Shown: positions 1-59,958 of the stretch, in pieces | Layout of the letters: every line of letters begins with the position of its first letter | How positions within the stretch are numbered: position 1 is the first letter of the stretch | Assembly: GCF_001447785.1 (NCBI RefSeq) | Contig: NW_015165871.1 | Location: 1 to 59,958, forward strand | Direction of reading: 5' to 3' | Length of the DNA: 59,958 nt | DNA from: Gekko japonicus | Lineage: Eukaryota | Position numbers and translations under genes: made by a program | Notes under the pieces: model-generated | The model's input: the letters and a program-made list of their open reading frames with translations, nothing else | What the model was told of the DNA's origin: nothing | The model's database searches: none

Positions 1-1539
1 GAATGACAATGGCAGCTAGCTGACAATCACGAAGGGTCATGGGTCCAGGACTACTTGCGTCGCTTGTATTGTTCACTTTTTCAACCAGCGGTCTCTTGTG
101 TTTTGCTACAGACAGACTAACAGGGCTTGCATCTAGCTGAACACAGTTTCAGAAACACCCGTTAGGGTTTTACTGAACAAGCATTCTGAGAGAGACTTCT
201 CTCTTGCAGCCTTGGGTTGTTCCCAGATCAAGTCTGAAGCAAAAGTGTTTGAGACACTGAACTTTGACACCATTTACATTCTGCTGCAAGGTACCATCAC
301 TTCAGGAACAAGAAACTGGTGTTGTCCAACTTTCTAGCTAGTTCATGGATCCCCAGACACAGGAGTGTTTTCCCTTTGGCCCATCTGGGTGTTCTTTCTT
401 GGGGTGGGGGGAGGTATGGTGGTGGGCCACTTCAGGAGTGCTTCTGCTCCTGCACAACGGAGGAAAAATGGCTGAGGCAGTGCCCCTCCTGTAATGACCC
501 CTTGGGTATCTCTTACACCCACCCCCCTGCAAATCCTGGAAAGGTCGGAGGAATGGGGGGGCCCTCCTTTCTGCCTGCAGCCCTTCACTCTGGAACTTCC
601 TCGGACAGAGTGGCCGGATCCTGCACAGCCACCAGAGTCTACCAAGGTCCACAAGTGTTGATCCAGTGACATTTGTTTGCTTTTCAATCTATATTTTAAT
701 GGAAGATTGTCTATATATTCTTATAACCACTTTGTTAATGTATGTTTTATTCTGCTGGGCCATGGCCGTAATAAATTATTGAACTGAATTGTAGCCCCAT
801 GAAATATGATCAGTCAGGAGTCAGATCTTTTGCCAGCAGAACAGAGAACTTCCTTGAGTTAAGGAGCTTATATAAAATAAAGCATAACTCTTTTTGTTAG
901 ACAAGAACGTAATGGACATACACAGGTGCAAGTTAACCCTACAAGTAGCAGGGGGGAAACCTTAAGCAGTCAAAAGCCAGCATTTCTGAAGCTTAACGAA
1001 ATCATCCGCTTTGTGCTCCCCCAAGAAGTGGTGGTCTCCTCTGGCTGGAAGCCACCAGCAGATATACCCTGATTAGATCCCTGTATGGTAACTTTGTAGA
1101 GAAGGGGGCAGGAACTACAAGAAATCTTTCTGGCTCTAACATGTGGTTGTCCTCTAAATAAAGCAAATTGATCCCTAAAGGGATTATGCAAATAAACTAG
1201 AAGACTTCTTAACTGCCATTACATTCTCAAAGCAAGGCTATAAGGCTAAAATTGGCACTTGTTCACAACTAGTAAAGAACAATACACCAGCTATTTATTA
1301 GCTGCACTAGTGAGGGGGTCAGGTGGAGACGCAGTCCTGGACTTATGTCTCCAAACCCCTCAGCCAGATAGCAGAGCCCCCCCACCCCATCAACGGCTGC
1401 AGATATGTCCAAAGGAGGCAACAAAGCAGCCCTGCCGTGGTCAGCATGCGGACAGAGAGCATCGACTGAAGCCACTAGAGCCATCTCTGTCCCAGAGCCT
1501 GGCCTGAAGCAAGACCGAAAAGGGACTAGAGCAGTTGCA

Positions 1540-2095
1540 TGGAACTGCAGAGGGGCCATCAAGCCCAGCACCCCCTGCCCAGTGCAGGATCAGTCTAGAG
1601 CATCCCCGACAAGTGTTCCTCCAGCTGCTGCTTGAAGACTGCCAGGGGGAGAGAGCAGAGCGCACCACCTCTCTAGGCAGTCGATTCCACTGTGGCACAA
1701 CTCTGACTGTAAACAGATTTCCCCCTAATATCCGGCAGGTACCTTCCTGCCCTTAATGTAAACCCATTCTTGTGAGGCCAACAGGAACAGCTCCCTGCCC
1801 TCCTCCAAGCCACAGGCTTCCAAAGACTTTGAGAGAGCAACCGTGTCCCCCCCCCCCTCCCCAGACTGAACATTCCCAAGAAGTCCCTCAGCCTTTTTTC
1901 TCGCAGGGCTTCTTGGCCTCCAGGGGCCCCCCCCATCCTCCTCCTCCTCGCTCTCCTCTGCACCTGCTCCATTCTGTCCGCATCGCTTTTGAAGCGAGGC
2001 CCCCAGAACTGCACACACAGGGCTCCAGGTGTGGCCTGACCTGCGCCAGGGATGACGTCTGGCAGTCTGGATGTGCTGCATCACCCACAACCTGG
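1540..2095 (-). mobile_element. Old, diverged CR1 LINE 3' fragment
   Basis: Minus-strand translations QFWGPRFKSDADRMEQVQRRA, LGMFSL and QWNRLPREVV match the CR1 ORF2 C-terminus; frameshifted; boundaries approximate. Confidence 0.8.
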
Positions 2096-2174
2096 AGTTG
2101 TTCCACCTGCCCTGTCTCAATCATGGTGCCCAGAAAGGGCAGGAATTGGGGGAGGGGGGGAGAGAGAGTATAAG

Positions 2175-2593
2175 TGTTGGGATTCTTTTGAGTAAGTCAG
2201 CAGAGTATTAAGAGACTGAGTCCATGGTGTGTTTTAAAATATAAAAGTTTACTATAAACCTAACATGGGAAAAAGGTACACAGGATATAAAATAACAAAG
2301 AGCAAATATGGCTGCATCCTTACAGCTAAAAGGTAAAACGGGAATGGCCGGCGTCTTCTTCCTTAGTCAGAACAAAGAGAGGAAGGAGAAGCCAATATGC
2401 TAAATACTTGACACCTTGGTTTCCAATCAGACTAGCAAGTTAGCTCCAAAGTTCCCGGGCATTCTATTGTCTAAACAGATTGGTTACAAACAAACATGTG
2501 ACTTCCTGTTGATCATAACAAACATCATTAACCCTGTAAATACTGAAGTGTTTTGACTTGTAACACCCAACAATAAGTCAAGTTGGAATAACA
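2175..2593. mobile_element. Possible solo LTR
   Basis: AT-rich ~420 bp block bounded by TGTT...AACA in a GC-rich context; no clear TSD. Confidence 0.3.
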
Positions 2594-2694
2594 AAACCTG
2601 GCGGAGACGTGTGCCGTGAAAGTGGACCTGATCAGGCGCTCTAAGGTACCCCCCCCCCCAGTGGCTATTAGCCACAAGGTATAGATAGGGGCTC

Positions 2695-2888
2695 TGGGGC
2701 AAGTGATGCTCTGTCATCTTGGTGCTTGGGGGGGGTCAACAGTGGGAGGGCTTCTAATGTCCTGGCCCCACCGGTGGACCTCCTGATGGCACTGGTATTT
2801 CTGGCCACTGTGTGACACAGAGTGTTGGACTGGATGGGCCTTTGGCCTGATCCAACATTGGCGTCTCTTATGTTCTTATGTTCTTATA
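2695..2888 (+). mobile_element. CR1 3' UTR fragment (young subfamily)
   Basis: ccactgtgtgacacagagtgttggactggatgggcctttggcctgatccaacattggcgtctcttatgttcttatg is nearly identical to the tail of the CR1 at 18391-18493; (TTCTTATG)n end. Confidence 0.85.
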
Positions 2889-3327
2889 AGTGCGGCCAAA
2901 AAAGGGGAGAAAAACACAACCCGACATGAGGAAGGTAACCAAAAAGGTTGAGACAAAGAAAAAGAAATTAAGACCTAGCTACGCAGGTCGGCTAATGTAC
3001 AAGATATGGCATATAACTGAATTATGCATTCAAAAGAGGAGGGAGGGGAGTGATGTGTGGCTCACCTCCCAGGACCCCGTATGGCTTTCCTTGGGGCTCC
3101 TCTTGGAGCAAGAGAAATCCGAAGGGCGGGGGCAAGGGGCCTGGAAGAGCCGGACAGCCTTCCCTCTCCCCCCCACCCCCAGGGAGGGAGGAAGTGGGGC
3201 TCCTCGCTCCCAGCACGAGGTGGTGGTTGAGCCTTGCCCAGGGCTGGGTGGGTGGTGGGCGAGCGGCTGGAGGGCTCCGGAGCACACTCTTCTCTTCTCT
3301 TCNNNNNNNNNNNNNNNNNNNNNNNNN

Positions 3328-3452
3328 GAAAGAGTGGCAGAACTGGAGCAGGAGATCTCCGAGGCCAAGGAGGAAATGTCCCGGTACCTGCGGGAGTACC
3401 AGGAGCTGCTGAATGTCAAGATGGCCTTGGACATCGAGATAGCTGCCTACAG
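3328..3452 (+). CDS. IF gene penultimate exon (coil 2B)
   Basis: [42 protein letters not shown]; 125 bp ending AG|GTAAGG, the size and phase of NEFL/NEFM/INA exon 2; acceptor falls in the N gap after a pyrimidine tract. Confidence 0.92.
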
Positions 3453-6400
3453 GTAAGGCCAGCGGCCGGCAGGGCACCTCCCCGCTCTGTGCAGAGGCCG
3501 AGGAGGAGGGTGGCAGGGTGAGGACGCAGCAGAGCCCAGGTCACCAGGGGGAGAGGGGGGGCAGGGGGAGAATGGGGTTGGGGGAGGAAGGGGAGGAGGG
3601 AGAAGCCTGGTGGGGAGGGCGCAGGTGGGGCAAAGGCCAGGCACTGAGCAGCAGGATTCGATCCTCGGCACCCCCCAAGCCTCTTGGTGTCGGTCGCTAG
3701 TCCTGGGGAAACTTAAGGGGAGCTGATATGCGGGGGGGGGGGGGGCGTNNNNNNNNNNNNNNNNNNNNNNNNNNNNNNNNNNNNNNNNNNNNNNNNNNNN
3801 NNNNNNNNNNNNNNNNNNNNNNNNNNNNNNNNNNNNNNNNNNNNNNNNNNNNNNNNNNNNNNNNNNNNNNNNNNNNNNNNNNNNNNNNNNNNNNNNNNNN
3901 NNNNNNNNNNNNNNNNNNNNNNNNNNNNNNNNNNNNNNNNNNNNNNNNNNNNNNNNNNNNNNNNNNNNNNNNNNNNNNNNNNNNNNNNNNNNNNNNNNNN
4001 NNNNNNNNNNNNNNNNNNNNNNNNNNNNNNNNNNNNNNNNNNNNNNNNNNNNNNNNNNNNNNNNNNNNNNNNNNNNNNNNNNNNNNNNNNNNNNNNNNNN
4101 NNNNNNNNNNNNNNNNNNNNNNNNNNNNNNNNNNNNNNNNNNNNNNNNNNNNNNNCGTGCAGAATGCTGTGGGCTCAGGGGCAGAGCATCTGCTTGCGGG
4201 GACAGGTTAGGAAGCTGAAAATGCTGGGGGGGGGAATGGATCCTCCTTGGGGGGTCCCCTTGCCTTTGCAGTCTGTGTCTGTCAGGGATTTCAGGTAGAA
4301 AGCAGAGATAATAAATGCAGCAGAACATTTGCATTCACTTTTAAAGAGAAAATGAGGGAAGGGTCCCTGGGAGAGTACTACAGACACAACAAAAGATTCT
4401 CTGACTATCTGTTGGGATTCTTAATTCAGGGTCGATGGTTGTATTGCAAACACAAGAGCCACACTTAGTAAAAGAAAAATATCTTTACTATAAAAACAAA
4501 ATAAAACATGGGCATGGTACTTTGGATAAAAGAAATAAAATGAANNNNNNNNNNNNNNNNNNNNNNNNNNNNNNNNNNNNNNNNNNNNNNNNNNNNNNNN
4601 NNNNNNNNNNNNNNNNNNNNNNNNNNNNNNNNNNNNNNNNNNNNNNNNNNNNNNNNNNNNNNNNNNNNNNNNNNNNNNNNNNNNNNNNNNNNNNNNNNNN
4701 NNNNNNNNNNNNNNNNNNNNNNNNNNNNNNNNNNNNNNNNNNNNNNNNNNNNNNNNNNNNNNNNNNNNNNNNNNNNNNNNNNNNNNNNNNNNNNNNNNNN
4801 NNNNNNNNNNNNNNNNNNNNNNNNNNNNNNNNNNNNNNNNNNNNNNNNNNNNNNNNNNNNNNNNNNNNNNNNNNNNNNNNNNNNNNNNNNNNNNNNNNNN
4901 NNNNNNNNNNNNNNAGGGAAGACAGAAAAGTAAATCCAAGGTGTGGTGATCATACAAAATGTTCACAAATATGGCATAAACATACACTTTCAGTTGTTGA
5001 CCTTGAAGGTGACAATTAGATATGTCGCTTATAGAAGCTCTAGCCCCTATTGACTGTTTGGAGTATATTGCTATAACATATTTAGATTTCTCATATGCAA
5101 ACATCAGGTATCCTCATCATCTCTTAACCTTTAAAATATCAATTTCTACCCGTCTGGCTGTTGTGTTCTGCCCATCTGGCTATTTAAAAGTTCTTATCAG
5201 CTCCTGGCTGTGATCAGGGCTGGCTCGAAGTGTTTCTGTGCCCTAGGCGAGGCTGCCTTGTGGCGCAGATGCCAACCTCTCGGTGGGGCCTGGAGACTTG
5301 GAGACCTCTGGAGCCAGCCACCCTTTTCTACCGCTGCCGCCTCCCCCCCCCCACCGGCAGCTGTCGGACCCGGCGAGCACATCCCACACATTACTGCAGC
5401 ACCCTCCAAGATGGAAGAGAGATTTCTCTTGTGCTCCGTTTCCGAAGGCAATTTGGGAGGGAGATGGGGGGGGATCCTGTCTCCAGGCGGGGGATGCTCG
5501 CTGAATGCCTCTCCCCAATTAGCGAAGTGCTGACATTTGGAGAGCTGCTCGCGGGCTTTTGCCAGGGGGGGGGAGGGGGAGGCACAGCTCGGTGCCCCAT
5601 CCAGGGCCCAGCGCTCTAGGCAAATGCCTAGTTCGCCTACTGGGTGAGCCGGCCCTGGCTGTGATCCTCCCAGCATCCAAAATTGTTTAAATTGAATTGC
5701 TAAATAGAACAGACCTTGACTTAAATATATTTCTTGCCAAGACACCTATCATTTAAAGTCTTATGTCAGAAACCCATTTAAGCATCAAATCACATCCCCT
5801 CAGACCATAATTGCAATCCTATCAATCTCATATTTTAAAGTTAATGTAGCCTAATTTAGTTGAGTTTATTAAGATCCTTTCAAGAAGGCTTCGAAATCTC
5901 TTCCATTTCCAATGCTAATCTGAATCATTATGATATTATTTTCCAAAAAATTTCATTTAAATTTCGTTTGAACAACCATTACCATCCATCCTCCTTTTAT
6001 ATATGAACCCTTCACCCCTCTTTTACATAGAACATAAAACACACACACCCGCTTAGAGGGAACACTGCCCCCCCACAGAATCTTGTCCTTAAAAATCTTC
6101 TTCAGTCAGCAAATCATATTATTAATAGTTAATATCTTCTGGAAGTCCCTATAGAAAAAACAAAAAGTAAAGCTTTCTCCTGAACAATTAAACCAGATAT
6201 CGACTTTTCTCTCAGCATTATAGATCATACAAATCCTTCCTTCTCTTAGCACTGCCCTCCCCTCTTAAGTATATATTTTTTATTATTTACTGGGAGGAGA
6301 ATTGCCTCCCGCCCCCCGCCCCCCCGCCTTTCAGAGGAGGGCTTCGCTCCGTCACTGCCCTTCTCTGGAGTGCTTGTTCCTGGAGGAGACTCAGTTTCGT

Positions 6401-8997
6401 TTTAATTCTTGCTATGCCATCCAACGCCATTTTCTGGGTTTATCTTCTTTTTATTTCCAAGTTACAAAGGTCCCATATATCCATCTGTTCATTTCGCTGC
6501 CTCTTATGATTCTCTAATTTACCGAGGTATTTACAGCCTCCTTGAAAAGAGAATTTTCAATGCCTGTTAGAGATGTTTGCCAATGATTACACAGTTGTTT
6601 TATCTTTCGAGGGAGGTTTCCCTCCCTCTGTCTGCTGAAAATGGATTGCTGCCGTTCATAGATCTGTTTACATGGTCTTTGAAGAGGAAAATTTCCACTG
6701 CTTATATCGGCACTTCATCATCAGTAAGTTTTTCAGTTCAGTCCTTTCTTCTCTCTATGTCCCCTTATAAATTGTGACTTCCATTGTTGTACGGGTGTGT
6801 GTGGGGGATTTGCCTCTCCCCTCACTTCTTTTTTAGGGATAGACTTTGCTTCTCTCCGACCCTTTCAAGGATGCTAACAGTCTTTATAAAAACAAACAAA
6901 CTTTTGCCACTTCACTCTAGCCTTTCCCAGCCAGAAATCCTGCTTCCCACTGACCTTTTCCAACCTGACAGACAATATATCTTTTCAGTCAATATTTTTC
7001 AAGTCCCGAAATGTTTGCTTAGATGCTAATCAGTTCTTAAACCTTCACCAATCTCCATCACAGTCCCTTCAAGCTCTGTTCATCCAGTCATAATTATTAC
7101 TTTCATCTGGGGGGGGGGCATTTACCCCTCCCATGCTTGCCAGGATGAACTTCGCTTCCCTCTAGTGCTTCATTCCACTTTTACTCGCTCTTCTTCCGTC
7201 GATTCATCGATTTTGCCAATTTGCTTACTTGATATTTGATCACCATTTGCTTGGTCGGTGTGTGTGGCTTAAGTCCAGTACTGGAACATAGCAGGGAGGC
7301 CATCGAGGCAAAAGGACGCCTCAACCCCCCAGCAATGAGCTGGGGGGGTGACGAACCTCAGCACCTCCTGATCCAGCGCCCATCCCTCGGGTTCTGGGGG
7401 GATGTGCACAATCACACCCCCTCTCTACCCGCTGGTTTGCATGTCTCCGGGAGCCCCCAGCAAAACCGGAAGTCAGCCATAAACTTTTCTAAGTCTCCAC
7501 ATGGGACATCTTTGGATCTATTGATTACCCAATTGTAGAGACCCTAACCTAGCTAGAGTGCAGTGGGGGTACCTTTAAGAGCAACAAAGGTTTATTCAAG
7601 GGTGTGCAAAGCACACTTTTCCAAATACAGTGGAATGGGAGGTAAGGTTCAAGCTTATAGACAAAGGCTGAGCAGCAAATCAACATGTAACATGATGAAG
7701 ATGTTTTAAGCTATGCAAAAACAGAATTAATTAACAAGCTAAGGTTATAAGGTCAACAGTTGTAAAGCAATAGATCTGTCGAAATAGATCTGAGACTCTC
7801 CATTCACTCTCAGAGCACGGAGGTCACTTAGCAGCATTTTTACTTCCTCTTTCGAGGTGGAAGCAGAGTGCCTGTTGGCCAAATCAATCTAACATTCCTT
7901 GTATAACATTCAGTATTCTAATATACTATTCTGAAAAAGAAATACAATAAAATACAGAGGATGTATAGTCCCTCTATATGAGAATACATATGTGAGGACT
8001 GAATGAGTTAGCATATGTAATGAGGTAAGAAACCAGTATCCTTGTTGAGTCCCGGGGAGGTCTTTGTTCCAAGTGTTGTAATCTCATAATTCAGCACTCA
8101 AACGCTCATACCTTGAATTAACCTTTGTTGGTCTTAAGGTGCCCGACTGGACTCTAAATTTGTTCTGCTGCTTCAGACCAACACGGCTGCCCACCTGGAC
8201 CAAACCTGGCTAATTATGCATTTCCACACCTTCCTCTGGCTGGCAAATACTGCATGGTCTGCCATTGGGTCTCTCTCTCTAATCAGCCAGGATATCAGCG
8301 TGCATCAACAAACATCTAAATTCTTCCATGACTGCAGGGAGAGAACTTGCAAACTCCAACAGTTTCTCAGCCCAACATGGGCTCAGGAAGTGTCTTGCAC
8401 GTTGAACACATTCCAGTCGGGCACCTCTGAGACCAACAAAGTTTTATTCAAGGGCTGAGCTTTCGTGTGCAAGGCCCACTTTTTCAAATACAGTGGAATG
8501 ACGGGTAAGGTTCAAACTTATAGCCAGAGAACGAACAGCAAATCAACATGTAACATGATGTTCAGGATATGCAAAGTGAAAACTAAAGAAGAAGTTAAGG
8601 TTTAGTTTTCACTTTGAATGTTGAGGGAGTGAGGTGGAAGGCAGGGACACCAGAAAGGTGCATGCGGGGGGGGGAGGAGGAGAGCCCCCCCCCCCGTCAG
8701 CCTTTGGCCAGAGGCTGCTTCCCGGCTGGGCCTCTGGTTGTGAGCCACAGAGCAGCCCTTCTGCCGGCCCTCCTCTCCCCCCCCCAGCCCTGCCGCTAAC
8801 AGGACAGGAGGCCACTCTGGCCTGCCTGCAGCAAGGACACGAGGGGGGGGAGGGCGTGGGGGGCGCTATTGGAGTCACGTGGGCTTCAGGGGTACTGGGG
8901 ACTTGACTGCTAAAGTCTCTCTCTCTCTGTTTTCAGGAAACTGCTGGAAGGGGAGGAGATGTGGTGGAGCTCTTCTTCGCAAATGACGCTGAAATGA
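3328..8997 (+). CDS. Type IV intermediate filament gene (neurofilament/alpha-internexin-like), last two coding exons; exon 1 apparently upstream of the window
   Basis: Exons 3328-3452 and 8937-8997 splice to ...[20 protein letters not shown]|[19 protein letters not shown], the IF coil-2B terminal signature. Confidence 0.88.
4460..7500 (-). mobile_element. Degraded L1-like LINE in IF gene intron
   Basis: Long AT-rich block, A-rich on the minus strand, with a GACTTCCGGTTTT motif at ~7481-7495 resembling non-mammalian L1 5' ends; no intact ORF; boundaries approximate. Confidence 0.4.
5215..5657. mobile_element. Non-autonomous hAT-type DNA transposon (MITE)
   Basis: TIRs CAGGGCTGGCTC / GAGCCGGCCCTG and perfect 8-bp TSD GCTGTGAT at 5207-5214 and 5658-5665. 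Confidence 0.9.
7545..8590. mobile_element. Penelope-like element remnants with direct and inverted terminal repeats
   Basis: Direct repeats ~7580-7700 and ~8435-8560; inverted repeat ~8125-8152 vs ~8412-8440; cagaccaacacggctgcccacctg end motif recalled from squamate Penelope-derived repeats. Confidence 0.55.
8937..8997 (+). CDS. IF gene terminal coding exon
   Basis: (TC)n-TGTTTTCAG acceptor then G AAA CTG CTG GAA GGG GAG GAG = (R)KLLEGEE, 12 more residues and TGA. Confidence 0.88.
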
Positions 8998-10924
8998 TGC
9001 CCACCCCCCCAGCTTCCTGCCTTCACGGCCATCCCATCCATGCTCCATGTGTTCCCTCACATGCCCCCCCCTCGGCCCAGTGAGAAGCTCCTCTCCCCCC
9101 TCCCTTCCTCAAAGACAGGCTTGCTTCGGAGTGCGTACAGGAGGAGAGGCCCCTGGGGGCCCGCCAGACTGACTCTGTGTTCTTTTGGGGGGCCAGGGGC
9201 CCATGTCTGTTTGAGGAGGGAGGGGGCTTCACCTTCATGGCCCTGGACTCGGCCCTCCTGCCTCCCCTCCCAGAGCCCCCCCCCCCGCTCCCTCAGCACC
9301 CCTCCCTGTCTGGGACGAGAAGGCCCGTCCAGGGGAGAGAAGTGGACCCTCCTCCGCAGGGGCTCCCTCGGCCCCAGTGGGCTCGCATGGCCGGCTGTGA
9401 CCAGGCCCACCCGGGGTCACATCCTTCTAAGTCCTGAGAAGCCAGAGAGTAGTTTGTGGCAGCCCTCTCCTCTCACAATCTTTTCCGCGGGGTTCACAAA
9501 GGCTACAGAATGGGGCATTTGTATGATTGATTGGGAAGGACTGTTTCCTGTACTTTCACAGAGGCTTCCTGCCGGAACAGACCTCCTGCGCTTGAATGTA
9601 GTTTATGGGGGGGGGGGGGCTGACACAAGCCCGGATGCCTCTCCTCCCCCTCCCCCTCCCTGTCCAAGCGCCCCGTGTCCTGGGCAACCAGAGCTGCAAC
9701 TGTACACGAATCCCTGCCCCCTCCTCATTTGGGGGGGGTGAAGCGTCACGCAATGACCCCCTGAGCCCCCGCCTCTCGGGCACTGATGGGGCTGAGGGAG
9801 AGCTGCCGTGTGCAGCCCAGAGGATCTTGGCGGGGGCTATAATAGCCTTTGGAGCCCCCCCTCTATCTTATACGTATGGGGAAGTCTCCCCCGCCCCCGC
9901 CTATACCTATTGTGGGGCAATTGGGAAGCTGCCCAGCCTCCCCCTGGGGTACAGAACTGTTCAGTAACACACCCCAAACCCACTGGGGCCCAGGGCCATT
10001 TGCCCCCTCCACAGGGGCCAACCCTTGAAGGGGGAGGGGTTGTGGGGGGAACTTGAGAGGCCACTTAATAGGGCCAGGATAAGGAGAGGTCCTTATCCCC
10101 CACCCCTCCCTTCCTCCCCACAGGGGACTGAAGGCACACAAGCAAAAACACCCCGGTCCCGGCTGAAGCAACGCAGGGCCTGGACCACATTTCCACATGT
10201 TTGCCCTCCCCCCCCCAGCACTGCCCCTTCACCNNNNNNNNNNNNNNNNNNNNNNNNNNNNNNNNNNNNNNNNNNNNNNNNNNNNNNNNNNNNNNNNNNN
10301 NNNNNNNNNNNNNNNNNNNNNNNNNNNNNNNNNNNNNNNNNNNNNNNNNNNNNNNNNNNNNNNNNNNNNNNNNNNNNNNNNNNNNNNNNNNNNNNNNNNN
10401 NNNNNNNNNNNNNNNNNNNNNNNNNNNNNNNNNNNNNNNNNNNNNNNNNNNNNNNNNNNNNNNNNNNNNNNNNNNNNNNNNNNNNNNNNNNNNNNNNNNN
10501 NNNNNNNNNNNNNNNNNNNNNNNNNNNNNNNNNNNNNNNNNNNNNNNNNNNNNNNNNNNNNNNNNNNNNNNNNNNNNNNNNNNNNNNNNNNNNNNNNNNN
10601 NNNNNNNNNNNNNNNNNNNNNNNNNNNNNNNNNNNNNNNNNNNNNNNNNNNNNNNNNNNNNNNNNNNNNNNNNNNNNNNNNNNNNNNNNNNNNNNNNNNN
10701 NNNNNNNNNNNNNNNNNNNNNNNNNNNNNNNNNNNNNNNNNNNNNNNNNNNNNNNNNNNNNNNNNNNNNNNNNNNNNNNNNNNNNNNNNNNNNNNNNNNN
10801 NNNNNNNNNNNNNNNNNNNNNNNNNNNNNNNNNNNNNNNNNNNNNNNNNNNNNNNNNNNNNNNNNNNNNNNNNNNNGCTGAGTTTACTCACTTGTAGACC
10901 TTCTTCACCAGGGCCCACGGGAGG

Positions 10925-11168
10925 TTAGAAGAAAAGCAGAGATTGGATTTATACCCCATGGCCCTTAGCAGCTTACAAACTGCTTTCCCTCCCCACAACA
11001 GACACCCTGTGAGGCGGGTGGGGCTGAGAGAACTGCCCTTGAGAGAACAGCTCTGATAGAACTGAGGCTTGCCCAAGGTCATCCAGCCAGGTGCGAGTGG
11101 AGGAGTGGGGAATCCAACCCGGTCCTCCCAGATTGGAGTCTGCGCACTTAACCACGACACCAAATGGA
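10925..11168 (-). mobile_element. tRNA-derived SINE (Squam3-like)
   Basis: Minus-strand head ccatttggtgtcgtggttaag...ccgggttggattcccc with Pol III A and B boxes; body shared with copies at 14349, 42617 and 51885. Confidence 0.75.
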
Positions 11169-11706
11169 CTTTAGAAAACAGCCCCACCTCCCAAATTTTC
11201 CTCCCATCAGTGCTGTTCAGAAGCAGCACCGGCAGGAGAGGCTCTCAGTCTGCTCTGCCACTGAAGTAGTTACTCAATTCCCCCCCCCAATAAATTAAGA
11301 CACACGTCCTTCCACGTATGTGCAAAGTGTGCCCAGTTGCCCTGCCCCCTCCCTGCAGCCAGGAAGGAAGCAACCAATTGTGGCCAGTTTGGGTCCACCT
11401 CCCTCCCCCCTTCTCCCCCTCAGGTGCATCTGTTTTGGGAGAGGGGTGTGCACGTGCACAGGCTGTGCTTGGAAGTCACGGCTGTTGCCTTTAGAAAGAT
11501 GCTCCTACCTCTGGTTTTCAATGATGGGCATTTTGCCAGAGTTTGTTATCCCCCCTCCCACCCCCTATGCCCTGTCTTAAAGGAATCTTTCTCCCCTGGG
11601 ATGGCTTCCTTGACTCTGCCGGTTAGCCACACTGGCATCCTCATTTAGACTCATCTATCTTTTCCACAGATGACATATGCAGCCTTTGAATTTTCAGTAC
11701 AGTGAT

Positions 11707-11712
11707 TTTATT
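11707..11712 (-). terminator. Candidate DQX1 polyadenylation signal
   Basis: AATAAA on the minus strand in an AT-rich stretch downstream of DQX1. Confidence 0.35.
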
Positions 11713-14348
11713 TATCAGCTCTTTAAAAAAATGTACAATTTGCAGATGACAATATTAATGTAAAACAAAACATGTAAAACCCAGCCATTTAAGTAACCCA
11801 CAATAAATTAACAGGAAGCTTGTAGCTACCCACCCCAAAGAATCTCCTCTGTGTTTCATTAGCTCACCACTTCTTGTACCAGTATTAGTGTTACTTTTTG
11901 TTCCCAAAGTCTCAAGAAAGGCTCTCACTTTTAAAAAGGCTGCTTCTTTTTAGACAACTTCCAAGCAACACGGAGACCTTTGCCCCCCCTCCTCCCGCAG
12001 AGGAGACGATGTTCGATGCTAGACTACTCCACGCATGGCAGGTGCCCCTAAAAAGTGAGGGCACTGGGCCCCAACATCGCCCACGGCCAAAGTTTTTAAA
12101 AAAGAGCTTCCTGCCAAAGGACACTTTAAGCCCTGTCTTCCTTTGTTGCTTACAGGAGCAAGGAATTACGCTCCCCCGCCCCACACACACACACCGAGGC
12201 CCCACCCCATAGCAGAGCCCCAGCCGGCTGCCTCCCGGGTCTGGAGTTCCACCCACAGACAACACACAGCCTGTTTCAGTTTGGTCATCACCCATTTCCT
12301 CCCTCGGGAGATGTACCTCTCCTGACATCCAGTGCGATGACGCTGGGCTTTCTGAATGTCAGGCCACTTAACTACGTGCTGGATTTCGTGGTGCTGAGGT
12401 CTCTGCCCCTCCCCTTGAGAACCCTGTCCTCCTGGCCCCAGGGGCCCTGGGCACAACTCACCACTACGTCCAGAATCAGTCCGTCCCCGCCCCCCCCAAT
12501 GGTTCCAAGGCACAGTTTTGGGTTCCAAGATGTGCAAACGGGGGCTGGGGGCTCAAAGCTGCTCCCTGGAGCCAGCGGAAGGTGTTCCAAGCAAGCCACG
12601 GAGGCTCTGGGCACTCCACCCCGTCATGCCAGGGCCCCTAGTCCCAGGGCCCCCCCCCCGGCCCCACCTGCTCCTCCTCCTCGAAGGAGCCACCTGTCGA
12701 AAGACACCCCCGGGTCCCGTTGCGGAGGGGAGCCGAGCACGCGCCCTAGAGCCCTGCAGCCAAAAGGGTGCCCGAAGAGCCTGGCGGCACGCCCCCACTG
12801 AACGTGCAGCAACTGAGGAGAGGCCGCGCTCCGGTCACCCACGGCAGGACCGGCAGAGCCGCCCTCCAGCTCCCAAGCCACGGGGCACTGGGAACCAGGC
12901 CAAGCATCAGCGGGAGGGAGCGTCACCTGCACACGGCACCCCGGCCCCAGAACAGACACTCTCCTCTCTGCCCATTCCCCGGCATTGCCACTCCGGCGGC
13001 CACACCCGGCGGCAGTGGTGGCAGCAGCAGAAGAGCACGGGGATGCCTCAAAACACTTCCCCCCCAATCGCCCTCCAGTCCTGCTTCTGAAACAGCTCAT
13101 GCCCAAAGGGGTGTGTGGGGGCAATGGCACCCAAAAGGGCATCACTGGTGCAGCTCTTACTCCCCCCTCCCCCCCCCGGTGGCTCTGGGCACAGCCCTGC
13201 CCTCTCCGTGGGGGCCAAGACTGGACTCTTGTTCCAGGCCGAGACCTCAGAGCAGCTGCTCCAGGCACCCGGCAGGCAACTTCCTTGGCTCGGCCAGCAC
13301 AGGCGGCAGCTGCCCACCTCTAACCCCCCCTTCCTCCAGCTCCATCAGGAGGCCGGCGGCACTTCCCACCAGAGGGGGCTTTCCTCCCGGGTCACAGGAG
13401 TCGGGCTTCCCACTTCTGCTTCCAAGCACAGAGCAGGGTGGGACACACGTCCGAGTGCCTGGCCATGCTCCCAGCAGGCCATCCCCTGCCTCTAGTGCTG
13501 AAAAGGGAGGGGGGGGGGAGGAGGAGGAGGGGAAAAACAGGCCCAGAAACAGCTCTCCCCCCACCCGCTCCAGGCCAAGCAGTCCCTACTGTTGGGGAAG
13601 GGGCGGCCCCAGCAGGCCGAGAGCGAGCCCCTGACTGCCTGTTAGAAGTGACCAGTTAGGAACACCACAGATATTGCAAAGTTCAAGTATTGCTGCTTGT
13701 AAAAGCAAAGTGAAACGTTAACTCAGTAAGCTGTAACTAAGTAGGTAAGGTATGTAAGCTGACCTGGGGAGACTGCTGGTGGAGATAACTACGATGAGGG
13801 AGTCTTTAATCTGTTCTGACTGGCTGTTCTGAAGGAGGGTTCACCTGCATTCCTCTCAACGTCCTGTCCTCTTCTACCGACTTCTTCTCCTTCTGCCTAC
13901 TGACCGAGAGCACGCGGCCTGTTTGATGCCGGGGATGTGCTTTCTGAGTAAAAGCAGGTTTTGCTGTCACTACAAAGTTTAAACTACACACGGTGTCGAC
14001 TCAACCAGCACTGTCTCTGTCCAGCGGCCTGGGACCTTGTGGCCCTCACGGGGGGGGGGCCTTGCTGCACCCTTGCTCAGGCCACAGCTGGGAAGGCACA
14101 CCAGAGGCACTCGCCAGCCAGTTGCCCACAGGGAAGGCAGCGCGGCTGGGCGGAGGGACGCCAGTGGGGCCGGGCACAGGCCGGCGTGGGAGTCAAGGGC
14201 ACAAAGCGCCTGAGGAGCATCTCCTGCCCCACGGAGAAGGGGGGGGCGGAGCGTCTGAACCCGAGGAGCTCAAGGAGCGCCAGAGAAGACTGACATCTGT
14301 ACCCAGCCCACCACCGCCACGCTCTGCACCAGCCGCTGCGCACACGAA

Positions 14349-14620
14349 GAAGAAGAAACAGAGATTGGACTGAAACCCTGCCCTTCACCCAGAGCCTCAG
14401 AGCGGCTTCCTCTCACCCTCCCTTCCCATACCCACAACGGGCACCCTGTGAAGCAGGCGGGGCTGAGAGAGCTCCGAGAGAACTGCTCCAAGAGAACTGA
14501 GACTGGCTCAAGGCCACCCAGCTGGCTGCATGCGGAGGAGGAGGAGTGGGGGACTCAGACCCGGCTCTCCAGATGAGCTGCCACCGCCGCTGGGACTCTG
14601 GGCCGCCCACGCCCTCCTCC
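14349..14620 (-). mobile_element. tRNA-derived SINE (Squam3-like)
   Basis: gaagaagaagaaacagagattggac...caccctgtga...ggggctgagagagctc body shared with other copies. Confidence 0.7.
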
Positions 14621-15439
14621 ACGCAGGCCCCGCTTCCTCCACAGAACACTTTTACGACACAACTTCTACGCACGAGATGAGACGCGGCCCCCCCCTGCCT
14701 GGAAACACCAAGCGTTTGGGATTCCTGCACCCCCAGCTCCCTGGCCCCTCACCTGCTGCAGGATCCCACCTCCCCCTCACATTCACTCTGCTNNNNNNNN
14801 NNNNNNNNNNNNNNNNNNNNNNNNNNNNNNNNNNNNNNNNNNNNNNNNNNNNNNNNNNNNNNNNNNNNNNNNNNNNNNNNNNNNNNNNNNNNNNNNNNNN
14901 NNNNNNNNNNNNNNNNNNNNNNNNNNNNNNNNNNNNNNNNNNNNNNNNNNNNNNNNNNNNNNNNNNNNNNNNNNNNNNNNNNNNNNNNNNNNNNNNNNNN
15001 NNNNNNNNNNNNNNNNNNNNNNNNNNNNNNNNNNNNNNNNNNNNNNNNNNNNNNNNNNNNNNNNNNNNNNNNNNNNNNNNNNNNNNNNNNNNNNNNNNNN
15101 NNNNNNNNNNNNNNNNNNNNNNNNNNNNNNNNNNNNNNNNNNNNNNNNNNNNNNNNNNNNNNNNNNNNNNNNNNNNNNNNNNNNNNNNNNNNNNNNNNNN
15201 NNNNNNNNNNNNNNNNNNNNNNNNNNNNNNNNNNNNNNNNNNNNNNNNNNNNNNNNNNNNNNNNNNNNNNNNNNNNNNNNNNNNNNNNNNNNNNNNNNNN
15301 NNNNNNNNNNNNNNNNNNNNNNNNNNNNNNNNNNNNNNNNNNNNNNNNNNNNNNNNNNNNNNNNNNNNNNNNNNNNNNNNNGGGGGAAACTGGCCCACAT
15401 CTGTTCATCTGCCTGGATTGTATGTGTGTGGGGGGTGGG

Positions 15440-16110
15440 GTGGGGAGTCTCTCAGACATTGTGAGAAACCAACAAGAAAGGCAAAAACCACGCTGGAGAA
15501 CATTTGGAAAGGGACTGAGAATAAAACGGCTGAGGCTGTAATGCTCCTGTGGAGATCTACGGTGTGGCCACCACACGTGGAATGCCGCCTACAGTTCTGG
15601 TCACCGTATCTCAAAAAGGAGCCTGCAGGGCTGGAAAAAGCGCAGAGGAGGGCGACCAAGACGATTTGGGGGTTGGAGCCCCTTCCCCACGAGGAAAGGC
15701 TGAAGAAGAGTCTCTGGGGCTTCCCACTTTAGGAAAGTGACAACCGGGGGGGGGGGGGGGGGGACAATGCAACAGGAGCTGTGCCTCCCTCTTCTCCTGA
15801 CAGTACAGCTTGAGGGCACCCAACAAAGTCAATCAGCATCAGAGGTGCAGGACAGCAACAGGAAGTACCTCTTTACTTAACGGCTAACTGAATTCTGAAA
15901 TCTGCTGTCAGTCAACATGGTGACGGCGACGAGCAGAGATGGCTTTAAAGGGGGGTTAAACAGATTCACAGAGGTGAGGTCCACCAGCTTTGGGTACTAG
16001 CTTTGGTGAGTGAAGGGAACCTCCCCATTCAGAGGCAGCATGCCTCCGAATGCCAGGCCTAAGAGACAACATCAGCAGACGGCCTTGGCCTCTATGCCCC
16101 ATTGGCTGGT
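15440..16110 (+). mobile_element. Diverged CR1 LINE 3' fragment
   Basis: Translation KGTENKTAEAVMLLWRSTVWPPHVECRLQFWSPYLKKE...LEKAQRRATK; frameshifted. Confidence 0.8.
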
Positions 16111-16388
16111 CTTCCAGGGCCACTGGCTGGCCCGTGTGGGAAAGGATGTTGGCCGAAGTATCCCAGTCTGACACTCCAGGCACTACATCGCTCCGCCTCT
16201 CAAAAGTATTTCCGCCCCCCTCCCTCCCCCAATACATCGCCTATACTCCATATTTTCCTCAACATGTCTAGAACTTCTGCATCTGTAGGGAAGCTCTCCC
16301 AGCACAGGATCCCACCCTCCCCCCAAGAGAAGAAGAGAGGCAAGAGCACCGACGGCTGGCATCGGCCCACCAGCCCCAGGACACTCAC

Positions 16389-21566
<5,178 letters not shown>

Positions 21567-24500
21567 CTGAGGAAGGAAGGAAGAAGGAAGGCAAAACCTG
21601 AGTGCTCCGTCTCCTCGCTGGAGGAGGACCCTGGCACACCCGGGGAAGGCCCCTCCCCAGGAGACACCACGTGAGGAGGAGAGATGGCAGCGGCAGCATC
21701 ACTCCGTGAATCCCGGGATCCAGAGCAGTGCAGTAATGGTGTCCCTGGCTCAGCCTCCGCTCTCCCACTCTGAAAAGGGAGCAGGTGGTTCTGCCGCAGG
21801 AGTCCAGCAGAACCGAGGCGGAAGAACAGGTTCTGGCTGCTTCACACCCCAACTGTCAAAAGACCCAGTGAGAACAGGCACATTTCTAAATCTCACAAAT
21901 ATGCCAGAGAGCAAAACTGCACGTGATGCATTCTGTGTTGTTTAAGCTGCAAAAAAAGCCCCCAATCAACGGCTTCCAAGTTATTAGAAGTTTTAGGAAC
22001 CCTGTGCCTCTCACGTTGCAACAAGGCAGCCGAGGATTCGGGGGTGGTGTTCAGCCTGCCAACGACCAAAGGGAGCCAGCGAGGAGGGACCGTGCAGAGG
22101 GGCCCCACCCAGGACAAAGTCTGCCTGTGTCTGGGCGGGGAGCCATCAGCAGGAGCCGCTCTGCCTGCCTTCTGTCCTCCGTGTCAAAGGGCCCTGCGCT
22201 TTCCCTAGAAGACTCACCTGCACATTTATTTAGCCAGCTGCCTGGTGAGGCAGTCGAGACTCTGAACTAGGGCCCGGCTGCTGCAATTACAGGGCTGAGG
22301 ATAAACAAGCCGGAGCGGAATCCTGACAAGACCAAAGAAATGCCAGCTGGGAAGGCCGAGGTTGTGAGGGATGGGAGGCTCCCCACTTTTGGTGGGGTCC
22401 CGCTGACTTGGTCAGCGGCCACAGAGTGACCACTCATCCAGCTTGATCACTGGCTGCAAAAAAAGTCATTTGGCCCATTCCACGGAGCTCAGAAAACGGC
22501 CCCTGACCTTGATTCAGGTGATCTGGCCATGTCAATCTGGGGCTAGACTACCGCAGCGCCCTCTGGAAGGGCCTGCCCATCAAGACCGCTCAGGAACTCC
22601 AGCTGGTCCTTCTGGGCACGGAGCAGAACCTACACATAGACACCTACACCTGTCTGCAGCGACTCCGCGGGCTACTGGTCACGCCATGGCTTCCATTGGA
22701 GAGTAACTGTCACCCGCAAGGCCCTGAAGGACCCCCGGAGCACCCAGAACACAGGGCCTCCATCTGCAAGGTCCAGGGGGGTGGCCCTGGAGCAAAACTG
22801 CAAAGCTTGGGTCCCAGGGGAACCTTTCAAGACCCCCGAAGTTTGATTCTGGGCACAAGCTTTGGTGCCCACCTACGTGAAAGACAGACGTTGGAAAAGA
22901 CCTTCGCCGTTCTGCACGCTAACTGAGCCAGCTCCCTGCCTGATCCGTAACTCCACTCCGTTGTGGGGAGGAGAAGGGCCCTCGGGTGTCCTCAAAGGCG
23001 CCAGGCCGGACTCAGACCTGGTCCCCCTGAGCTGTGCTGCGCGTGGGCGGACAGTGGACTCAGCCGAGGTCCCCGGCGGCGGCGGCGGCGGAACGGCACC
23101 CTGGCCGGAGGAGGAGGAGGAGCGAAGCCGCCGCGGCACACGGGAGAGGGGACTCCTCTGGGGCGGGGAGGCTTCGCGGCGGGGACGGTCCGGCCNNNNN
23201 NNNNNNNNNNNNNNNNNNNNNNNNNNNNNNNNNNNNNNNNNNNNNNNNNNNNNNNNNNNNNNNNNNNNNNNNNNNNNNNNNNNNNNNNNNNNNNNNNNNN
23301 NNNNNNNNNNNNNNNNNNNNNNNNNNNNNNNNNNNNNNNNNNNNNNNNNNNNNNNNNNNNNNNNNNNNNNNNNNNNNNNNNNNNNNNNNNNNNNNNNNNN
23401 NNNNNNNNNNNNNNNNNNNNNNNNNNNNNNNNNNNNNNNNNNNNNNNNNNNNNNNNNNNNNNNNNNNNNNNNNNNNNNNNNNNNNNNNNNNNNNNNNNNN
23501 NNNNNNNNNNNNNNNNNNNNNNNNNNNNNNNNNNNNNNNNNNNNNNNNNNNNNNNNNNNNNNNNNNNNNNNNNNNNNNNNNNNNNNNNNNNNNNNNNNNN
23601 NNNNNNNNNNNNNNNNNNNNNNNNNNNNNNNNNNNNNNNNNNNNNNNNNNNNNNNNNNNNNNNNNNNNNNNNNNNNNNNNNNNNNNNNNNNNNNNNNNNN
23701 NNNNNNNNNNNNNNNNNNNNNNNNNNNNNNNNNNNNNNNNNNNNNNNNNNNNNNNNNNNNNNNNNNNNNNNNNNNNNNNNNNNNNNNNNNNNNNNNNNNN
23801 NNNNNNNNNNNNNNNNNNNNNNNNNNNNNNNNNNNNNNNNNNNNNNNNNNNNNNNNNNNNNNNNNNNNNNNNNNNNNNNNNNNNNNNNNNNNNNNNNNNN
23901 NNNNNNNNNNNNNNNNNNNNNNNNNNNNNNNNNNNNNNNNNNNNNNNNNNNNNNNNNNNNNNNNNNNNNNNNNNNNNNNNNNNNNNNNNNNNNNNNNNNN
24001 NNNNNNNNNNNNNNNNNNNNNNNNNNNNGGACCTGACGGGCTTCCCGGTGGCGCCCGGGCTGGGGAGACGGTGGGCGCTCCTGTCAGCGCCCCAGCCAGC
24101 GGACCCCTGGGAGGAGGAGGAGGAGGAGGCCTGGGCAGTCCGCGGGTTTCCTGGAAAACGCCGAGGGGAGGGGCAGCAACAGCAGAGGCAGCCAGCCAGA
24201 GGACAGTAAGCGGCAGCCTGTCACCACGAGCCCACGGCCCCTACTCTGCGACGGAGGGGGCCAGGAACCCTCGTCCTTCCTCACCACCGCGTCCAGGCGG
24301 CACAGGCCTGTGGGGCCTCTTGAGATCTGGCCCACAAGAGGAGGGGGCATTCTTTGGATGTGTGTGGCCTACCAGTGGCTTACATGACCTTTGCCCTTCC
24401 TGGCTGCTTAAATCTGCGGGGGGGGGGCTGTTGTCAAGGAGGTGATGGGAAAGACCCCGGAGAGCGGCTGCCAGTCTGAGTGGACAAGAACAAGCATGCT

Positions 24501-25390
24501 GGACGGGGTGGGGGGGGGATCCAATTCAGGACGAGGCCGCTCCCTGTGGGACCCACCTGGATCTGCTGATGTGGCTCAGTGGAACAGCCTCTGCTTGGCA
24601 TGCAGAAGGCCCCAAACGCACCCTCTGGCTCCTCCAGGTGAAAGGACCAGGCAGCGGGTGATGTGAGAGATCTCCCCCCCACACACACACCCTGGAGGGA
24701 ATGGTGCTTCCAGTCTGAGCAGACAAGACTGACCAATGATGGACGGGAGGGGGGAGGCTCTGGCTCAGGAGGAGGCCGTTCCATGGCATCCTCCTCTGAC
24801 CACCACACCTCCTACCGCCAGCCAGTCCTTCAACTGTGGCACGCCATCCGTCCTCACCACAGCCCACTACTGCAGAAGTATTTGAGAGGGTGGAGGGATT
24901 CGGAACACGCGCTGTGAGCTCTGTGCAGACCCACTCGGGAGAGACTCTCCCAGCCGGTGCCCCAGCCCTCTTAACGTGTTCACTTTCTGGGAGAGGACTG
25001 TGGTGGAATTCTACCCAAGCAGCTGGGGCCTAAATGGACTCCCAGTGGCTTCCAACCCAAGCCGTTTCTCCCAGGGAAAGTGACGCAGAGGGGCAGGAGA
25101 AGGCTCGACAGGGGCCCAGGAGCACTTCAGAGACCCACCAGACTTGGAGGTTATCTGCTTTTGAGGCGCTCAAAGCTCCCTGTGGCCAGGCACAGGCAAC
25201 GCACCCGGCGGAAGGACCCCAGCCTCTCAAGCACCGCTGATGCCGCCCTGGAAGTCTCACTGGTTTCTGAGGTGCTCCTGGACTCCTCTCTCGAGCCCTT
25301 CTGCCACTGTCCAACTGGGCTGCCAACCCGGGACCAGCCCCAGCCCCCGCGGGGTGTGTGTGTGTGTGAAGGGAGCTCCTCACCCAGCAC

Positions 25391-25540
25391 CAATGTTCCC
25401 TCTAAGCTGTGGAGTCCTGTGAGCAAAGATTCTACTTTGTGAGCTACTGGCATTAAAGTTGTGAGCGAGCAATTTGGCTATTGCATAAATTAGTTTGCTC
25501 TGGAGCTATCTTTCCTGAGCTAAGACAAAAATCTGNNNNN
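25391..25540. mobile_element. hAT-type MITE fragment (same family as 29194 and 45552)
   Basis: Starts caatgttccctctaagctgtggagtcctgtgagcaaa; runs into gap. Confidence 0.7.
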
Positions 25541-25849
25541 NNNNNNNNNNNNNNNNNNNNNNNNNNNNNNNNNNNNNCGCTTGAAGGGAACCCTGCCCAG
25601 CAAACCCCCCCCCCAGGGGCCAGAGGAGTGACACAACAGCCCCCCCCCCGGTGCTCCACAGTCTCTTTCTTCACTGAGAGTTCTCCTTCCTGGCTGAAAC
25701 TACTTGGTATAAAACGGTGCAGTCAAAGAGCGTGAGAGACTGTGGGTCTGGCGGTCTCTGTGGTTCAGGGGGCAAACGCCTGCATTCTTCTTTTAAGCCC
25801 TGCCTCCCTCTCCCCCCCTCCCCACCCCAATGGGGATGGCAAGGCAGCT

Positions 25850-26005
25850 CACATTCTTCTCCTCTCCCCCATTTAATCCTCACAACAACCACCCTGTGAG
25901 GCAGGCCGGGCTTAGAGTGTGCCTGACCCAAGGTCACCCAGCAGGCTTCCATCCATGGCAGTGTGGGGATTCGAACCGGGACCTCCCAGATCCTAGTGCA
26001 ACACT
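25850..26005 (-). mobile_element. MIR/Squam-like SINE fragment
   Basis: ttaatcctcacaacaaccaccctgtgagg core and ggggattcgaacc B-box-like sequence. Confidence 0.6.
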
Positions 26006-26344
26006 TTCACACACACACACACACACCCAGAGGCTGCCCGGAGCATCTCCAGACTTTGGACAGACCAATGCCCCAACTTCACCGGAGGCAGCCGTATCTG
26101 TTTTCCCAACAGCCCTTGAGAATCGGTCAGGAACCCTCCTCCCCACCTTGGGGGACCCAGGAGGCGTGGGGTCTTTCTTCCAGGCAGCTTGTCGAGCTGC
26201 ATGATTCCAGCTGCATGATCGTAGGATTCCAATCCGAACAGGCTGCGTGTCCTTCCAGAGGGCCTGCTGGGGCCACATATCAGGGCTCGGCTGTAGCATA
26301 ATAAGGAGGTGCTCCCACATGGGCAAGTGAGAATTTGAGTCATG

Positions 26345-26350
26345 TTTATT
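26345..26350 (-). terminator. AUP1: AUP1 polyadenylation signal
   Basis: AATAAA on the minus strand ~230 bp past the stop codon. Confidence 0.6.
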
Positions 26351-26581
26351 TTTGATAGCGAAAGCCTCCCTGTTTGCCCCCCCCCCCCAGCAGGCTCCGG
26401 GGCCCTCCAGTGCTGTGCTGAGTCCAGGGCCTGGAGCGAAAGCACGGGTGGCCTGGGACCCAGGTGCCTTCTTCCCTCGCCACTGAGCTGTGGTCACAGG
26501 CCGCTAATTGTACACGGCAGCCATCCACGCCAAGAGCCACCACCGTCCACGAGAAGGAGCGTGATCTGCTCAGCAGTTCCC

Positions 26582-26618
26582 CTAGCTCTGGGGCATCCCG
26601 TGCTTCTCTGTGTATCTC
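26582..26618 (-). CDS. AUP1: AUP1 exon 12 (terminal coding)
   Basis: RYTEKHGMPQS* after a CAG acceptor. Confidence 0.85.
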
Positions 26619-29600
26619 CTGCGGAGGGAAGGGAAGCCGCCTGAGGCAGTGGCCGGCAGAGGGAGGGACAGCACCGCAAGCCCTCCCTGCCCCCCCCACC
26701 GATGGGGGGCCCCAGGCTCACCTCCTGGCGTAGTCAAAGAGCGCATGCTTCCGGTCCTGCAGGGAGAGGTGCCTTGCCTCTGGGGACCGGGCAAAAACCT
26801 TCAGGGGCAGCTGCACACAGGAAACAGAGGAAGGGGAAGATGAAGTCACCCAAGGCTCCCCCACACAACCCCCTCCCCCCCGTGCATGCTTGCTTTCTCC
26901 TCCCCTGCCCCTAAAGGTGGTCTGCACGTACTGTGGCCGGAGGAGGAGACGCAGGGGACTGAGCGTTGGGGACCGACGGACCAGGCAAGGGAGGCTCCTC
27001 TTCTGCCTCGCCGGGGGTGAAGGGAACCCGCCCCTCCAGCAGGTTGGCAATGGTGGCAACCATGGGGCGGGGGGGGGGGGGGAGAAAGGCAGGCCGCGCG
27101 TGAGGGGCCTGGGGGGGAGGACTCCCTTCGAACACCATCATGGCTCTCGGGGCTGGAGTCCTCTCCCCTCGGTCCAGTGCTCTAGAAGCCCCGAGCCCGT
27201 CCCCGGCTCACTGCCGATGGCCCTGCACGATGCTGAACTGCTCCCTCCTTCCGCCAGGCAACAGGAGTGCTCAGAGAGCCCCTGCTCAGGCGGCAGCTGC
27301 GGCCTCAACTTCAGTTCCACAAGCACGACTGGGGAGGGGAGGGGGGCAGGAGAGAAGGAGAGAAAAAGCCTTCTGGTAGGAAACAGATCTGCGGCACAAG
27401 GGGACATTATTGCAGGAGTAGCCAAGTGTGGGTTTCCCACAAAAGACTGACAGGGTCTTGTGGAACCACAACACCTCCACCTTAGCATCTGACAAAGTGG
27501 GCACAGGAACAAATGCTGAAATAAGCAGCCCTCAAAGCACTTGCAGAGTGACCCCCACCCTGGCATTCCCCCCCCCCAATCACGGCCTCACAGAGGAGGT
27601 CAGGCAGGCAGGAGGGGTCTGCCACCCGGAGACTGCATCACTCGCCTTGCAGGGAAATGAGCCTCCGCCAAGGCCTCAAAGCTGTTATTATACCAGATTA
27701 TTTCTGGCTGTGTTTAACCTTCCCCGCCCCCTTCCTGGGTTTAAATCAACAGTGAATTCATTGACTATACTGATAGTTTATTCTCATTATATGATTTTAT
27801 GGTATGCTGCTTTGCAGGTTTCTACTGATAACAGTAGTTGATTTAAATCATCTACAGAAAACAAAACTGAAGTCCAACGGCACCTTGCCAAGACCGACAA
27901 AAGCTACTCAAGCATAAACTTTGGTAAGGCAGAGCTCTGCCAGGCAGGTCCTCGAAACGCAGACTCGGGTCGGTGTCCTCCTGCACACCTGATCAAGTGA
28001 GGCCTGGTTCATGGAAACTCGAGGAGGATTAAATCCTGTATTTAAGGTGCTGCTCGTGGTCTCCTGTGTAATCCCACTACAAAAGACTAATGTGGCCGCC
28101 TCTGGTGCCGACGTGAACGCTAGACGATTCATGTCCACTTCCAACTGACTCCCCTCTGACTGTCCCGCCTCACTGATGTTTTCCTTGGTCTGCAGTACCC
28201 GGAATGGGACATCGGGCTTCACCTTGCAGAGTCACCGACCTGCAGAAACCCTCCCCCTGTCGCCTCACCTGGCTCCCCGCCCGTCATCCGCTCACTCACC
28301 CAAGTCCTTGCGAATGACTGCCAGGGGCACGTGAGGCAGGACCTCCTTGACACGCTGAGCCATGCCCATCAAGCGCGGGTCCCCTGCGGGGGGAGAGCTG
28401 GAGGAAGCCTGAGGCCGGGCTGCCAAGGGCTGACTCGGGACTGAGAGAGAGATGGGCGGAACTTGAGCGTTTGCTGAAAACTGTGCTTGCTCTGCCCAGG
28501 CTCCACTTCCAGAGCATTTGCGGGGCACAGCCACCTCCCCCACCCCCACCCCCGGTGCTGTTTCCCACAGGAAGAGTCAACCCACGCCTCTGGGGGGGAA
28601 ATCCCCATCCCCGCCCCCGGGCGGGCTTCTATAAACCAGAGCTCAGACGGGCCCCCAAGGCCAGGACTGGGGCCAGCTGCTCACCCAACGAGCAAAGGGG
28701 TGGTTATGTTGCCGGGCACGAGGTGGGAAGAACTACTCACCTGGGGCATAGGGAACTGGAGGGCTGTGGCGCAGCCGCTTCAGGTGCTCTGCTTTGTCAG
28801 TGGCCGTGACCCGTGTCGATGCCACACCCAGCTCCAAGGCCAGGAGCTGCAAGAGGGAGAGAGGTCAACAGGGATGCTCCCTCCTGCCTAACAGCAGGGG
28901 CCCCCCAACCAGTAGGACGGGGTGTGGAACAGCGAGGGCAGTGGGCACCACAGCAACACGGCTGCCTTGGGGGCTTCTGTCCTGACCTCTTGGACTCGAA
29001 GAGCCAGCTCCTCCCGGGTCTCCTCAGCTCGTCTGCAGACTGAAGGGAGCCACCTGCACCGGGCAAAAGAAAGAAAGAAAGCCAAAATGAATGCACGGGC
29101 AACGAACTGGTTCTCTTTCTCCACGCAAGTGTAAAGGGACCCTTCTTCTCAAGAGCTCAAGGACACGGGGACGATGGAGCTGGCACTCCTTAGCAGTGTT
29201 CCCTCTAAGCTGAGTTAGTGTGAGCTGGCTCACAGTTTTTTAGCCTCTGGCTCACACGTCGTTGTCTCGGCTCAGGAAGGAGGGATCCAGAGCAAACTTA
29301 TTGATGCAGGGGCCAAATCGCTCGCTCACAACTTTAATGCCAAAAGTAGAGTTTTTGCTCAGAAGTCTCTGCAGCTTAGAGGGAGCGTTGCTCCTTAGTA
29401 TATGCTTCCAAAAGCTCCTCTCCTCCCTCCCCCAAAAAGTTAGAGAGAATTAGTACCTTACTTGATAAATGGTGAAGGGAACAAAGAAAGTCCAGAGCAG
29501 CTCAGTCACCCAGGAGGCATCAGCCGAGCTCTTCAGAGAGAGAGAGAGGGAAAGGAAACGGTAAAAAGCCCCGGAGGGACCGGTTCAAGCACACTCGTCC

Positions 29601-30554
29601 CGTCCCCCCCCCCGGCAGACTCGTTGCTACACGATGCTTTCCAAACGGAAAGGAAAGACCTGAGAATGTGCAAAACAGGGGCAGAGCGAAGGTACAACAC
29701 TAGCCAGCACACCACCCCCCGGAAGCACTCACCACAGCAACAAAGGGCCTCTGTACTTGCAGGGCCACTGGCTGGACCGTGTCCAAGATCGAGAACGGCC
29801 ACGTGCTGGAGAGGAAAGAGCCTGGTCAGCAAGGCCAGGCCTGGAGAGAGGCAAGCCGGTGGATGGCGCCCGTCCCCTTCCGCCCGCTGTCCCCCCCCCC
29901 AGCCCACCTGAAGCGCAGAAGGCCGGCCCTCCCGTTGGTTGTGGTTTCCTCGGGGAAGAGCAGCAGGGGCGGGCTGCCTCCGTGGGAGGAGTAGGCCTTC
30001 AGGGACTCCAGGAGCTCCGCTCGCCCTCCTGTGCTGCCCACCTCCAGGAAGCCCCGGGACCAGCAGATGAAGCCAGAGGCCCCGTTCAGCATGGGCTGTG
30101 GAGGGAAAAAAAGAGAAAGTGAGACTGACGGTCCCAGACGCACCACACACGCAGACACAGCTCAGACGCCGAGGACAGGAAACAATTTCTGGGTGCCTGT
30201 GAGCCGCCCCAAGGGAACTGCCTCCCTCCAGGTGGGGAAGATAAACCACCAAAAAGACTTCCCGAATGTCGCACAAAATGCTCGGGGCGGCAGCCCCTTT
30301 TTAAAACCAAAAACACTGGAATGAGGCCACCTGCCGAGGTGAACTTCAGACCACCACCACCACCACCCCCTCCCTCCCTCCTGGGGGCCAGGCTCCTACT
30401 CACCGCATTGCAAGAGGTCAGCAAGTTAATGACATTGTGGTCGAAGTGAGTGACGTGGTTGGCGATGTAGACGCGGGCCCGGAGGCTGCGCTGCTGAGGC
30501 TGGCTCTGCCGCACCAGGAGGCCCAGCACGGAACACATCACCCGCACGACGAAC
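26582..30554 (-). CDS. AUP1: AUP1 lipid droplet regulating VLDL assembly factor (exons 3-12; exons 1-2 in gap 30744-31327)
   Basis: Acyltransferase-like motifs (NHVTHFD, LLFPEETTTNGR), CUE domain (MAQRVKEVLPHVP...TIANLLEG), G2BR (SLQDRKHALFDYARRRY). Confidence 0.95.
26722..26810 (-). CDS. AUP1: AUP1 exon 11
   Basis: LPLKVFARSPEARHLSLQDRKHALFDYARR. Confidence 0.9.
26932..27062 (-). CDS. AUP1: AUP1 exon 10 (5' end damaged)
   Basis: ATIANLLEGRVPFTPGEAEEEPPLP...PPPAT then donor GTACGT; no AG acceptor visible. Confidence 0.8.
28300..28440 (-). CDS. AUP1: AUP1 exon 9
   Basis: VPSQPLAARP...RLMGMAQRVKEVLPHVPLAVIRKDL. Confidence 0.88.
28741..28846 (-). CDS. AUP1: AUP1 exon 8
   Basis: LLALELGVASTRVTATDKAEHLKRLRHSPPVPYAP. 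Confidence 0.9.
28987..29053 (-). CDS. AUP1: AUP1 exon 7
   Basis: WLPSVCRRAEETREELALRVQE. Confidence 0.9.
29194..29390. mobile_element. hAT-type MITE in AUP1 intron 6
   Basis: TIRs CAGTGTTCCCTCTAAGCTG / CAGCTTAGAGGGAGCGTTG; perfect 8-bp TSD CTCCTTAG at 29186-29193 and 29391-29398. Confidence 0.9.
29457..29530 (-). CDS. AUP1: AUP1 exon 6
   Basis: SSADASWVTELLWTFFVPFTIYQVR. Confidence 0.9.
29733..29805 (-). CDS. AUP1: AUP1 exon 5
   Basis: STWPFSILDTVQPVALQVQRPFVAV. Confidence 0.9.
29908..30095 (-). CDS. AUP1: AUP1 exon 4
   Basis: PMLNGASGFICWSRGFLE...PLLLFPEETTTNGRAGLLRF. Confidence 0.92.
30404..30554 (-). CDS. AUP1: AUP1 exon 3
   Basis: FVVRVMCSVLGLLVRQ...YIANHVTHFDHNVINLLTSCNA. Confidence 0.92.
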
Positions 30555-30559
30555 CTGGG

Positions 30560-31500
30560 AGGCGGGCCACAAGCACACGGGTGTGCGCGTGTGTGCGTGT
30601 GTCAAGGGAGGGGGGGGCATCACCTCACTCACTCCCCCTCTCGCTCCCCCCTCCGGCTGGGGCTCCGTCGTTCCCCGCGGCCTTCCCCTCCCCTCCCCTC
30701 CCCCCCCCCCCCCCCCCCCCGCCCGGGCGGGGCGGGCGGGAGGNNNNNNNNNNNNNNNNNNNNNNNNNNNNNNNNNNNNNNNNNNNNNNNNNNNNNNNNN
30801 NNNNNNNNNNNNNNNNNNNNNNNNNNNNNNNNNNNNNNNNNNNNNNNNNNNNNNNNNNNNNNNNNNNNNNNNNNNNNNNNNNNNNNNNNNNNNNNNNNNN
30901 NNNNNNNNNNNNNNNNNNNNNNNNNNNNNNNNNNNNNNNNNNNNNNNNNNNNNNNNNNNNNNNNNNNNNNNNNNNNNNNNNNNNNNNNNNNNNNNNNNNN
31001 NNNNNNNNNNNNNNNNNNNNNNNNNNNNNNNNNNNNNNNNNNNNNNNNNNNNNNNNNNNNNNNNNNNNNNNNNNNNNNNNNNNNNNNNNNNNNNNNNNNN
31101 NNNNNNNNNNNNNNNNNNNNNNNNNNNNNNNNNNNNNNNNNNNNNNNNNNNNNNNNNNNNNNNNNNNNNNNNNNNNNNNNNNNNNNNNNNNNNNNNNNNN
31201 NNNNNNNNNNNNNNNNNNNNNNNNNNNNNNNNNNNNNNNNNNNNNNNNNNNNNNNNNNNNNNNNNNNNNNNNNNNNNNNNNNNNNNNNNNNNNNNNNNNN
31301 NNNNNNNNNNNNNNNNNNNNNNNNNNNGGGGGGGGGGATGGAGCGTCAGGCCGCGGGTCACCCAGCTGGCTTCGCACCCGGGCCGCTCTCTCTGTCGGCG
31401 GGCCTGGTCCCTCTCGGCCGCCTCCTCCTCCTCCTCCTCCTCCTCCTCCAAGGGAAAGGCTGGTCAGTGTTGGGCCGTCCCGGGAAATCCCTTCTGGGAT
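30560..31500. promoter_or_regulatory. CpG-rich head-to-head promoter region of AUP1 and HTRA2 (mostly gap)
   Basis: Very GC/CpG-rich flanks with GGGCGG boxes; divergent genes whose first exons are not visible elsewhere. Confidence 0.65.
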
Positions 31501-31616
31501 GCTGCCTTTTTGGTTGGGGGAAGCCCGCCTGGCAGAGCGTTTCCTGCACTGCGAATGCACCGCAGGGGGGATGTTGAGTGGTGTGCAGCAGTTTGCAGTT
31601 CTGGCAAAGGGAACTT

Positions 31617-32730
31617 TAAGAGCCGGAGAAGAGCCCTGCTGGATCAGACCGGTGAGGGGGTCCACCTACACAGGGGCCAGCCACTTCCTCTGGAGGGCCA
31701 ACAGCGGGGCTGTGGAGGCCGAGGCCTTCCCCTGAGGTTGCCTCCTGGCGCTCGGATTCAGAGGTTCGCTGCCTCTGGACGTGGAGGCGCTCCCCTCAGC
31801 CACCATGACTAGTAGCCATTGATAGACTTACTCTCCATGAATCTATCCAACCCCCTCTTAAAGCTGTTTATTCCCGTGGCCACCACTACACCCTCTGGCA
31901 GCGAATTCCACATTTTCATCACTCTCTGTGGAAAGAGGTATTTCTTTTTGTCCGTCCTGAACCTACTGCCCATCCGCTTCATTGGGTGCCCCTGGGTTCT
32001 AGTAGTTTGGGAAAGGGAAAAAACTCTCCCACCCCTTGTGTAATTTTACTGTCATCTCTCATGTCCTCCCTTAGTTGTCTCTTTTCTAACCTGGAAAGTC
32101 CCAGAGTCTTTGGCCTTTCCTCCTAGGGAAGGTGTTCCAACCCTCTAATCACGTGGTTGCCCTTCTCTCTACTTTTCCCCACTCTGCAGTGTCCTTTTGG
32201 AGATGCAGTGAGCAGAGCTGTACACGGTATTCCAAATGAGGCCGCACCATAGATCTATACAGGGGCATTACAATAGTGGCTGTTTTAGTCATGATAATCC
32301 CTAACACAGAGTTTGCCCTTTTCAGTGCTGTAGCACACTGGGTTGACACTTTCATTGAGCCATCCACTACGACCCCAAGATCTTTTCCCCTCCCATTCTC
32401 TGCTAGTTTAGGCCCCATTCACCTAGACTTGAAGCTGGGACCTTTTGTCCCAATGGGCCTCGCCTTGACACTTAACCAGCCCTGGATTTCATTTGCCCCA
32501 TTGCCGCCCCCTCCCCTAGTTTGTGGCGGTCCTCTTGGAGGTCAGCATCCTGAATACTCCTCTGCCAACTTGGCCACGACACGACTCACCCCTCGTCCCA
32601 GATCCTTCATGAATAAACTCACCAGCACCGGCCCCAAGACCAATCCTTGTGGGACCTCAGTGCTGACTTCCTCCCACTGTGAGAACTGTCCGTCTATTCC
32701 ACCTCTTTGCCGCTGGTCTTTTAGCTGCCT
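31617..32730 (-). mobile_element. CR1 LINE 3' fragment in HTRA2 intron 1
   Basis: Minus translation KDLGVVVDGSMKVSTQCATALKRANSVLGII...PLYRSMVRPHLEYRVQL; CR1 3' UTR near 31620-31900. Confidence 0.85.
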
Positions 32731-33427
32731 GTGACTGCTGAAAGTCCCTACTCTGAGAATCTGGTTGGGCTCTGAGGTGTGACTGAATTGAATTTGAGCT
32801 GTTCTGTGGTGTTAAATCTGTAAAATAAGTTTAGATTTGTTAGGCAAGCAAGTATAGCATACGTTTCGAAGTTTCCCCGAAAACTGTGTGTGTGTGTGTG
32901 GGGGGGGATTTCCCCCGCCCCGTGTCTTCAAATGTTTTGAAAATGTTGTCTCTCTAAGTCAGACAGAAACGTGAATGGCCAGGGGGGAGGAGGAGGGGCA
33001 TCGTGCTCCCGTAGGCGGTGAGGGAACTCATGGTCTCGGGCTGCTCAGCGGTTCCCCTCGCCCTCAGGTCAGGCCGGATGGAGAGCCAGCCCTCTTGGGC
33101 CGCAGGAGATGGGCAAGAGACGCACTGAAGTTCGATCCAGGCAGATGCTGGGGAGGCAGTGTGCCCGCCGCTCTGGGTGGCCTCGCTCTGGGCCCAGAAG
33201 AGCTGAGTGGAGCCTTGGCAGGAGGAGGGCTCTTCCTGCTCCCTGGGAGGATGCTCCTCCACAGCCGCCCTCCTGCCGGTGTGACCTGGAAAAGGGCCTC
33301 TTGCTGGGCAGCCATCGCCAGGCCCTCCCCAGGGCTCAGGCCTCTCCTTGGGTACTGGTGCTGGGTGGCATGCGTGCGCCCCACTTGGAGTGTGTGATTG
33401 CCCGTCGTCTTCTCCTGTTGTCCTCAG

Positions 33428-33632
33428 GCATCCATTCTCGGGGCGTGAGTTACCCATCTCCAATGGTTCTGGTTTTGTGGTGTCTGCAGATGGCCTCATT
33501 GTGACGAATGCCCACGTTGTGGCAAACCGCAGGCGGGTGAGGGTGCGGCTGGCCAGCGGGGAGCTCTACAATGCAGTCGTGCGGCAGGTAGACCCGGTCG
33601 CGGACATCGCCACCATCAAGATCGACCCCAAG
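33428..33632 (+). CDS. HTRA2: HTRA2 exon 2
   Basis: [31 protein letters not shown]...[10 protein letters not shown]. Confidence 0.94.
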
Positions 33633-36600
33633 GTGCCTGGCTTTTGCCAAACCCTGGGGAGGGAGGGATGTGGGTCTCCGGGTGTCCTGGGGTAGGGCAG
33701 GAGGCGTTTTTTAACCTTGGAAGCTGGGAACATTGTAGAACCACACACGCACACAGATTCTGGGTTGCATGTGTGATGGAAGAAGTGGCTCCAGATCCTT
33801 CCAGCCCCATGCAACAGAGGAAGGCAGCTCCTCCATCCGTGAGCTAGTCTGATTGGGGATTCTTGGCTCCGGAGGGTGGGTGACCCAGTGATGGTCCAAA
33901 CCACTCCCCCCCCCCCCCGGATCTCTTTGGCTCAGGGGGATGCTGCAGCCAAGTGCCGCCCCCAACGTCAGCCTCTTCCTCTCCCCTCAGCACCCCCTGC
34001 CCACCTTGCCCTTGGGCCGCTCATCAGAGGTGCGCCAGGGTGAGTTTGTGGTGGCCATGGGCAGCCCTTTTGCCCTCCAGAACACCGTCACGTCCGGCAT
34101 CGTCAGCTCGGTCCAGCGAGGAGGGCGAGAACTGGGCCTGGCCGCTTCGGACATGGAGTACATCCAGACAGACGCTGCCATCGACGTAAGGCTCCTGTGG
34201 TCTTGTCCCCTCTGGAGCTTCTCTGACTGGGGGTGCTGCATCTGCCGCACGGGAGGGGCTCGGGCCTTCCTCTGCAAGAGCCCACGGAGTGGCTCCTCAG
34301 GATACCTTTCCTTTCCCCTCCACAGTTTGGGAACTCTGGTGGCCCGCTGGTCAACCTGGTAAGTTCCCAGTGCTCTGCACGTGACAGGCACCTGGCCGGT
34401 TTTTCCTGGGGCTGGGCGCCCGGGGGTGGGGGCGGGGGCTTCTGCCTCTTCCTTCTGGCTGCTTGGGGGGCGGGGGAGAGGCGGCTTCTCCTCCTTGAGC
34501 AGGCTGCAGTTCTCTTCCCAGCCCAGGCCCGGCTGTGTCCTTGGGTGAGGGGAGCCCAGGGGTGTCATTGGACGGCCTGCGAGCCACAGGGGGGGCCCCT
34601 CCCCCCTTTGCAGCCCCCCCCCTTTGCAGCCCGTGGGGGGGGCTGCTTTTCATGCGAATGGGTCTTCAGAGCGCTGCCACGGTGACGCTGTCCTCTCCTA
34701 GGACGGGGAGGTGATTGGCGTCANNNNNNNNNNNNNNNNNNNNNNNNNNNNNNNNNNNNNNNNNNNNNNNNNNNNNNNNNNNNNNNNNNNNNNNNNNNNN
34801 NNNNNNNNNNNNNNNNNNNNNNNNNNNNNNNNNNNNNNNNNNNNNNNNNNNNNGGCCTGGGCTCCGTCCTGAACGGGTGGCTGTCCTTGAGGGAGGTGGG
34901 GGATGGGCGGCAGCCCCCCCCCCCGCCCCGTGCTGCCTCTGCGTGCTGTGTGGGTGTCGACTCTCCAGACTGCCTTCAGGCGGGTTGCTGCTCTGGGCTT
35001 CCTGCTTCTGGAGGGGGTGGGCCGGGCCGTGGGCTCTCTCTGGCCCTTGGGGCGGGGGGGGAGGATGGGCAGCACCCCCTTGTTGACGGCCTCTCCTCTC
35101 GCAGGCTCCTGGTTCGGCCGCACGGAGGGGAAGCGTCGCTACATTGGCGTGATGATGCTGACCCTGACCCCCAGGTGAGCCGGAGCCCCCTTCCCCCCGG
35201 CAGGGAGCGGTCAACCTCGGAGGGGGGAGGGGGGCAGCAGCAGGCAGCTCCCTGCCTCTCCTCCACTGTCCTGTTGTTAGGTGGCAGCTCCTGAAGTTTG
35301 TTCCACACAAAACCCTTTTTATATCTAATGCTGAGCAGTGTCCTTAGTGTGGATGGAAGAGTTTACACAGTGAGGCGACGTACAGATAAGCGGTATTTTC
35401 CTGCAGGCTGGAGCAAGCTCCAAGTCCCAGGGGGTGGGTGGGTGTTGGAAACTGTAGAATAGGACGAGCAATGCTTGCTTTCTAAAGGAAAGAATGCCTC
35501 TGGCATCTTGTGGGGCTACGCTTAAGATTTTGGTAGCTACTTGGGGGTCGGACGGGCAGTCTGCCACCGGCATTGCCGAAGCTTCCAAGCCTCAGTTAGT
35601 GTTAGTGTGGGGGGAGAGAGACCTCCTCTGGGAGGAAGGCGTCCTCAGGAACTGTTCCACGAGAGCACAGGTCACGCACTCAGCATTCCCTTCCCCCACT
35701 ACAACCATGGCAAACTGAGCAGAGCAGAGTTTGACAACGCCGGAGGAGGGGAATCGAGAGGAAGAGAGCGAGGCAGGGCTGCTTGGTGGGCGGCAAAGGG
35801 GAGAAGAGGGAGGGAGTGGGGGAACAAAGTCCTCCGGGGCTTCTCCTGAAATGCTCCCTCCGGGTTCAGGCGGAGGCCAGCAGAGCTTCTTCCTGTCAAG
35901 CAGGAGGGACACAGGCAGGGGCCTCCCTCGCGGCTCTCAGTGCCAGAGGGCCTCTGCTTTGCATGCGGAGAGTCCCCAGCAGCCTCTCCAGTCAGAGGAG
36001 AGGGGGAAGACCTCGACCTGAGGCCCTGGGGAACCTCTGCTGGTCCGGGGAGACCCTGAGGCACCCCAGCGGTCTGTCTTGGAGAAAGGCAGCTTCGTCT
36101 GTCCGTCCATCCATCCATCAGGCGGCGGCTGCTGCTGCGCTGAGACATCTCCCTGGGCCGCTCACTTGCTGGGGGTGGGGTGGGGGCTTGTTTTCCTCCC
36201 TCTGCAAAATGGGCAGCTGTGTGGCACTGTTAGGTCGGGGAAGGCCACGGAGGTGCTTGCAGGCGTCAGGAGGGGCACGGAGTCAGCCTTGGCGGCACAC
36301 GGCCCTGGATCGGCCCCCTTCTTTGGGGTGGGCGGCTGGGATGACGGGTCACACTGCCAGGAGCAGAAGACCTTCGGGGAGAGGAGTGTGGCGCTGGCGT
36401 GGCCTGGACAGCCCAGGAGGTGCGTGTAATCAATCCCCCCCCCCGCTGCTGACCGTGGGGTCTCCTGCCTGCCTGCCTGCCTTCCACAGCATCCTGTCTG
36501 AGCTGAAGCTGCGGGACCCGGCCTTCCCTGACGTGCCTCATGGGGTCCTCATCCACAAGGTGATCCTTGGCTCTCCAGCTCACCAGTGAGTGTCGGGGCT

Positions 36601-36853
36601 TCCTCTTGCCGGACCGTAAGGGGGGGGGCGGTGGTCCCTTCCCCTTCTCCCGTCGGACAGGATGTCCCTCCCGTTCTCCCTCCCCAGAGCAGGACTCGAG
36701 GCGGGGGACGTGCTGGTGGAGATCAACGGGCAGCCCTCGCAGCGGGCGGAAGACGTCTACAAGGCAGTGCGGACGCAGCCCCACCTGGCCCTGCTGGTGC
36801 GGCGGGGCTCCGAGTCCTTGCGTCTGACCATCACCCCGGAGGTCACAGACTAG
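33428..36853 (+). CDS. HTRA2: HtrA serine peptidase 2 (Omi), exons 2-8; exon 1 probably in gap
   Basis: Catalytic triad motifs TNAHVV, DIAT and GNSGGPL; C-terminal PDZ (YIGVMMLTL...ITPEVTD); synteny. Confidence 0.96.
33991..34185 (+). CDS. HTRA2: HTRA2 exon 3
   Basis: [40 protein letters not shown]...YIQTDAAID. Confidence 0.95.
34326..34358 (+). CDS. HTRA2: HTRA2 exon 4
   Basis: [11 protein letters not shown], 33 bp, AG/GT bounded. Confidence 0.95.
34702..34723 (+). CDS. HTRA2: HTRA2 exon 5 start (rest in gap)
   Basis: TAG acceptor then DGEVIGV, then N run. Confidence 0.85.
35105..35174 (+). CDS. HTRA2: HTRA2 exon 6
   Basis: [22 protein letters not shown]. Confidence 0.92.
36490..36585 (+). 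CDS. HTRA2: HTRA2 exon 7
   Basis: [31 protein letters not shown]. Confidence 0.93.
36688..36853 (+). CDS. HTRA2: HTRA2 exon 8 (terminal coding)
   Basis: [15 protein letters not shown]...[11 protein letters not shown]. Confidence 0.93.
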
Positions 36854-37459
36854 GGTGGGAGGCAAACTTCAGCTTGCCCAGGCGCCACGGAGTCTGTCTC
36901 GAGCACAGGGACGGCGAGGGGGCCTCCCTCTCTTTGCCCCCCCCCCTCGGAAGAGGAGGCTGTCGCCCTCTCGGAGTCCTCTGTGCATTTGGGCCTGGGC
37001 AGGGTATCCGGCCCTTCCCCCCCCCACCCCCGGGGGTCCTCTGTGACAGAGTCTCGGAAGGGTGCCTGGCATTGGTCTCTGCAGAGTCAGAGCCGACAAG
37101 AGCAGGGGGGGGGGACTGCTCTGAAAGGGGGGGGGTCAGTGCTGGGGGTGGTGCGCCCTGCCTGCACCTGGGTGGCTTTCAACTGCCTGATGGAAGAGGA
37201 GAGCCCAGAGCCGCAGCTGTCTGGCCCGAGCAGCAGGAGGAGCTAACAGGGCGGGGGGGGGGGGGAGGATCCTCTTTCCTCAGGGAAGGCCACGGGCGGC
37301 CCCTCGCCCTTCTCGGACTACTGGAATGCGTCAGTTCAAACTCTGCCCTTGCCTGTGTGAAGAAAGTCTCCCTCGTGGCTCTGTAGTTCAAGAGGATCCT
37401 TCATGTGGAAGGAGCGCTTAAGTTCAGATTTTTTAAAAAAAATAATGTTCTGCACGAGG

Positions 37460-37465
37460 AATAAA
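37460..37465 (+). terminator. HTRA2: HTRA2 polyadenylation signal
   Basis: AATAAA ~600 bp after the stop codon in an AT-rich patch. Confidence 0.55.
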
Positions 37466-38541
37466 ATGATGTAAGCCAAGATGGAAAGAAAGTGGCATTT
37501 GGATTTTGCCAGCTCCACCGGGTGTTCTTGGGTACGCGTTTTGTGCTTGGAGTTGTCGTCAGTGTTGAAATTCCTTAGAGTCGTTTTGTTGTTTGTGAGC
37601 CCCTCTGGAGCGGCCAGAGCGCCGGGTTCCCCGCAGGCCGGGCAGAGGCTGTCCTGGAGCGCCACTGTTGTCCTGACGGGGCGGAGGCTCCCGGTGTGTT
37701 TCCAGCCTCTTGGGTGCTGCGAGCCGGCTGCAAAACCCCCACCTGATGAGGCTTCCCGGTGGGCTTTGGGGGTGCCAGTGGCCGAGTGGCACTCCTTTCT
37801 CTGCTTGCCCCACGGGGAGGGGAGGGGAGGAAAGATGGGGGCAGCTGATCCCTGTCCACTGAGAGACCGGGGCCGCCATGCCAGAGGGCTGCTTATGGAT
37901 CTGCCTGGTCCCAGGAGGGAGGGGTGTGTGAAAAAGAGAAGCCCCCCCCCCTTTCGGCTTCCCTTTCCCCAGAGCAGCCTACAGCACAGTCCGCACATGT
38001 GAGGATGAGGGGCTGACCGCTGGCCAGCCACTACAGTCGACAGGCAGCACTTGCCTTCCTCTGGAAACCCGGGTGCTTGCTTTGGGGAAGGAGGGGTGTG
38101 CATCTTCCACCGCTTTGTGCTACTGGCGCTGAGCCTCTCTCGCCCACTTCCGTTTCCTGCAGAGGAGCTCACAAGAGCCCCCCGGGAACAGACCAGGGGC
38201 CCTTCTAGGCCAGCCGCCCCTGGAGGGCCAAACGAAGACGGCGCCGAGGCCCGGAGGAGGAGGAGGAGGAGGCCCTTGGGGCCCTCACGCAGAGGTTGGC
38301 CACCGCTGGTGAGGGAGGCTTCCTTCTGCCGACTGGGCTGGCAGCCACTGAAGGCCCCCCCCTTCGTCCGTGAACCTGCCCCATGGAGGGGGGCAGTGGT
38401 TCCTGACCATCACTGTGGCGGGTGGTGGATTCTGCCACTTAATTACCAGGTAACCCAAAAAGAGCCCTGCTGGATCAGGCCAGGCCAGCCTCCCGACTCA
38501 CTCAGGTGTGACCTGTTTACTCTGGAGGGCTGCCTGTGACC

Positions 38542-38717
38542 ATTATAGCTTTGGAAAAAGTGCAGAAAAGAGCAACTCGAATGATAAAAGGGTTGGAACA
38601 CTTTCCCTATGAGGAACGGTTAAGGCGCTTAGGGCTCTTTAGCTTGGAGAAACGACGACTGAGGGGTGACATGATTGAGGTTTATAAGATTATGCATGGG
38701 AAAGAGCAGGTAGAGAA
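38542..38717 (+). mobile_element. Internal CR1 ORF2 fragment
   Basis: 176 bp matching 17888-18063 with only two differences seen. Confidence 0.9.
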
Positions 38718-39642
38718 TGTGTGAGAGAAGAAAGAAATTAGGTCTCCCACACACACACAAACTCCTCGGGTAGATCATTTTATAGACCTTTCTCATATCT
38801 GCCCCCTGGTTGTCTGTTGTTGAACAGTTCCAGTCTTCAGTCGGCATTTCTAAGGAGTCGGCAGGTCAGATTCTTCTCCTTTTTTGCCCTTCCCCTTTTC
38901 CAGTGCTGGCAGCTGCAGGCCTCCCTGAGGGCCCAGGTGGTGGCTGCTGCTGCAGCTTGACCGCGGGGTCCCCGCAGCTGCCTGGGGCATTCCCACTGGG
39001 CATCTCCTCCGCCTCTCCCTCTCTCCCTCCCAGCGGCCAGGCCTCCTTTCACCTTCCGCAGGGCAATTTGTTCCCCTGCTAAACCCAGCCAGGAAAGAAA
39101 ACATTCCAGGGAACACAGAGAGGGTTAGCCTGGGTGTTCAGGAAACCTCAGGGCTGGCCGGCCCCCTCCCTCCCTCCCTCCCTCGCTCAATGGCTTTTTC
39201 CTGGCTTGGGCTGCGGAGGCCTGGCCCAAGGAGATGCGAGGCTCTGTCCTGCCCTCCTCGCTCACTGCAGATGGCCGGCCAGGGAGCGCCCCCCCCCCCA
39301 CACCTCCTCTTGAATCACCAGGCAGGAGGCAAGTTGGGGGCAAAGAATGACTCTTTATATGGAACACAGCCCGGCCCTGGAGGGGCTGGCGAGCACCACG
39401 TGAGGAGAGGGCCCAGTGGATGGGGGCCCTGGGGGAGGGGCACCAGAGCTGGGTTCTCCCTGCAGTCCAGTGCCGGCCTGCGTATCACAGAGTGGCCGCT
39501 TGGCCCCACGCTCCTCCCTCCAGGGCTCTGGTGGGTCCAGAAGAGGGCAGCGAGCGGTGCCAGCGTGCCATCCTGGCCCCACTTGGTGCAGCTGGTGCAG
39601 GAGCGGGCTGCCTGGGGCCCGGGAGCGGTTGGATGGCTTGGC

Positions 39643-39716
39643 CTATACGACTTGGTTGTTCAGCTGTCCGGGATACTGTTCAAAGCGCCTGCTGGCCTCC
39701 TCACTGAGCGCGTCAC
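39643..39716 (-). CDS. LOXL3: LOXL3 exon 14 (terminal coding)
   Basis: (G)[23 protein letters not shown]. Confidence 0.92.
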
Positions 39717-42700
39717 CTGCAGGGAGGGAGGGAGGGTGAACTGGATATCTGTGTTTCTGGGAACAGTTTGCCTTGAGTTATATCAGTGGAGAGAGCCAGA
39801 TACAGATGTGACAGGAGAAGGAAGGGCTTCATATGAAGATTAATGTCAATAAGGTTAAGATGGCTTTTTTGTTATCTTGTTCCCTTTGATTAGGATACAT
39901 CCATTTGGACTCCCCCCCCACACCTCCCCTGGCCATGCAGAGGGTTGGGGAGTGGAAAGGGGCTGCTCAGCTAGGCGAGCTGCCCCTCTGATCCATCTGA
40001 CGGCTCTCAGCGACAGAGCCCCCTCTCCTCTCCTCTCCTCTGCAAACTCAGAGCCCAGCCCCTGCCGCCTCGAGGCTGATCCTGCTGCTGGGGATGGGGA
40101 AAGATCAGCCCTCCGCCAGCCAGGGCCTGTCTCCCGGGGGTGGGGTGGGGAGGGGGGGGCTGTTGCTCTGCTCTGGCTGACCTGCAGAATGTAGTTCCCG
40201 GGCCGGACGTCTGTGATGTCAATCCACTGGCAGTCGATGTCGTGCCGGTAGAGGTCCCAGCAGCCCACGGTGATGCCCTGCTCCCCGAAGTTGGCGCACT
40301 CGTAGCGCTTGCCCACGTCTGCCGGAGGAGGGGGTGGGCGTCAGGGATGGCCTCTGGCTGCCTCCCCCTCTGCTCCTGCCCTGGGAAGGAGACTGGGGCA
40401 CAGGCAGGTGGCACTGTGGCCTCACCGCCCATGAGAGGGGCCCACACGCCCCCTCCTCCCTGACACCCGCCTGGTCTGCAAGGGGCTGAGAAAGACCGCG
40501 AGGCCCTCCGCACGCGCAGCCCCTGCCCAGCAAGCCCCGTGGGCCTCCCGAGAGCATCGCCCACCTTCCTGGCATTCCGTGTCTTCCAGGCAGAAGCTGG
40601 CCTTGTGTCCCTCTGCCACCTTGGTGCCATTGGGGGTGAGGAGGTCGTAGTGGGTGAAAATGTCCATGCTGTGGTAGTGCCTGGGGGGGTGAGACGTGGC
40701 GGGGAGGAGGGACTCTGTGGCTGGCCCTCCTCCTCCGCCCTCCGGTGCTGGGGTGGCCTCCCGCCCTCCCCGTGCCTCCTCCAGCCTCTGGGGCGCCCAG
40801 GGGAGAGAGACCCACCCGCTGGCTTCCGCTGCTCCTTACCCGTGGCATTCGTGCCACACCCAAGAGTGGCGGCCAGCTTTGGGGCGGAAGTCTGCCCGGC
40901 CGTTGTTGTGGATCTGGGAAGAGAAACGCAGGAGGCGCCGGTGCCCATAGGGCCAGTTTGCATTACGGGCACTGCTCGACAAGCAGTTCTCCTCTGCAGC
41001 ACAGTAGAGCATGTGCAGAGGGCGGTCCTCGATGTACGCCGTCTCTTGCACCAACGGGGCGTGGAGCAGCAGGTCTGAGGCAGCTGCAGGAAGGGAAAGG
41101 AGGAAGGGACAGTTGGGGACGTGGGAGAGGACAGGAGGCCCCCACGCGGAGGGGCTTCGGACCCCCGGGGGAGGGGGAGATGGAGGGGGGCACCCAGAAG
41201 CCCAGCTATGCCCCCATTAAACCCCAAAGAGAGACAGAGAACACCCAAAGACGGGAGGGGAATCCAGGACACGCACGCACGCATGCACCCCGTTGGCCCT
41301 CCCCCCCCCACAAGGCTCACTCTCGGAGCAGATGACCCCAGCCGCAAAGCGAGCGCTCGTCTTCTGACAGTTGACGGTGTTGTGGTGTTGGCAGTGGCTC
41401 AGTGTCATCTCGTGCCCGGCGCACTTCACGCCACTCAGCACCATCTCCGTCACGTTGCTGGCATCCCAGTACCACGTTTCCTTGGAGAGACGCCACACAC
41501 GGCCTGAGCGGGGAAGGAGGGAGTCCCCCACGCCTCTCCCCCCCTCCCCCGCCAGCCGTGTTTTGGCACCAGCCAGCAAGCACCCACTTCCCCTGCTGCC
41601 AGATGCTGACTTGGCACAGCTCCCGCACCAAGGCCATGCATGCTCCATGCTCTGCCCCCCCATCCCACCCCATCATCCTCTAATGAGACCCCACACACAC
41701 AGGCACAGGCCCGCCCCGGCCGTCCACCTACCGTCACGGCATGCATGGCGTAGCCCAGGCCGAGCTGGCGACAGGCCACCATGGCTTCTGTGGTGCTCCA
41801 GCCCGTGCTGCAAACCGTGCCCCACCTGCCGGCCTGCTTCACCTCCACGCGGCCCTCAAACACCGTGCGGCCGCCAACTATCCGGATCTGTGGAGAAGCC
41901 CTGCAGGGAATGAGCGTGCCACAGGCCCCCCAGCCAGCCAGCCAGCCAGGTGAGGGAGCAGGGCGGACGTGTCCCTCCTCGGGCACCAGGGGGAGAAGCC
42001 CTCAGCTGCTCCGCGGGTGGTTGCAAGCGGCCCAGGGAGCAGGAGGAGGAGGGTAGCCCCCCCCACAGCAGCAGCCCCAGCAGCCAAGCGCCAGGAGCAG
42101 CAGCAGCAGCAGCAGCAGCCATCCACGGCCCGGCGGGCAAGCGCAAGGACCTACTTGCAAGCCTTGGCTGGCAAAGCCCAGGCCCAGCTGGCGGCACACC
42201 ACCATGGCCTCCGGGGTCCCCCAGCCCTGCCCACAAACCAAGCCCCACCGCGGGGGGGTGCTGTTGCTCCCAGCCCCCAGGGCCACCTCGACCCGCCCCT
42301 CAAAGCGGCTGCGGCCCCCGCTCAGGCGGACCTGNNNNNNNNNNNNNNNNNNNNNNNNNNNNNNNNNNNNNNNNNNNNNNNNNNNNNNNNNNNNNNNNNN
42401 NNNNNNNNNNNNNNNNNNNNNNNNNNNNNNNNNNNNNNNNNNNNNNNNNNNNNNNNNNNNNNNNNNNNNNNNNNNNNNNNNNNNNNNNNNNNNNNNNNNN
42501 NNNNNNNNNNNNNNNNNNNNNNNNNNNNNNNNNNNNNNNNNNNNNNNNNNNNNNNNNNNNNNNNNNNNNNNNNNNNNNNNNNNNNNNNNNNNNNNNNNNN
42601 NNNNNNNNNNNNNNNTATACCCAGCTCTTCACTACCTGAAGGTATCTTGGGGCGGCTTTCAATCGCCTTCCCTTCCTCTCCCCACACCAGACAGACACCC

Positions 42701-45700
42701 TGTGAGGTTAGGTGGGGCTGAGAGAGCTCTGGGAGAGCTGTGACTGGCCCAAGGCCACCCAGCTGGCTGGAGGAGGAGGAGGAGGGGCGGGGAATCCAGC
42801 CCGGTTCTCCCGGATTAGAGTCCGCTGCTCTTAACCCCCCACACTACACCACACCACGGCTGGCTCTCATAGGGGCGGCATACGGGGGGCAATACTGGGG
42901 GCAGATCCCTCCCCCGGGGGGGGGTATTTCAAGCACCTCCCTGGGCTTGGACCCTCTCCATTCCTCGGACCACCGGTCAACTCAGGGGCAGGAAGGGCTT
43001 GTGGGGCAGGCCAGCAAAAGAGCTGAGACCATAGGGGGTGGGCGGGCCTTAGCCGAGTTTCACATTGGGATGGAGAGGATTGGGCCCCTCCCATGCAAAA
43101 CAGGTGCCCTGGACAGTAATTTGGGGAAGGGTCAGGCAGGTACGGAAGCTCTCCGAAGGGCTCTGCCCACCACCTCCCCATAGCCACAGAACCCCCTGGC
43201 CTGCGCCACTGGGCCCGGCAAAGGCCTTCCGCCGCCCTTGGCACCAGCTGTGTTGGGGGGGGCCCTGAAACAAAAAGCCTCCCACCCCCCCTGCCATTGT
43301 NNNNNNNNNNNNNNNNNNNNNNNNNNNNNNNNNNNNNNNNNNNNNNNNNNNNNNNNNNNNNNNNNNNNNNNNNNNNNNNNNNNNNNNNNNNNNNNNNNNN
43401 NNNNNNNNNNNNNNNNNNNNNNNNNNNNNNNNNNNNNNNNNNNNNNNNNNNNNNNNNNNNNNNNNNNNNNNNNNNNNNNNNNNNNNNNNNNNNNNNNNNN
43501 NNNNNNNNNNNNNNNNNNCCCCGGCCGGCGGCGGGGCCCCCCCCCCCGCTGGGGGGGGGGGCCCCCCCCCCCCCGTCAGCAACTTAACATTGCAGTACTA
43601 TGTTGATCTGCAAACCCGGCTCTCAGAATTCCCAGTTTTCCTTTTTCCCCCAAAACGCAAGTCTCCAGTCCTCTGTGTGGCAGGGGTGTGCCTTCCCGTT
43701 TACGTCTCCACAACCGAAGAGGCTGGCTAGAGAGGGTGTGCTGTTTTAAAGGAAAACTGGGAATGCAGAGGTCCTGATACACAGACAGCCCTAGCTGTGG
43801 CGCTAGCGTGCTCCTCGGCCGCTGATTTAAAGAGAAACCCTGGAAAGGCCCCAGAGGGACGTGGGGGAGCCACAGTTGGGGGTCTGGAGCAGGGAAACCC
43901 ACCACGCGGAAGCCCCCTTCCCCAGTGCCCCAGAGCAGCAGCCTGAGCAGGGGCGGCAGAGCCACACAAGCCGGCCCTAACTCCCGTTCCTCCACAGGGC
44001 CAGGCGCTTGGGTCTCGGGGGGAGGGGCAGTTCTGTGGGACGTGTGGGTCCAGGCCAGACCCCCTGGGAGCCAACTCCTTCCACAGGCGAAGGCACACCT
44101 GACCCAGGCCAGGACTTGGCCCACTCTGTCTTCTCCCCCCGCCCACGTGCTTTCACCCTTGCTTGGAGGGTGGGAGGAAGCGGGGGGGGGCTCCACCCGA
44201 GACCCACAAGCAGCAGCAGCAGCAGCAGGAGACTCAGCTGGGCCTTCTTGCTGCCTCTCCTGCCCTCAGGCAGCCCCCCACCTCTTCTTCCCCGCACAGG
44301 GGGCAGGGGGAGCTCTTGGGGAAGGGTGATGGTGGCAGTGACAGGTCTGTGGGGGGCTTCTTTGCGGTGGGAGGGCTCCCTCCCTCATCACCAAGCAGGA
44401 GCCACCCCCGGCCCAGTGGGGAGCAACAGAGCAGGAGCGGCCGCCCGGGTGCTGGGCCCACCGGAGGGGGGGGGAGACAGCCCCCCCTGGGCTGAGAGGG
44501 CTGCAGCAGGCCAGAGAGCAGGAAAGGGGGTGGGGGTGGGGGGAGGCAGGGCCCCCTGCCCGGGGTTGTGGGCGGCCCGGCTAACCGTGGTCTCGTAGCC
44601 CATGTAGGGGACGTTGCAGCGGACGCCGGCATCCTCGGAGTGTTTGCAGCCCTCCTCGGTGATGTTCTTGTGTGGGCAGCCCCACAGCGACTTCTCGGAG
44701 CCCGCGCACTGCACCTCGTTCATGTGGATGGGGCCCATGCCTGCCACAGAGAGGGGAAGGAGGGCAGAGCGTCCCGAGAAGCCCCACACCTGCACGGCTG
44801 CCAAGCCACGGGGCTTGTTTTGCCCTGGCTGGAGGGCTCTAGCACGCCCAGTCGCTCCCGGTCCAGTGGGGGTTCTCTCTCTCACACACACACACACAGT
44901 CTCACACACACACACACACACACACAGAGCGGCCTTCTTCTCCTGAGCCAGACCTCCCCCCCCCCTTCCAGGTCAGTCTTCACTTCTCAGACTGGCCGTG
45001 GCCCTCCCGGGGCTCAGGCAGAGAAAGGCCTTTCCCGTCCGCGGAACGGACCCGGGGCCTTCTGCTGGACGCGATGCAGATGCTCTTTCCCCTGTGCCCC
45101 CAGGGCCCCTCCCCTCGAGTGAGGGCAAAGCAGCTGCCCGGCTTGCCATTGGTGGGTGGGTTGGAGCTGACCCGACGACTCCTTCAGACGGAGTCTGAAA
45201 ACTGACAGGAGGGAGGGGGGGTAGGGGTTTCCAACTCCCACCTTGGCCCAGAGTAGTGGCATGTGCCAGCCAGACTCACCTTGGCCCATGCGTGCCCCCG
45301 TCAGGGCCTCCTTGGCACTGCCAAAGCCCAGCTCCCGGCAAACCACGCTGGCCGACATCAGGTTCCAGCGGTCGTCGCAGACGGTGCCCCACTCGTTGTT
45401 CTTGAGCACCTCCACCCGCCCTTCGCCGGCCCTGGCCCCGCCCTTCAGCCGGATGCGCTTCTGTGGGGGACACCAGGAGGCTCAGAGCGGGCCGGGGGGA
45501 CGAAGGGAGGCTGCAGCGGGGGGGGGGCATCCTGGGGCCACGGGCATAGTCCAAGGCTCCCTCTGAGCTGTGGAGTCTTGCGAGCAAAAATCCTACTGTG
45601 TGAGCTGCCGGCATTAAAGTGGTGAGCCAGCCACTTGGCTCCTGCATAAATCAGTTTGCTCTGGAGCCCTCCTTCCCGAGCCAAGACAGGAATGTGTGAG

Positions 45701-48700
45701 CTGGGGGCTAAAAAACTGTGAGCCGGCTCACGCCAACTCAGCTTAGAGGGAACCCTGGAGCCCGAGTCTTGCGAGCAAAAATCCTACTGTGTGAGCTGCC
45801 GGCATTAAAGTGGTGAGCCAGCCACTTGGCTCCTGCATAAATCAGTTTGCTCTGGAGCCCTCCTTCCCGAGCCAAGACAGGAATGTGTGAGCTGGGGGCT
45901 AAAAAACTGTGAGCCGGCTCACGCCAACTCAGCTTAGAGGGAACCCTGGAGCCCACCCCCAGGCTGGGAGGGGCTCACCTGCCCCTGCTGCTTCTGCTGC
46001 CGCTGCTGCTGCTTCTTCTTCTGGGGGCTGCCTGCCGCAAAGAGGGGGCCGGGGACACAGCCCACCACTGCGGGCATCCCGCCCTTGCAGGTCCCGGTGG
46101 CGTTCCTTCTGTAGAACTCGAAGGAGCAGAGAGAGAGGTGGACCTCACTCCCCAGGCAGGAGACCGAGTGCAGCCGGTAGTGGAGCGGGTGTCGCTGTGC
46201 GTAGAGCCTGCAAGGAGTGGGGCCGGTCAGCAGAGGGTCCGGCAGGAAGGGTGGCAGGGAAGGGGGGCGCTGCCTCCCAGCTGCCCTTTGGGCGGAGGGG
46301 TGGCATTCGCACTACTGATCGCGGAGACGTTTCCGTGGCGGAAGGGCCAGCGTGCCGCCTCTCAGCCCAGAGGACCGCTCAGCACCAGCCTTTGCTGCTG
46401 CCCCCCCCCCAGCGACAACAAGTCCGGAGGGAGTCAGGGGATGTCCTGGGACTGCCCTCTCTGCTCTCCGCTCTCTGCTCTCTCCCAGACCCACGGCTGC
46501 GGGAGGCGAAGGGGTGCGTGCATGTGTGCCAATGCACGCCAATGCTTCCTCTCCTCCCTCGCAAAGCAGCCCCTCGGATGCCTCTGCACGCGGCCTCTGG
46601 ATCCTCCAGGCTGGCGCCCCTCCCGGGGGAGGAGGAGCCACAGCCGCAGCCCTGCCCACGTTACCTCTTGGCGCCCCTAAAGTCCTCCCTGCGCCTATGT
46701 TTGGGCCGAGCCCTGGAGACTGGCCTGGAAAACAGAAGAGAAGGGTGAAGGAGCCCCCTCCCCGGGCCAGGCCCACTCCCCCACACCCCCCGGTCAGCCA
46801 GCAGCGCATGCCCCCAGTCCAGCCCGCCAGAAGCAAGCCCTGCTACCATGCCACCACCGCAGCGCCTCCATGCTGGATTAGACCCAAAGCCTCCCCCCCG
46901 CCCTATTCCTTAGCCTCTGCCGGACCCCAAAAGAGCCCTAACTGTGCAAGCAGATTGTGGTTCTCCATATGAAAAGGCACAAGGGTGTGTGTGCGTGCAT
47001 GCACCCTCGCCTTGCCCCCATGCACCTGACCAAGGGAATGTTAAAGAACCACAAATGCTTTCCAAAGGGCCCACGGTATCCAAGTCTCAGACCGCCTGGC
47101 TTTCCTGGTCAAGATGAGCCCATGGAGTTGGTCTTGGAGGCGGGGGTGCTGGTGCAAGCTCCCCGTGAGGGTGGGGGCCAGCACCCCGGTGCCAGACCTC
47201 TCGGCCTGCCTGCTGCCTCAGCGGACGTTTGTCAGCCTCACAGGAAGGCAGAGGGGCCGTTCAAATCCACCCTGGTTCCCAAGTCTAGTGGGTTTTGGTA
47301 CTGACCTAACTTTTGTATAAACTTTGGTGGGCTGCCTTGGGAGCGGCAATGGGGAGAAAAGCAGCGGGGGAGGGGGGCTCTGTTCCGAGTTGCGACAACC
47401 CTCCCTCCGCCTCCATGGACTGCCCCCCCCAGCTCTGAAAGCTGTCCAAGGCCAGCGGCCGTGCCCACATCTTATGCAGAAGCACGCAGAGGACTTCCTT
47501 CTGCCCATCTGGCACCCCCTCCTCTATGGTTTCGCCGTGCCCTATGAAATCCCCCACCCCCGTCTGCTCCAGATTTTAGGACCCCATCATGCCTGTGCGT
47601 GTGCGTGCCCGTGTGTCTGCAAGAGCGTTCCAAAAGGCCCGGATGCCTTTCCTTGCGAGGAAAAGAGAAGGCCGCAAAGCCAGTGAGGTCCAGCCGGCCG
47701 CCTGCCCCCACAGCAGCCCTGGCCAGTCATGAGCGGAGGGACGGTGCCCGGTGGGTGCTGCCCTCCCCCTCTGCCTGGCGGGCAAAGGCCACGCGTCTCT
47801 CTCTCTCTCCCTCCACGGGTGAGCGGCCCAGGGAGAGGCCGGGCACACCGGGGGGGCTTTGTCTGGAAACTGTTTCCAGACTCCCATTCATGTCTGTCAG
47901 GTTCTCCCGCTCATCCTCTGACCCTTTCCAGTGCCTGGAAGGCGGGGGGGGGGGGGGGACCCCAAGCAAGGCCCTGCTCCCTCCGTTCCCGTTCCCTGCC
48001 AGCCCGGCCTGAGGAAGCCTCTGCGCCTTCTTCTTCCCCATTCACAACCCCCCCGGGGGGGGCTGGCCAGACACCCCCCCACACACTGTCTGGCTGCCAG
48101 CCTGAGGAGAGCCCTGTGCCTGCTGATGCCGCTTGGGAGGCTGCTGCCTGAGGTGGGACCCTGCTCTGTCCTGTCACTCAATGGCCCGGCCTCCTCCTCC
48201 TCCTCCTTAGTGTTGGCTGCCTGGGGCGCACCAGCTTCCCNNNNNNNNNNNNNNNNNNNNNNNNNNNNNNNNNNNNNNNNNNNNNNNNNNNNNNNNNNNN
48301 NNNNNNNNNNNNNNNNNNNNNNNNNNNNNNNNNNNNNNNNNNNNNNNNNNNNNNNNNNNNNNNNNNNNNNNNNNNNNNNNNNNNNNNNNCACCCACCCAC
48401 CCCCAGGAGCCGGGGATTAGTAGGCCCAAGAGGAGGCCGAGAGGCAAGCAGGGTCCCCCTGAGCAGGCCAGTGGAGCCCCAGGCGCCCCGGGTGATGATG
48501 ATGACGATGAACCTCCTCCTCATGCCCTCCAAGCCCAAGGGGCCCCAGCCAGCCTGGGCCACGAGGGAGAGAGAGAGAGAGAGAGAAGGATGCGCGGCAT
48601 ATGCATGCGAGGCAGCCTGCTTGGGAAGGAAGAGGTTCATCCCCTGTGCGCGGGTGGATTCCGAGCCCCTCGATCCAGCCCAGCCCGGATGGTCCTGCCC

Positions 48701-51700
48701 GCGGGGCAGCTCGGGCCCATCCCACAGGGAAGCCCTAGGGGCTCTGGTGCTGCCAGGGGGCCCCCGCCGGCCGCAGGGCCCGCCTGGCCCCATTACCTCC
48801 TCCTGCCCGGGCCTGCCTTCCTCCGGCCCTTGGCTGCCGCCTTGGCCGCTCGCTTGAACCGCCTGGGGAGTCAAAGGCAGCAGCAGCCTCTTAACGGGGG
48901 GGGGGAGGCCAGGCAGCCCACCGGGGCCCTGAGAGACACCCCCCGTGCGGGAGCCCACAGACTGGCTGAGCTCTCCCCGTGACGCCCACCACTGGAAGCC
49001 CCTCTCCCCGCCCACAGGAGGCCACTTCGGGGCTCCTGACCCTCGGCCAGGCAGGAGCCAGGGACTCACCAAAAGAGTGCCGGCGCTTTCAACCCGAGCT
49101 GGGCTCAGTGCCACGTTCAGGGGGCCTCCTGTCCCCCACCCCACCCCGTGCGCAGGGAGCAGCGTGCTCTGAACTCCACTCTTGGGGCTGCCTCAGATCG
49201 AGACCGGCGGGGCGAGCCCTCCCCCCCCCAGGGGCCGTCTCCCCAGCTGGCAAGGGCCCCGGGCAGATGCTCTTCGTCCTCCGGCAGAAACTCCTCCACC
49301 ACCCACCCACCCCCGGACATACAGGCCTCCCCAAGGGGAGGAGCAGCAGCTCCCACCCGGGCTGTTCTTCTGGGCTGAGGGGTGTGGACTCCTCGCCCTG
49401 CAGTCCTGATCCGAACCGGGACTGCGGTCCCAGCAGGACGGCCCCCGCCCCCCCCCCGCCTTTCCTTCCCCACGTACCCTGCTGCTACTGCTGCTGCCGC
49501 CGCCACCAGTGGAGACTCGGTGCCCTGGAGCCCGGGGGGCTGCCCCCTGCTTGGCTGTGGGCCCGTCCCCCCTCCCCCTCGGTGCCTGGCCCGCCTCCAT
49601 GGAGTGGCTGCGAAGAGGGCGAGAGGGAGGGGAGGGGAAGGGAAGGGCCCACCGGGAAGGGCCCACCCAGGCAGGGTCTGTGGCCCCGTTGGCCAGATCG
49701 GGCGGCTGCTCCTGCCCCCCACCGGTCGCCAGGGCTGGACTCACCTGTAGAAATTCCGGTTGACCTTCTTCTCGGCAGGGAAGCCCAGCATGCCGCAGAC
49801 AACACGGCTGTTCTGGCTGCTCCAGTTCCCATCGCAGATCTGGGCCCAGCTGTCCTTGTAGCGGACTTCCACGATGCCCTCCGTCACCGGCAGTGGCCGC
49901 TTGGCGTGGGAGACGACTGGGCGCAGCCGGAGCTCTTCCACCTGGTTCTGCTCTGTCTGGGGAGGGGGGCAAGGATCAGTTCCCCAGCAGCCTTGGCACT
50001 TGTCGCACAGGTCCCCTGCCGCAACCCCCCCCCCACGCCACCCATCTATGCCGGGGCAGACAACCTTGGGCTGTCAGTCACCTTGGGGGGTCCCGGCGGA
50101 AAGGAGCTCTCTCCACTCCAGGAAGAGAGGAGATCATGGCCGCCGCCACCACCACCACCACCCCGGTCTGGGGGGCAGCGGCCGCACCACGCTGGGGAGA
50201 AAGGGCCCTCCCTCGCCCGAACCCTTCCAGGGCTCTGCGTGGCAAACTGGAAAGACCTCGTGCCAGAAGTCCAAGGCAGGCTGGAAGCTTCCTGGTGCAG
50301 GAGGGGGGGCCCTGCTCTGGTGCTCTTTGCGATCTTTGCAGAATGAAAGCGATTGGCACCGACCGCTTGAACGGATACTCCCCAGAGGGAAGGGCGTCCA
50401 CGCAGCATGTGTGTGGGCCACGCCGGACTCCCCAGGAGGGCTTTTTACACAGGTCGGAGGGCCCGACTGTAACCCAACAGCCCGGAAAGATGCGTGGCTA
50501 AAGGGAGAGGCAGCGCGGGCTGCAGTGCCGTGAAGGGCTCTCGGAGTGTCTGCTGCTGTGTCCGGGCTGCACTGTTGAAGGTGGCCGTGCTAATAACAAC
50601 AACCACCTGTGCTCTTCTTCGGATTTGGGGCAGGTCCCAGATTCCTGCCGTCCCAGTCCTGCTGCACTGTGATTGGGTGTGGAGAGCCTTCCTGTCGATC
50701 GCACACTGACTGGACTCACTCTGTGTAACTCACCTGGAGCCCCCGTGGGAACGGCGGGACATGAGGGACAGACGTAATTTAAGAAAAGGAAGAAAGCCCA
50801 ACTGCCTCTCTACGAGGTGCAAAAAGATGGCTAGCTGTAGACCACGGGTTGGATCCAGCAGTCCACGGCCTGCAACTCCTCCTCGTGTCTCCCAGCCCAG
50901 CAGCCATTTATCCCCAGCGCCACAGAAGCCACGTGGGCCACTAGCAACACGGCTTGGGAGGCTGCCGTGGAATCAGGGCTGTCAGCCTCCCGGAATCACT
51001 TGTGACCTCCCGGTGGCAGGGGTCTGAGGACACGCCGGGGCCTCCGGGGCTGGCCCTCACAAAAGGGAGGGTGTGGGTGGCTTTTGATTTTGGGCCAGCA
51101 GGGCTGGAGGTGCCTGTTGTCGGAATTCACTCTGTCATTTGCAAGACACTGTGTGCGCTGGGGGCCTGCAAGGCACGAAGGCTCCCGAGCGGGTTAAGCA
51201 GCCCGCCGAGAAGGAAGCGGAAGAGGAGTGCAGCCTGCCAAATTCCTTTCAGTCTTTGGAGAGGCAGACGGGCCCACCGAACTCGAAGCAGAGTGCAAAA
51301 CAAAAGTGGTAATGGAAAAAAAGGAGGGGGGGTGGGGCCACAAGGAAATTACCGGGGGATGGAAAGGGAGGGGGGCCTCTCAGCAAAGAAGCTGCCCAAG
51401 CCGCAGCCAGAACGCCAAAAAGGAATGCGGGGAAAGGGGCCTGCTGGCGTCAGCATGAAGCAGCAGCAGCGGCACACCGGGAAGTCCAGGAGCCACGGGA
51501 GGAGGAAGAGGCTCCGCTTGCTAGAAGGACAGACGGACTCCGGCTTGGCCAAATGCCTCCCCCGCCCCCGCCCGCCCCGAGGGTGACGAGCAGACCTAAG
51601 GAATGCTGTGGGTGTAAAATAACTGGCCTCCAGTCGAGCTTGTGACCCACTTCCAGATGGGAGGGGATTTGCAGCCCGCGGTAGCCCAGGTCGCTCCCGA

Positions 51701-54700
51701 GGCAGCCAGGCTGGCTCAACGCTTCCCTAGCAGGGCGGGGGGCGGGGTGTGTGCGGAGGGGGCCCTGGACATTCTGTCCTGCCTCGGGTGCCGTCACCGG
51801 GTTGTCATGGGATGCCTGGAACCTGTGCGGAACATGTTTGCAGGGAAGCTAAACCATCGGGAGCCAGTGGGGCGTATTTGGTTAGAGAAGAAGAGGAGGA
51901 GATTGGATTTATACCCCACCAAAGGCGTCTCAGAGCGGCTCACAAACTCCTTTCCCTTCCCCTCCCCACAACAGACACCCTCCTGTGAGGGAGGCGGGGC
52001 AGCTGACGTTGTGAGACTGGGCGGGGGCCCTCGGGCACACCTGGCTCCTGGAGTGTAGCCGTAAAGGCCATAGACGCCCCCCCCCCATATGCAACGCTGC
52101 CGTGTCCGCAGGGCTCCTTTTACATCCTCATCGTGTTTGTACTTGTGACTTAGGGTTGCTGTAAGGGCAACTGAAGAGGTGGGAATGGCTTTTTCCGGGG
52201 GGGGGGGGGGCATCCCTCACAACAGTCAGGTTTCCCCGACCAGCTTGTGTGATGGACCGTGAGGCAAACTGCCTCAGCCTGCCAGGCCCAACCCGCCGTG
52301 GCTTTTTCTCCCGACCCCGAGTGACTCTCTGAGAGCACCTAACGAAAGCCAGTGCGGTGTCAAACGAAGGTCTGGGAGACCCGGGTTCGAATGCCTGCTC
52401 TGCTGCAGAAGCCGGCTGGGTGACCTTGGGCCTGTCACACCCTCTCTGCCGAGCCTACCTCGCAGGGTTGGTTGTGAGGAGAAAACGGAAGGGAGCATGG
52501 CAGCACTTGATGACTTCAGCACCTTCCTTGGCTGGCCGTGCGCCTTCTCTGGAGCCTGTCAGTCCAGGCACTCCTCCGCTGTCCGTGAACTCTGGGGGCT
52601 GAAGGGCACTTTAGTCTTGGACAGTTAACCAAAACGGTTACAGGAAAGCTAGATTAATTGCCTTTTAATAGAGATGAAGGGTTAAATTTGACCTGGTTCT
52701 CTTTGTTTAAAAAAGATAACAAGGACATATCAGAGGTATCGCATATGCACCTGCACCTCAGGTACTTAAGAACTAATCACTTACCTAGATAGGAATCACA
52801 TGGCTAAGACAGAAGAGATTAAGAGGGCGGTGAGTGACACGTTTCTATCATCATGCGCTGCCATGATAAGCAAATCAGATTTCCCACATGGATGGACCAA
52901 TATACGAGCTGAGCGAGCGGGTGTGTGTGTGTGTGTGTCTGAGTGACACAGACTCGGGCTTATTTGATACGCCTGTGCTTCTCACAGTCCTACTTAACAA
53001 AGAGAAGTAATCCCCCCTCCCAAGAGTGTGTGGCCTGGGAAGCTTCCACAGGCAAGCCAAGCCTTGGGGATGTTTGACACCCACCCACCCCTGCTCCCCC
53101 GTTTGCCAAGAGAGGCCTCTTCCAAAAGACCAGACTTTGCCTCTGCAAGAGAAGATCAAGGATTGGGGGGTGGGGGGTGGAAGCAGAAGAGAGTAGAGGG
53201 AAGCCCCCCCGCCCCGCCCCGGCCCACCCTTTGGTGGGGCTGAGGGGGAGGGGGTCTGTCTGGGCAGCTGGCTGGACTACTTGGAGGTGACGCAAGAGGC
53301 TCTGGGCCCCGTTCTAGTGCTGGAGCACCTCTGACTGGCCGACTGCTGCCCTTCCTCCGGGGCAGAAAAGACCTGGCCCCACTGCAGCAGCCCACTCCTC
53401 AGCAACATCTGGATGAGATCACTTGCAACGCGCACTCTGCCTGGGGCTGCCCCCGAGGCACGCCTGGAAATGTCAACCGGTGCCAAAGGGCGGTAGGGAC
53501 CACATTGCTCCTGTCTTGGCCTGTCTGCACTGGTGTCAGCTCTGCTGCCATGGGGGTTGGGGAGTTCATTCCGTGTCTTGTTAATTGCTATTGCCTTCCT
53601 ATCCCCGCTGTTCTGCCTGTGCTGAAACGCTTATCTCTACAGATGTGCAGGAGAAGGCTGTATTGGAGGAAGTTGACAGATTGCTCGCATCGGTGCACCC
53701 AACCACATGCAACCTTGATCCGTGCCCCTCCTGGCTCATTAAAGCGGGTCATGAGGGGTTGCGAGGTGCTCTCAGGGAGATTGTCAACACATCACTTTTG
53801 GAGGGGCGGTTCCCAGAGGCACTTAAGGAAGCGATGGTCGGTCCACCCTCTCCTGAAAAAACCTTCTTTGGACCCGGCTGAATTGGCCAACTATCAGCCG
53901 GTGTCCAATTTGCCCTATTTGGGCAAACTCATTGAGAGGGCGGTGGCGGTACAGTTGCAGGGCTTTCTGGATGACGCTTCCGTCCTAGATCCCTTCCAGC
54001 CCAGCTTCCGCCCGGGGCATGGGACAGAGACAGTACTGGTCGTTCTTACTGACGACCTCCAACGGCATCTGGATCGAGGCGGTGTGGCGCCGCCGTTGTT
54101 GTTAGATCTGTCGGCCGCGTTCGATATGGTCGACCATCAGCTGCTGACCCACCGCCTCGCTGACGTGGGGATTCAGGGGCTCGCCCTTCAATCGCTTGCC
54201 TCTTTTCTCCGTGGTCGGGGACAAAGGGTGGCGATAAAGGAACAGCAGTCCCGGAGACACCCTCTTGAATGTGGGGTGCCTCAAGGGGCAGTTCTGTCTC
54301 CGATGTTATTTAACATCTACATGCGCCCCCTTGCCCAGATTGCCCGGAGGTTTGGGCTCGGGTGTCATCAATATGCGGATGACACCCAGCTCTATCTGAT
54401 GTTGGGTGGCCGGTCAGGCTCTAGTTCAGAAGATCTGCACTGGGCGTTGCAGGCCATGGCTGGTTGGCTCCGACTGAGTCGGCTGAAGTTAAACCCGGCG
54501 AAGACGGAGGTCCTGGGCCTAAGTCGGGGTGGTCTGGGGTTGGGGCTCCCTCTCCCAACCTTCAATGGGGTGCCTCTGGTGCCAGCGCCGGAGGTTAGGT
54601 GTTTGGGAGTGCTCCTGGACTCCTCGTTAACTATGGAGGCCCAGGTGGCAGCCACGGCTAAGTCGGACTTTTACCATCTTCGGCTGGCTCGGCAGTTGGT

Positions 54701-57584
54701 TCCCTTCATCGACCGTGATGACCTGGCCACAGTGATCCACGCGACGGTCACCTCGAGGCTAGACTACTGCAATGCTCTCTACATGGGGCTGCCTCTGTCG
54801 CAAATCCGGAAGCTGCAGCTGGTGCAGAATGCTGCGGCCAGGCTGCTGATGGGTCTTCCTAGTAGGGACCACATCCAGCCTGTGCTGAAAGCGTTGCACT
54901 GGCTGCCGATAGCGTACCGGATTCGCTTCAAAGTGCTGGTTCTTACCTTTAAAGCCCTAAATGGCCGGGGTCCAGCATACCTAAGGGACCGCCTTTCCCC
55001 ACGAGCACTACGGTCTGGGACGCAACACCTCCTGGCTATGCCAGGTCCTAAGGAGGCCAGGCTGGCTGCTACCAGGGCCAGAGCCTTTTCGGTGGCGGCT
55101 CCTACCTGGTAGAACGAGTTCCCGGAGGAGATCCGGGCCCTGCGGGACCTCGCACAGTTCCGCAGGCCCTGCAAGACGGAGCTCTTCCGCCAGGTGTTTG
55201 AGTAGGAGCCGTCACTACTGTACCATCATTATAATCTGGCCCTGGAAGAAAGATCGATAGTGCTAAGCGGAACAGATGGCACTGAGTGGATAAAACAGCA
55301 TTAATATGCCATCTTTATGGTAATTTAATTTGAACATCGAGAGCACTTAATAATGTCGAAATATGTTGATTGATTTTAAATGTTTTTAATAGTTTTATGT
55401 GAGGCTTGTGCCTGATTGTGAGCCGTCCTGAGCCTGCGCAGCAGGGAGGGAGGGCTATAAACCGAATTTATAAATAAATAAATAAATAAATAAATATTGT
55501 CTGGAGGTCTCCTAGGTACCGTGAGAGACTCCTGGTTCCCAGCTTTCACCACTGAACGGTTTCCTAACTTATCCCGTGCGCGGGAGGGTGCCTAATTGGC
55601 CCATGCCATGGGGGGGGGTGCATACGAAAACCCTATATCCTATTAGGCTCTATGGGTTGCCGCCATTCTTAACAGTGCCTGTCTTACTGCATCTATAGCT
55701 TTGCAATAAAAGTATAACCGTTCCTGAATGCGTGTGCTTCGTTGTGAGCTGTGGGTTCTGACATTCTGTTAAGAATGGCGGCAACCAATAGAGTCTAATA
55801 GGATATAGGGTATTCGTATGTACCCCCCCCCCCATGGCATGGGCCAATTAGGAAACTGTTAGGTGGCTAAAGCTGGGAATAACAAGTGATAAACTAACAC
55901 ATAAGCTTAGAAAGGCAGGATCTCACAAAGTATATTGTTTATTAACAGGGTTTTTTCCCATTACTAACTGGAGTCTAACAGGGTAAATCTCCTACTCGGG
56001 TTTTTAGTTTAGTGTGGGTTACTTTTCTTTCTCCTTAGTTGTAGTTCCCCTTCCCTTCTTTTCTTTGTAGTTTATATAGTATTATAAAAAATAAAAAAAA
56101 ACCTCTCCGGGGGTCTTAAAAAAAAAAAGGAGTTCCCGGATAAACCGGGAGATCTCCTGGAATGACCGGGACACCTCCCGGGTTGGTTGAGAGGGCAGTC
56201 TGTCAGCTATGCTGCCATGGGGGTTGGGGAGTTCATTCTGTGTCTTGTTAATTGCTATTGCATTCCTACCCCTGCTGTTCTGCCTTTGCTGAAATGCTTA
56301 TCTTGACAGATGTGCAGGAGGAGGGTGTGTTGTCTGGAGGTTTCCTACGTACCGTGAGAGACTCCTGGTTCCCAGCTTTAGCCACCTAACGGTTTCCTAA
56401 TTGGCCGATGCCATGGGGGGGTGCTTACGAATACCCTATATCCTATTAGGCTCTATGGGTTGCCGCCATTCTTAACAGTGCCTGTGTTTAACAGTGCCTG
56501 TGTTACTGCAGCTATAGCTTTGCAATAAAAATATAAGCGTTCCTGAATGCGTGTACTTCGTTGTTAGCTGTGGGTTCTGACAAATGGCTGCCAGTTCAAG
56601 GTGCTGATGCTGATGGGGAGCCAAGACACCTGGCGGACTGCCCCACTCCCTCCCCAGCCTCCCGAGCCCCCCCCCCAAAGGAGCTCCTGCCCAGGCCTCT
56701 TGAGCCCCTGGAAGGGCCGGCCTCTGACCTCCCCTCCCAGCTCCGGCTGTGGCCCACGTCCCTGGGGAGACCCACCTCAATCACATTGGAGTCCACAAAG
56801 CCAGCGATGCGCTCGTCCTTGCAGATGACACCGGCGTCTTCCTCGTGGGAACAGTCACTGTTGCCCCAGCCCCGCGAGCGGCAGTCCATGACACTCTTCT
56901 CGCTCCCGCCACAGCTCAGGTTGCCAGCCAGATGCGCCCTGTGGGGGGGGGGGAGAGAAGGACATCCAAGTCCCTGGGCTAACTTCCGGCCAGAGAGGGC
57001 TGGGGGCCTGGCCTTACCTGGGAGACTGGTCACCGGGGGGAGGGGGGCTGTGGTCTCTCAGGGGTCAAGGGAAAGGCACTCTGTGCACCCCTGAAGGGGT
57101 TCCTCCTTTGTCTGTACTTTGGATGGCCTTTGGGCCCTGAGGCTAGACTGGGGAGGGGAGGGCCTCCTCCGTGGGCGGCAGCTGCCTCTGCCCTTGACCC
57201 ACCCGGCCCCCCGCCAGGGCTCTCGCCAGGGCCCCCCCCCGCCCCGCAGCAGCAACCTACCCAGCTGAACTCACCGGAGCCTTTGCCGTACTTTGCACTG
57301 TGGGTCCAGCCGGTGGCAGCAACAAAGCCCAGGTGGCGGCAGAGGACGTGGGCGTTGGCCAGGGTGAAGTCATCGTCGCAGATGGTGCCCCACTCTTGGT
57401 TGTAGAAGACCTCGATGCGCCCCTCGTTGTGCTTGCGGGGGTAGCCTGCCAGCCGGAACTGCAGCGGGGCCCCCTCCCGGCTCGGCCTCGTGGGTGTCGG
57501 GGGGCTCGGCTCGGCAGGACTCACCCACAGACAGATGCCGCAAAGGAGACCGAGCAGCTCCCACCACTCCCGAGGGATGCCCAT
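39643..57584 (-). CDS. LOXL3: Lysyl oxidase-like 3 (signal peptide, four SRCR domains, catalytic domain); assembled sequence has a frameshift in exon 3 and lacks exon 13
   Basis: [21 protein letters not shown]1, copper-binding [14 protein letters not shown] residues (GHKASFC; [10 protein letters not shown]), C-terminus [24 protein letters not shown]; tail-to-tail with HTRA2. Confidence 0.95.
40182..40318 (-). CDS. LOXL3: LOXL3 exon 12
   Basis: [45 protein letters not shown]. Confidence 0.95.
40565..40680 (-). CDS. LOXL3: LOXL3 exon 11
   Basis: [38 protein letters not shown]. Confidence 0.95.
40840..41083 (-). CDS. LOXL3: LOXL3 exon 10
   Basis: [34 protein letters not shown]...WVWHECH. Confidence 0.95.
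41321..41480 (-). CDS. LOXL3: LOXL3 exon 9
   Basis: [30 protein letters not shown]...FAAGVICSE. Confidence 0.92.
41732..41887 (-). CDS. LOXL3: LOXL3 exon 8b (SRCR4 N-half, version B)
   Basis: CAG|[52 protein letters not shown]|GTAGGT; 156 bp. Confidence 0.87.
42155..42331 (-). CDS. LOXL3: LOXL3 exon 8a (SRCR4 N-half, version A)
   Basis: CAG|[59 protein letters not shown]|GTAGGT; 177 bp. Confidence 0.85.
42617..42860 (-). mobile_element. tRNA-derived SINE (Squam3-like)
   Basis: Shared acagacaccctgtgagg...ggggctgagagagctct body and tRNA-like head near 42790-42855. Confidence 0.7.
44586..44740 (-). CDS. LOXL3: LOXL3 exon 7
   Basis: [22 protein letters not shown]...[16 protein letters not shown]. 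Confidence 0.93.
44883..44925. repeat. (CA)n microsatellite
   Basis: Two CA runs separated by gtct. Confidence 0.9.
45280..45460 (-). CDS. LOXL3: LOXL3 exon 6
   Basis: [32 protein letters not shown]...GARMGQ. Confidence 0.93.
45552..45954. mobile_element. hAT-type MITE with a tandem duplicated 191-bp unit
   Basis: Termini caaggctccctctgagctg / cagcttagagggaaccctg; 45573-45763 repeated at 45764-45954. Confidence 0.8.
45979..46207 (-). CDS. LOXL3: LOXL3 exon 5
   Basis: [27 protein letters not shown]...[27 protein letters not shown]. Confidence 0.9.
46665..46724 (-). CDS. LOXL3: LOXL3 candidate basic cassette exon 4b
   Basis: CTCTTCTGTTTTCCAG|60 bp|GTAACG; phase 2-2; [19 protein letters not shown]. 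Confidence 0.68.
48797..48862 (-). CDS. LOXL3: LOXL3 candidate basic cassette exon 4a
   Basis: CTCCCCAG|66 bp|GTAATG; phase 2-2; [21 protein letters not shown]. Confidence 0.7.
49745..49956 (-). CDS. LOXL3: LOXL3 exon 4
   Basis: [13 protein letters not shown]...[18 protein letters not shown]. Confidence 0.92.
51885..51995 (-). mobile_element. SINE fragment (Squam3-like 3' end)
   Basis: gaagaagaggaggagattggatttataccc...acagacaccc. Confidence 0.65.
53534..56582 (+). mobile_element. Small non-autonomous LTR element (two ~380-bp LTRs, ~440-bp internal region); first LTR split by L2
   Basis: LTR1 = 53534-~53663 plus ~55495-55763, LTR2 = 56201-56582; both TGTCAG...CTGACA with AATAAA; flanks ACTGG/AATGG. 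Confidence 0.7.
53664..55494 (+). mobile_element. L2-clade LINE, 5'-truncated, with largely open RT ORF and (TAAA)n tail
   Basis: [59 protein letters not shown] motifs; one frameshift at ~53845 and a stop at 55110. Confidence 0.92.
56776..56938 (-). CDS. LOXL3: LOXL3 exon 3 (1-bp deletion)
   Basis: GRIWL[D][49 protein letters not shown]. Confidence 0.9.
57275..57584 (-). CDS. LOXL3: LOXL3 exon 2 (ATG, signal peptide, SRCR1 start)
   Basis: [24 protein letters not shown]...[11 protein letters not shown]; acceptor at 57603-57604. Confidence 0.92.
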
Positions 57585-58867
57585 CGTTCCCAAGGCCTGG
57601 ACCTGGAGGGGAAAGGAGGGGGCCTCAGGAGGCGGCCCTGCCTGAACAGCCCTCGCTCCCCTCCTCCCACATGGGCTCCCCCCCCCCCCCTGCCGCAGAG
57701 TGACCCAAATAGAAAAGAAGAATGCAGGGTGGTGTGCTAGTAACGCATCGCTGGCTACTGTGTTTAAATCCCCCCCCCGTCCCTGCTGACAAGCATGCGG
57801 AAAAGGCAGCGGCGGGGGGGGGGCAGGACGGAGGCCTCCCTCCTGGGGGACGCTCTCAGACACCTTGTGGAAATGATCCAGGGGCATTATGTTCGTGGCC
57901 TTCCCACGGTGCACTTAGTCAGCACCATTCTTTTCAATAAAGTGGTCGGCTTTCTCAAAGATGGCCGACGGAGGTTTCGGGAATGCCTCCGTCAGCTCCT
58001 TCTGAAGGGGCTCCGCCCGCTGAGCCAGCCACACTGCCGCCTTCGTCGGGAACCAGCCAGCGGCCTCCCAGGCCCTCCGTGCGAGGCGGGTCCCTCGGTG
58101 CCTCCGCAAAGGGACCCTGAGCCGGCAGGGCCCTCAAGCCTGGGGGGGCCCTCCAGTGCGGACCGCCCCTCAGCCAGACTGCACGCTTGGCGGCCCCGGG
58201 CCTCCCCTCTGCAGAGGAGAGATCCATGAGTCCTTACAGGATCTGGGCCACACCGCTCCTCCTGAGGAGAGGAGCTGACAGGGGAGGGGACCCAGCCTCG
58301 CGTGCCAGGAACACCCTATATATGTCTGTGGTGAGGCTGGAACCAGCGTGTGTGTGTGGGGGGTCACCTGGTCTTGCCGAGCAGCCCACCCAGTGCCTGA
58401 CCCTTGGCCTGTGGCCCTTGAATGACCGCTGTGGCCAGGGGCTTGCCTCCCGCCCGGTGAGCAGAGCAGCCTTTGAGCCTGGGGCTCCTGCCCAGCCCCG
58501 AAATGGACGGACTCAGTGGAGTCTCGGGGCTTTCAGGTGCGCTTCATGGTTGACTGGCTTTCCCTGGATCAGGACCGCTCCCTTTTCTGACCTGTGTTTG
58601 CAACGCCGGTTTTGACATTACTTTGCTGCAGTCGTTTCCATTGTCATTCTCACTCCCTCAGCCAGGGAAGGGACTGCCATGCAGGCCAGAGAGACCCTTT
58701 GGGAGGCAGAGGGAGAGCGCGCCCCTGGGTTTTGCAGCTCTGCTCAAAGGGGATGCTTCTGACACACACATAGACACACACACACACACACCCCGCCGAG
58801 GGCATTTGCTCTGGGCCAGCCAGGCCTGACCAAAGAGCTCCCTTCCTCTCCTCGGGGCTTCTGCCCA

Positions 58868-59262
58868 CTCCATGTTTGGCCTGGGAAAGAGAAGGCTCAG
58901 AGGGGACACGATTGCAGTCTACAAGTATCTGAAGGGCCGTCATGTGGAAGATGGAGCAGATCTATTCTCTCTTGCTCCGGATTGCAAGACCAGATCTCAT
59001 GGGTGGGAATTACAAAGGAGTCGTTACCGGCTAAATATCAGGAGAAACTTCCTAACTGTGAGAGTGGTTGAGCAGTGGAACAGTCTGCCTCGGGAGGTGG
59101 CGGAGACTCCTTCGCTGGATGTTTCCAAGCGGAGGCTGGGCAGCCCTGTTTCGGGTACGTTGTGGGGCTCTCTTTCGGCTCTGCTCCTGCAGAGTGCTGG
59201 GGGCTGGACTAGATGACCTGGGAAGGTCCCTTCCAAGTCTAACATTCTATGATTCTATGATG
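58868..59262 (+). mobile_element. CR1 LINE 3' end
   Basis: MFGLGKRRLRGDTIAVYKYLKG...QWNSLPREV; (ATTCTATG)n tail. Confidence 0.9.
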
Positions 59263-59292
59263 TGTGTCTGGGGCTGACCCAGATGTCCAGCA

Positions 59293-59552
59293 GGAGCTGG
59301 TCCAGGGGGTGCAGTGGCCAGCTCTGCTGCAGACGGCAGCAGCTCCCCGAAACCTTAAGAAAGGTTTGGAACTCGCCTCCCTTCAGCCAAGGAGTCGTTC
59401 CAGCTGCAGGGCCCCCCCCCCCGGAGCTGGTCCAGGGGGTGCAGTGGCCAGCTCTGCTGCAGGCGGCAGCAGCTCCCCGAAACCTTAAGAAAGGTTTGGA
59501 ACTCGCCTCCCTTCAGCCAAGGAGTCGTTCCAGCTGCAGGGCCCCCCCCCCC
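59293..59552. repeat. Tandem duplication of a 130-bp unit
   Basis: 59293-59422 and 59423-59552 differ at one position seen (agacgg vs aggcgg). Confidence 0.9.
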
Positions 59553-59958
59553 AACACTGCCTTACCCCACCTAGCAGTTGAGCTCACCCGGCATACTGGC
59601 GGGGCTGGCCCTGCCTGGGCCTCCCTCCCCCAGAACCAGGGGGCTGCCAGCTCCAGGTCGGGAAATGCCTGGAGATTCTGAGGGTGGGGTTTGGGAGGGG
59701 GAGGGGCTTCGGCGTGGGGCCATGTCCACAGACTCCACCTTCCCAAGGGGCCGTTTCCTCCTGGGGGGGGTCTGTTGTCTGCCAACGAGGGATCAGCTGC
59801 ACCAGCAGGAGATCTCCGGCCGCCACCGGGAGGTTGGCAATTCCACCAGAACCTGAAAGCGGAGGTGCCCGGCATGCAGATCCGGGGGTTGGCTAGGGGG
59901 CCGTGCCCCCGCCGCAGGTGCCCAGCAGGGTGGCGGGGGGGGGCTTCCCGGGGTCAGA

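Follow-up and report, generated by a model that had tools for sequence, protein, structure and literature searches.

The sequence studied here is a 59,958-nt stretch of Gekko japonicus contig NW_015165871.1 (59% G+C, with 13 N stretches), and the whole of it is referred to as the window. Exons of LOXL3 are directly readable on its minus strand, where SRCR halves are recognised by Pfam and lysyl oxidase catalytic exons are visible. The gene was identified by a catalytic exon 3' of exon 9 that is identical to leopard gecko LOXL3 over ~80 residues, and by an exon tree in which both versions of exon 8 described below join LOXL3 and stand apart from LOXL2; the exon trees also place the sequence among lizards, with exon 8a falling with the geckos. 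Exon 7 (44586–44740, minus strand) encodes the C-terminal half of SRCR3 according to Pfam and ends in phase 0 (..Y-E-T-T) at the donor gttagc, and its junction string is identical to that in LOXL3 proteins of other species. It is followed by intron 7 (42332–44585), whose readable part holds no additional SRCR-like open frame outside two N stretches (42335–42615 and 43301–43518). These stretches are gaps or masks, and a further exon copy could lie within them.

Two homologous exons, each encoding an N-terminal half of SRCR4, lie next to each other between exons 7 and 9, with no coding exon in between. Exon 8a (42155–42331, minus strand) has 177 nt and encodes 59 aa with a long, LOXL2-like hairpin loop carrying an N-S-T sequon. 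Exon 8b (41732–41887, minus strand) has 156 nt and encodes 52 aa; its short hairpin has the length usual for SRCR domains, and the sequon is missing. The two are separated by an intron of 267 nt (41888–42154), and a second intron of 251 nt (41481–41731) leads to exon 9 (41321–41480), which opens in phase 0 with E-T-W-Y-W-D and closes in phase 1. All of these features are on the minus strand, and exon 9 is the sole C-terminal half of SRCR4, as an earlier note on this DNA had claimed. The positions and translations of 8a and 8b given there were reproduced exactly, and the homology, the 0-0 phase and the two SRCR cysteines that it described were all found in both exons, the cysteines lying in W-G-x-x-C and C-R-Q-L-G contexts. 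Both exons match the first half of the Pfam SRCR domain (PF00530, positions 1–47), 8a with 45 bits and 8b with 55 bits, and both lengths are multiples of three. The CAG/GTAGGT splice sites claimed for both were seen in part: both donors are gtaggt and 8b has a good acceptor (ttctccacag), but only the last three intron bases (cag) of the 8a acceptor are visible, as the N stretch at 42335–42615 abuts them and hides the pyrimidine tract. The intron between 8a and 8b is pyrimidine-rich on the minus strand, with 71% G+C, and contains a (CTG)n/(CAG)n microsatellite (42092–42121); this run could bind CUG-binding splicing factors.

To judge from their sequences, the two exons parted long ago. They share 53% of their amino acids with one 7-residue gap (BLASTP E=1e-20), at the DNA level identity over the 3' 101 nt is 74%, aligned codons are 67% identical, and the divergence between them within the window amounts to dS ~0.8 and dN ~0.35. 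A tree was built from 78 exon peptides, 34 of them 8b, over 57 alignment columns, too few to settle the deeper forks. In it, 8b forms a single clade that holds all 34 sequences (support 96/91), with sharks basal and an internal order that roughly follows the species tree, and LOXL3 8a and 8b are jointly separate from LOXL2 (100/99). Among 13 taxa with both forms, mean cross-species identity was 77.9% for 8b and 67.1% for 8a, and 8b had the higher value in 72 of the 78 pairs. Shark and lizard 8b are still 73–75% identical, which excludes neutral sequence for 8b, and since both copies are conserved (mean identities of 78% and 67%) neither is a relic. The earlier note had let its reading depend on neither exon evolving neutrally and, by these peptide-level comparisons across species, neither does. 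Together, the occurrence of both types from sharks to birds, the single 8b clade and the cross-species identities argue that the duplication is older than the split between cartilaginous and bony vertebrates and that both copies have been held under constraint, which bears out the ancient origin proposed for the pair. We also considered a derivation of 8b from the SRCR3 exon. 8b and the SRCR3 half share 50% identity, but 8b has its helix motif, exon end and phase in common with 8a, and the tree joins it to LOXL3 8a; on these grounds this origin was rejected.

To follow the pair in other species the exons were queried singly, and full-length comparisons used database proteins. When representative proteins were searched with 8b, the best 150 matches were filled by proteins with multiple SRCR repeats. 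Many assemblies contain genomic reading frames in which a search centred on 8b found copies 73–85% identical to it, and in bird-like contigs (P0151–P0153 and P0239) a single open frame contains one exon of each type, 8a and 8b, ~46 codons apart. Two more searches from database proteins (a frog fragment and gecko isoform X5) gave 163 further clusters. For each cluster we read the string from the end of exon 7 to the start of exon 9. A LOXL3-type exon 9 was present in 139 clusters, which comprised 86 with an 8a-9 junction, 38 with 8b-9, 12 with both exons, 2 unspliced genomic frames and 1 with neither; because the search ranked its matches by likeness to 8b, these counts are not frequencies. Annotated 8a forms come from a ray, coelacanth, teleosts, the frog Ascaphus, the salamander Pleurodeles, tuatara, lizards, snakes, turtles, crocodilians and birds, and annotated 8b forms from sharks (Stegostoma and Pristiophorus), many teleosts, a newt, many frogs, lizards, alligator and many birds. 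All mammals retrieved, echidna and opossum included, have the 8a form, so the claim that exon 8 of human LOXL3 resembles 8a agrees with the type that mammals use. The companion claim, that fish loxl3b resembles 8b, was too simple: both loxl3b and loxl3a of teleosts carry both exons, and in the eel X1 contains 8a and X2 contains 8b.

The retrieved sequences also point to losses. In three rodent-like genomic frames (P0194, P0199 and P0203) the end of an 8a-type exon is followed, 44–45 codons later, by exon 9 read out of frame, which gives an intron between exons 8 and 9 of ~133–136 nt without 8b. Such an intron is too small to hold a 156-nt exon, which suggests that 8b was lost in placental mammals. 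Most frogs, on the other side, are represented by 8b forms alone among the sequences retrieved, and the 8a exons of Ascaphus (P0317, X2) and Pleurodeles (P0359, X4) have long branches in the tree (0.65 and 0.62). The pattern suggests that amphibian 8a is under relaxed constraint or has been lost, which would be the converse of the loss of 8b in mammals. No 8b form was found among the snake or turtle LOXL3 sequences retrieved. In one snake model, Crotalus tigris X1 (P0312), the 8a loop is 5 residues shorter than in other snake models (P0323 and P0335); the model may be in error, or a second splice site within 8a may be used.

Annotated isoforms of other species show how the two exons are combined, with the proviso that RefSeq models are automatic predictions. 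In the leopard gecko, Eublepharis macularius, X1 and X3 (XP_054845760 and XP_054845763) contain 8a only, X2 and X4 (XP_054845762 and XP_054845764) contain 8b only, and X6 contains both. The American alligator, Alligator mississippiensis, has 8a only in X1 and X2 and 8b only in X3 (XP_059577180), and the eel Anguilla rostrata has 8a only in X1, 8b only in X2 and both in X6. For these three species the single-exon isoforms are otherwise the same apart from 8a or 8b. The isoform switch postulated earlier is matched by same-species isoforms that differ by this exon alone, as annotated in the models of other species, and these pairs are the strongest part of the comparative evidence. Haliaeetus albicilla has 8b only in X5 and both exons in X3, and further models with 8a and 8b together in frame are Buteo X1 and Phaenicophaeus X7. 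Elephant shark has one sequence with an 8a-9 junction (XP_007882850) and one with 8b-9 (V9KX48_CALMI), the latter of which we take to be cDNA-derived from the series of records to which it belongs. Among intron-free Logan contigs, 7-8b-9 was found in P0291 (748 aa/2810 nt, lizard-like) and P0308 (747 aa/2706 nt, frog-like), and 7-8a-9 in P0412 and P0414 (eel); none of the few contigs of this kind contained 8a and 8b together. Another Logan sequence, P0272 (424 aa), joins exon 7 straight to exon 9 and so skips exon 8 in frame; it looks primate or human and, like P0197, was set aside from the comparisons for that reason. The remaining leopard gecko isoform, X5 (XP_054845765, P0240), has a different start, ~130 codons upstream of 8b in sequence that is intronic elsewhere, and continues through 8b-9 until its end. 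An internal promoter may lie behind this model and yield a short product with SRCR4 and the catalytic domain, which would recall human LOXL3-sv1.

Strict mutual exclusion, put forward as probable for the pair, agrees with the single-exon isoforms of gecko, alligator and eel and with the single-exon intron-free contigs; against it stand the 12 clusters, and several RefSeq models, that contain both exons in frame. Because two-exon models recur in several lineages, exclusion may be leaky. We looked in the window for a mechanism that could enforce it (a short intron, a frame shift, incompatible splice sites or RNA pairing), and none was visible. Steric exclusion is unlikely on sequence grounds, given the 267-nt intron and a branch-point-like CTCAT that lies 23 nt before the 8b acceptor and 244 nt from the 8a donor. 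Both donors begin with GT, and since both exons are multiples of three, decay of frame-shifted transcripts cannot enforce exclusion either. The best inverted repeat is a 12-nt perfect complement between the 5' end of 8a (42316–42327) and 41502–41513, a stretch ~25–35 nt before the exon 9 acceptor that holds a branch-point-like CTCAG. As a pairing-based signal for exclusion it was rejected, as 10% of dinucleotide shuffles contain a repeat of equal length.

The explanation that we favour, and consider likely, is that 8a and 8b are ancient tandem-duplicated exons for the N-terminal half of SRCR4 in LOXL3 that are normally spliced one at a time to give two forms of the enzyme. The main competitor treats them as independent cassette exons, such that 8a-only, 8b-only, both and neither are all made and only their ratios are regulated. 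Models with both exons recur in lizards, birds and teleosts, the transcript-derived P0272 has neither, all four outcomes are in frame, and splicing of 8a to 8b is permitted by the 267-nt intron, in which a branch-point-like site lies 23 nt before 8b. The disulfide pattern of group A SRCR domains, however, pairs cysteines of the N-terminal half with cysteines of the C-terminal half (PMC5899467), so that two N-halves with a single C-half would leave two cysteines unpaired; with two such spare cysteines the two-exon protein is probably not a working form. In addition, single-exon forms outnumber two-exon forms by 124 to 12 clusters, none of the few intron-free Logan contigs has both exons, and the two-exon models may be artefacts of automatic prediction. 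On balance we give the cassette explanation a modest chance of being correct.

It is considerably less probable that one copy is a silent relic in this species while being used elsewhere. Loss in single lineages does occur, as the rodent-like introns without 8b indicate, and the frogs, which mostly show 8b forms alone, and the long-branched 8a of Ascaphus and Pleurodeles hint at it too; the acceptor of 8a in the window is, moreover, hidden by Ns. Yet neither exon is damaged: donors are good, no conserved residue is missing, and lizard exons that are used in RefSeq isoforms resemble them closely: 8a is 86% identical to that of leopard gecko LOXL3 X1, and 8b is 90–94% identical to the 8b of other lizards. 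We give almost no credence to the idea that the assembly duplicated this stretch, or that a recent local event produced the second copy. The tandem arrangement, and nothing else, speaks for it, and it is contradicted both by the divergence within the window (67% identity in aligned codons and dS ~0.8) and by the fact that each copy is far nearer to its shark or teleost counterpart than to its neighbour. The earlier note had dismissed such a duplicate for being too diverged, and its judgement stands.

The structural consequences of the choice can be gauged from human LOXL2. 8a aligns over its full length with SRCR4 of the LOXL2 structure (PDB 5ZE3), including the longer hairpin, which exceeds that of 8b by 5–7 residues and is also found in LOXL4. 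The sequon in the 8a loop aligns to LOXL2 Asn455 (numbered such that chain position 118 of 5ZE3 is residue 435). This asparagine is glycosylated in LOXL2, and its glycan is reported to be important for secretion in insect cells but dispensable in HEK293 cells (PMC5899467). The 7-aa loop with an N-S-T sequon attributed to 8a is indeed present here, but it is not universal: the loop sequon is found in this genome, in sharks and a ray, most teleosts, the salamander Pleurodeles, tuatara and geckos, and is absent from birds, crocodilians, turtles, snakes, Anolis and mammals. Given this patchy distribution the glycan cannot be the whole story. The hairpin of 8b is short, basic and of ordinary SRCR length; it aligns without gaps with SRCR domains of CD163 and, within 5ZE3, best with SRCR3. 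In three columns (after W-G, one after the helix, and the last) the 8a and 8b groups have no residue in common. Predicted structures were poor, with a mean pLDDT of 38 for the alligator 8b isoform and of 54 for a two-exon model from tuatara, in which the catalytic domain is unfolded; in the latter the 8b half scored ~77–82 and the 8a half ~63–74, which in so poor a model is a hint only. The earlier note had placed the switch in the SRCR next to the catalytic domain. That holds for the sequence, but in the LOXL2 crystal structure SRCR4 touches SRCR3 only and not the catalytic domain (PMC5899467). Since there is no such contact, an influence of the exon choice on surface or binding properties appears likelier than a direct one on catalysis.

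The favoured explanation, in which an ancient duplicated pair is spliced one exon at a time, can be put as follows for lepidosaur LOXL3. Long ago, the exon that encodes the N-terminal SRCR4 half would have been duplicated in tandem, giving 8a and 8b at the same intron position and in the same phase, and in this genome exon 7 would normally be spliced to one of the two and that one to exon 9. The exons, their homology and their conservation can be read directly, and one-at-a-time use is seen in annotated isoforms and a few transcript-derived proteins of other species. The products would be two full-length enzymes that differ in ~55 residues of SRCR4 only, covering strands 1–3, the hairpin loop and the single helix. 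8a would represent the form common to LOXL2, LOXL4 and mammalian LOXL3, with its longer hairpin and, in some lineages, a sequon; 8b would supply the short basic hairpin typical of an ordinary SRCR domain, with no sequon and with residues after the helix that differ consistently from those of 8a. Apparently 8b was lost later, in placental mammals. The isoforms may differ in function through the surface of SRCR4, its glycan or its binding properties. A wider interpretation is that 8a and 8b constitute a regulated, functional switch of ~450 million years, between a glycosylated long and a short basic hairpin, that affects how LOXL3 is secreted or processed or how it binds matrix and ligands, with opposite specialisation of lineages (placental mammals keeping 8a only and most frogs using or keeping 8b only). 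We regard this as a tentative proposal that is possible but rather doubtful.

If it is true, zebrafish, Xenopus and chick express a form of LOXL3 that mammals lack. Craniofacial, spinal and eye development depend on LOXL3, which is linked to cleft palate, a Stickler-like syndrome and myopia (PMC6678131), and much of the developmental work on it uses zebrafish and other non-mammals. Should non-mammals make two versions of SRCR4, of which mammals lack one, knock-downs, antibodies, constructs and inferences of orthology should name the isoform concerned. For the study of splicing evolution, the pair offers a clean and ancient case of homologous exons with no obvious exclusion mechanism and with signs of reciprocal loss in frogs.

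The pair had been thought undescribed, and this proved half correct: it is contained in RefSeq and Ensembl-derived models of many species, a close gecko among them, but we found no paper linking LOXL3 to mutually exclusive or homologous exons. LOXL3 is likewise absent from the main text of the papers on homologous exons that we found and from two supplement files of PMC9741552, a human catalogue. As far as we have seen, then, 8a and 8b are annotated by pipelines yet apparently undescribed in the literature. The absence of LOXL3 from such catalogues fits the apparent lack of 8b in placental mammals; because the mammalian lineage has seemingly lost one copy, the pair would be invisible to catalogues centred on human.

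Among known systems, the nearest relative in structure is SRCR4 of human LOXL2 (5ZE3), which 8a resembles in its longer hairpin and in the sequon at Asn455, while 8b lacks both; no short-loop alternative for LOXL2 or LOXL4 was found among the matches of our protein searches. For LOXL3 itself, a 2019 review lists only the splice variants sv1 and sv2 and does not mention 8a/8b (PMC6678131). In those variants another promoter or exon skipping removes whole SRCR domains (SRCR1-3, or SRCR2) (PMC6678131). The 8a/8b choice is similar in that the SRCR part is altered and the catalytic domain kept, but differs in that half of SRCR4 is swapped and the four-domain architecture retained. The best comparison is with the tandem-duplicated, mutually exclusive exons of vertebrates, such as exons 5a/5b of sodium channels (PMC4465641, PMC5740500, PMC9741552). 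LOXL3 departs from these in having no evident mechanism of exclusion and in the existence of two-exon models. In other respects the resemblance is close: the homologous exons are adjacent, of similar length and equal phase, their origin is ancient, both copies are strongly conserved, and the swap takes place inside a single folded domain.
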